Shown: positions 1 through 64,000 of the stretch, piece after piece
How positions within the stretch are numbered: position 1 is the first letter of the stretch
Layout of the letters: every line of letters starts with the position of its first letter
Assembly: GCA_951406725.2 (NCBI GenBank)
Contig: OX597837.1
Location: forward strand, 992,001 to 1,056,000
Length of the DNA: 64,000 nt
Direction: 5' to 3'
Origin: Octopus vulgaris
Taxonomy: Eukaryota
The notes under the pieces: generated by a model
Told to the model about the DNA's origin: nothing
What the model saw: only the letters and a program-made list of their open reading frames with translations
The model's database searches: none
Position numbers and translations under genes: made by a program

Positions 1-117
1 ATATTTATATTCACACGTATACCATGCATATAATATAGATTTACATTATTTGTACGCAAACTGTGATTAGACGAGGTGTGTACTCCCTGACAATAGCCTC
101 TTTATTTCACTTGTACT

Positions 118-200
118 GCATTGGTACTTTATTTTTATCGACCTCGGAACGATGACAGATGAAATAGAAATAGACCACGGTGCGATTTCAACTCAGTACG
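118..200 (-). mobile_element. Degenerate fragment of tRNA-derived SINE family B
   Basis: ggtactttatttttatcgacctcggaacgatga...atttcaactcagtacg aligns by eye with the better copies at 30164-30341 and 56425-56635. Confidence 0.6.
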
Positions 201-223
201 AAAATCTCTGTAAGTAAACAGAG

Positions 224-1010
<787 letters not shown>

Positions 1011-2047
1011 ACATTTTTTCGTTGAACTACTGAGTTTGCTAATCCATCACTCATCATTTGTACTAATAACACTTGACGGTCTGTCGGAGCGACGAGGACC
1101 GTCTAATCATCTTTAAGGATGACTGATGACATTTACAGAGACTTTATTTAAAGTGAAGAAGTGTTGCACAGCGTCAGCCTTGCTCCTCTCTCGTCCATGA
1201 TGACCTTCTTCAGTCAAGATGACTGGAGATCGAACCGGGTGCAGTGCTGACCAAGACGTTGTACCTCACTCATCTTGCTCTCTGCACTCCACAATGCGTT
1301 GACGCAGTCGCCTTCCTCTCTGTTGAACTATGAAGATTTCTTCCACAGAGTCTGCTGGTTTCAGTCTTTACATTGCATAGCCAGGTAAGTCTTAACTCAT
1401 AACTGGGACGCTGACAGAGGCTACTACTCCAGGTCAGAACAGATCTGGGAACAAGAATGTTACCACACTCTTTGAGTCCCCTAGAACTTCAGAACCAGGC
1501 ATTCAAACTACTGGATGCAATTTCAAGTCATGCCCAGAAGACAAACTAATCATAAAAACAATAACAACAACCACTCCGATTCTGTTAACCATATTGCAAA
1601 TACGATTTTGAGTGAAATGTATCAACTATTAAAACCTAAATAAAACAATATTTAGTATCATAGACACACGCATACAAGACACAAAAGGACAAAGCAACAA
1701 TCCATACACACAAATGAGTAATAGGCATTGTGTGATATTTGTTGCACATGAAAAAAAAGAGCCGGAATCTTTGATAAGAACTATAAGCAATGGCTGACCT
1801 TTCCACTTCCGGTGCAATGGCGGGTGTGAATGGTTTGGTTGGGTGGCGACCCATTTAGTAGTTGACAGCGATAATAATTAAAATCATGGAATGTCATTTC
1901 CTTTTGTTGAAGAGGTGCATGGTGGTGGTAGTGGTGGTGGGGGTTTGAGTGGTGATGATGAGGAAGGTGAGATGAATGGCAAAATTGGAAGGGAGAAAAA
2001 AGAAAAAAAGCGAAAGTTCAGCGAGATGTTTCCGTACGTTGTTGCAC

Positions 2048-2081
<34 letters not shown>

Positions 2082-3045
2082 ATTCACTGTGTTCGTGTGT
2101 GTGTCTGTATGTTCGTGTGTGTTCACTGTGTGTTGTCTTTGTGTTTGAGTGAATGTGTCTGAGAGAGAAAAGTAAATATATAAACACCAAATTGTGTATA
2201 AATGTTAATGCTTACCTGTGTGTGACTATTTTATCAACACTAACAGTGATTTTATTGCCGTTAAGATTTTGTGTGTGTATGAGTGTGTGTGTGTAAGAGA
2301 GAGAGTATACATATAGATATATATTTTTTATGCATATGTATGTTATATAGTGTATGTATAACACATTTGTCTATATGTCGAAGCGTCTTTATTGCCTTTA
2401 AAATCTGATGTGTGCTTGTGTGTATATGTCTATATATGATGCACGATATATACTGTATAGATGTAGAATTGTCTTTATTGTTTTGAAGAGTTGTTGTGGG
2501 TATGTATATGTAACATTTATACTGCAAGGATTTATTAATAAGGTGTGTGTGGGAGTGATTGCTTCTATACGTGTGTATATACCTCCATAAATACATCTAG
2601 CTGTTTCCTACACAGGCAACACAATATTACCACACACACCCACATGTATGACTTTATATCGTCCTCAGGTTCCCCACAGAGCCACATTATACAATTTCCT
2701 ATCAAACTAATCGAACTGAATGTAAATCGTATTCAGAGAAAATGTATTGTAATAAATAAATAAATAAGATGTAAACAAAATATATAGAACAGGATAGGAA
2801 AACCTATCAATAACATAATAAAAGAAGTGGTTTAGCTATCGATCTGTACCGCCCATCTCTTCTGTTTACATATTCAGAAGAAATATATCTGACCCAACGC
2901 TCACAGAAAGGTTAAGGAACCCACACAGAACGGATATTTTTCTCTCCACGTATGTAGTTAGGATTTCAATATATATCGTGTCTCTACTTATTTTGTAGTA
3001 CTCAATCTTTCAATAGATTTTGTGCTTCTAATTATATATATATAA

Positions 3046-3103
<58 letters not shown>

Positions 3104-3104
<1 letters not shown>

Positions 3105-3469
3105 GTGCAGGAATGGCTCTCTGGTAGGTAGCTTGCTTACCAACCTCATGGTTCCGGGTTCAGTCCCAGCTTGGAACCTTGAGCAAGTGTCTTCTACTGT
3201 AGCCTCGGGTCGACAAAAGCCTTGTGAGTGGATTTGTTAGACGGGAACTGAAAGAGGCCTGTCGTGTATATATATATAATATATATTTATGTGTGTGGTG
3301 TATGTTTGTGTGTCTGTGTTTGTCCCCCAACCAGCGCATGACAACGGTTCGGCAAAAGAGAACGATAGAATAAGTACTAGGCTTATAAAGAATAATTCCT
3401 GGGATCGATTTGTTCGATTAGAGGCGGCACCCCAGCATGGCTGCAGCCAAATGACTGAAACATTTAAAA

Positions 3470-3471
<2 letters not shown>
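3104..3471 (+). mobile_element. SINE family A copy
   Basis: Colinear with 224-1010, with a short internal TA/TG tract and (TA)n on both sides. Confidence 0.9.
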
Positions 3472-3541
<70 letters not shown>

Positions 3542-3724
3542 TCTTTCACTGTACAAGCTGTTCTACTAACCATTATATCTACGTATATGATCAATATTTG
3601 ACTGTTTCCAAACTTCAGGCTCATGAGACTGAAGTATTTCAGCTTTTACTGAGATGTTTAGTAAACTGGGAGAACGAGACTCTCCGATTCATCACAGCGT
3701 TAAACTCCATTTGTAGCCGAGTAG

Positions 3725-3828
3725 AAATGAAGTATCTTGCTCAAGGAAACAACATATTGACCTGGCCAGTCCGAGAATCGAGCCAACATTATAAGAATCG
3801 TAAACGTAACATCCTAACCAATGGGCGA
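3725..3828 (-). mobile_element. Degenerate tRNA-SINE head (family D-like)
   Basis: atgaagtatcttgctcaaggaaacaac...gaatcgagcc resembles 19370-19460 and 60260-60350. Confidence 0.55.
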
Positions 3829-4076
3829 ATTGAATTCGTTATGGCTTATATTAGTATTATACATCGTCTAGTCCAATTTTTCGATCCAAGACTGATTAAC
3901 CAAATAAGTGTGTACATAAATAAAATACCGCTTGTATATGTGTGTGTGTAGTAGTAGTTGTGGTGGTGGTGGTGGTGGTGGTAGTAGGGCACATGCTTAT
4001 TTTCCTTCTCCTAACTTAACCCCCGCACTGCATGAATTCCCATGTTCATTTTTAATAACCCACACATTCATATGTG

Positions 4077-4399
4077 GAGGCACATGGCCTAGTGGTCAAA
4101 GCAGCGGATTCGCGGTCGAGTGATCGCGGGTTCGAATCTCAGACCGAGCGATGTGTGTGTTTATGAGCGAAAGACCTAAGCTCTACGCAGCTCCGGCAGA
4201 AGGTAATGGGAAGCTTCTGCTGATTTTTTTTCTCTTTTTCCACAACTTTCTCTCACTCTTTCCTCCTCCTGCATCTAGCAGCTCACCTGCGACGGACCCG
4301 CGTCCCGTCCAGGCTGGGAACCCATACACCAATGAAACTAGGAAACCTGCCCTTATGAGCCAGGCATGGCTCGAGAAGGAACAAACAGCAACAACAACA
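4077..4399 (+). mobile_element. tRNA-derived SINE of a distinct family with intact Pol III boxes
   Basis: A-box tggcctagtgg (~4085-4095), B-box ggttcgaatct (~4129-4139) and a (CAA)n tail. Confidence 0.8.
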
Positions 4400-6140
4400 C
4401 ATACACGTACACTTGGCTAACACTATTTCAACGTTCTTTTTTTTGTATACACATAAGATTAAAAAACATACCTTAGCTCACACGCGTTCGTGTACACATC
4501 CACAATGTATACAGTCTCAAAGACGCACACACACAGAATGTGCTTATACTGTGCCATCTTAAAGCATGGCCACACCAACCCAGTTCTGAACTATGTGTAA
4601 TGTGGCTTTGTTTTCGCTCGGGGACCTATAATACTATTGAAACGGTTTTGCAAACTGTAGGAAATAGTCGTCTGCCATACGCCCAAATAAACTACATTAT
4701 ACACACGTGCTCACACACAAACACACATCCAGCTTCCTTGTGCAAGGATCACACGTAATCACGCACCCTACACTTACACATTTCGCGTGCACCCATTATG
4801 TGCAACGACGTACGGTTGTAACTGTATACACACCCCTAAGACAAACTACATCCACGGACAAAAAAGCTTACACGTTAACACTTTTACACACTCATGCATG
4901 AAACATATACACAGACACACACACACCAATAATCTTAGACACATATATACACATCTACATACACACACATGCAACATACGCACAAATGACATTTCATAAA
5001 CACTTGCCGCTCACGCACACATGCAATTATATTATCATCCTATACTTCACTACTCCAACACATCCATATACTATTTTAAACACACGCACACACACACATC
5101 CATCTACACATACACACACTTCACTGCCTACACTAATTATTACCTGTGCCACTATTTGCGCCACACGTGGACCCACTTTCAGCCACCCTTCTACCTTCTC
5201 GAACGTTCTGTCTAGTAGCTGCGTTCTTAACTTCCAAAGAACCTCTTTACGTCTCGCTTGACCTTATTTTCAAGATGCTCTCCCCCCCACCACACACACA
5301 CACGTGTTTTCTCCTAGATTATTCTTAATTTAAATTTGCGTTTCTGCTCACATTAAAAAAAATACTAATTTTCTGATATGTATGTATACTACACATGTAT
5401 ACACACACACACACACGAATTTCATTTCATCGGGAGTGTACACACACGCACCCAAGGCTACACAAACATATACACACTCCCTAAATATACTCATCCCCAC
5501 CGACCAACCTTATTATTTGACACGTACTAAGCAAACACACCCATACAATCTACGCACATACATGCACACTTAAACTAACACACATATACTCAACACACAT
5601 CCTTACAATTACATTTTCAACACACATTTCATATACATACACACACACACACGACGTTATCTGCACATGCGTACACAAAGCAGTTTCACACATATACATA
5701 CATGTCAAAACGCTTACATGTCAAAACGCACCAACGCTACCCCCCCACCACACGCACACTCACGCATACATGTACCTACGTACTAGAAAAGACAGGTTCA
5801 CTTACACAACCCTAACGTAACCACGCACACACTCCAACGCTGCTACACACGCACATACATATAAACACATGCACATACACAACCACCAACCCAACATACG
5901 CACGCACATACATGTACACCATGCCACATGTTACTTACACATAAAATACACACACAAACTCAGACCGCCACTTGTGTTCTACGTACATAAACTGTAGACA
6001 CGCACACACACACACACACACACACCAGCATTCTAGTCTTCCAGATAACACAATCAGCCACATGAAGCGTACACACTTTTTATATAACCGCCTGCACACA
6101 TACATATCAACAGCACAAATACACATACACTGGCTGCCAT
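4400..6140. repeat. ~1.7 kb degenerate CA-rich low-complexity tract
   Basis: Eroded (CA)n/(CATA)n, C- and A-rich and G-poor on the plus strand. Confidence 0.8.
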
Positions 6141-6773
6141 AAATATGTAGTCTCCACTCGCTAAATACATTTGGAATCCTCAGTTTTGAATAATTTCCTT
6201 TATTTCCTATTTTGCTCGGTGTTTCTTTGTTTCTGTCTCTCGTTTTCTCCCTCGAATCGATTCTCATTTCCTATTCCTTTAGATGACGGACAAACAATCG
6301 AAACGTTATAAACATTTTCTCTCTTTTCCGTTTACCAGCTGGACTAACACTTTCGTCATTGTATTGCTCTGTCTGCATTGTTTTGCATTGTTTTTGCCTG
6401 TTATTTCTTTTTTAATTTGCTTTCTATATTTCCTAATATCCGTAAAGTGCAAAATATTGAAGCTCTGCATGTTAATGTAATACTGTAGACGTTGCAGATG
6501 AAATTAGCTCTAGTTTCTCTATCAAGTGCTGGGTTGAAAATTCATTTTAGATGAATATGAAAGGGACAGAACTGTCGTTGTTGAGATTTTGAACCAAATG
6601 ATTTACTTAGGTTTGTCACAAATTTTGTAATATTTTTTAATCGGTTCTAGATGGTCCCCTGAGGGCCCATGGCTGAATTGAGGTTAAATTTGTTACAGGA
6701 TATGTCTACAAGTGCAGACATTTTATTAAATGTTTAAGTTCGAAATCAAGGCGACACCCACCACAAACACACA

Positions 6774-6824
<51 letters not shown>

Positions 6825-6930
6825 GCGCTATTTTATGCACAATACCGTATAAATGAGAACTGAAATAAATTAAAACTGAAGACCTCACTTAATGATCTGT
6901 GCTTTTGATTGGCGAAGGAAACCGAATACA

Positions 6931-6977
6931 TCTTCGCTGATGAACGATCAATAAACCATGAAACAGCCTCTCAGGAG
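6931..6977 (+). ncRNA. Degenerate hammerhead-like motif in a probable Penelope-like fragment
   Basis: CTGATGA-acgatcaataaaccat-GAAAC-agcctc-TC, ~110 bp downstream of (TA)n. The helices are only partly paired. Confidence 0.35.
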
Positions 6978-8367
6978 ACTGTCTCCCTCCCACAGTAGCT
7001 TAAGAAGAATGTGTTTACATTCTTATTTAACCCATGGGGAGCCGGCTGGATTTGTAATGTTACATATAATATACAATGCTGTTTTCTCATTTTTTTCTTT
7101 CAATAATTATTGAATTTGTTTTTCTCATTCCAGGTAAGTCACTGAATTCCTGATTCAAAACAAATTAAAATAATAAAATATGAAGGAAAATGAAGGAATA
7201 GAAGAAATGTATGGTAAATATATCTAAATATATAAACTTGTGAATATATTTGCTGCTTGCCATATAAATGTGTGTGTGTGTGTAAGAGAGAGGGAGAGAA
7301 CTTTTTTATGAATATTCCTAACTACCACTTTATTTATAGAAATTGTTTCCAGATAAACTTATTTTAACGTTCTTTTATGTCTCTGAATAGTTTTAATGAA
7401 TTTTCTGTGAATGGGTATCTTTAACGGTTGTCACTGATATTTGTTGTCCTAAATATATATCATTTCATATATTAGGTTATGTGTGTATACAATGATAGCT
7501 GCCAACTCACTGAATATTTATGACCATAATGTATAATTATAAAATAATATCTACTTGCAAAAGAAAAAAAAATTTAAATATAAAAAAAGTGGACCAGATT
7601 TTCTCTCGTCAAAAATAGAGAACACTATTTTGATCGTCGTTGTTTGAGTAACGGACAAACCCAAGCAACATGTCCGCCTTAACAACGCTTCGGGATTTAT
7701 TCGTTTATGTATGTTATCAGAGCAATGATCTTAATAATACATGTGGTGTGTGTGCTTCTCTGCTGGGGATCTTGTAGTACGTCATATATCCTTGGACGTT
7801 CGTATGTATGTGTGTCAGAGGGGAATGTATGTGTTTGTATCCAAAATGGGTAATTAACGAATGGTTCCGGCTTCAATCCAACAAACAGAACATATTAAGT
7901 TTCTATTATGGCCTGAAGTTAATCAATATCCTGAATATGACTGCATCCGGGAGTGGGGTTCTGGTCTAGAAGTTCCCGGGTTTGAGGATTCCGGAACCTC
8001 CTCTTAACCTCTAATTTTTTCCAGACCAACCATGACTCGATTACTAGCACCTGTTAGTGTGCCAGCTATGCATGAAGTAGTATGTCAGTGCTGGGATGTA
8101 GAAAATATTCGGGTTGGTGTCCGAGTGCACAATAAATTCACTGGGAGTGAGGGATCCCTGGTCTTTGTCAAAGCATCCCCCTAGGAGGAAGATAATTCGT
8201 GTATAAAAACTCGCTGCTCTACTGCACTTTGCTTGTCTCTGGTCTTCTTAGCTAGGGAGGGTCATTGGGGTATTGTGCAAACCGTACTCGACTTAGAACT
8301 TTTACACGGGCATTGCTGACACTATCTGTCAGCGATGGTCATGCAAATATAATGAGTAGACAGCCAT

Positions 8368-8398
<31 letters not shown>

Positions 8399-8885
8399 AC
8401 ACACATAGTGTAGTTGTGAGTTAAATAAGCTCAGTATAGAAAAATATAGCAGTGCTCGAATGAAATAGAAATTTAAGTTCAAATTCTTCATCAGGGGCAA
8501 AGCCCACGGCCTCAAGAATGGCTCTGAGAAATCCAAATCAGAATATGGAGGTAGGAAGGCAGACTAACACAAATTGGGCTTGATATGTATATACGCACGC
8601 ACGTACGCACACACTCAAACACACACACATACACACACACAATAATCCCTGTAACAACTTGCGGATGAAAATTCTTAGGCTTATTAATAAAACCGACGAA
8701 TTCCCATCCACGTATTATTGCTACTATATTTATTCTAAGCTGAAAGAAGCTCCACCATCCATCCCGTAAGATTACACTGGGCGATGACACTGATAAGTGG
8801 TATCCGACAACGAGACGCGTAAGAGCTTTTAAGAGCGCATTATGAGACATTCGCCTAAAACCAACAAAATAGATATAGATATATG

Positions 8886-9074
8886 TCGTTGCTTTTATGC
8901 AGAGGTGTCGTAAATCCAAAACGTTGGTTTTTCAGAAAACGGAAAAATAGTTTCACCATTCCATAGCAAAACTGTTGAACTACACTTTGAGAATTTGTGA
9001 TAGCTTCGCATCTGAAGCAGCTGAAGATATGATAGTTTGACCACAGGAACCGGCTATTACAAGCAAAAATAAAT
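8886..9074. repeat. Dispersed ~185 bp repeat, copy 1
   Basis: Colinear and gapless with 11025-11212; shared blocks include tttttcagaaaacg, caccattccatagcaaaac, gcatctgaagcagctg and gaaccggctatt. Confidence 0.85.
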
Positions 9075-9170
9075 ATTGAAAACAAAAACGCAATTGACCA
9101 AATTTGGACATACAACAGTTTAACATAATAGCAACGATATATATATGTATATATATATATATATATATAT

Positions 9171-9300
9171 AATTCCTTTCTGTTGAAGAGCATAGACTCG
9201 AAACATAAAAGACCTTTTCATTTTCTCGAGCGTCAAACTAATACACTTGCTTGTTGTTCCTACACCTATCTTTGTCTTTTGTTCTTCTATAAATTTCAAC
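9171..9300 (+). mobile_element. Short Penelope-like terminal fragment in (TA)n with a degenerate hammerhead (9176-9211)
   Basis: cttt-CTGTTGA-a-gag(cataga)ctc-GAAA-ca-TA-aaag. The downstream gagcg...ctaataca motif is shared with 17066-17240, and a related motif occurs in 29911-30123. Confidence 0.6.
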
Positions 9301-9319
9301 TATATATATATATATATAC

Positions 9320-9365
<46 letters not shown>

Positions 9366-9383
9366 TTGAGTACTTGATAATTA

Positions 9384-9650
9384 TAAGCACCTGTGTATAC
9401 CGTTTGGTGGTGTAGGTGGTGGAGTAAATTGATCAAAATAAAAATAAAAACATATATATATATATATATACATATATATACCATATATATATATACATAT
9501 ATATACCCATATATATATATATAATATATATATATATATATAATATATAAGCACCTGTGTATACCGTTTGTGTGTAGGTGGTGGAGTAAATTGATCAAAA
9601 TAAAAATAAAAACATGATCAAAATAAAAATAAAAACATGATCAAAATATA
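9384..9650. repeat. Local tandem duplication of a ~70 bp unit plus a nested 23 bp repeat
   Basis: taagcacctgtgtataccgtttg...aaattgatcaaaataaaaataaaaacat occurs at ~9384 and ~9548; gatcaaaataaaaataaaaacat repeats again at ~9616. Confidence 0.85.
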
Positions 9651-9653
9651 TAC

Positions 9654-9688
<35 letters not shown>

Positions 9689-10149
9689 CATATATATATA
9701 TATGTACATATATATACCCATATACATATATATGTACCCATGTATATATATACATATATATATATATTTATATACCCATATATATACGCACATATACACA
9801 CACATACATATATATATTTATATATATATATACGCACACATTTCTATATACGTTTATGTGTGCCAGAGTAGGAAAAACTCAAAACATAATATTAAGTATG
9901 TATTTGTTGTGTAGGAAAATAATCAGTCATTCTGTATGGTTACTCACTTTCTGACAAGAGCGCACACGCAATAGGAGGCATATGCTTTTGATACTCCGGA
10001 ATAAAATCTGTTGTTATTGATGTGTGTATGTCGCGAAGGCGTGTCTGCGTTTCGTAATAACATTAGTAGCCGCTATTAAATAAAGGACTCAAGACTTTAA
10101 AAATCGCCGAGAATAAATATTTATTTTTGAATTTAATGACAAATTAATT

Positions 10150-10458
10150 GCCTTTAATGATGAAGAGCTACAAATGGTAAAGTTGAAAAGAAGAAGAAAA
10201 AATCTTGTAAAATTTCATTAGGCACCATCAAAGAGAGAAAAACGAAATATTTTGGACACTTAATTAGAAAAAAATTGTTTACATAGGTTGGTTATTGGAG
10301 GTGAAATAAATCGAGAAAGAAGAGGAAATGAAGAATTACATGGATGGTTAGTAATGAGAATTGGAATGATTTAAAATAGTTTGAATGTCTAAAGAATAGC
10401 AGAAGAAAGATCAAGATGGCACTGGATCTTTGTAGTGACGATGGCACCTGATGATGAC
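10150..10458 (+). mobile_element. Degenerate 3' end of an RTE-clade LINE
   Basis: Manual translation gives GTIKERKTKYFGHLIRK and later RIAEERSRW, which match the RTE/BovB ORF C-terminal pattern (YFGH.R ... A.DR..W). It ends in a short (TGA)n. Confidence 0.7.
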
Positions 10459-10724
10459 AATTACGCACACATGAAATAGAGAGAGAGATGTAGCCTGTTG
10501 CTCAAACATGGAGAATATGGATCCTTTGGACGTTTCCGACAAAGTCCTTCATCACAACTGAGATGACAAGGAAAAACACACAATTCAACTTCACATGTTT
10601 TTATCACTTTACTCTTCTTGGCAATCTTTCTGTCTGCACATGCCAAAAATATATCAGTAAATTTGTGCCAATCTGTATATTTCTGTATCCAAAATGACTC
10701 CAGATTATTGCGCGCGCATACACA

Positions 10725-10758
<34 letters not shown>

Positions 10759-11024
10759 AGAAATAATGATAAACATGCATATATATTACAGTTCCTACGC
10801 GCGTTTTCCCATTATAATTGCTTGGAGCCCTGCAATCAGTGTTCCGACTGTAGTTAGATGCTCAACCAGAACGGAACATCGAAGAACACTTTATTACATT
10901 ACGTTACAGATAATTATAAAGAAAGTAGACTGGATTATGGTAATTCTACGTAAAGCTCTGAACATAACGACAATCCTTCATTAACTTATACACACAATTT
11001 CAACAACACACACACACACACATC

Positions 11025-11212
11025 TCGTTGCTATTATGCAAAAGGGTTTTAAGTTCAAAACTTCGCTTTTTCAGAAAACGAAAAAATAGTTCCACCATTC
11101 CATAGCAAAACCGTTGTACAGCAGCTGGCCAATTTTTGATATCATGGCATCTGAAGCAGCTGGAGATACGATAGTTTGGCCAAAAGAACCGGCTATTGCA
11201 AGCATAAATAAA
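11025..11212. repeat. Dispersed ~185 bp repeat, copy 2
   Basis: Diverged homologue of 8886-9074 in the same orientation. Confidence 0.85.
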
Positions 11213-11365
11213 CATATATATACATATATAGTTTTGCTTGTGGGTGAATGTAAATATAGGTGTATATTTATATGCATGTGTATAGGAGTTGGTACGTAAT
11301 GTATATGGTTGTAGTGCGCGCACACACATACACACACACACACACACGTCTACATGCTTTTCTTC

Positions 11366-11397
<32 letters not shown>

Positions 11398-12712
11398 AAT
11401 ATATATATATACACACACCCACACCCGTATATGTGAATACTGATTCAAGCGCAACTATTACAACTACACATATGTGCAGCCACAACCGCTACTACTATTA
11501 CTACTACACGTCTATCCACAGCAGCTACTACCAACTACCACTATTACTACTACAACCACGTGAAGTTTCTTCGGTGTGTTTGTCGTGGAAGGGTAGGAGT
11601 GAGGTAGACGTACCTTGTACGATGTGAAGGGGATGAGGGTGGCATGTGCGACGCGTAGCCTCCCCGGGACAAACGTCAACATCTGTCTGTACATTATAAC
11701 AAGATGGCGGTGGTGGAGGATGTAGTGTCCGGGATTTTGGTTGTGTTGGTGGTGGTGGTGGTGATGAATGTAGAGGTGGTAGAGTTGGTAGTGGGAGGTT
11801 TCTCGTTTTTACATTGATTTTTCCCCCTCGTTGTTTACTTCTATTCTTATTGATTTTTCTTCGCGTTCTTGGACACCATCATCATCATCATCACAATCAC
11901 CGTAATCATCATCATTATCGTCATCATCATAATCACTATTTATCCTTCTCTTCATCATAGCCACTACCGCCTCAACTACAACGGCAAACACTTCTTTGAC
12001 CACAACCATAGCTTAATCAGCAGCAGCTGCAGCTACCACCACTACCACCGCCGCCACCACCATCACCATAAAACCACTACCGTAACAATGACCATCTCTA
12101 GTGACCACCACTACAACGCCACTACCTCAACCACAGCCAGCACAATACCGCCATTAACAATCACCACAACACGGACCAACCACCACCACTACCACCACCA
12201 CCACCACCACGATACCATAGCCACCACTACCATTACAACCACTACCTTCCCAACATAGCCACCACCACTACAACAACCACCACTACACCAACATTCCTTC
12301 TAACACATGCTTACAGCTTTCTCGGTCGTTTTGTACAAACAAAAGACATCTTCATCTTCCTCTTCCTCCTCCTTCTCTTCTTCTGCGACCATTGTCAGAG
12401 TTGAGCCAATGTAATAAAGAATTGGTGTGTAATTTGTCCCCTGTCCATTCCTGTATTGTCTGCTGGTTATTGAATCAACGATTGAAGGAGGACGACGACG
12501 CCGACAGACTTTAGAGAAAAGGCCGGAGTCTTCCTTATTTATATCTATCTTCTAATGTCTTCTCACTTTTGCTCGCCTTCCTTCCCTTCTTTTTATTCTT
12601 TCTCTTCATCGCCTTTTTCTTTGCCTCCTCCTCCGCCTCCTCCATCTTATTTCTCGTGCTTTTCCCCCTTTTTTGCCACAGCTTACTTTTTCTACGACTA
12701 CAACGTCTGCTA

Positions 12713-12790
<78 letters not shown>

Positions 12791-13459
12791 GAAATGTGTG
12801 TATGCATATATATATATAAACCCACCACGTTCACATTTTTGTCTCGCTGTCACCTCTTGGTCATTATCGGGAGCATAGTGGCATCATCATCATCATCATC
12901 ATCGTCGTCGTTGTCGTCTTCACCACCACCGCCATCTTTATTCTCATCACCATCTTCATTATTTCTGCTCTTTACATTCCTACTTAATTAGCCCCCAAAC
13001 ACTTGCTGCCAGACATTACTAAAATGATGACCACCACCATCGATACAAATCTCAAACAGAAAGTAAAGAGCAGAAATGGATTGTTTTATGAGTCTTGTAA
13101 TGTCTTCCTTACGTTGCATAATGTTACGATATATCGAGTATTCCACATTCCTCCACCCCACCCACCGCCTACTGTTAGCTCCTTCATCACAGACCCTACA
13201 ACTGTCCCCTACTACATCAATACATACACAAGAACACTCCCCTTTGTAATTGTGTTAGGGAACCTTACATGTTGGAAGGTTTGCAGTTGCAAACAACGTT
13301 AACATAGGACTTCGCAAAGACGAAATTGCCAAGAAAACGTGCAGCGAGTAATCGATTGATCTTGTTAATGATGATGATGATGATGTAGTTGTTTTCGGTG
13401 TATTTTTTATCCTCCTTACTGTTATTTGTGTTGTTTTACAGCTAACTTCATTAAAATTA

Positions 13460-13599
<140 letters not shown>

Positions 13600-14113
13600 C
13601 ACACGCACACATTATGTGTGTGTATGTCTAGTCACTTGTTTGTGTATACATATGTCATATACAACCCTGAATATATGGTTCATTTATTCGAGTCACTGAT
13701 ATAGCTTTACAGCTGTAATTTAGCATTGTGTGTATGTGTCTGTATGTATGTTTAAATATAATTACATATATGCCTGTTAGTGTGTGTCTGTGTGCATATA
13801 TATATATCTATATATATATATATATATATAATTGCACATAAACTTCTGTTCATACAACGCATATATGTATGCATATGAGATTATTTGCAATTAATTAAAC
13901 AGAAGTACTCGATTCTTTAATGTAGAGGAAAATGAGATTATTCAAAGTTGTGTGTGTGTGAGTCTTCCCAGGGTTCGCGGTTCCGCGTTTTCGGGCTCTT
14001 GATAAAATCCTGTTTTATTTTCTATTTATACTGGGAATATTCAATCTATCGGCCGAGCAACAACAGCAAGGCAGCCTATCAGTAAAACATCACTGTTGAA
14101 ATGATACAGTATA

Positions 14114-14383
14114 CAGTGGAACCTCGATTTACGAACGTCTCTCTCCACGAACAAATCCGATATACGAACAATTTTTTCGATCATTAAAAGTCTGGCAGCA
14201 ACAGTCAGCGACAACCTGGAGAGTGCTAGATGCAGTCTAGCTTTCGCTCAGTGCACATCCTTGCTCGAATTCGCCGTGCCTTCCCTTAAATTTCCTATGG
14301 GGAAAATAGTTTCGGTTAACGAACAATTCGGGTGAGGAACGGCCTTCAGGAACAAATTAAATTCTTAAATCGAGGTTCTATTC
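14114..14383. mobile_element. MITE, Tc1/mariner pogo/Tigger-like
   Basis: Left end TA|cagtggaacctcgatttacgaa pairs as an imperfect TIR with right end ttcttaaatcgaggttctattc. There are internal repeated cgaaca motifs. Confidence 0.75.
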
Positions 14384-15139
14384 CATATATATATATATAA
14401 AGAAGGGAGGGGCGGAAGGAGAGGCAAAATCAAGGTTGCAATAAAAAATGACGTATATAAATTGTATATGGAGGAAAAGGTATGACCGACGTATGCTTCG
14501 TATTCGCATGGTCCTATTGCGTAGTACGTTGGACATGCCTATACATATATGTCGGCATACTCTGGATGTACAACGGCGTGGAACGGAAATATTGAAATCA
14601 CTTTCATATGTATATATATGAAAGCGACAGGTGTGATAATGAGCCGCATCGGAAAGCAAATGCATTACTTCCCTGGTTTCGATGCGGGGTGGATGAAGAG
14701 AAGGAGTTTCCTAACGGACCGTTTCATGTTTTACACACACACACATGGGGGCGGGGAGGCAACGATCATTAAAAAGCAACGAGGGAAACTGTTGAGCACG
14801 AAATCTACTCACGTGGTATACGTACAGTAATATAATTCAGCTGCTTTCATCTTTTAAATCTTCTGAAATAGATGGATCAATAACTAAATGGTATCACGCA
14901 CATATATGTGCGCGCATACACATGCACGCACACACACACACATCATTTACATACATGTATGAGTGCAGACACACATACGTATATGTATTTTTCCCAGATA
15001 TTTATATACATGCATATACTTATATACAGGTATATGAAAGGATGATGATAGCCTTGATAATTAGAAAAAAATAAAAGGATAAAATATACTATGGATTTTG
15101 TTAAATTTAGTTCTCAATACCATCGCCATAATGATGCAG

Positions 15140-15256
15140 GGGAAAGAATGAAACAAAGGAACGAGATGGAGGGAGACTACAGAGGAAGAAGATAAAGATT
15201 ACTAGATAAAGGGAGACGTAAAGATAGGTAGATACACAGACAGAAGACATAGAGAT

Positions 15257-15293
<37 letters not shown>

Positions 15294-16520
15294 TAGGTAG
15301 AAAGATACGTAGGTAGGTAGATAGATAGAGAGAGAGAGAAGGTAGACTGCAAGATAGATATACAGAGAAGATAGATTGATAGTTAGATATCATTAAAGAG
15401 ATGTATTAGAATAATGAGGAATTGGCAGTAAAGAAGAGGTAAGAAAGGATAAATTCTGCGAAGGGAAAATAGATGAAGATAATGGAGAATGAAGCTGAAG
15501 TGTGTTGTGTTTAATATTATAATCGAACTCCACTGGCATGTATTAGACGTTGGTAAATATAATTGGTCCGATTTTCACATTTATTCAGTCAAGGAGAAGA
15601 AGACAGGCAAAATAGAGAGAAGAAAGAAAACAAAAAGCTAATAGAAGCGAAATATATAGGAAGTAAAGATGAGAAGGAAATATTTTTATGGGAGATAAAA
15701 TAGAAAATTGGTTGGAAGAAAAATAGTGAAGTAGTTTGCAGAAAGAATGAGGAATATTGGGGGGAAAGAGAAAAGGTGGTGGGGAACAAGAATGAGAAAT
15801 GAAAGAAGTCATGGTATGGATAGAAGGAATTTAAAAATGGTAGCATGTTAAGTAGTGGGACTCTATAGGGAAACCGAAAGAATAGTAAAAGGTGAGATGT
15901 TTGTGGGACGAATACTAGAAAACATACGACGAATAGAAAATCAGAAAAAGGTAAAAGTGAGATACTTTGGGAAGGGAAAGGTTTTGGGAAACCTATTATG
16001 TATGGAAAAAAGAGAAAAAATGGTAAAAGGTGAGAGATATGAGGTGGGAATTCACGAAAACAGATATAGCGTATGGAAAAACAGAAAATTAGAGAAAGGA
16101 ACACAGACGAAAGTAAAGGGGTTACGAAACAGAAAAGAGGGGTAGATTACAGGTAAATTATTTGCTGAGATGCAAGGGAAATATTTTTAAGGATAGAGAA
16201 ATATTGTAGGGAAAATTGTAAAATTTTAGAAAAAGAGGTAAAAACTCCCAAATAAAATAGAAAATGAAGGGAATAATCCAATGTATGTATAAAGAAATAG
16301 CTGCAAGGATGGATTAGACTTGAAAAAACAAAACAAAAAAAAAACAGCATAAAACTTGGAACTGAGCGGAAAACAGTGAAAAAGAAATTATAGAAATGTG
16401 GAAATAAGAGAACAAGAAATATTGAAGGGTTAAAGAGCGAGAAGTAGAACAAATTGAAGAGGAATTTATGAGAAGACAAAGAAAATGAGAGATAAACAGA
16501 TAAGAAAATGGGTGCAGAAT
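15140..16520. repeat. ~1.4 kb purine-rich (A/G) low-complexity tract
   Basis: Strong strand asymmetry. It explains the F/L/S-rich minus-strand ORFs. Confidence 0.8.
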
Positions 16521-16735
16521 GTTCGAAAATATATTTAAAAATGCATGTACGATACTGGCAAATTAATTTAGGAAACTTTTAATTATATCTTCCAATTTAT
16601 AACTAGATTAAAAAACAGAACCGAACTAATATGATAGAATGAAAAATAGAAAAAATAGGTGGCCAAAACTGGAATGTCATTTAACCTAAGTCTACTGAGC
16701 CTAAAATTCCCCGGGGCTTATAAACAAAAACAAAA

Positions 16736-16998
16736 CTGCAAAAGGAATTTAAAAACGTAGTTAATGATGATGAAATAAGTATTTTTTGTTGTACACGTTT
16801 CGTGACGTCCTGTGGCCACATACGCATATATATATATAAGATATAAATAATATATATGCATATATACATACGTATATGTACATACTTACATCTATACTTA
16901 TATATATATGCGTATGTGGGCACAGGACGTCACGAAACGTGTACAACAAAAATACTTATTTCATCATTATTAACTACGTTTTTAGATTCCTTTTGCAG
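16736..16998. repeat. Inverted repeat with ~103 bp arms (16736-16840 and 16897-16998) and a 56 bp spacer
   Basis: ctgcaaaaggaattt...cgcatatatatataag is the reverse complement of cttatatata...ttccttttgcag. The spacer and right arm resemble 39105-39215. Confidence 0.9.
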
Positions 16999-17001
16999 AT
17001 T

Positions 17002-17038
<37 letters not shown>

Positions 17039-17065
17039 ATATATATATATATATATATGTATATT

Positions 17066-17238
17066 TTTCTCTCCTTCTTTCTGTGTTTTTTTCTCTCTGT
17101 GTATCTTTCTGTTGAAGAGCGTAGGCTCGAAACGTTAAAGACTTGTTTTATTTATATTTCCTGAGCGCCATACTAATACAATTGTTCGTTTGTTTTCCAC
17201 CTGCCTTCGTCTTTTGTCTATTTTCATAAAGCTTCCCG

Positions 17239-17240
<2 letters not shown>
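17066..17240 (+). mobile_element. Short Penelope-like terminal fragment in (TA)n with a hammerhead-like motif (17104-17141)
   Basis: tcttt-CTGTTGA-a-gagc(gtag)gctc-GAAA-cg-TT-aaaga: 5 bp helix I, 4 bp helix II and palindromic ACGT helix III. Confidence 0.65.
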
Positions 17241-17302
<62 letters not shown>

Positions 17303-17901
17303 ATATATATATATAAAACTGATGAATCTAATATACAACCTGAATTCAATCTAAGGTAAAAAAAAACAAAAACGCATAGATCAACGACTCCAAGGTTCTT
17401 TACCAAAACGATAACAAAGTAAACTGCCTCAATATACGTGAACATAAATATTGTTGTTGATCAACCCCAACGCTGGTCATTGAGGTCTTTCATTAAAGCA
17501 GTGACCATCGCAACTTTCCAGACATAGTGTTCATAGTGTATCTAGGACTACATTATCCAGTCTTAACATTTCGATATTTTTATATTAAGATAAGGTGTTA
17601 TATATTTGAAGACAATATGCCTAACATTAACAGATCAGAAGATTGTATTGAGATTCGTCGATTTATCGAACGAGATGACGATGTTAAACTGATGAGGGAG
17701 TGAGGTTTGGCCACCATTAGCTGAACACTAAATTTTGTTTGAATAAATTAGTATTTCAAGGAACTTCGGCCAAAAGTTTAATTAAGCGGGATAAACAAGC
17801 AGGAGTAGTGCTAGCTTTGTATTACTAAAAGGACCAAAACCAAACCTAATTTGGAGCATATGATAAACACTCCTATTGATGTAAGAATAGATGGGTGCGC
17901 A

Positions 17902-18064
17902 CCGTATTTTGACGTGTAGAAGGAGACCCCCAATGTTTGGGGCTTAAAATTTGGAAAAAAACGTTTTGTAAAGGATTATAATACTATCCATATATAAGAA
18001 AGTCCTATATTTTTCAAACCTAATTTTTGACAAAAAAGGGTCCCTTATACACGTTTAATTACGG
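17902..18064. mobile_element. MITE with CCGTA...TACGG termini (Tc1/mariner superfamily-like)
   Basis: Left end ccgtattttgacgtgtagaagg; the reverse complement of the right end is ccgtaattaaacgtgtataagg. The right flank is TA. Confidence 0.7.
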
Positions 18065-18103
<39 letters not shown>

Positions 18104-18219
18104 TAGAAAACTACATACATTGATATATAACAATATCACTTGAAAGATAGATTGATACTTATATATAGGCATACAATTATGTATATGCGCATACATTTAT
18201 TTGTATGTATGCATGTATG

Positions 18220-18258
<39 letters not shown>

Positions 18259-18364
18259 ATACACATTGTGTACAGGACACCATCAACGACTGAAAATACG
18301 CAAACACGAGAGTTAAGAACAGGACAAAAATCATACACAAGAAGTCTAGGACATCACCAACGAG

Positions 18365-18405
<41 letters not shown>

Positions 18406-18563
18406 CATACATACATACATACATACATACATACATACATGTATACATGCGCATATATTTAAGCATACATTCACACAGAAAACTACAGATAGATAGGTAA
18501 CGTGTTATTTAACTGATGTATGTGTATGTGTGGAAAGAGATAATGGGACAAGAGAGAGGTATG

Positions 18564-18849
18564 TAATGCAAGTTTGTGTGTAGTAAGATGTGCAGCGTAT
18601 TAAATGCATAAACCAACGAGGACGAAAGTCTAAAAGGCAAAAATAAAAAATATGGCAAAATAATAATAGTAATAATAATAATAATGAGAAAAAAAACAAT
18701 AATATAAAAATAAAGCAATAAAGAACTAAAAATGTTAAAAGGATAATAGAAGAAGAAAAAAACGAGTTCACGACTGTTGTATTGGTTGTAGGTAGGGGGT
18801 TAATACACTCATTACACTGGGTCCCTTTTTAAATCTTTTTTTTTCTGGT
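18564..18849. repeat. Near-identical direct repeat, copy 1 (286 bp)
   Basis: Matches 19944-20231 apart from homopolymer lengths and about one substitution. Confidence 0.95.
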
Positions 18850-19144
18850 TTCATTTTCTGATCCCTTTTTTTTTTCTTAAGCGCCATTTTATTTCGTGTT
18901 AATGTTTTTGTTTATTTCTTTTTTAATAATCTTTCTCGATGCGATTGGCTCAGTTCGGCTTCCCGGAACTACAATAAGGACAACAATAACGACAACAACA
19001 ACAACTTTTACAAATACAACTACTATATTGTCAAACGATAGCTAGAGCAATAACTATATGTAATGTGTTTGGGGTAAGAATTGCAATAACAACAGCATCT
19101 GCAACAACAACAACAACAACAACAACATCATAACAACTACTTGC

Positions 19145-19465
19145 CTGACCTTCCGTCAGTTTCGACGACGAGTGTTCCAGTTGATACGATCAACGGAACA
19201 GCTTGCTTGCGAAAATTATGTGAAAGTGGTTGAGTACTCCACAGACGTGCGTACTCTTAACGTAGTTGTCAGTTTGATTCAGCGTGACACAGAATGTGGT
19301 AAATTTGGCCTTTGAATTATTGGTACTACTCATTTTTACCATCTGGGGGTGGGGACCGGTCCCACGTGAAGTAAAGTGTCTTGCTCAAGGACACAATACG
19401 CCGCCTGGAATCGAACTCAGGACTTTACGACGATGACCCAGATACCCTTGTTACTAAGCCATTCA
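19145..19465 (-). mobile_element. tRNA-derived SINE family D (CORE-like body)
   Basis: The reverse strand has tggcttagtaac, B-box gagttcgattcc and ccttgagcaagacacttta. The body is shared with 27250-27555, 31378-31620 and 52585-52855. Confidence 0.8.
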
Positions 19466-19885
19466 CCTCTTATCCTTGATAACAGCCACATTAGAAACAA
19501 AATTTACAAGAATAACGTCTTCAATAGCAACAGCAACATCAATATCAATGACTGAAATAACTTTAATACCTACTCCGATAGGTACGTACAACAACCACAG
19601 CAACTACAACAATACTAACAGCAAGAATATTTACAATAACATAGACAACGATTTGCACAATAACTGCAATATAGGAATGACAACAACAACAACTACAACA
19701 TTAGCGACAGTTACAGCAAGAGCAGTAACGAGGTTTAAAGGGGAGCTTGTATATTCTTGATTGATCTGCTAGAGAAAATAACCAAATATCTCTCAAATCA
19801 TAACGTACAGTTTTGAGGAAGGACATGGTGTATAGGTCTAGATTTTTTTTTTAAAATTTCGTCCAAATGGTTCCATAAAGACTTC

Positions 19886-19943
<58 letters not shown>

Positions 19944-19945
<2 letters not shown>

Positions 19946-20231
19946 ATGCAAGTTTGTGTGTAGTAAGATGTGCAGCGTATTAAATGCATAAACCAACGAG
20001 GACGAAAGTCTAAAAGGCAAAAATAAAAAATATGGCAAAATAATAATAGTAATAATAATAATAATGAGAAAAAAAAACAATAATATAAAAATAAAGCAAT
20101 AAAGAACTAAAAATGTTAAAAGGATAATAGAAGAAGAAAAAAACGAGTTCACGACTGTTGTATTGGTTGTAGGTAGGGGGTTAATACACTCATTACACTG
20201 GGTCTCTTTTTAAATCTTTTTTTTTTCTGGT
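19944..20231. repeat. Near-identical direct repeat, copy 2, preceded by (ATT)n
   Basis: See 18564-18849. It lies between the two halves of a family C repeat (~19760-19880 and 20232-20300). Confidence 0.95.
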
Positions 20232-20394
20232 GCGGTGGCCACAGTTGGAATATCTTTGATCACAGTTCGTCTTAGTAAGTGTTGATACGATGACTTAGGC
20301 ATCGATAAATAATATGAGCGAAAATAATGAAAGAACATTGATTCATTCACAACAATGGCGAGTAAAACATGTGATAATCCAGAATAATCCAGAC

Positions 20395-20545
20395 GGTTGT
20401 TTGATCTGCTAGAAAAGGCAACGGAAACCTCCTACAATTCACTCTGTCGTAAAGAAAATAAGAAACGATCTAGGAGATGCGAGGGTCACGGTAGGAATAT
20501 CTTTTATCACAGATTTGCTTAGTCACAGTTAACATGGGGTGGTGG
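20395..20545 (+). repeat. Old dispersed repeat family C
   Basis: ttgatctgctagaaa...ggtcacggtaggaatatcttttatcacag. Similar pieces occur at ~19760, 23520-23680, 25340-25640, 48360-48430 and 55580-55730, and on the minus strand at ~17480-17620 and 58015-58195. Confidence 0.6.
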
Positions 20546-22643
20546 AATAAAATAAAATTAACGACAAAAACTTAACGAGACTGAAAGCAACGCTAAAAGA
20601 ACGAAAAACAAAGAAATCGGGAAAACAAAATCAACCGTAAGAACACCACCACAATCAACGACTACGTTCCATTTATGCAAATTACTTTTCTTCACGTGTT
20701 CTAACCTTTTATCTTTGACTAAGAGTCTTGTCTGCTGAAGAGATATTAGGACGACTGCTGTGCTGACGATGCCTGTTAAAGTAGGATCAGGTCCACAACT
20801 GTCCTCTTGTCTCCAGAGAATGAAACTCTTTCTCATATAGATAATGGAGAAATCTTATGCTTGGGATTATCTCCACCTCTTATTCGGAATTGGTTTTAAT
20901 TGCCACCAGGTAGTTATTTTACCTCCTCTGGAAATGAAGATAATTTCAACAAAGCGGACAAGAATTTATTTTGGTTGTTATTTAATGTACATTTTTTCGT
21001 CCCTTTTTGTTCAAATACCTGCCTCTGGCTCGCCTAAGTTGTTTCTTTTCTCGTTCTCGCTATGTACACACACGCCTGGGGATGGGTGCGCATATATGTG
21101 TGTGTGTATGTGCGTATATCTTTCTGTAGATGTATGCGTGCGTATGTGCGTGTGAGGGTGGGGTGAGTTAAGTGTATATATGCGTGTCTTGTATAAATGC
21201 AAGCTATTAATGTTATTCCTTGCGGTAAAATCTTGCCTTTTTTCTAAGGGTTCTTCTCAACTGTCTCTGCATCAGCAAGGCTTCTCTGATGGAAAAAAAT
21301 AAATTATCCCCCAAAAAGCAAAGGACTTCCATTTTTCTTCACGAGCTGATTGAGTTAAATCTCATATAAGCGAAAAACCATTCCGATCGAGACATCTTGC
21401 TTTGTTTTCGATAAAATCCAGTTCATTTACTTCTCTGAAGAAATTAATCAGTTAATTTCTTTAAAAAAAATTAATTTCTTTAACAAAATTGAAAATCAAA
21501 GAAAGACAATTTAATATATTGAGTAATCTGTTGTATACATTTGTATAAGGTTTCGATGCTGGAGATATCGTCAGCGCAGATATTACTTTGTATTTAAAGT
21601 GAATCATTTAATACGAGAAAAATCATACACTGACCGACTATGGAATATTGTGAAGATGAATACACATTCAAGATTATTTCGGTCTTTAGTCAGTAATTGT
21701 ATTTCTTTTTTCACATGTACAACGTGAAAATAATACAGTTACTGTCAGATTTTCTCTTTCTCTCTCTGTACACACACACACACGGGCATATCGATAAATA
21801 GATGTAGTGCGCAGGGATATAGAACAAAGACATGCACACGCATATGTATGTATACACACATGCATGTGTATCCATATGACGCACACGGGACACAGCTGTA
21901 CAGTTTCTCTCTACCAATCATTCTCCTAAAGTATTGGCTAGACGGAGCAGCAGACACCGTGGTATCTAAGGAACCATGCTCTGGTACCGAACTCGAATCC
22001 ACATGACTACAAAGAGGACTTCTCAATGGTGGCGGGAGATTAGGATAGTGAGAAATGCGGACAAGGGATAGATCGATTGATAGATTCTTAGACATCTTGG
22101 TGTGTGTGTGTGTGTGTGTGTGTGTTGGTAATTCTCAGCATTGTTTTCTGACCCCATCCTCACACATTAACATTCACAGATTTCTTTTCACCTTCAGCCA
22201 TTACTATTGTGTCTTCGCCATATTGATATATTCGTCCTGTGACACACCATGTCACCGTGCCGCCATCAACACGAGATCGCGTTGGTGGCTGCCCCAAAAC
22301 ATTAGGACAACCATTGCCACCGTTACCACCACCACCACCACCACCACCGTCGTCGTCACTATCATTACCTTCAACACCAACCCATAGCAATATCAACTGC
22401 CGAAATGAGCAATGACCAGCTACATAATTAATCCACTTAATGAGAACTAAATTGTCCTCACAATCACCACTAACTCTAGAGTCTTAAGAGAAAGAAATCA
22501 TTGTATCACACACACACACACACACACACCGTAATCGCAGTCTTGCCATAGTACTACACGCACACACATTATTATTATTATTATTGTTATTATTATTATT
22601 ATTATTGTTATTATTATTATTATTATTATTATTGTTATTGTTA

Positions 22644-22678
<35 letters not shown>

Positions 22679-22681
22679 GTG

Positions 22682-22992
22682 AAGGCGCATGGCTCAGTGG
22701 TTAGAGCGTCAAGCTTACGATCGTGAGGTTGTGAGTTCGAATCCCGGACCGTGTTGTGTTCTTGAGCAAGACACTTTATTTCACATTGCTCCAGTTCACT
22801 CAGCTGTAGAAATGAGTTGCGATGTCACGGGTGCCAAGCTGTATCGCCATTTGCCTTTCCCTTGGATAACACTGGTGGCGTGGAGAGGGGAGGCCGGTAT
22901 GCATGGGCGACTGCTAGGCTTCCATAAACATCCTTGCCCGGACTTGTGCCTGGGCAATCCCATGGTCAGTCATGACCAAAAGGGGTCTCAGC
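22682..22992 (+). mobile_element. tRNA-derived SINE with CORE-like domain
   Basis: A-box tggctcagtgg, B-box agttcgaatcc, then cttgagcaagacactttatttcac. It follows a long (ATT)n. Confidence 0.85.
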
Positions 22993-22997
22993 ATATT

Positions 22998-23352
22998 ATT
23001 ATTTTTACTTCATCGTTTTCAGTCGTGTTTGTTTGTCCATGGACAAGATATCTCAAGAACCGCTGGATGGATTCGGATGAAACTTTCAGGGATGTTTAGC
23101 CTTGTGACTGGCACGAACTGATTAGATTTTGGGATCGATCTAGAACCGGACAAGGATTCTGGTTAATTTTTCCTGTTCTTTTTTTCACTTAATTTTTGAG
23201 AGCGATCGATTTCATTTTTAGTATTCACATTTGTAAGAGCAGTCGAGTTTATTTCAGATATTCTCATTTTAAAAATCATCACCGGCTTATCGTTGAGGGG
23301 ACGTTGGTGTTGCCTTGGCGGAGGTTTGCGCAGTTCTGAGTACTCTTGTTAT
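22998..23352 (+). mobile_element. Non-autonomous Helentron/HINE (DINE-1-like) element, 5' end eroded
   Basis: (GTTT)n near the 5' end, ggatggattcggatgaaactt, and a 3' ccttggcggaggt followed by a short hairpin in T-rich flanks. Homologous to 36125-36492. Confidence 0.7.
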
Positions 23353-24290
23353 TATTATTATTATTTTAATTTCTAGTATTGTATAGAGCTGTGAAAAAGA
23401 CTACATTCACGGAGAAAGCGCCTTTAAACATCTCCTGGTTTAAAGTTGACCTGGGGTTAAACGATATACTATAACCGTCATGATCAACCTCCAGTCAATG
23501 AGAAAGCTACACTGTTCTCGGTAAAATGCTAAATATCGCAGCCTTATCTCCCTCATATTGCACCCTGCTGGCTAAAAGAAAAGTGACATTAGTTAACGTA
23601 ATCGCGCGGTATATCTCTAATCAGGCGATATGGTCGCAGTTGGACTGTCTTTGATCAAAGGTTTACGTTTTCAAGACTGAGACACTAGGTAAGAAGCACT
23701 GCTACCACTAGCACCAACACCACAACAACAGTGCCACCACTGGCAACACTACCGATACAATCACTACTGTTCCCGACAACAAGACTACTAACAACCGCCA
23801 TTACTACCATGACCAACACAACATAACGACCAGTATCAGCATCAAAATACAGCGATACTACCACTGACACCACTAAGAACATCACGGCCGTGACTATACC
23901 ACTCTACAACAACCACTACAACCCCTACCCCAACACCATCACCACCACCGTCATCCCTATCCCTTCTTTCCCTGCACCATCACATATCCCCTATTCAATA
24001 GCCTTTTATAGGTTTCATTACATTGTCCCCTAAACACCAACCCCCGCCACCACATGTATTTATATTTTTATTACTTTCCCTACATTCCGGACTATTTTTT
24101 TTTTTCGTTTCCTATATTTTTTATATATTTTGTTTTATTTCTCATTATTATTGTTGTTGTTTTTGATGGTGATTTTTTTATACTTCTTGTTAATGTTAAT
24201 GGCTATTGACACAATTGTCCTCACATGGGTGGACATTATCTGTCTGTCTGTCTGTCTCTCTATCTATTTGCCTGTCTCTCTGTCTCTGTC

Positions 24291-24325
<35 letters not shown>

Positions 24326-24353
24326 GCAGCCCTGTGTGGCTAATAAAGAAACA

Positions 24354-24394
<41 letters not shown>

Positions 24395-24423
24395 GTCTGT
24401 CTATCTATTTGCCTGTCTCTCTG

Positions 24424-24488
<65 letters not shown>

Positions 24489-25339
24489 CTATCTATCTCT
24501 GACTGTCTATTTATCTATCTAAGTATCTATCTACCTCTCTCTTACACGCACACACACACACAAATATGAAATGAGTATATATATATATATACGTATATAT
24601 ATGCACACACACACACATACATCCCCTGAAATTGCTCAATGTTTACTCCTACTCTTCTATTCAATTCCTCTCCCTCCCTCCCACTCACACATCTTAAAAC
24701 CTCGACCACGTTTCTCCACCTACCCTCACTACCACCGCCGCCGCCGTCGCCACCAACGACGACGTAAGGAATGAACCAATCAAGAGAGACAGAAAGTCTC
24801 TTTACAGTCGTCCAACATTCCTGAAATCACTGCCTTACCTTCTTGGAATAATAATAGTAAGAAGAATAAGAATAATATGTTAATAATAATAATAATAATA
24901 ATGTTAATAATATTAATAAAAATGTTAGTAATAATACTGATATAATAATTAATAATGGTTATTCCAGCAACAACAATAGTAATAGCAATAATAATAATTC
25001 CAGCAGCAGCAGCAGCAAAAGCAACGACAATAATACTGACGGAAAACTGCTGAAAAGGCCATTGACAATGGTTCTGTCTTGTCTGGGATAACTTGGGTCA
25101 AAAATAATTATAGAAACTACAACAGTACAAACGACAACAACAGCAAAGCCATCATCAATACTAATATGACCACCACTATTAACACCACCCATAACATGGC
25201 TAGTGGCTTCGCCATCTTCATCACTACACCGCCGCCACCACCACCACCACTACCACCACCACCACTACCACCACCACCACCACCACCGTTCTTACTGGTA
25301 TTAATACACAACAGCTAATAAGAATGCTTCTACGCTGGC

Positions 25340-25640
25340 GCTGAAATTGTTAGAAATAGCAGTCGCTACAACCTGAAACAACCTTATACAGTTTTTTTAA
25401 TAAGTGAAGGACAAAGAAAACGGGGAGGAAGTGTTTTTACATAGTCGCACGTACTGTTAGAAATAGCAACCAAATCTCCCCACAAATCACGTCACACGGT
25501 GTTAAAATATGAACGTGTTGGATTCCCTGCAAAGAAACAAAAAGAAAAGAAAAATCGAGGCGTGATAGTCACGGCTGGAATGTCGTTGATCAGTTGATCA
25601 GTGACTAACTGGATTAGAGCTGACCTGATGGTAATTAACA
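25340..25640 (+). repeat. Family C repeat with a partially duplicated head
   Basis: tgttagaaatagcag/tgttagaaatagcaa occurs twice, followed by gtcacggctggaatg and gctgacctga. Confidence 0.6.
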
Positions 25641-26586
25641 ACAGTGATATTACCATCACAACCACCTCCACCACACCGTCCGAACATTGACATCGCTGCC
25701 GCCGCCCCCGTTTGACCACATTCAACGATGTTAGGTCGTTATGTCCGTTATTTGAATCTACACCACGCCACACACATACACTGCCCCTTCACTCAGCTCT
25801 CCTGTACTGCACCTCCAACCACGACCATCACTAGCACCACCACCGCCACCAGTGCGTTCATTTACATTCTTACCACTATACACATATGTCACAGATCCAT
25901 CACCTCTCACCGCCACCACCAATACCACTTCTACGCAAACATATATAGCTGGTCCTGAAACTCTACCCTCACTGCCACCTTCCCCTCACCCCCGATATCA
26001 TCCCCACCATTTCGACTTCCACCAACATCACCATCATCACGAAAAAAATTCCGCCGTGCCCGCCCTCGCCACCCCTACCACCACCAGAATCTCTGTTACC
26101 ACAGACATCACTACCGCCAGCAAGCTTACCCCATCTCTACTACCACTCTCAACACCACCCTCACCAACACCACAAATATTGCCACCACCACCACCATCTC
26201 TCTCTCTCTCTCATATCCATTACCAGCCGTTCCTCGGATCCCATTTCATGTTTGGACGAAGATGGAGTGGGGAGAGACGAGCGATGAGAGGAGGGGGAGT
26301 TTCAAATTGACATTTTTTAATCTTTATCGGATCTCTCGGTGATCGTGGGACACAATCAGGGTTAACCCTTCACCACATACATACAAGCACACACAATGCA
26401 CGCACGCGCACCCATTCGCTATAGCATATATAGACACTCACGTGCTTCTAGCCATTCACAAACACTTATAGACGTGTGTGTGTGTGTGTGTGTATGTGTG
26501 TGTGTACACGCGCGTACGCGGTTATAAACACGTAATACATTCTTCCGAATATATGTTGACAAAACATTGTGTCTGTATATGTATGA

Positions 26587-26625
<39 letters not shown>

Positions 26626-26668
26626 AGTATTTCTAAATTGAATTTTCCCCTGTAAGTTTGGAATAATA

Positions 26669-26772
<104 letters not shown>

Positions 26773-26886
26773 TGTATGTATACGTACACTAAAGTAAGCA
26801 CATAAATGTGAAACAAGGTGGGAAAAATTAGTACTCGAATACTATTATAATTTATTATAATTAAAGCTGGGAAAACATCATCAGAA

Positions 26887-27001
26887 AAATATTACCAAAA
26901 ACTGCTATTCAGAATTTCCCGTTTCCGTTCGTCGGACAATTTTGAGTGAGGTCCGACGAACGGGAACGTGAAACTCTGAAGAGCAGGTTTTTGTAATATT
27001 T
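26887..27001. repeat. Imperfect hairpin (51 bp arms, 13 nt loop) with hammerhead-like cores on both arms
   Basis: aaatattaccaaaaactgct...gtcggac pairs with gtccgac...tttttgtaatattt. Both arms contain CCGACGA-acg(NNNN)cgN-GAAA. Confidence 0.8.
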
Positions 27002-27249
27002 CATATATATATATATATATATACGTATATGAAGATTGGTGTAGAACTCAATATGCGCATGCTTCAGAACGAGGTGTTAGACTAGTATAGAACGGTAATT
27101 AGCAAATGAGATGACAAAAGAATACTTTATCTTATGAACTTCATTGGCTTACCGCTGTTTCTCCTACGAGATGCAATGCACTCATTGTTGATTATAAGCA
27201 TACATATACACACTCACGCACAAGCAAGCACAAATGCAAGGGTTACTGG

Positions 27250-27667
<418 letters not shown>

Positions 27668-27687
27668 AATTAACACAAACATATATA

Positions 27688-28074
27688 GGCGCAGGAGTGG
27701 CTGTGTGGTAAGTAGCTTGCTTAGTAACCACATGGTTCCAGGTTCAGTCCCACTGCGTGGCGACTTGGACAAGTGTCTTCTACTATAGCCTTGGGACGAC
27801 CAAAACCTCGAGTGGATTTGGTAGACGGAAAATGAAAGAAGCCTGTCGTATATATAAATATATGCATATATATATATATGCTTGTGTGTATGTCTCCCCA
27901 CCAGAGCTTGACAACCGATGTTGGTGTGTTTATTGGCCCGTAACCTAGTAGTTCTGCAAAAGAGACCGCTAGAATAAGTACTAGGCTTACGAAGAATAAG
28001 TCCTGGGGTCGATTTGTTCGACTAAAGACGGTGCTCCATCATGACCGCAGTCAAATGACTGAAACGAATACTGA

Positions 28075-28075
<1 letters not shown>
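27688..28075 (+). mobile_element. SINE family A copy
   Basis: Runs from ggcgcaggagtggctgtgtggtaag to gcagtcaaatgactgaaac. Confidence 0.9.
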
Positions 28076-28107
<32 letters not shown>

Positions 28108-28182
28108 AAATGTAATATACATACATACAAAGAGGTACAAATTCTATACAGATACTAGCATATGATACACACATACGAACAA

Positions 28183-28224
<42 letters not shown>

Positions 28225-28656
28225 ATATGTATAATGTATATATATGTATATATAAACCCATATGCAAGCAAGTAGATATGTGTAAGCCTCTGTACATACA
28301 CCTGCATTGTTTGTGAGTATGTGTTGCTGTTTTTGTGGTGGCCAATTAGAGAAGTGGGGATATAATGAGCACTTAAGATGTTGATGCCATGAAAAAGGAG
28401 AGGTTCTAACATAGAGGAGAGTAAGTAGGAGAAACCGCTTGAAGGGGTCAGTTGTGGGAGATAGGAGTAGGGAGAGCGCTGCATAAATGGAAATACATGG
28501 AAGGATGATGTGTCGGTTAGCGATAGATCTCTCTCTCTCTCACTCTCGCTCTCACTTTCTCTCTATCTATGTATATATATATGAGAGAGAGAGAGGGACA
28601 AAGATAGGTGGGTAGATATATAGACACTTACTGCGATACACGCACACACAGAATAT

Positions 28657-28751
<95 letters not shown>

Positions 28752-28758
28752 TTCAAAC

Positions 28759-28793
<35 letters not shown>

Positions 28794-28959
28794 CACACAC
28801 ATTCAAACATATGTAAACACTTTTACCTACATATATAGAAATATACACTCACAGACACACACAGACATAAATGCAGAGATATATGAATACATATATATTA
28901 CTTGATATTTAGTGATATAGATAAATAAATAGATAGATATATAGATAGATGGCTAGATG

Positions 28960-29005
<46 letters not shown>

Positions 29006-29112
29006 CAGACAGATAGATAGATAGACAGATAGACAGACAGATAGATAGATAGATAGATAGACAGATAGATAGATAGATAGATAGGCAGACAGACAGACAG
29101 ACAGACAGACAT

Positions 29113-29168
<56 letters not shown>

Positions 29169-29910
29169 TCGAATGGCTAGAGATATTCTTTAGAAAGATA
29201 TAAAAAAAATGAGAGATGATTAAGTGAAATAAATAGGACTTGATAAAAGAGCAATGAAAAGCGAAGATAGAAGCAGAGAAAGAGGAGAGAGAGAGAGAGG
29301 CGAGGTGGAGAAGGGTGAGGGTGAAGAGAGAGAGACAGAAAAGGAGACAAAAGCCGGGATTCTGAGACACGACTAAAAAAAAAGACAAACTTAATATAAT
29401 GTTCTTTGTCGTCTTTTTAGCGTGGGTTTTTCTTTCTTTCTTTTTCTTTATCTGATTTTAGATTTTTCCGACTTCTTGATCAGAGAGATTTTTTTTTAGG
29501 AGGATGTAATTGTGCACGTTAGCGACATCAGATACAATGTTATTCTAAAAATTGATAGATGAATTGGGAAATACTTTTTACATATTTATTTATAAGAACA
29601 TACATACACATACATGCATACATACATATATACATACATATATATATACACACACATACGTTATCATTAAATAGATTTATATATGATTTTATAAATTATA
29701 CACATTTTTAGAAAATGTGTTTTTACGTTTTAAATATTTTTGTTTTTAGATATATCTATGTATATATATATTTAGATACATAATTAGATAAAAATATCTA
29801 TAAAGTTTAAATATATGAGTATATATATAATTATAGATTTGCTGCTGTGTATATAGATATGAGACTGCGCGCGCGAATATATATGTGCGTGCATGCATAT
29901 ATATATATAT

Positions 29911-30118
29911 TCAAAATGTGACCGTGTGTGTACCGTTGGCGATTTTTTTCCTCCGTCTTCCCTTCCTTGGATCTTTCCTTTTCCTATGTTTCTGACGAAG
30001 AGCTCCGCTTGAAACGTTAAACTCTCCTTCTTTCTTTCCTTTCCTGAGCGTCCAATAACACTATACTTGTTACACGTCCTCGAGTTGTGTTTTCTCTTTG
30101 TGTTTTCAATGTTTGGAT

Positions 30119-30123
<5 letters not shown>
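29911..30123 (+). mobile_element. Penelope-like terminal fragment between (TA)n tracts
   Basis: Contains the hammerhead at 29988-30022 and is homologous to 9171-9300 and 17066-17240. Confidence 0.65.
29988..30022 (+). ncRNA. Minimal type I hammerhead ribozyme motif
   Basis: gttt-CTGACGA-a-gagc(tcc)gctt-GAAA-cg-TT-aaac: canonical core, an extra A before helix II and palindromic helix III. Confidence 0.7.
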
Positions 30124-30163
<40 letters not shown>

Positions 30164-30167
<4 letters not shown>

Positions 30168-30341
30168 CTTTACTACCCACAAGGGACTAAACACAGAGTG
30201 GACAAACAAGGACAGACAAACGGATTAAGTCGATTACATCGACCCCAGTGAACTGGTACTTAATTTATCGACCCCGAAAAGATGAAAGGCAAAGTTGACC
30301 TCGGCGGAATTTGAACTCAGAACGTAACGGCAGACGAAATA
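30164..30341 (-). mobile_element. SINE family B
   Basis: The reverse strand reads ttctgagttcaaattccgccgaggtcaactttgcctttcatcttttcggggtcgataaattaagtaccag (B-box plus conserved body). The 3' tail is shared with 57175-57312. Confidence 0.85.
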
Positions 30342-30909
30342 TTTAAATGCACATTCGCTGTATTTTACTGAGGCAAATTCCATATGGAACTCAGAAAATG
30401 TTCAGAGTTAGATAAGTATTACATTTAATCGAATTTCACTCAAAAATAAATACATAATTGTACAAAAGTTATCGATTATTGCGTTCTTTGAAAATAATTG
30501 AATAAGTCTGCCACATATCAATAAACATGAGAGATGCTTTGCCCCATGTAGAACCTGCAAGTGCTTCTCAGGAGCTTTTGCAAACTTCTCTTCGAAATTC
30601 CTCGCAATGGTGGAAACCCTTCCATATCTGCAGTAGGTATCTCAGGGTCACAAGCGATTATCCCCTTAACCTGTACGCTTTGATGGCGCAGCGAAGACTG
30701 ACCTAGATTTCGCCTGCGAACGGTTCCACTTGCGATTTCTTATCAACAACCATCGAGCTTGCTTCAGCTGCCGTGCCCATCTTCTTGGTGGCTTGTCCCA
30801 GTTTCAGATCAATCTCGACGTTTTCTTTTGCTTTTCAGTGTCCTGGGGTGAAAGGAGGCGATGTAATCGTCTTGCCCATTCCACTAAAATTAGAAATATT
30901 ACTAATAAT

Positions 30910-31095
30910 GATAATCCTTTCTACTGAAGGTACGAGGCATATAATAATTGGGGAGGGGGGACTAATCAATTACATCGATCTTCAGTGACTCACTGGTCCT
31001 TAATTTATCGACCCCGAAAGAATGAAATGCAAAGTCGATCCCGGTGGAATTTGAGCTTGGAACGTAGTGGTACTAAGCATTTCGTCTAGCGTGAA
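30910..31095 (-). mobile_element. SINE family B
   Basis: taatttatcgaccccgaaagaatgaaatgcaaagtcgatcccggtggaatttga. Confidence 0.8.
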
Positions 31096-31153
31096 TAATA
31101 TAACCTACCATGAACGTTGCTTACGTTGATTGAGTTACCTATGTACTAGTATA

Positions 31154-31213
<60 letters not shown>

Positions 31214-31377
31214 AAATGGGACAAGAACGCAAAACATCCAGACAGTTAGGTGATACATAAAAGGGACAAGAAAAGTATGCAGATAGACGATACAAGGAAA
31301 CAAGGACGGGTCATTCGGAGTTTTCTTTCCTCAGTCGATTTCCAGATTATCTTTGCAATTTCGGTTGCTCCAATAAT

Positions 31378-31998
<621 letters not shown>

Positions 31999-32040
31999 AA
32001 ATAAATAAATAAATAAATATATACATATATATATGTATAT

Positions 32041-32858
32041 ATGTATATTATGGCATATCTTTCTCGCCTACGCTCCAAGGAATAGAGTTTTAATCTCTTG
32101 AGTCTTTCCCAGTATCTTATATGCTGCACAGAGGCTATCTTCTTCGCGTAGCTTCGTTGGATCGCCTCAAGTTCTGTGATTAACTTGACACTTGTTCTCT
32201 TTAGAACAAGAGAACAAGAAACCATGATGGTCCTCTGGAGGACACTTGTCCTAAGACACCTTGACTATTGCTCTCAGCTATGGTCATCATCCAGTGTCAA
32301 GTTGATCACAGAACTTGAGGCGATCGAACGAAGCTACACAAAGAAGATAGCCTCTGTGCAGCATATAAGATACTGGGAAAGACTCAAGAGATTAAAACTC
32401 TATTCCTTGGAGCGTAGGCGAGAAAGATATGCCATAATATACATCTGGAAGATCCTGGAAGGAATTGTCCCAAACTTTGGCATCAAGAGTTACACAAATG
32501 CCAGAACTGGGCGCCACTGCGTGGTGCCAAGGACTCCAAATTTGCCATCAAGATGTAGGACAAGATACTGTGATAGCCTGGGCTTCAGAGGCCCACAGCT
32601 CTTCAATATCCTCCCGAAGAACCTGAGGGACCTGCATGGGGATGTCTTTAAAGTAGGACTGGATCTCTACCTGTCAGGTGTCCAGGATGAACCAACTTCA
32701 CGGCAGGAGGTGCAGATGAGGGCAGCTGCATCAAACTCTCTTATGCACCAAATGGCAGTTGCTAAAAAGCATTCGTGAGGTAAAGTCATGTAGCAACACC
32801 AAATGGCGGTGCCCCAGCATGGCCACAACTCAAGAGCTGAAACTGGAAAACAAAACAA

Positions 32859-32862
<4 letters not shown>
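32041..32862 (+). mobile_element. 5'-truncated CR1-group LINE with an inverted duplication at its 5' end
   Basis: ORF2 C-terminus at ~32198-32778 and a 3' UTR ending gctgaaactggaaaacaaaacaaaac. 32041-32192 is the reverse complement of 32293-32444. Confidence 0.9.
32176..32778 (+). pseudogene. C-terminal part of LINE ORF2 (post-RT region)
   Basis: HLDYCSQLWS, YWERLKRLKLYSLERRRERY and GFRGPQLFNILPK are homologous to the product of 41362-42054. The N-terminus is missing. Confidence 0.88.
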
Positions 32863-32924
<62 letters not shown>

Positions 32925-32928
<4 letters not shown>

Positions 32929-33297
32929 GCAGGAGTGGTTGTGTGGTAAGAAGCTTGCTTTCCAACACATAGTTCCGGGTTCCCACTGCGTGGTGCCTTG
33001 GGCAAGTGTCTTCTGCTATAGCCTCGGGCCGACCAAAACCTTGTGAGTGGATTTGATAGACGGAAACGGAAAGAAATCCTTTATATATGTGTGTGTCTGG
33101 GTCCCCCCCCCCCCCACTATCACTTGACAACCAATGCTGGTGTTTACGTTCCCGTAACTTAGCGTTTTGGCAAAAGAGACGGATAGCATAAGTTCTAGGT
33201 TTACAAAGAATAAGCCCTGGGGTCGATTTGTTCGACTAAAAGCGGTGCTCCAGCATGGCCGAGTCAAATCACTGGAACAAGAAAATTAATAAAAGAA
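32925..33297 (+). mobile_element. SINE family A copy directly behind the LINE tail
   Basis: Runs from gcaggagtggttgtgtggtaag to gcggtgctccagcatggcc. Confidence 0.9.
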
Positions 33298-33502
33298 TAC
33301 ACACACACACACACAAACACACAAACACACACGCTTATAAAAGAGCTACTTATAGTTTCATGCTTTAAGATGCATTAAATTGACAGGCATTTCTATAACA
33401 TGTGTATGTTGAAGCAATCTTTCAGGTTTACTGGATGGAGTACCTCTGTTGTTGATCCTATAATGGAACTGATACATATATACACACACACGCACACACA
33501 CA

Positions 33503-33562
<60 letters not shown>

Positions 33563-33839
33563 CACACACACACATACATATCCTTTAGTGTCAATGTGCT
33601 TGATTCCATTTCAGTAAACAACCAGACACCACAATATCCATGCCAGGAGCACATCTCCCTGAACCCCACCCCGTCCCCACACACGTGCATATACACAACC
33701 CTATACCACCACTTACGACTCTATTGCATAACATCATAGCACATGGGGCTCCACCACCTCGTGACCTTCTTTAAACGGTCCGTTTTAATATCACAGTCAC
33801 ACACACGCACATGCGTACATGTAGCTATTCACAGACACT

Positions 33840-33915
<76 letters not shown>

Positions 33916-34589
33916 GCACACGTATATGCATACAAGCAGAGACAGGTATACCTTCCAGCCTTGCACACAGACACATACGCACAATGGTACAAGAAGATAT
34001 CCGTGTACGTATATGTGCCCGTCGCATCCACATATATATACACGCACAAATGTATATATGTGTACTTATGCAAGCATACAGAGAAACGCGCACACATCTA
34101 CACCTAATTCCACGGACCTATACGCACGTACAAACTCCTGCATACATACAGACACACTGATATATATATATATATATATACACACACATATAAACACAGA
34201 CACATGTGCATTAGACCTACATCCACACATATACATATTGATACTCATCATATCCATATACATACATAGACTTACATGTACGTCTGCATCTATATACAGA
34301 GAGAGAAAGAGAGAGAGCGAGAGAAAGAGAAGGGGAGATAATACTGTGGAAGTATTGTATTTACGTATCACTCCTCCACAGCATTCTCCATATTCTGTCC
34401 AGCAGACCGGAACATTGTTACCAGCCGCTCCGCACCGCAGCCCTTCAATGCCACCACCACCACCACCACCACCAACCACCCAGTCACCACAATCGCCATG
34501 AAAAGACCGCCAAGTAACCATCATTAAAGACGATAAAGCGTTGCTCACACACCATATGGCCATCTAATAATTGCCCGATGTTACGGCCT

Positions 34590-34653
<64 letters not shown>

Positions 34654-35499
34654 AATGATAAGAATAATAGTGATAATAATAATAGTAATAAGAATAATAA
34701 TATTGATGAGGAGAAGAAGAAGAATGATAACAACAATTAAAATTTCTGTTATTGGCATGAAGCAGCCTATAAAGTGAGGCCATTAATAAGTGTCTGTGTG
34801 TCGTTCCAATATTTAATATACGTACGGCCGAAATCAACAGCAACAACAATAGCATTAACAATAATAATTTGTTTGAAAGGCGATGGGAACGTACGAGGAC
34901 AGAATGCAAAAACAATATGAGTAGAATTGATTAGAAAAAACCCCAAACCTTAGAAAAATAGAATAAGCAAAAGTTATACAATTGAGGATCTCAATGCCAA
35001 TGAGAACCAATGAAGGATCAGATCTAGGTTTATTGTAACCACCGAAAAGTGCTCTCCCCCCCCTCTCTCTCTTTGATGTGTCGTCAGACCTTACAGTCAG
35101 CGGTTGTGGGCTCGCTGGTACATCTTGATCATTTTCACCCCTCTCGCCCAATTTTCTGGGACAAATTTAGTGGAGTGCAGGACCACGCTCTCGAACCGCT
35201 TACGCGATCAAGATCAAGATCACAACGCCTGCGTTATTAGAAGAAAACTGCGAAGAACCTGACAAGATCATTGAGACCGAGTTGAGAGCAGGGCTGCTTT
35301 AAAGCTTGGTCACACTTTAGTAGTGTTGCAGGTCTTCACGTGTCTAGGGAACCAGTCTTAATCTGTATATTCTGCAGTATAAAATAGTTTATGCATGTAG
35401 AGAGCGGTCCCATTGATCGATAGCCCTCCAAAAGTTGGAAATGACCTGGCTGGAAAGGAAAATTCCATTTTTTTGTTTTTGCTTACATTTTTTATTTGT

Positions 35500-35878
35500 T
35501 TCACAAAGTGGTCTGCGGCCATGTTGGGGCACCACTTTGAAAAGTTTAGTCGAACGAATTGACTCCAGTGTTTCTTTTCTTTTCTTTTTTTAAAGCCTGG
35601 TATTTATTGTATGGATTCTCTTTTGCCGAACCGCAAAATTACGGGGGACATAAACGAACATCAGATGTTAAGCGGTGATGGGGTAAAAACATAAATACGA
35701 ACACACACACCTACACACATCTATGACGGGATTCTTTCAGTTTCCGCCTACCAAATGCACTCAGAAGATCCGAGGCTACAGTAGAGAATACTTATTGAAG
35801 GTGCCACACAGTAAGACTGAAACCGGAACCATCTGGTTAAAAAGCAAACTTCTTACTACACAACTACGCTTGCGCCAT
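35500..35878 (-). mobile_element. SINE family A copy (diverged)
   Basis: ctgcggccatgttggggcaccac ... ttttgccgaaccgc ... ttactacacaactacgcttgcgcc. Confidence 0.8.
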
Positions 35879-36124
35879 CTGTATCGTTGTAACAGACTGA
35901 AACAGTATTCTCCAAATGGATGGCTATCTGATGGGATTTGTAAAGAAAAGCAGAAGACCCCTATTCTGTTAAAGCCAGAACATTGACTACCAAAGTATAT
36001 ACTATTTTCATGATGTTATTTTATTATTATGGCCAGGTTCCAACCAAACCGGGTCTCATGATAAAAAGTGAAGCAACCCGACAACATGCTGCCAACACCA
36101 CATACATTAGCAACATCAAAATTA

Positions 36125-36492
36125 CAACAAGAGCATTCAGAGAGAGCAAACCTCTGCCAAGGCAACACCATCGTCCTCTCAACGATTAGCCGGACACAAT
36201 TTTTAAAATGAGAAGATCTGAAATAAACTCGACTGCCCTCACAAACGAGAATACTAAAAATGAACCTGACCGCTCTCAAAAGTTAAGTAAAAAACAAGAA
36301 AAATAATCCAGAATCCTAGTCCAGTACCGGATCGATCCCAAAATCTAATCAATTCGTGCCAGTCACGAAGCCAAATATCCCTAAAAGTTTCATCCAAATC
36401 CATCTAGCAGTTCTTAAGATATCTTGTTCACGGACAAACAAACAAACACGACTGAAAATAATAACTCCGCCTTCGCTAAGGCGGAGGTATAA
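36125..36492 (-). mobile_element. Non-autonomous Helentron/HINE element
   Basis: The reverse strand begins acctccgccttagcgaaggcggag (sub-terminal IR and palindrome), contains (GTTT)n, and ends ccttggcagaggtttgctctctctgaatgc. Homologous to 22998-23352. Confidence 0.75.
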
Positions 36493-37916
36493 GATTACTA
36501 ACAAATATATATTCAAAATTGCTGTTAGGTGCATTATTAATCACACTGTCAGTATATGCACAGTTTATGCAAATTAGATACAATCAGTTGTAAGTTTCTA
36601 TTGCCTTCATCAACACAAGATGGTGGCGATTTTTCTGATGAATGTGTGACGACAAAAGATCAGGCTGATCAAAATTTTTCTGTCCACAGAAATAAATCTG
36701 TGCAATATGGAGACGTCAGGTTCGATCCCATTGCATGGCAACATGGCGGCAAGAGTCATTAACGGCGCCTTGCGAATGAAATTTGCGGAGACGGAAGCTT
36801 TAACATTGTGGAAACATAATCGAACAGAACACGCCAGTAAATCATACGATACCGCTGTGTCGCTGATTCTACCTGAAGACTAAATTACTAGTGTATAAAC
36901 ATGCCACTGGCAATACTTAGCTACTTACACATTATTTCAAGAAGCAGGTAACCCGGTTGATGGAACAAATAGTCATCGTGGAACGCGACGGATATCCATT
37001 TATTATATGTTTGTCTGCATGTATTGCCGCTAGATGTAGGTCCTGTTTATAAAACAGCTGCGGTTTCAGCTGTTTCTATACAATGACGAAGAATGGAGCA
37101 AACTGAGTGGGTTTGTAATAGATATACAATGTCTACACGTTGTACATAGTCCACTTTAGTGCACTGTGTGTTTGTATGTAAATATGCACGTATATGTGTG
37201 TGTGCATGTACGCATGTATATATATATGAATATGTGTATGTATGTATATGTGTATATATTTACACATGTACCTTTGCTCAAATATATATTGTATATTTAC
37301 TCCTATATGTATGTGAGTGTTAATGTGCGTGTGTGTGTATGTATATATGTGTGCGTGTATATAGGTGTATATATAAGCGTGTGTATACATATGTGTGTAT
37401 ATGTGTGTATATGTGTGTGTATATATATATGTGTATATATGTATATATGTATGCGTATCTGTCTATATGTATATAGGTATGTGTGCGCATCTAATTGTAT
37501 ATGTCTATCGCCATGTCTCTCTGATAATAAATAACCCCTGGCCAAGACCTTCTTCGAGAGAAGCGGTATACTAACATAATTACTGTATCAGAGACGTTAA
37601 AATTCCTTCCATTTTCACTACTATTCTACCCCGTCCACAAACGTAACTGAACTAGAATTATTCAAAGGACATGAACGCCACTACACTTACACACACGCAC
37701 ACACACACACAAGTACACACACACCAACTAACACTCACACACATATAAATATGCACACGTTTATCTATCAGATATATCAATCTGTGTGTGTTATACATAT
37801 ATATATATATATATATATATAATATAAACATTTGCATAACTATGAATACGTATGTATAAAGATGTATGTGGATATGTACCTATGTATGCATGTATGTATG
37901 TATTTATGTATGTATG

Positions 37917-37959
<43 letters not shown>

Positions 37960-38197
37960 ATATCTATATGTGTATGTACATATCTTTACGTTATACATAC
38001 ATAATATATATATATATATATATGTATAATTTATGAGCTATACTTGCCATCTCAATATGGCTAACCACTAAGGGTAGGTGTTACTGTAGCTTGTAGCCCC
38101 AGGAGAACATCCTCTTCAGCTGGCTTTAGGCACACTTTCTGTGCCCTTATGGTATTTGCAAAGGGAGGTCACCCTTCCTCGTCAACCTAAGTGATAC

Positions 38198-38240
38198 GCA
38201 CGGACTGCAGTTTCTAGGTTTTGACCTGTCCTCAGCGTAC
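38198..38240 (-). ncRNA. Type I hammerhead ribozyme motif
   Basis: The reverse strand reads gtacg-CTGAGGA-c-aggt(caaa)acct-a-GAAA-ctgcag-TC-cgtgc, with a GUC cleavage triplet and palindromic ACTGCAGT helix III. Confidence 0.8.
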
Positions 38241-38352
38241 GACAATATTATTGCTTGCAGACAGTTTTTCGAAATCAGTGACGATAAGTTACTGGGAAAA
38301 GCGATATAAGAATTTGCATTGGGTCTCCCTTCATCGAAAACCGGTGATTGTC

Positions 38353-38395
38353 GTACGCCGAGGACAGGTCAAAACCTAGAAACTGCAGTCCGTGC
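38353..38395 (+). ncRNA. Type I hammerhead ribozyme motif, U4C core variant
   Basis: gtacg-CCGAGGA-c-aggt(caaa)acct-a-GAAA-ctgcag-TC-cgtgc. Confidence 0.7.
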
Positions 38396-38948
38396 GTATC
38401 ATTTAGGTTGACGAGGAAGGGTGACCTCCCTTTGCAAATACCATAAGGGCACAGAAAGTGTGCCTAAAGCCAGCTGGAGACGATGATCTCTTAGGGCTAA
38501 AAGCTACAGTAACACCCACACTTAGTGGTTAGCTATATTGAGATGGCAAGTATACCTCACATTGTCGTGCAGTTAGTGGTTATATCTCGTTCAGAGATTT
38601 ATTATGTATAATTTGTTATATTGAAAATAGTACTCCTCTTCCCACGCGAAAAAGTGGTATGAACGAGTCACTATAAAGTTAGACAGTCAGTTGTTGTAGG
38701 AGGTCTGTAGTAGTAGTAGAGTCGCTGTACGAGTTCTCAGAATCAGTGTCAGTTATGTGGTATACACAAGTTCGAGTTACTGTCAAGGTAGACGTTTCAA
38801 AGTCATTGTCGTTCGGAGCTATCAACGATTGCACGATAGGCGACTCGAAGATACTAAGACGTGGAATACCGTCACAACACATTAGTGGCACCAAGAATAT
38901 TACAGTGCGCACAACAGCATACAGATGGACGACGATCCACATTACAAC

Positions 38949-39046
<98 letters not shown>

Positions 39047-39067
39047 GGAAAGAGAGAGTTAAAACGT

Positions 39068-39343
39068 ACTTGGAAATGGATGCGTGGTGTTTGATCATAT
39101 AATAATATAAATAATATACAAATATATGCATATATACATGCACATATGTACATATCGACATATATATGTATATATATATACATGCATATATGGGTGCAGG
39201 GCGTCAAAAAAACGTGAACGAAATGAGAAACGAGAACAAAAACATAGAAAACGAACTTTTTTAGAACAACGAAAGAAACAAACAGGAAACATAAATTCCC
39301 TTCATCAGTTGTCCCCTGTTTTATCTACTCCGCGTTTCCAAGG
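39068..39343. repeat. Repeat fragment related to the 16841-16998 element
   Basis: atataaataatatacaaatatatgcatatatacat...gggtgcagggcgtcaaaaaaacgtg resembles atataaataatatatatgcatatatacat...gggcacaggacgtcacgaaacgtg. Confidence 0.6.
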
Positions 39344-39773
39344 TGTATATATATAAAGTTGATAGAAAGTGAAGGAGGGTGTATATTTAAGTTGGAAACT
39401 ATAATCCATCCAAATTGGTAGAGTGCAGAGTGGAGAATATCGTAAAAGGTGATATTTCTGACGAAAAGATATAAACAGCAACGAAAAGGAAACTTATGTA
39501 TAGACAATGGATTGAAAGGCGAATATTGGAGTTAATCATAAGTATGTTCCACTACATACATACACACATACATACATACATACATAAACACACACACACA
39601 CGTGTGTATATATACGTATATGTGTGTGTGTGTGTGTGTGTGCATGAGTGCGCGAGTGTCGGTGTGTTAGTCTGACGTGGAGGCAGATAATTAGATCTGC
39701 TGTATTGGAGAAGAGAACATATGTAAGATTTTTAATAGAACAATGGGAATAATGGAGAACTCTCACTCTCCCT

Positions 39774-39839
<66 letters not shown>

Positions 39840-40228
39840 GCGTGTGTATGTAAATGTGTGTATGTATGTGTGCGTGTGTGTCAGTGAATTGACCTGGAAT
39901 TGATATAATTATGTGTGGGGGGTGGCACGTGGCTGAGGAGATGGAGATAAAGATGGATTATGAAACAGATAGATAGGTATAGATTCATAAAGAGACGATG
40001 AATCCCCCACACCCGCAAACAGAAAAATGATACACGAGCTCAAGCACGTATCACCGATTCGTAAATAGGGATAAAGTGAAGCAAAAGAGATAGAAAAACA
40101 ATTGTCAGAGAGTGAGTGCGAGTGTACGTGTGTGTGTAGGGGACGGTAAAGAATAGTTTTAATCAGAGATAGAAGAGACAATATGATATAAAGGAGGAAA
40201 AGAGAGAAATGTGAGGAGGAAGATAACA

Positions 40229-40406
<178 letters not shown>

Positions 40407-40698
40407 TAATATATATATATGTAATATATATATATATAATATATATAATATATATATGTATATATATGATATATATATATATACATATAATAATAAATAT
40501 TAGGGAATAAATCCAAACTTACAGGGAAAAATCAGATTTAGGATTGAATCCAATTTTATAGTAAAATATTATATTATATTAAATTAGAGACAAAACCACT
40601 ATTAGGCAAATCATACAATGAAAAACTTAAGCCAATACATAAGATTATTTAATTTATATTATTTAAATATATAACAAATTTGTCTCTAATTTAATATA

Positions 40699-40749
<51 letters not shown>

Positions 40750-40833
40750 ATATATATATATATATATAATATATATATGTAATATATATAATACACACAC
40801 ACACACCCACACTCACACATACACATATATATA

Positions 40834-41243
40834 CTCTCTCTTTTACTCTTTTACTTGTTTCAGTCATTTGACTGCGGCCATGCTGGAGCACCGCCTTTAG
40901 TCGAGCAAATCGACCCCGGGACTTATTCTTTGTAAGCCCAGTACTTATTCAATCGGTCTCTTTTGCCGAACCGCTAAGTGACGGGGACGTAAACACACCA
41001 GCATCGGTTGTCAAGCAATGCTATAGGGACAAACACAGACACACAAACACATACATACACATGCATACATATATATATATACATATATACGACGGGCTTC
41101 TTTCAGTTTCCGTCTACCAAATCCACTCACAAGGCATTGGTCGGCCCGAAGTTATAGCTGAAGACACTTACCCAAGGTGCCACGTAGTGGGACTGATCCC
41201 GGAACCATGTAGTTGGTAAGCAAATTACTTACCACACAGCCAC
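40834..41243 (-). mobile_element. SINE family A copy directly behind the LINE tail
   Basis: Reverse complement of the family A pattern including the complete 3' tail. Confidence 0.9.
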
Positions 41244-41361
41244 ATACATATATATAATATATATATATATATAATATATAAATATATATATAATATATAT
41301 ATATTTTTTTGTTTTAGCTCAGAGGTGCGGCCATGCTGATGCATCGCTATTTTGTGCTACA

Positions 41362-42054
41362 CTAAGAGCCTCCTCTAATATGTGGCACTTGGTGAAGAAT
41401 GGTGTTTGATATAGCTACCCTCATTTGCACCTCTTTCCGTGAGGCAGGTTCATCTGGGACTCTTGACAGGAAGATGTCCAGCTTTGATTTAATAACCGCT
41501 ACATCTATTTTGTGCAAGTTCCTTAGACTCTTTGGGAGAATATTAAAAAGCTGTGGGCCCTTGAAACCCAGGCTGTTGCAGTAGCTGGTCCTGAAGCGTG
41601 ATGGCATTGCTGGGATCTTTGGCACTATGCAGTGTCGCCCCTTTCTAGCATTGGTGTAGCTTACAATGCCAACATTTGGCACAATTCCTTCCAGGATCTT
41701 CCAGATATATATTACTGCATACCTCTCCCGTCTTCTCTCCAGAGAGTAGAGTCTTAGCTGTTTCAATCTTTCCCAGTAGCTGAGCTGTTGCAAAGATACG
41801 ATCTTCTTTGTGAATCTTCTCTGGATTGCTTCAAGGTCCGCTGTTAATTTCACACTGGCGGGTGACCATAGCTGTGAGCAGTAATCCAGGCGGCTGAGGA
41901 CGAATGTCCGCCAGAGGACCATCATGGTTTCCTTATCTCTGGTTCTGAATGTTCTTAGGATCCATCCAGCCAGTCGTCTGCACTTTGTCGCCATCCTGGT
42001 AATGTGCACTTGGAAAGAGGTATCATCACTCATATCGATACCCAGGTCCCTCAC
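41362..42054 (-). pseudogene. LINE ORF2 C-terminal segment
   Basis: RDLGI, RLDYCSQLWSP, LEAIQRRFTK and YWERLKQLRLYSLERRRERY. A frameshift separates it from the RT segment. Confidence 0.9.
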
Positions 42055-42058
42055 AGAC

Positions 42059-43375
42059 TTAGGCTCTATGAAATTCCCTGTGGACCGGTGTACCTGTAAG
42101 TTTAATATTCAGGTTTGGATGCTGGTAGCGCAGGGCCTGGAATTTTTCAGCATTAAACTGCATATTATTATCCTCAGCCCATCTGTAGATTGAGTCCAAC
42201 TCCTGCTGCAGGTGTGCAACATCGCTGGGGTTCTGTATTTTCTGCGAGACTTTCGTATCGTCTGCATAGCTTGCCAGAGTGGCTATCCGGGCATTTGAGG
42301 GCATATCTGAGAGGGCCACTATAAAAACCAGTTGTCCCAATACAGTGCCCTGTGGAACACCGCTCACTATTTGTGTGTTCATAGTGGTGGCTCCATTAAC
42401 CACTACTGCCTGACTCCTATCTTTCAGGAAGTCATGTAACCACACTCCAAGTTCTCCAGCTATGCCGAGGTCACGCAGTTTGTGGCATATCATACCATGA
42501 TCCACCTTGTCAAAAGCTTTTGCAAAATCAAGGTAGATTACGTCCACATTTGATTTGTTGAGTAACTGCCTCAACACCCAGTCATAATGTTGTAAGAGCT
42601 GGGTCAGGCAGCTCCTACCTGGTCGAAAACCATGCTGGGTAACACTCAGCAAGTTATTTTCCTCAAGGAATGCGATTAGTTTCTTTCTGACTATCCGTTC
42701 CATGACTTTGCTGATGTGTGAAGTCAGAGAGATAGGCCTATAGTTTTTGGCATCTGCTCTACTTCCCCCTTTATGTATTGGGCATATTATCCCCTCCTTC
42801 AGCTTGCTTGGCAGTTTGCCATTTGTAAGAAAGCTCTGGAAGAGAATCGTGAGGGGTTTTGCCAGGGCATGCTTGCACGCTTTGAGGAGGATTGCTGGGA
42901 AACCATCAGGGCCAGCAGTTGAGTTTGTGTCCACTTCATCTATGGCTAGTAGGACATCTTCTTCGCTAATGTCAATATATTCTATTGTAACTGCCTCGCT
43001 GGTTATAGGTGAGGCGGCAAAGAAGTCCACTGGTTCGTTCACTTGTCTGTGTTCCAACAGGGTGGTAAAGACACTTTTGAACTGGTCATTCAGTATCTCA
43101 CTGATCTTAGTTGGACTGCCTGTGAGAGAGCCATCCTTTTGGAGGAGGGGTCCTATCTTGTAGTGTGCTGAGACTGTTTCTTTCGCGTAATGAAAGAAGG
43201 CCTTTGGGTTTGATTTAATATCTTTTATAACCCAGGCTTCTTTGTCTGCTTTCTCCCTCACATAGGATTGTTGCAGCCTTTTTTCGATCTCCATCAGTGT
43301 TGCTTTTAGGCGGGACGTTTCGCTACTTTTGGAATGTTGGTTGAGTCGATTTGCAACCTTCGTCCGTCGTCTCAT
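42059..43375 (-). pseudogene. LINE ORF2 reverse transcriptase segment
   Basis: Non-LTR RT motifs AGPDGF, NYRPISLTS, QHGFRPGRSC, YLDFAKAFDKVDH, GVPQGTVLG and YADDTK. Confidence 0.95.
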
Positions 43376-43516
43376 GAGGATCTTCCTGTCTCTTAGAATC
43401 TTGCTCCTATTTGTTTTGGCCTTGTGCTATAGGACATATTTCTGGCATACGGCTTGCACAGAAGACATGAAACATTCTAGTTTCATGTCAATGTCTGGTG
43501 TGGAGAGACATTCCGG

Positions 43517-44454
43517 TCAGTCCTCTCTGAGAATCTCTTTTTGGATCGATTTCCAATCTGCTTTGTGGAAGTTCAGATTGGAGAGATTTCGGGTGCTTCC
43601 TTTAGGCTGTATGTCTCTGGTTACTTTTGGCCCAAACATAGACAGCTCTATTATGTTGTGATCCGAGACTAATGTCGGTGTCACTTTCACATCATGAATG
43701 ATGTCCATATTGTTCGTGAAGCAGAGATCCAGAATGTTATTCGCCCTAGTTGGTTTGTGTACAATTGCTCCATGAATAAGGCATTAATGAGGTTGAGCAG
43801 GGACTCCACCTGTACTTGCTTGCAATGATTCATTCCTGAGAGTATGAGACCTTCGGGCCATTTGACGTTGGGGAAGTTGAAATCACCCATAAGAAATATG
43901 GTCACGTGGTGTTCCAGATTCATGAGGATTTCTTTAATTCTTGTGAGGCAATCTTCAAACTTGCCTATGTGATTTGGAGCATCCGGTGGGCAATATGTAT
44001 TGCATATGACTATATTATGTTGTCTTATGTATACAATTGAGGTTTCACATACCGAATTTGAGTATGTCATTAAGACCTGGGGTGTGAGGTCATCTCGGAT
44101 GTATACAGCAACTCCACTATGGCTCCTTTCCCTTCTGTCTGTTCGCAGTATGGCATAGTTTGGTACGTGTACTTCTGCGTCCTCTATATCAGGGCTGAGG
44201 TGAGTTTCCATGAGTTCTATACATAGGGCTTGATTGCATGCAGTAAGATCTCTCAGGAAAGAAATTTTGTTTCTATTTTGATGCAACAGACCCCCAATAT
44301 TTAGTAAAAGTATTGGGGTGACGGCTGTGCAGGCGTTAGGGGAGGCCATCCCGTGTCTGTTGACTGGTGGTCTTGCATAGTGGTGGGCAGGGTTCCTTCT
44401 CTGTGCCTGGTGCAGCCATATTAGCTGCTGGACAATCCTTTGCGCCATGCACAA
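43517..44454 (-). pseudogene. LINE ORF2 APE endonuclease segment (frameshifted)
   Basis: LNIGGL, ETHL, LRTDR..RSHSGVAVYI and GDFNFP in 43687-44454, with SDHNII in another frame (43517-43708). Confidence 0.9.
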
Positions 44455-46426
44455 AAAAGACTCTTGCTCAACTGCTGCGTTGCGCAGAACATCTTAGGAG
44501 CACACTTCTTTTCTGAATGTTTTCCTGGAAGACATTTCTTGTCTTCCCTCAGTAAAGCTTTCCTCTTTGAGTCCCCTGAAGTTCTGGCGGGGTGTCGGAT
44601 GGGCGAACCAGCAGTTTTTGCCGTCCTCCCCATGCCAACATTTGCCCCGCGTGTAGAATTTACAGGTTCTTCGGTGCCTTCCAGATTTCTTCTGTTTTTC
44701 TAGTTCTCATTTCTTTGTGGGACCACTGGTACAGTGTGTGGGGGGGGACTTCCAGTTTCTGCTCCCTTGGCTCCCTTATCCTTCACTGCCTTGTCGTTCA
44801 CCAGGGTAGGTGATCCATTTTCTTAATGTACATATATATATAATGTATATCAATATCTATAAATCTGAAATGCGAAAAGTGTGTTTATCTGGTTTTGGCA
44901 TTGGAACGGGTTAAAGGACACTAGATCCCGTCGGATTCGCTCCAGAATTTACAGAGACATGTAAAATGAGGTGAGAATGTGAGTGGGCTAGGTTAGAAAT
45001 CCGTATCTCAAACGCTGTTTTTACTCGGACAAAAACCCTACACTTTGACAAGTTTTTCTCGCTTCTCTTATTTTTTTTATCTGCCTGTCTTCCTCCTCTC
45101 TCTCTCTTTCTCTCTTTCCTCCCTTTCCTTTAATTTCTCTCTATAACGACGTTTGACAGTGTCTACTATCGTTTCCCCGCCGCCTTCGCCAGCGCTGTGA
45201 CTCTTTCTCCTACATCTTCTCTCTTTCTCTACGTCTGTCTGCATTCATTGAGAGAATTATTATCGCCACCACAATCACACAATCATGAGAACAAATATTA
45301 TGAATCAGATATTTATTGGTTTAATTTATATATCTGTGTGTGTGTTCTATATATAAATAGGTATATAAATGTATATATACAAAGTGTATATATATATCTA
45401 TTTTTATATATATATATATATATATATAATTTGTATACATTTTTATATATAATGCGTACACGCACACACATATATAATGCGTATATATGTACATATATAC
45501 ATATATATTTAATGCGTATATATATATATATATATATATATGTGGTCGGTTGAGTTGAAAATATGCACACCTATGTTAAAAGTGCTGGCGAGTTTGCATG
45601 GCAACTATTTTTTTCCTCAAATGAAAGGCGTGACCGCTAGGACAAAATTCCTCATCTTATAAAATGTAGTCCGAGTAGTCCCGAATGAAATCGGGTTATA
45701 TTAACCAAAATGTGAAAAGGGGTCGAAATGGAGCTGGAAGGGGATTAAAATTTATAGGAGCGGGTGTTTAGGTATTTTCTTTTACATCAAGTTCAAAATT
45801 TCGCGCCAGCCGTTAAACTGCCACTACGTTGCTGTCCGCCGTTAAGAAATGCCAGCCATGGTGACTATCCTCAGATTCTATCCCTTCAAACTTTGGTTTC
45901 CAATATTTTAAAATTTTTTATTCAGCTCGCAAGTTAGTCAGTCCCTTTTAAATGTTAGTGTTTTGCTGTCTGCCTTGAAGCAGATCCTTCCGTTGTCACT
46001 GCCTGATATTTATGATTGATCTTTCAAAATATTTCTTTCTCAACCTACTCAAGAACTTTTGTTGTTTATAAATGGAAGAGAGGTAGATAGAGAAAGATAG
46101 AGAGTAAGAGAAAGCGAAGGAGAGTCCGAGAGAAAGGAGAGAGAGGGGGGGAATGAGAAAGCGAATGAAGTCGACGAAGACTTAAACATCTCCCTATCTG
46201 TCCATGCACATATAAAACAATGAAAGATAAAAAACTATATATAATATATACATACATACATACACACACGCATATATATATATATATATATACATAGACA
46301 CATACATACACACACACATCTCTCTCACTCTCTCTGTATGTACAGAGCGCATGAGAGAGAGAGTATAATGAAAATATTTTTAAAGACTCTCTCTCTCTAT
46401 ATATATACATACATACATATACATAC

Positions 46427-46534
<108 letters not shown>

Positions 46535-46848
46535 GGTTATGAAATGTCACCATATTTAAAACTCCATCTTCAAAGAAACTAGTGAAAACACTAAAATGTT
46601 TTTCTTCTCTATCATTCTCTCTATCCTCTTCTCTCTCGCTCCCACTCTCTTACATTCCCGTCTCTCTCTCTCTCTCTCTCTCTTTCTTTCACACATTCTC
46701 CGATTTATCTCCCCTCGATCTCTCACTCACACTTTATCAATATCTATTTTATTACCTCCTTCCATTCCCCTCACTTCCTCTATATTTCTCTAACCCATTT
46801 TCCCGTCTTCTATAAACCTCCATCTCTCAGTACCTCTCACCCCATCTC

Positions 46849-46888
<40 letters not shown>

Positions 46889-47059
46889 AATCTATCACAC
46901 TATCAATACCACTTAATTCTGTTTGGTCCATCTCCCTTCTCCTTTCAATACTTCTCCTGCATTAGCTTTTACCCTCTCTCTATTATTCACCCTGCTTCTC
47001 TCTCATTTCCAATTTTTTTTGTCTTAAATATCCATGTAAGTAACATGTACTAATGTACT

Positions 47060-47093
<34 letters not shown>

Positions 47094-47118
47094 TGGGCAC
47101 ATACATTTATGTGCACAC

Positions 47119-47163
<45 letters not shown>

Positions 47164-47376
47164 TATTTATGCATACACATGAATACCGTAAACAATATAT
47201 ATATATGCATACTTGCATATATGCATACATATATACATATGACTCCCCCTCTTTGTCTCTCCTGCTACATATATATATATATACATACGCACACACACGC
47301 AAACATACAGAATTAAGCATTACCTATTGTATCTTTCTATCTCCAAGGCAGAGATGTGTAATGGTTATACGCGCTT

Positions 47377-47425
<49 letters not shown>

Positions 47426-49169
47426 GTAGTATTTGTGTATGTATGTATCGATTTGCAGTGAAAAATTGGAAAGAAGCGAAAGCAGAATATGTGTTTGCGT
47501 GTGTCTGTATGCATGTGTGTACACATCTATGTGTATTTTTGTGTAAGAAATTAAAAGAGGAGAAATTGAAAAAAACAAAACACGTACAACGCAATTACAA
47601 GCAAAAAATCTGTCTTTGCTCTCATCTTCTTCCCAGTTGTTTGATGTAAGCGAATCAATATGGCGGAGGTCAGGTAAAGGTTAATATCTCCCTCACATAG
47701 ACTTTATTCTATTACACTAACAGCTTATATATAAATATATATATATATATATAATGTGTGTATACAAAACCATATACACACACACTAAGATCATCGGCAA
47801 AAGCGACCTCTACCGTGTGGCACGGCCTGTAAGAAATAGCAGTCAGTACGACATTACACTCCTGTCGTTTGTCTTAAATCAGGCATAATTTAACCCCTAG
47901 ACACTGTTCAGTACTTCCCACTCACATACACATTATCTTCTCAAACTTTCTCTCTGGTGTTTGTCCTCCCCCCATCCTTTCTCTTCCTACTACTTATCTT
48001 ATGGCCTCTGCTCCTTCGAGATGGTTAATTTCATGCTATTTCCAATCAGTCACTCTTGACTCACCCGTCTTATTTATCATCACTTGTACTTCGTTCAACC
48101 CTCCGCTTTTTATAACGGTTCTTCACAGCCCACTCTGTTCAATCCTTCTGTAGAAATTCTACCTTCTGTAAGTTCTTCCTGGCCCATGTCTTTCCTGCAT
48201 GTGTCAGCATGCAAACCCTTAAAGACAATATTTCCGAATAAAAGTGCGTGCAAAGACAGTGGGTGCTGTCCCTTTCTTCGGGACGAACCCAGCAGGTAGT
48301 AACAAATAAATAAAAATGGACTAAATTTAGTTAATATTTTCTTTCAGACATACTCTTAAATCGATGGAATAGTCACGGTTGTCATGATTTTGATCATAGA
48401 TACTGCAATAAGTTCGACTTGGAGTTAAACAACCACCATGGGATTTAAACTCAGAGCATCGCTAACAATTTACCTTATTGGAAGACATTTTGTGCGATGC
48501 TCTAACGATTCTGTCGAGTCGCCATTTTGTTGTTTAGTTTTGTTTATTACTTCGATGTGGAAACTAAATCATCGTAAGGAGGTCATCTGATAGGGTCGTT
48601 GGAGAGTTGGATAAAATGCAGAGATGCTTCGAGACTATGTTCTGAGTTCGAGTCCCACCGCAGTCAAACTTGCCTTTCATACCAAACCACAAAGCAGTGT
48701 ATCGGTAAAGCTGTGAAAGGTTCGGATGTGGTGCCTTCTTCCTAATTCTTTGCGTTCTGTGAGCAACATCTGAGAGGATAACTGTTGCGAGACCCTCTAT
48801 TTATTTCTTCGATTTGGTTTATGGAATATCGTTTAATTCACAGCTACTTGCAAAAACTAACGAAAAACCAATGCCGTTCCTTTCATCGCCATCCATTATC
48901 TTTTCAAACGGAATATTATCCGAATTGCATTTTAGTGGCTTTTCAGGGAGGTTTGATTGATATGTCTAGCATTTCAAAACTTCCTCATTGGCTCATTCAG
49001 CTTCTTGGATTTTCTAAGGTGTGCATGTATGTGTGTGTGTGTGTATGTGTGTATGTGTGTGTATGTGTGTGTGTGTAGAAAAGCTTCTTCCTCCAAAAAG
49101 TTAGTAACATCCTGATAAATGAAGAATTACCTTAACACTTCAAAACTGTTGTAAGTAATTCTCATAGAC

Positions 49170-49212
<43 letters not shown>

Positions 49213-49446
49213 TAAAGATGGAGGTGAAAATAGCACATGTTCTTAACCCCCAGACACAAGATAAACTGTTTTTACTTCAATTTTTTATTAATTTTTACTG
49301 ATATTTGATAAGATGAGATTGATCATCGAAACCGGTAATATTAAATCCCTTAAATTGAAATGTTTTAGACTTACTTCTGCGCTATTTCCACCTCCATCTT
49401 TTATATATAAAATGCGTTTTGTAAAGATCTCTAATCTTTTCCCAAC

Positions 49447-49477
<31 letters not shown>

Positions 49478-49576
49478 ATATGCTTGTATGTATACATATG
49501 TATATATGTATGCATATGTATGTATATATATGTTTGCATGTATATATGTTTATATATGTATATATATATATATACG

Positions 49577-49695
49577 TATGGAGCAACGTGGAACGAAGCA
49601 ATTTGTTCAAGAACACAGCACGTCGATCGGTCCAGGAATCGAAACCACAATCTTAAGATCATGAATCCAACGCGCTAACTATTGTGCCACACTAG
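49577..49695 (-). mobile_element. tRNA-SINE head (family D-like)
   Basis: ttgttcaagaacacagc...ggaatcgaaaccacaatctt...gctaactattgtgccac. Confidence 0.65.
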
Positions 49696-49724
49696 GCAGA
49701 TAGATTGATGCATGAAGATAAAGG

Positions 49725-49762
<38 letters not shown>

Positions 49763-50239
49763 CAGACAGGTAGATAATGACAGAAAGACTGACGGAGAGA
49801 TAGGACAGAGGTGCTGACAGTATCTCTCAGCATCTCTGTCCTGTCTCTCCGTCAGTCTTCGATAGACAGAGATATGCAATAGACAGACGGATAGATTAGA
49901 GAGATTCGATAGAAAGAGAAGCAGATAGATAATGTAGATGGATATAACTAATAGAAAAGACCAGAGAGCTGTAATATAGGAAGCAGGCAGATGCTGTTTA
50001 TTTTCCTCTCTAGTTTTATGGATATTTTAACAGAATGGAGAGATAAAAGGTGAAGTGAGGCGTTTGAAAAACATAAAACAACCAATTTGTTGGAAATTTA
50101 CCATATTTCAGTGAATGGACGACATCGTTTGATAAAAATGTAATATATATATATATATATATGTATATACATATACATACACACTGTAATATGTGTGTAT
50201 GAGTGTGTGTGTGGTGGGGGAGTATGTGTATGGTGGTGG

Positions 50240-50738
50240 TAGGGGTGGAGGGTTAAGAAGTTTGCTTTGAAATTGTGTGGTTTCAGGTTCGGTTCTGTTG
50301 CGAGGCATCGAAGGTAGGCGATTTCTACTATTGCAGAGCAAACCGATGAATGTCTTTGAGAGAATTTGGTAGAGAGATCTGTGCGGAAGATGCTCCTTGT
50401 GTATGTTATGCGCACGCGCGCGCGTATGTGTGTATACACGTGTGTGTGTGTATACATATTTGTGTGTGTTTGTGTATGACCGAAACCGTGTGAATGGTTC
50501 TGGTGGACGGAAACTAAAGGAATTTTGTCGTTTATATATATGTGTTTGTGTGTCTGTGTTTGTCCCTCCACCATCGCTTGACAAACGATCTTCTCGTGTT
50601 TATGTCGTTGTAACTTAGCGGTTCGGAAAAAGAGATCGATAGAATAAGTACCAGGCTTACAAAGAATAAGTTTCTGGAGTCGATTTCTTCGACTAAAAGG
50701 TGGTGCTCCAGCATGGCTGTAATTCAATGGCTGAAACC
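50240..50738 (+). mobile_element. SINE family A copy, 5' half diverged
   Basis: The 3' half is clear: taacttagcggttcgg...ggtggtgctccagcatggctgt...gctgaaac. Confidence 0.8.
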
Positions 50739-50950
50739 ATTGTAAGAGGGAGTACCATCTTATTTAATTAACTAGTCGTAATTATGTGAAGGATACAGCT
50801 AATTGTGAAATATCCAACCACTTCATTTGGAACGCAGTAATTAAGTCTTCTTGTTCAGAAAACTTGGAGAGATAATCCATCGAAACCGAGTGGATTACTC
50901 ATGCCATCCCCCACTCCCGGCATATAAGAGAATATATATATATATACGTG

Positions 50951-51193
50951 TCAGTCAGTTGACTGCGGCCATGCTGGAGCAGCGCCTTAAAGGGTTTTAG
51001 TCGGAGAAATCGAACCCCTCCCTGTAGGACTTACACTTTCTAAGCCTGGTACTTATTTTATCGGTACCTTTTGCCGAACCACTAATTTAGGGGGACGTAA
51101 ACACACCAACATCGGTTTTCAAGTGATGATGGAGACACAAAGATACAGAAACACATACACACATACACACACGCGCGCGCGCACACACGCACG

Positions 51194-51264
<71 letters not shown>

Positions 51265-51413
51265 TACTTTCTTCGTTCAGTTCCCGTCTACCAAATTCAC
51301 TCACAAGGCTTAGGTCGGTCCAAAGCTACTATAGTAGAAGTCATTGTCCAAGGTGCCACGCAGTGGAACTGAACCCGGAACCATGTTGGGAAGCAAGCTT
51401 CTTACCACACAGC
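50951..51413 (-). mobile_element. SINE family A copy
   Basis: cagtcagttgactgcggccatgctggagc ... cttaccacacagcc. It is inverted relative to 50240-50738. Confidence 0.88.
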
Positions 51414-51609
51414 CTTACTGAATTAGACAATTGTAAACCACTCAACATTTCTGTTTCGTATTCGCCTATATTGCTTCTGTGGCTACATTTTTTAATGTGT
51501 GATCTTCGGTAAGGGAGAATTAGCTGCTATTTTTGATAAAGCGTATGGTCACGTAAGGGCTCTTTTCGTTCTTCTGTGATGTTTTTGTTGTTCTTTAGTC
51601 CCAGGTAAA

Positions 51610-51792
51610 CCGGAAAATACTTTGAGTTATTCGTTTCACCTCTTTTTACATTCTGAATTCAAACTCCATTCAGATCATCGTTGCTTTTCTTCCCTTCGGG
51701 GTCCATAAAACAAAATGCACGTCACGATCTGATGCTGATGTTATCCACTAATCCGTTACTTTCAAAACTGCTGGCTTTGTGCCCAAATCAGC

Positions 51793-51795
<3 letters not shown>
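51610..51795 (+). mobile_element. Degenerate SINE family B with (AAT)n tail
   Basis: ttctgaattcaaactcc...ccttcggggtccataaa...ctggctttgtgcccaaa. Confidence 0.6.
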
Positions 51796-51826
<31 letters not shown>

Positions 51827-52399
51827 GTTATTATTTTTTAACATTTGACGGATGTTTCAAGATTTATCTAACAGTTTCCATAAGACTGAGCACTTTAATT
51901 TGCAATAGAAGCTTTCTTTGAAAATATGATTATATAACAGTAAAAGTGTTTTATTTCGTGCATTTGATAAGAACTGTAATATCTACATTGATAGTCCACT
52001 ACTTTAATTGTTGTTTATTTTCCTATGGTCAGCACTTATGACCGCAAGTAAACCTCTTGGCAGACATCTTGTCATTCTCTGGCACGTTATATCTCCCTTC
52101 ATCAATATTACATTAAATGCTGCAAATGTCTGTGAGGAATGTTTCATCCTTTGCCCTATATAAATATTTCAATGAGTTGCTATAAATATGTATTGATTCT
52201 GTTTCGGCATCAACCATCGGAACTCAAAGTTGACCAAGAAATATTTAATCAAATTCTTTCCTTCTGCATCCATGTTTTTTTCTCGAGCCCCGGGAGGCAG
52301 GAGGCTGACTGCCCGGTTTCCAAGGCGGATAAGATCGCAACACCCCACCCCTGAACGGGATCTTGGTCCGTTGCAGGTTCAAGTTGAACAACAATGAGT

Positions 52400-52560
52400 G
52401 GGGGGGGACAAGTGGAGACGATTAAATTGATCCCTAGTACTTCACTGATATTTTATTTTATCGAAAGGATGAAACAGAAAATCAACCTCGGAGATATTTG
52501 GACTTAAAGATGTGGAAAAATGCCGCGAAGCATTTATTGCTAACGATGCTTCCAGCTCGG
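52400..52560 (-). mobile_element. Degenerate SINE family B
   Basis: tttatcgaaaggatgaaa...aacctcggagatatttgga...gctaacgatgcttccagctc. Confidence 0.6.
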
Positions 52561-52584
52561 TGCTTTGTTTTGCATATTGCAACT

Positions 52585-52855
52585 GGCACACCGACGCTTT
52601 AGGAGACAAGGGTTCCTTTTCATCCGACCGACACTACAGCCTGCTCCTGAAATTAACGTTCAAAAAGCAGAGCACTCCACAGTCACGTGCACCCTTCGTG
52701 TAGTTTTCATGGAGATTCAGCGTCATGTGACAAAGCTGGCCCTTTTGAATTACATGTACAATTCATGTTTGGCAGCTGAGTGGAATAGGGAATGAGGGCA
52801 CAAGGCACCGCCAGGAATCGAACTCCAAGTTGCCTAACCATAAGCCACGTACCTT
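52585..52855 (-). mobile_element. SINE family D
   Basis: acagcctgctcctgaaattaacgt...gagcactccacag...gattcagcgt...ggaatcgaactc...ctaaccataagccac. Confidence 0.75.
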
Positions 52856-53934
52856 CTACGTGTATATATAGCAGTGTAGTCAATAATATAGAATATAAGT
52901 AAATAAACAAATATTGTCGATAATGTGTGTATATAAATCTATAGTCGAGAACAATTGGAAATTGAGAGAAATCTAAGGCTTGTGTACGTTGAGTGTATCT
53001 TGGTGGTAAAAACGCTGTTTAGTAAAATAAAGTGATCGATGTGATCAATCAAATAGACTATAATTTTATTCCTGTCCATTTTTATGTTAATTAACTAAAA
53101 TTATTTCGAAAAATAATAAATGAATTATACATGAATAATGAATGGCGAAACAAAACCCGCTTCTGCTTATATTTTTTACCATTGAAAATTGTCTGGAATT
53201 TAAAACGTATATTTTTCTCTTAGTTTTCTCTATTGTTCTTAACTTTCAATATTTCTAAATATGTTGTCGGTTTTGTCTTTGTTTTCGTTGATCATTTTAA
53301 TACGTTTCTAATCTAATAAATATTAGTAAAACGAGGTAAGTTCCAGTGTTTACGTTGGTCTATGTCCATACACGTGTGTGTATATATATGTGTATATATG
53401 TGCATGCACATTGGTCAATGTCCGTACACGTGTGTGTATGTATATGTGTTTATATGAACGTATGTATGCACACACATCAACGTTATTTTTATCTATATTG
53501 TCATCATCATCATAATCATCATCATCACCACAATCTCAGTAATCCGATTAGTTTAAATGAAAGAGTCATAACAAATGACTAATCGTGCCTCAGGTTTCCC
53601 TCTTCCGTTTTGTCTCAAAGATTTTACTTATAACTCAAACAACTTCCTCAGAATCTGTTCTTCCCAATGGTGCTCCCTTCTCAAGAATTTCATTACATGC
53701 CTCGATTTCAAATTTTGTAACCTATCTTTGTTCGTCAGTTGTTACTTTCTCCGACGCTTACTAACACTTACCATTTCTGGTGCCACTTCAACCCTTCATC
53801 TTGTGTCACTACCACAAATACGTCTCGAAGACAATCGAAATCTTCAAATTAACGAAGTTATGTCATGAAAATATACAAATTCATCCAACAAACTTAGAAC
53901 ATTTACAAAGCATGGAATTTCCGCAGATCCTCCT

Positions 53935-54168
53935 CTTGCGACGATTTCATCTCAATCGAAGGAGAGGGGCTTTCTCCGTCCGGGTTGCGGATCCGTGGAA
54001 TAAGCAGCCAGACGAGATGGTGAAGATGCCGACGACCGTTCGGTTCAAGGTCTCCCTTGACCTCAAGTGGCCTGAACTCTTTACATGAACACCACCCTGT
54101 ACATAACTGCATGTCCCCCTACATGGCCTTGCTTTTTGCTTTTTGAGCCAAAAAATCAACTAACTACT
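53935..54168 (+). mobile_element. 3' end of a CR1-type LINE
   Basis: RRGAFSVRVADPWNKQPDEMV....RFKVSLD matches the CR1 ORF2 terminal pattern FS.RV...WN.LP..V....FK..LD. A short 3' UTR ends in (AACT)n. Confidence 0.8.
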
Positions 54169-54177
54169 ACTGTAGAA

Positions 54178-54820
54178 CGGTGTGCTGGCAGAATCGTTAG
54201 GAGGCCGGACAAAATGCTCAGCGGCGTTTCGTCCGTCTTCGGGTTCTGAGATCAAATACCACAATGATCGATTTTTGCCTTTTATTCTTTTGGCGTCAAT
54301 AAAATAAGAACCAGATGAGTATTGGAATCGATGCAATCGGCCTACCCCTATCCACCAAATTTCAGGCCTTGTGTCTAGAATAGAAAGAATTACTATGATT
54401 ATTATTATTAAGGTGGTGGGCTGGCGAAATTGTTAGCATACCGGACAAAATGCTTAGCAGCGTTTCATCCGGTTTTTCCTTCTGAGACCAAATATCGTGG
54501 AGGTAGACTAAGTTTTTCATTCTTTCGGAGGCGATAAAATAAGTGGAACACTTTAGTCGAGATAATCCACTTATCCCCGCTCTCCCTAAAGTTGCTGGTC
54601 TTGTGCCAAAATTCGAAACTAATATTGTTATTAATTGAGTGGTGAACTGGCAAAACGTTAGTGCGTCGGAAAATAAGCTTTGCGTTGTTTCCGTGGAGGT
54701 CCTCTTTGCCTTTAATTCTTTCTGGGCGCGATAAAACAAGTATGTGTTGAACACTGGGTTCGATGTAATCTGCTAGCTCCCTCTTCCAAAATTTCAGGCC
54801 TTGTGCCTTTAGTAGAAAGT
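54178..54820 (+). mobile_element. Three head-to-tail SINE family B copies (~54178-54390, 54412-54620, 54635-54820)
   Basis: Each starts (g/a)ctggc..aa..gttag and ends (c/t)cttgtg.c followed by an ATT-rich tail. Confidence 0.8.
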
Positions 54821-54877
54821 ATTATTATTATTATTATTATTATTAATATTATTATTATTATTATTACAATTATTACA

Positions 54878-54922
<45 letters not shown>

Positions 54923-55016
54923 GAACTTGTTGTTCATCATATGTTTGTGCCGTTGAGAATTCTATTTTGATGTTACAAGACAATCATCCCTGCTTTTAAG
55001 TATTTATAACATATCA

Positions 55017-55062
<46 letters not shown>

Positions 55063-56424
55063 TTTATGAGACACTTTGCATGCTGGAATTTTGCTGATAT
55101 TGGCATTGGAATGTGAAATATGCCAGAGATGCGAGGCAAGCTCAGCGGAATGCAAGCGGCATGAGCGAGCGTGTGTTGTCTACGTATTGTGTACATACAC
55201 CAGTGTTACATATGTGCACGTTTATTTGTCCGCACCTCTATCCGTGTGTGTGTGTGTGTATATATATATATAAAGTGTGTGTACGCGTGCCCTACTATTG
55301 GTGTCAATGTATGTGTGGTTGTACACATATGTCCGTGTGGAATTTCGCGTGGCTGTTGCTGTGTGTTTGTGTATGTATGTGTCATTGTTGAGTGTTATAT
55401 ATCGGAACGGGAGTGAGGTTAATTGGTGTGGATGGTTAAAAACATGAATGGAAAGAATAAAAGAATGATCTAAAACTGTTATTACTTGAATGATAAATGA
55501 AGCAGAGACAATAACAACATGAATAGCGAACAGCGACAACGTATAATTAGATCCAACGTTATTGATGAGATTAGCGACATAGAAATAGCAGCGAAATTTA
55601 CCCAAGATCACAATATGAAGTCTTCAAAAACAAAATAGAAAATAGGTTCCCTTGCACATTAAAAATCGACCAGATGGTCGTGATTGGCGTGGCTTTTGTT
55701 ATAAATCTACCATTCTAGGGCTGACCAAGAAGTAATTGCCAACAGCGACAGAATCAGTTAATTTTCCTAATGATTCTTAATTCTTTTATGGTAAAGTTTC
55801 ACAGTTTTATCTCCTCGGGTATTTGGTCTGAGTATTTAACAGGTGATTTATTTCGTCGATTCCCCCTTCGTCCTCTTTTCGTGGAATTACGTTCCCTAAA
55901 TAGGGATCAGCCTGGTATTTGAAAGCCAAGTGTATAAACCAGACAACGACGTAAAGAAATATCAGATGGCCATTAAACGTGTTGTTCTTCCCTATTATGG
56001 TACTGAATCTGTAATCGACCACTTGGTAATGGTACCGAGGATTTAAAGGAATCGTCGTCATCATTAGCGTGCCCGTCGTTGGCACCATCACCATTGGCGT
56101 CATCGCCATTAGCGTCGGCGTCTTCCTCTTACTCATCATCATCATATTCGTCATCGGTCTCGCCATCTTTATCAATCGTTGTGTTTATGATCAACAGCGT
56201 AGTCGTAGTCACCGTCGTCGTCATCGCCGCTCTTATGATCTGTTGCTCAACCGATCAGTAAGTAACAACTCTTTAATCCTCTTAAACACGTCTGAACGAG
56301 TTTAAAGGAGAAAAAAAAAACAGAAAGAAAGAAATTAAAATGCATCACTTAAAGAAGGGACGTATTTGACGATATAGTGTCTAATGTAGTCCCTGGCACC
56401 AAAAAAAGACGGGATGGTCAGCAT

Positions 56425-56635
56425 TGGAGCTGGCAGAATCGTTAGCACGTCGGGCGAAATGCTTAACGGCGTTTCGTTCGTTTTTACGTTCTGAGTTCAA
56501 ATTCCGCCGAGGTCGACTTTGCCTTTCATCCTTTCGGGGTCGACAGATTAGATACCAGTTGAAAACTGGGGTCGATCTAATCGACCCATCTCATCTCTCA
56601 AAATTGCTACCCTTGTGGCAAAAATTCGAAACCAT
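56425..56635 (+). mobile_element. SINE family B, well preserved
   Basis: gagctggcagaatcgttagc ... gagttcaaattccgccgaggtcgactttgcctttcatcctttcggggtcga, followed by (ATT)n. Confidence 0.9.
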
Positions 56636-57074
56636 TATGATTATTATTATTATTATTGGCGATATTATCATCATTACAACCATCATCGTGATCATCATCA
56701 TCAGTAGCATCATTATATGCATCATTACTCTTGTCGTCATCACCACAACTCTAATAAGCATCACCATCGTCATCTTCACCGCCACCACAATCATTAGCAG
56801 CAGCAGCGTCATTATATGCGCCATTACCCTCGTTGGTATCACTACTATAACCCTCCCCCCGCCACTACCACCACCATCATCATAATTATGATATTCAAGT
56901 ACAAGAATGTTGTTTGTAAGTTAAAGGTGTTAACAGCAACAATATTGAATGACAAAAACGAAAAAAAAAAACCGCAATTACAACACAAACGGCGTAAGAA
57001 GAACAAGAGGAGGAGGAGGAGGAGAAAGTGGGTGGCTAGCGATAATAAAAAGCAATAAGAGCAGCGACAAAGCG

Positions 57075-57585
57075 ATCCTTTCTCATGTTGGCACGGGGCC
57101 TGAAATTTGTAAGGCAAGGGGGCCAGTCGATCAGTGGGTGGGAGGCGGTCGATTATTCTGACCTCGGGGTTTAACTTATTTATTGCCCACAAGGGGCTAA
57201 ACATAGAGGGGACAAACAAGGACAGACAAGGACAGAAAAAGGGATTAAGTCGATTACATCGACCTCTGTGCGTAACTGGTACTTAATTTATCGACCCCGA
57301 AAGGATGAAAGGGTACTTTTTTAACTGGTACTCTTTTATTTATCGATCTCGAAAGATGAAAGGGCAAAGTCGATGGAAAACAGAAACAACAATAACAACG
57401 AGAAGAGCAATTGTTTCTAGCTTCTGCAAAAGAATGGAAATTGTTTGTGGGGAGAAGGTTTCTTCAATTAAATGAATCCCCCAGCATTTAACTGGTACTT
57501 GGCGGGATTGAACTCTGCATGTAAAACGACGGAACAAACGCTGCATTTTCTTCGACGCACCGTGCATTCCACTAATCCATCGCCC
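57075..57585 (-). mobile_element. Cluster of nested or partial SINE family B copies
   Basis: ctggtact..tttatcga...gaaa.gatgaaa repeats at ~57275 and ~57325, with tail fragments at ~57085 and ~57175 and a head at ~57500-57585. Confidence 0.7.
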
Positions 57586-58014
57586 CTACAACAATAACGT
57601 TTACTGTGAAAGCATTAGCGGCCATTGCAACAACAACAAAAACTAAGAGCAATTTAACAAGTGGGGAATAGAGGTGTGGTGAGAGGAGAACCTTGGTCCC
57701 ACATGTGACAAATGACGTGGCATATTTGGGAAGTGTGGTAGCGGGGGGTGGGGTGGGGAGGGGTATTACGATTATGAAGAATTGAAGTGGTGGTGGTGAA
57801 GAGTGTGACGGTTGAAATAGTGGTGGGGTTGTGGCGACGTCAGTAATATTGTGTTGGCGGCGGCGACGCTAATTGCATTAGTTTAGATAGTTGTGGTGGT
57901 AGTAGTGGTGGTGGTAATGATTGTACTAATAGTGCCGGTAGTAGTAGTAGTAGTGGTGGTGGTGGTGGTGGTGGTGTTATGTTGGTACTAGAATAAATGG
58001 TTACTGTGATGCTT

Positions 58015-58195
58015 CTGCCTTGGTCTAGCAGACCCAAGATCAAAGCCTTTCCAGCTGTGACCAACCTGTCCTTGATGCATGCACAGACAATCCAGGTCTT
58101 CAATATTCAACATCTTTTTTTTACGACAATAGCGTGTGATTTGAGGAAGATTTGACTGCCATTTTTAGCAGATCGAGCGACCACGTAGAGGCTTT
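58015..58195 (-). repeat. Family C repeat
   Basis: gatcaaagcctttccagctgtgacca ... gtgtgatttgaggaagatttgactgccatttttagcagatcga. Confidence 0.65.
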
Positions 58196-60030
58196 TTAAT
58201 TTGTTGTTGTTAATGGTGGTAGCGGTGGTGACGCTGCGAGTGGCAGAAGCGGTGGTGGTTGTAGTGGTGGTGGTGGTGGTGGTGGTGGGGGTTGTAGCGT
58301 GAATGTTGACACCTTGATAAATTAACGTCTTTGAAAACAACACACAAGAAACAAAAGTACCTAATGCGCATGTGCGTATGTGTTTGTCTGAGCGCATATC
58401 TGTGTATCACGTGACATTTTCGTCGGCGTTACTATTGACCTACCACCACCACCGTTATACCCCTCCCCCCCGTACACCACCATCACTAATATGCACACCA
58501 CCTGCGCCACCATTTTCGGTTGCTAAGGCACTGAGTCACGTTGCTAAGATGAAATATGGAAGAATAAAGAACCGACACAGCCCCCCTTCCCACCACCACA
58601 CTAAAAAACTAAGACAACACAGACGAAAGTTGTAGCGGTAGTAAGGGAGAGGTGGTGAGGGGTAAGGTGGGGGAGGGCGATGGCGCTGCTGGTGAGACGA
58701 GATGGTAGTTGTGATGAAGTGGGGAGGTGGTGTGTGGTGGTGGAATGCTGGGGTGATGGTGGTAGTAGTGAATGGTAGGGTGATTATTTTCGCGTTATTT
58801 ATGGTTGTTGTTGTTGGTATGGTGACAGGATTGTTCTCTGGCCTCGTGTCATTTCCAACCTATCAGGTCTAGGGCGAAAAGCGTTCCACTTGTGACCATT
58901 TTGTCTTTAAAACCTTTGTCCTGAATAAACCCTTTTCTTAAATTTGTCCTAAACATCCATGCATGTTTTAGGACATTTAGTAAGCCCCTGTCGCATACGT
59001 TCGCAGTAATATAAAGCTTCACTTTCGTAAATTCCCAGTTAGTTTGTCCTGTGTATCACGTGTAACAGCATGTGTCAGACGAAAACTTAAGCATTTCTGT
59101 TAGAGACAGTTTTAATGTGACACTGGCGAATTGTATGTGGCGAATTTTCTCCTCAACGTCCATGCTTGGTTTCAGATTTTTTCTGAGTATTATAAAGCTT
59201 TCCTTTCCCAAGTCCCAAGCTATTTTAATGGTCAAAAAATATTAAGAACATGTATCATATACGCTGATTGGATGCCATGGAGATCTGTTCTGCGTATCGC
59301 ATAACCATTTATTAGTTGCTTGGTGTGGTATCGTGGTGTTACATGACGAAGTGTTGTTGGTTTGCTTTAAGTCGCCCTTGTAAAAGATCAGGGGCCATTC
59401 ACACGTGACCACCTAGCAGACATGACCACATCATACAATGTGTTGCTTCTATCTTTAAGTCAATACAATGTGATTTAAGGGAGTTTTGATTGCTATTTCC
59501 AGCAAATTGTGCTGCCACATTGACATTGGAAACTTGTAGTGTTGTGTACGCTATATAGTGGCATAGGGGTGGTGTTTGATTAATGATGTAGAAAGGAGAG
59601 AGAGGGGCAGAGAGAGAGGATGGTAGAGCCACAACAATATGTCGGTTTGGGTAACAAACAATCTGGCTTATTCTAGCTAAAACCATCGTCACCATCACTA
59701 ATATAATCATTATCATGTCCATCATCATCGTCAGAATCATCATTGCTGTCATTTTCCTCTTCTCCATTATTAGCGACAATATTAAAAGTGGAAATTAATT
59801 TCTAAAAGAAATCCTTTCAGCCTGTCCGTCTGTCTGTCTACACACAGATCGCGTCACCAATAATAGCCAACATCAGTTAAAAGTTTTATGCTTTATAAGT
59901 AATATAGGATTCTCTCTAAATCTCTTTCGAGGAATATATATAATACTCGATGCTTTTGATATCTCCTCTTTCTCTCTCTCTCTATTTAGCTCTCCTTTTC
60001 TCTCTCACTCTTGCTCTCTCTCTCACTCAG

Positions 60031-60063
<33 letters not shown>

Positions 60064-60259
60064 CATAAAGATGTGGAGCCTTCTGCTGTAAATGTCAGAT
60101 GAGGTGGGTTCCATAGTTTCTTGAACACCCTGATCAAGTGTTATGTGCCGTTCATTAAGCTCACTGCCTCCATCAAATCAACGTTGCCTGTTTAGCTGCC
60201 AGGTGTGCCATGCGTCAGATGTCCAAGTGATCGCAGACACGAATGGGGGAAAAATTTTT

Positions 60260-60350
60260 GCTCACGAACTCAGCACACGCCCGCTCTCGGAGTCGAAACC
60301 ATGCCCTTGCGATCGTGAGTACAACATTGTAACCACTAGACCACGCACCT
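60260..60350 (-). mobile_element. tRNA-SINE head
   Basis: ttgctcacgaactcagc...gagtcgaaacc...gatcgtgag...taaccactagaccacgcacc (A and B boxes on the minus strand). Confidence 0.65.
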
Positions 60351-60554
60351 ACACACACACCTACACACACACCTACACACACACACACATACACACACAC
60401 ACACGTATTTATTTGTGGGATCATTTCGGTTTGAACGGCAGTTTTTTAAAATAATTTCCACGTAACTAAACACTCTTAAACTTTGTATACTGGTAGAATA
60501 ACTTTAGAAAACATCTTTTTCTCTTGGCTTTATTGAGAAAATTAAATTCTATAA

Positions 60555-60850
60555 TATAAGCGGGACCAGCCATCTGAATGTGGCTAGGGACAGGGCGGGG
60601 TGGTGGTGGTGTTACTGATGCATTTAGCCCCAGGCGACTATAGACGTCACCAGGAGAGCCGACACCATCACGGTGTCCTTGCTAGCCTGTAAAGGGAGAT
60701 CAGCCTCCCCGAAGATACGGATGCTACACACGGACCGGTTTCGAGGTGGTCGCCTCTCGTCAGCGCATGGCAAGCACCGTTCTTCGTTGAGGGACTTCCT
60801 CTACAGGCTAGAAATATATAGATTTTCACTGTAAACACAGTCACTGGCGT
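60555..60850 (-). mobile_element. GC-rich Penelope-like/retrozyme-like insertion, homologous to the 38034-38559 arms
   Basis: Shares gccatct.aat.tggcta, ggtgttactg, tagccccagg, aaagggag.tca and the hammerhead in the same order with similar spacing. Confidence 0.75.
60727..60769 (-). ncRNA. Canonical type I hammerhead ribozyme motif
   Basis: The reverse strand reads catgcg-CTGACGA-gagg(cgacca)cctc-GAAA-ccgg-TC-cgtgtg. All core nucleotides are present, with a G10.1-C11.1 pair, GUC triplet and palindromic ACCGGT helix III. Confidence 0.88.
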
Positions 60851-61454
60851 CGTAAGATATTTGTTGTTTTTTTCTTCAATTTCTGCAATTTCAACCTATC
60901 AATGACGTCTATTGAGGTGAAAACATTCTGTGCCGTATGAAAATGTCCCTCGTTTAAGAAACAGATTGGGTTTATTTACATTTCTGAAGAAAAAAAGATA
61001 CCCATCCCCCACCCCTAGCCCTAACCCTAACTCTAACCATAAAATAGATTGAAATGCAATAGATCGATACTAGGGTCATAATTATGGGTGACAATTTCAT
61101 ATGACACCGCTAGAAAAAACTGCCGTTCAAACCGAAAAGATCCTATATTTGTATATACATATACAAGTGAATATATTCTCACAGCTCTCTCTCTCCCTCT
61201 CCCTCCTCTCTCGTTTTACGATTCTGATAACAGAAAAATGTTTTCCTTTTTTTTTCAAAGAAAACGAGGTCACAAAAAAAGATAAAAATCAAAACTCGTG
61301 GTTGAGAAGGGAAGAAAGTTAAACGAAAACATTTAACCATGTCAAGAATTCTTGTGTTCTTTCTGGTTTTTCTGTAGAAGTCTCATCAGTAACCACCAGA
61401 AACAATGACTTTGGCTCAAAGACAAATACTTTTTTTGGCTGCCATTGTGTCTCA

Positions 61455-61949
61455 TTGTTTCAACATTTCTCTCTCTTTATTTCTTCTTTCTTTTCACTTC
61501 TATTCTTCCCGCGCTCCTTTCAATGTCTCCGTTGTTTTTCTTTTTCATTCTTTATTTTCTTGCTTTCTTCTTCCTCATTTTATTCATTTATTTTCATTCA
61601 CTTATTTCGTTCCTCTGTTTCCACCTTCTTTCCTTTTTCATTCTATCTTTCATTCATATTTTCGTCCATTCCTTCCCCTCTTTCGTTTTCTTATTCTTTC
61701 TCCATTCCTTCTTCTCTCTCTACTTTCCAGTTTTCTTTCTTTCCTTGTTATTCTCATTCTCTTTCATTTTATTTCTTCATCTTCTTGCTTTCATTTCTTT
61801 CTTTCTTCACTTATCTTCTGACTCCATCTTTCATTTTCTCTCTCAATAAAAAACAAAATATTTAATCTTTCGTCTTTAACCTTATCAATTTCTTTAATCC
61901 ATTTAGCACTTTTGACACACACATACACACACACTCACTCACACATCCT

Positions 61950-62000
<51 letters not shown>

Positions 62001-62260
62001 ACTCCCCCTCTCTCTCTTCCCTGTCAATCCATACTGTCTCTGTTCTTCCGTCGGCAATTTGTCCTTAAAATTCTTTCTCTTTTCCATATCAGTCGGTGCT
62101 ATTTTCATCTGTTTTATTTTCTGTCTGCAATTTGCCCCTATCATCCACCTTTCTCTCCCCCCTCGGTCTCCCCCTCTCTCTCCCTCTCTCCCCCTCTTTC
62201 TCTCCCTACTTCTTTCTCTGGTTCTGATCCCTTATCTATTTCTTTGTCTATCTATATATA
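61455..62260. repeat. Pyrimidine-rich (C/T) low-complexity tract
   Basis: Directly visible; a similar tract is at ~46590-47020. Confidence 0.8.
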
Positions 62261-62745
62261 TATATTTGTGTGTGTGTATGTGTGTGTCTCTCTCTCTTTC
62301 TCTGTATAAAATCTCAAAACCAGAAAATTCCGTACGGATTTACGGATCAAATCCAAACTAAAATTCAGTAAGGACATTGCAGGGGCTGGGGTTTGTAGCA
62401 CCACAAATATTTTCGGACTAAAGCTCCTTCTTAACCAGTGAGAGGAAGAAATCTGTAACAATATTCTTCTTCGCCGAGGACGCCCCCGTTGAACAGCGTC
62501 GTTCATTTTATCGAAAAAAAGAAAAGAAAGAAAGATACCTAAGACTCTTTCTCAAGATCTGAAGAAATATTATTCATTATAATAGTATTTCACGAACATC
62601 AAATATCGAACCATTTGTGATTTTTTTTATAGTTATCTTCTATTTTATGTTTCTATTTTTATTGTTCATTTATTTTATTTTATTTTTCATATTTTACACC
62701 GATGAAAATATTGATCCACTCGAAACCTTTTACAATTCTAAAAAC

Positions 62746-62790
<45 letters not shown>

Positions 62791-62803
62791 TGTGTGTATG
62801 GAG

Positions 62804-62849
<46 letters not shown>

Positions 62850-63272
62850 AACTATGTGTGTGTGTTATGTGTGTATATGTATAAATGTTTGCATATGTGT
62901 GCATGTGCGTATATGTATGTGTATGTATATGTGTGTATAAGTATAAATGTATGTGCGCATATGTATAAATGTATGTATATGTGTAAGTGTGTGTGTGCAT
63001 ATATAAATATGTGTATATATATGTGTGTGCGTGTGTGAGTATATAGTATCAATACACAGACGCACACACGGCTTTTAGTGTTAGACTTATATTCCTCTCT
63101 CTTCTTCAGTTCCTCATTTCGCTGTTATTCTTATTGCTAGCCATTATATTCTTCATCTTTATAGTTTAAAACAAATAGCAAAAAAAAAAAGAAAAAGAGG
63201 GAAAAATGAAAAACAAAAATTAACTTTTCATTTTCTGGATGTTTTTCTAATAATTTTTCGCAATCCTCCTCC

Positions 63273-63321
<49 letters not shown>

Positions 63322-63371
63322 GTTATTATTGTTATTATTGTTGTTGTTGTTGTTGTTGTTGTTACTAAAAC

Positions 63372-63582
63372 AGTGAGCTGGCAGAATCGTTAGCGCGCCA
63401 GACGAAATACTTAGTGGCATTTCGCCCGTCGCTACGTTCTGAATTCAAATTTCCCCGAGGTCGACTTCTTTATCTTTCATCCTTTCGGGGTCGATAAATT
63501 AAGTACCCGTGAAACACTGGAGTCGATGTAATCGACAATTTCCCTCCTCACAAAATCCAGGCCTCGTACCTGTAGTAGAAAT
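63372..63582 (+). mobile_element. SINE family B
   Basis: gtgagctggcagaatcgttagc...ctttcatcctttcggggtcgataaattaagtacc...tagtagaaa. Confidence 0.9.
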
Positions 63583-63666
63583 GCTTCTTCTTCTTCTTCT
63601 TCTTCTTCTTCTTCTTCTTCTTCTTCTTCTTCTTCTTCTTCTTCTTCTTCTTCTTCTTCTTCTTCT

Positions 63667-64000
63667 TGCCTTTGCATTGCTTCTAACGCTAGAGATGTAC
63701 TACGGTGTCAGCTGTTCACTACCAGAGAACTGAGGTAACGCCTCTTAGTTTTCTAGCACCTTCCGGAGTATTCGAGCGGTTCCAAGCAGTGCTGTTTTCT
63801 GCAAGTGCTCCACCCTTATTGCAGCCCCTATTCCCCTATTTGTTGTAGGTACTTCTCGAGATTTTTACTCAGTGTTCCCAGGACTCCGACAATTATTGGT
63901 ACCACTACCACCTTTTTCATCGGCCACAACTGCTTTACCTCCTAAGCTAACTTGTCATACCTATCAACTTTTCTTTCTTCCTTATCGCATACATTGTTGT
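63667..64000 (-). mobile_element. 3' end of an R4/Dong-like RLE LINE, running off the window
   Basis: Manual translation gives KEERKVDRYDKLA*EVKQLW...VVVVPIIVGVLG, then after a 7 bp duplication frameshift LQKTALLGTARILRKVLEN* (stop at 63745-63747). This is typical of the R4/Dong C-terminus. It ends at (GAA)n. Confidence 0.8.

Follow-up and report, generated by a model that had tools for sequence, protein, structure and literature searches.

A hammerhead retrozyme family of Octopus vulgaris with a predicted long-range helix around a putative Penelope-type start site

A non-coding hammerhead repeat, present at two loci in a 64-kb stretch of Octopus vulgaris DNA (the window: positions 992001-1056000, from a 2.8-Gb genome in 227 contigs), is very probably a metazoan non-LTR retrozyme mobilised by a Penelope-like element (PLE). 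The retrozyme class is itself already known, since the unit is non-coding and fits the non-LTR retrozymes as described in PMC7229834, and the family considered here is a young, structured member of it. What the present analysis adds is a predicted long-range helix, P-x, which covaries across 13 diverged subfamilies and surrounds the short one of two putative start sites of reverse transcription. The best explanation of the whole, to which a probability of about 0.6 is assigned, is that the retrozyme is copied into AT-rich DNA by a PLE reverse transcriptase (RT)-endonuclease acting in trans, and that the 3′ domain of its RNA binds the enzyme and places two starts. A literature search, with Repbase, Dfam and supplements outside its scope, turned up neither a description of this family nor any work linking a covarying retrozyme structure to PLE start sites.

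Size and composition of the family

A sequence query with the window copy at 60 kb returned at least 118 matches, mostly 95-100% identical, from 40 of 1237 candidates scored, spaced 359-360 bp apart with a strand switch from minus to plus arms; the corresponding query with the subfamily B copy gave at least 71 matches from 40 of 2914 candidates. Exact patterns for three groups returned 6,958 (control 3), 731 and 1,376 (controls 0) matches and, since these groups are disjoint and their counts sum to that figure, the genome holds at least 9,000 units. A further exact pattern gave 6,011 matches overlapping the group of 6,958, and an 18-mer from the window's own subfamily gave 150. Near-identical words of the repeat were also recorded under four organism labels, in sequencing-run contigs that show neither ends, strand nor level, and one family pattern had 0 matches in metagenome and viral contigs.

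Thirteen subfamilies were resolved, and the 12 compared were 50-92% identical; A4 and B3 are known from single copies, B2 from two and G from decayed copies, and the partial subfamilies F, J and C2 (L199, L202, L376, L369-L386) were left out of the counts. Units of 355-360 nt formed head-to-tail arrays of up to 9 units per arm, and the longest Met-started frame in trimers of A, A3 and B was 50-60 aa. The window contained no match to PLE protein within its 64 kb, and the unit, being non-coding, lacks the RT plus GIY-YIG open reading frame of an autonomous PLE. Other hammerhead-like motifs, with a long helix II, were seen at L064, L065 and L072/L082 and apparently belong to separate repeat families.

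The two loci in the window

The features of both loci are collected in Table 1. The 60-kb copy is a 5′-truncated unit of a non-coding hammerhead repeat 355-360 bp long, and is probably a dead product, since the tail and a second hammerhead are missing. Its minimum free energy (MFE) fold over 60560-60815 placed the hammerhead at the tip of the rod (z -5.19; 0/200 shuffles as good), the core pattern alone being weak evidence (2 matches against 0.45 expected; 4/100 shuffles reach 2); the hammerhead, rod and three hairpins that the initial annotation had reported were all located where it had placed them.

Table 1. Retrozyme features at the two loci, in window coordinates
Feature	Position	Strand	Remarks
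Subfamily A unit, 5′-truncated, single arm	60548..60855	minus	Ends at short site, without tail; 96.8% to positions 1-308 of tandem unit
Rod (extended helix I)	60682..60811	minus	46 predicted pairs; basal helix 60811-60798 with 60696-60682
Predicted canonical type I hammerhead	60727..60769	minus	Core 60763-60757, GAAA at 60742; helix II 4 bp; 6-nt palindromic helix III; predicted cleavage 3′ of C60733
Hairpin P-a	60661..60677	minus	
Hairpin P-b	60626..60660	minus	Conserved internal loop; its 3′ strand is the first "conserved block" of the initial annotation
5′ strand of long-range helix P-x	60611..60618	minus	The second "conserved block"; tail partner missing from this copy
Hairpin P-e	60566..60587	minus	
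Short end, putative reverse-transcription start site	60548..60558	minus	Joined to AT-rich DNA; basis includes the ends of other copies
Subfamily B full unit	38253..38605	plus	Ends at long site; 93.8% to tandem B unit; rod ~38312-38439
Penelope-type tail	38560..38605	plus	Contains terminal hairpin and P-x 3′ strand at 38572-38579 (two substitutions in this copy; partner strand 38506-38513)
Inverted 5′-truncated subfamily B arm	38034..38246	minus	Intact core 38235-38229; predicted cleavage 3′ of 38203; ends at short site

Homology between the 60-kb and 38-kb copies extends over 293 nt (65% identity, E 2e-7), and the copy at 38300-38559 folded like its 60-kb counterpart (z -2.80; 2/200 shuffles as good). 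The homologue with an equivalent rod that had been proposed at 38034-38559 was thus recovered, but as two head-to-head arms rather than one copy, the plus arm extending 46 nt past the proposed end and into the tail. As to the hammerhead claimed there, the core is intact in the minus arm, whereas that of the plus arm (38358-38364) carries U4C.

The window is rich in simple repeats and contains LINE fragments. A 30-bp inverted repeat (29/30) at 60418-60447 and 61114-61143 brackets the 60-kb copy, which seems to be nested in a small DNA-transposon-like element, and a tRNA-like SINE with A- and B-box-like motifs lies immediately 3′ of it (~60220-60345, minus). Elsewhere in the window, a broken LINE with endonuclease- and RT-like frames (41362-44493, minus) and a second RT 3′ fragment (32152-32778, plus) were recognised by eye.

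Hammerhead and rod

A core, helices I and II and a palindromic helix III were found in 12/12 subfamily sequences parsed. Helix I was paired at 5/5 positions in 10/12 subfamilies, two (A3 and H) had a U4C core, and the position 3-8 pair was C3-G8 in 7, U3-A8 in 3 and U3-G8 in 2 of the 12. Helix III was a perfect palindrome in 10/12, with seven different sequences; by computation, closing into a hairpin is impossible for its 6-nt palindromes and, for the 8-nt ones as monomers, unfavourable, whereas duplexes of the latter are stable. In the dimer model described in PMC4209133, a palindromic helix III pairs between two hammerheads. The compensatory core changes and the retained palindromes suggest that the hammerhead is under selection, cleavage itself being predicted.

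Helix II measured 3-4 bp and loop II 6-7 nt and, because helix II is so short, the predicted hammerhead is classed with the canonical metazoan type and not with the PLE minimal type. The link drawn in the initial annotation to the minimal type I hammerheads of PLEs accordingly holds for type I and for the dimer-type palindromic helix III, but not for a motif in which helix II is short and helix I is a long rod. None of the Rfam hammerhead models matched the units in the window or at seven loci.

The rod comprised 40-54 predicted pairs in the various subfamilies (z -2.0 to -8.5). In sequence-only alignments of six disjoint subfamily pairs, 22/274 rod pairs had changed on both sides yet remained paired, against 8.5 expected (0/2000 shuffles), and 17 against 7.1 expected when the test was reversed; 43 pairs were broken in the same test. 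Rod mismatches were far more often G-U (17) than A-C (4), and the sense strand was the more stable in 11/12 subfamilies, findings which together point to selection on the RNA strand; the same excess of G-U over A-C disfavours DNA-level palindromy as the cause of the rod. Covariation, originally suggested from the two window copies, was established for the rod across the wider family, from which the signal derives, but the two copies alone gave no significant result (3 double changes against 1.5 expected; 344/2000 shuffles).

Insertion footprint and the nature of the template

Insertions were selected by motif from a single contig and mapped against references for A, A3 and B; of the 64 examined, 31 were two-armed and head to head, and 28 of these had one short and one long end. 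Copies ended at one of two fixed sites ~45 nt apart, the interval between them being the Penelope-type tail, and the flanks, judged by eye with no background count, were mostly (TA)n or AT-rich DNA. A tail, an inverted 5′-truncated copy and partial tandems are described as PLE marks in PMC8557442, and in the Anolis element of PMC11167929 the tail corresponds to the stretch that separates a pair of internal RT start sites. With its short and long ends, inverted truncated copies, partial tandems and AT-rich targets, the insertion pattern matches that of a non-autonomous derivative of an EN+ PLE; the arrays, tail, inverted arms and two fixed ends thus support the initial proposal of a hammerhead retroelement family tied to PLEs.

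Both arms and all units of one insertion shared variants. Divergence within and between insertions was 1.38% and 3.86%, respectively, for 12 A-type loci, and 0.45% and 3.11% for 11 A3 loci, some misaligned truncated arms inflating both the within and the between figures. Truncation points were concentrated 40-49 nt 3′ of the cleavage site, which is the rod base, where 22/188 units stopped (neighbouring bins 10 and 5), a distribution that fits either stalling of the RT at a real rod or joining through rod complementarity. At the cleavage site itself there was no significant pile-up (11/188 against 6.5 expected); arrays read through this site, and the template was therefore uncut or religated. 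The arms of L124 and L118 consist of short repeats restricted to the unit's 3′ part (in L124 the last 96 nt, seven times), which suggests repeated re-priming or slippage.

A circular template is considered probable, and the variant patterns of the arrays, which had a period of 3 in L169, a period of 2 in L348 and were mixed in others, fit circles. The alternative that the template consists of linear uncleaved multimers, arrays growing by DNA-level duplication or template jumps with the hammerhead incidental, is possible though doubtful; it touches only the proposed step of cutting and circularisation, and is compatible with a role of the 3′ domain in RT recognition. Several observations lend it weight: unprocessed RNA is described as the dominant substrate for the Anolis PLE (PMC11167929), variant patterns were mixed in several arrays (L168, L170, L171), and the seven L124 repeats lack the hammerhead. 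However, the 12 units of L167 had zero substitutions among them, though insertions differ by ~3%, the period-3 and period-2 patterns fit multimeric circles, and the hammerhead core and palindrome have been kept by compensatory change.

The 3′ module and helix P-x

RNAalifold, applied to nine real copies of non-A subfamilies, recovered P-a, P-b and P-e, with double changes in 13 cells against 4.3 (0/500), in a test whose structure came from the same alignment and whose shuffle ignores kinship. A stricter contrast test of the local hairpins was mixed (158, 5 and 48 of 2000 in three contrast sets); the hairpins are present, but their covariation is weaker than had been implied by the initial annotation. 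In the internal loop of P-b, a C-G pair, a U-U mismatch and a bulged G were kept in 11/12 subfamilies. The two blocks described earlier as conserved proved to be helix strands and are not invariant, being altered in subfamilies C, D, E, G, H and I; the first forms the 3′ side of P-b, and in E and G it and its partner have changed together.

The second block forms with the tail the 8-bp long-range helix P-x, both strands of which differ in C, D, H and I. When the best 8-bp register was taken in each of the 13 subfamilies, 8/8 pairs were found in 8 and 7/8 in the other 5, and the summed score of 192 compared with at most 139 in 500 tail shuffles. Cognate strands outscored permuted ones (9 of 100,000; rank 16 of 40,320 for eight deep lineages), and the nine real copies showed 5 double changes against 1.3 (0/500), p-values which are optimistic because the helix was spotted by eye before testing. 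The cognate tail was the best partner in only 5/13 rows, and the worst for G; P-x appeared in the MFE of 8/12 folds, being absent from the A, A3, A4 and B units, and its pair probability in A, A3 and B was at most 0.02.

P-e and the short end both lie within P-x, the short end being ~8-10 nt 5′ of the helix's 3′ strand; this strand begins 25 nt after P-e in 11/13 subfamilies, and a small hairpin immediately precedes the long end. Since the P-x 3′ strand lies beyond the short end, short-ended units such as the 60-kb window copy cannot form the helix. The earlier suggestion that the module serves in RT recognition gains support from this pairing into the tail around the short end, and the chances are about even that the 3′ domain is an RT-recognition and start-positioning element, to which the enzyme is predicted to bind.

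A further and distinctly more tentative reading is that the 3′ domain is a minimal form of the Penelope RT template-selection element. In telomerase RNA the template is enclosed by a helix. According to PMC8557442 the RTs of PLEs and those of telomerase are sister groups, and on the template-selection reading the 3′ domain would therefore be a natural, alignable counterpart of that layout: P-x might close a multibranch loop and present the short start site at a fixed distance, the terminal hairpin might set the long one, and a protein dimer might prime both target strands from one RNA type.

A different role for the same element and mobiliser would be one in which the 3′ helices only make a compact, stable circle and keep the hammerhead folding, the RT reading a short tail sequence. 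The whole unit is indeed structured, since a hairpin of differing sequence is predicted in the ~55 nt of linker that follow the long end in A2/A3, B, C, D and E as well; the circular fold of the unit had z of -4.2 to -5.5, retrozyme circles are described as highly self-paired (PMC7229834), and the tail is the part most conserved in sequence between A and B, its last 38 nt being 35/38 identical. Packing alone would need neither the fixed distance of P-x to P-e and the short end, seen in 11/13 subfamilies, nor the retention of the non-paired motif in the P-b loop in 11/12, and this account is held to be rather unlikely.

Conservation of the module as DNA, in the form of an internal promoter, is very unlikely. 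It is true that the pLTRs of PLEs contain the promoter as described in PMC8557442, that dispersed arrays need some promoter, and that the module showed no strand bias in folding (7/12 subfamilies); against this, the blocks change between subfamilies along with their pairing partners, a T run of at least 5 was present within ~20 nt after the long end in three subfamilies, and no Pol III B box had a common position across the 13 subfamilies with one mismatch allowed, which leaves the promoter proposal of the initial annotation unsupported and is at odds with a tRNA-derived SINE. That the module is a second ribozyme which self-cleaves or ligates, as was also suggested, is most improbable: it has a conserved internal loop and a multibranch layout, but few invariant unpaired positions, and no Rfam family, known classes only being covered, matched within the units (gathering level in the window; E up to 1-10 at seven loci), the only hits lying in flanking simple repeats, all below gathering. 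By-eye comparison of the module with twister, HDV-like, pistol, hatchet and 5S layouts found nothing consistent.

Candidate autonomous partners

Intact young PLE families are present in the genome. Among the best-scored candidates (150 of 6136 in one search), neither the module nor the tail turned up in an autonomous PLE, whether next to the 36 GIY-YIG loci inspected or within the five PLE families compared, and in these five families the unit had no 3′ or pLTR homology to an autonomous PLE. In the 781-aa, P0001, C-rich and 1312-aa families the 3′ ends and hammerheads are distinct and show no homology to the unit, and these families were set aside as partners of that kind; unit matches beside open reading frames in L084, L090 and L094 were separate insertions.

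Among 311 distinct sampled insertions, 149 of them single-armed, two independent ones joined subfamily A directly to PLE coding sequence. The first, present as three duplicated copies on C28, consists of two A units with a short end, head to head with a 2.2-kb arm of the young 1312-aa PLE, which has its own long end; the junction has a 4-nt microhomology, and the rule that an insertion has one end of each type is obeyed by the two RNAs together. In the second, a truncated C-rich PLE continues into an A unit in the same sense. The PLE family differs between the two chimeras, and each may alternatively be an insertion accompanied by deletion of neighbouring DNA. L178, with two long-type ends and a spacer, was not counted as a third chimera. 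In the 1312-aa family the short end is likewise bracketed by an 8-bp complement; since its predicted probability was 0.13, both strands were unchanged in an older relative, and one strand is coding, it was not counted.

Three of the PLE families merit description. A very young PLE with a 1310-1312-aa frame, a C-terminal GIY-YIG domain and a hammerhead variant (L305-L310, e.g. G000:C5:115839000-115848500) has two ends ~57 nt apart, inside the start of its open reading frame, and retrozyme arms were seen right at the 3′ end of 1312-aa-type copies, with an AT tract in common (L376, L292). Upstream of the 781-aa RT-EN PLE (L081, L082, L088) lies another open frame, of 330-380 aa; the element has a 456-bp pLTR and a U3-A8 hammerhead, and in its tail, too, a small hairpin comes just before the long end. 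The C-rich family (L256-L284) is very abundant, with 19,193 first-look candidates, and has a CT-rich 3′ UTR.

Proposed mechanism

The favoured explanation, copying in trans by a PLE enzyme, can be set out in five steps. Tandem arrays would initially be transcribed as multimers. Two adjacent hammerheads would then pair their palindromic helices III and cut, the rod holding the new ends for ligation into circles, by analogy with the mussel, coral and axolotl retrozymes, for which self-cleavage and circles are reported as demonstrated (PMC7229834). Thirdly, the enzyme would nick each of the two target strands in AT-rich DNA, one cDNA being primed at the long site and one at the short; the two fixed ends are observed, and the enzymology follows that described in PMC11167929. 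Fourthly, the cDNAs would pass the hammerhead site into earlier units, stop variably, with the entrance to the rod as the commonest stopping point, and become joined head to head, a course proposed from the observed pattern of arms and truncations. Finally, selection on the copied RNA would keep the fold as its sequence drifts, as the observed covariation suggests. Counting against this course are the U4C cores of A3 and H, the description of cleavage as not required for insertion (PMC11167929), and the reported failure of 8/9 Xenopus retrozyme dimers to cleave.

Relation to known systems and significance

The closest described elements are the 350-390-bp non-LTR retrozymes of Mytilus (Cervera & de la Pena 2020, PMC7229834), which likewise have a canonical type I hammerhead in tandem non-coding units, occur beside autonomous PLEs, and have a highly self-paired predicted circle. 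Their description gives MFE folds and names PLEs as only a strong candidate mobiliser, whereas the octopus repeat offers comparative structure over 13 subfamilies, a PLE tail, inverted arms and two fixed ends; conversely, cleavage and circles are demonstrated there and predicted for the octopus repeat. A study of vertebrate retrozymes (Li, Clavereau, Pollet 2026, 10.64898/2026.07.22.740005) likewise concludes that retrozymes use PLE machinery, and favours local array growth by unequal crossover. Its link, as presented, is co-occurrence and pLTR homology (24/57 Xenopus families), while that for the octopus repeat is the insertion footprint, with no pLTR homologue found in the five PLE families compared.

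With the EN+ PLEs and non-autonomous Chlamys elements described in PMC8557442 (Craig et al. 2021), the octopus repeat shares 5′ truncation, partial tandems, an inverted 5′ copy, a tail at one end, (TA)n targets and multicopy head-to-tail non-autonomous forms; it differs in having no open reading frame, no 3′ similarity to an autonomous family among those compared, and a tail of ~45 rather than 30-40 nt. In the Anolis Poseidon element PAc (Frangieh et al. 2024, PMC11167929), the tail is bounded, as is proposed here, by a pair of internal RT start sites that lie 3′ of the hammerhead, and a protein-binding region is inferred 3′ of the hammerhead; that region is the start of the open reading frame, whereas its octopus counterpart has no coding sequence and carries a covarying helix that surrounds the short site. 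The minimal PLE hammerheads of PMC4209133 (Cervera & de la Pena 2014) have type I topology, a palindromic helix III, the dimer model and the U3-A8 variant in common with the octopus repeat, but their helices II and I are given as 7-8 and 4-5 bp, against 3-4 bp and a rod of 40-54 pairs. The 781-aa PLE of the same genome has a short-helix-I hammerhead, unlike that of the retrozyme.

How a PLE RT chooses its RNA, and why there are two internal start sites, is the question addressed by the covarying helix around the short site, the PLE binding motif having been located, as described in PMC11167929, only to a 172-nt region. The machinery that moves animal retrozymes has so far been argued from co-occurrence and phylogeny. 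Should the module serve only in packing, the repeat would be an ordinary new retrozyme family; should the template-selection reading be true, the chimera with the young 1312-aa PLE would name the enzyme. With a 360-nt non-coding RNA, 13 diverged versions of it and candidate enzymes in the same genome, both questions could be tested by a few point mutants.
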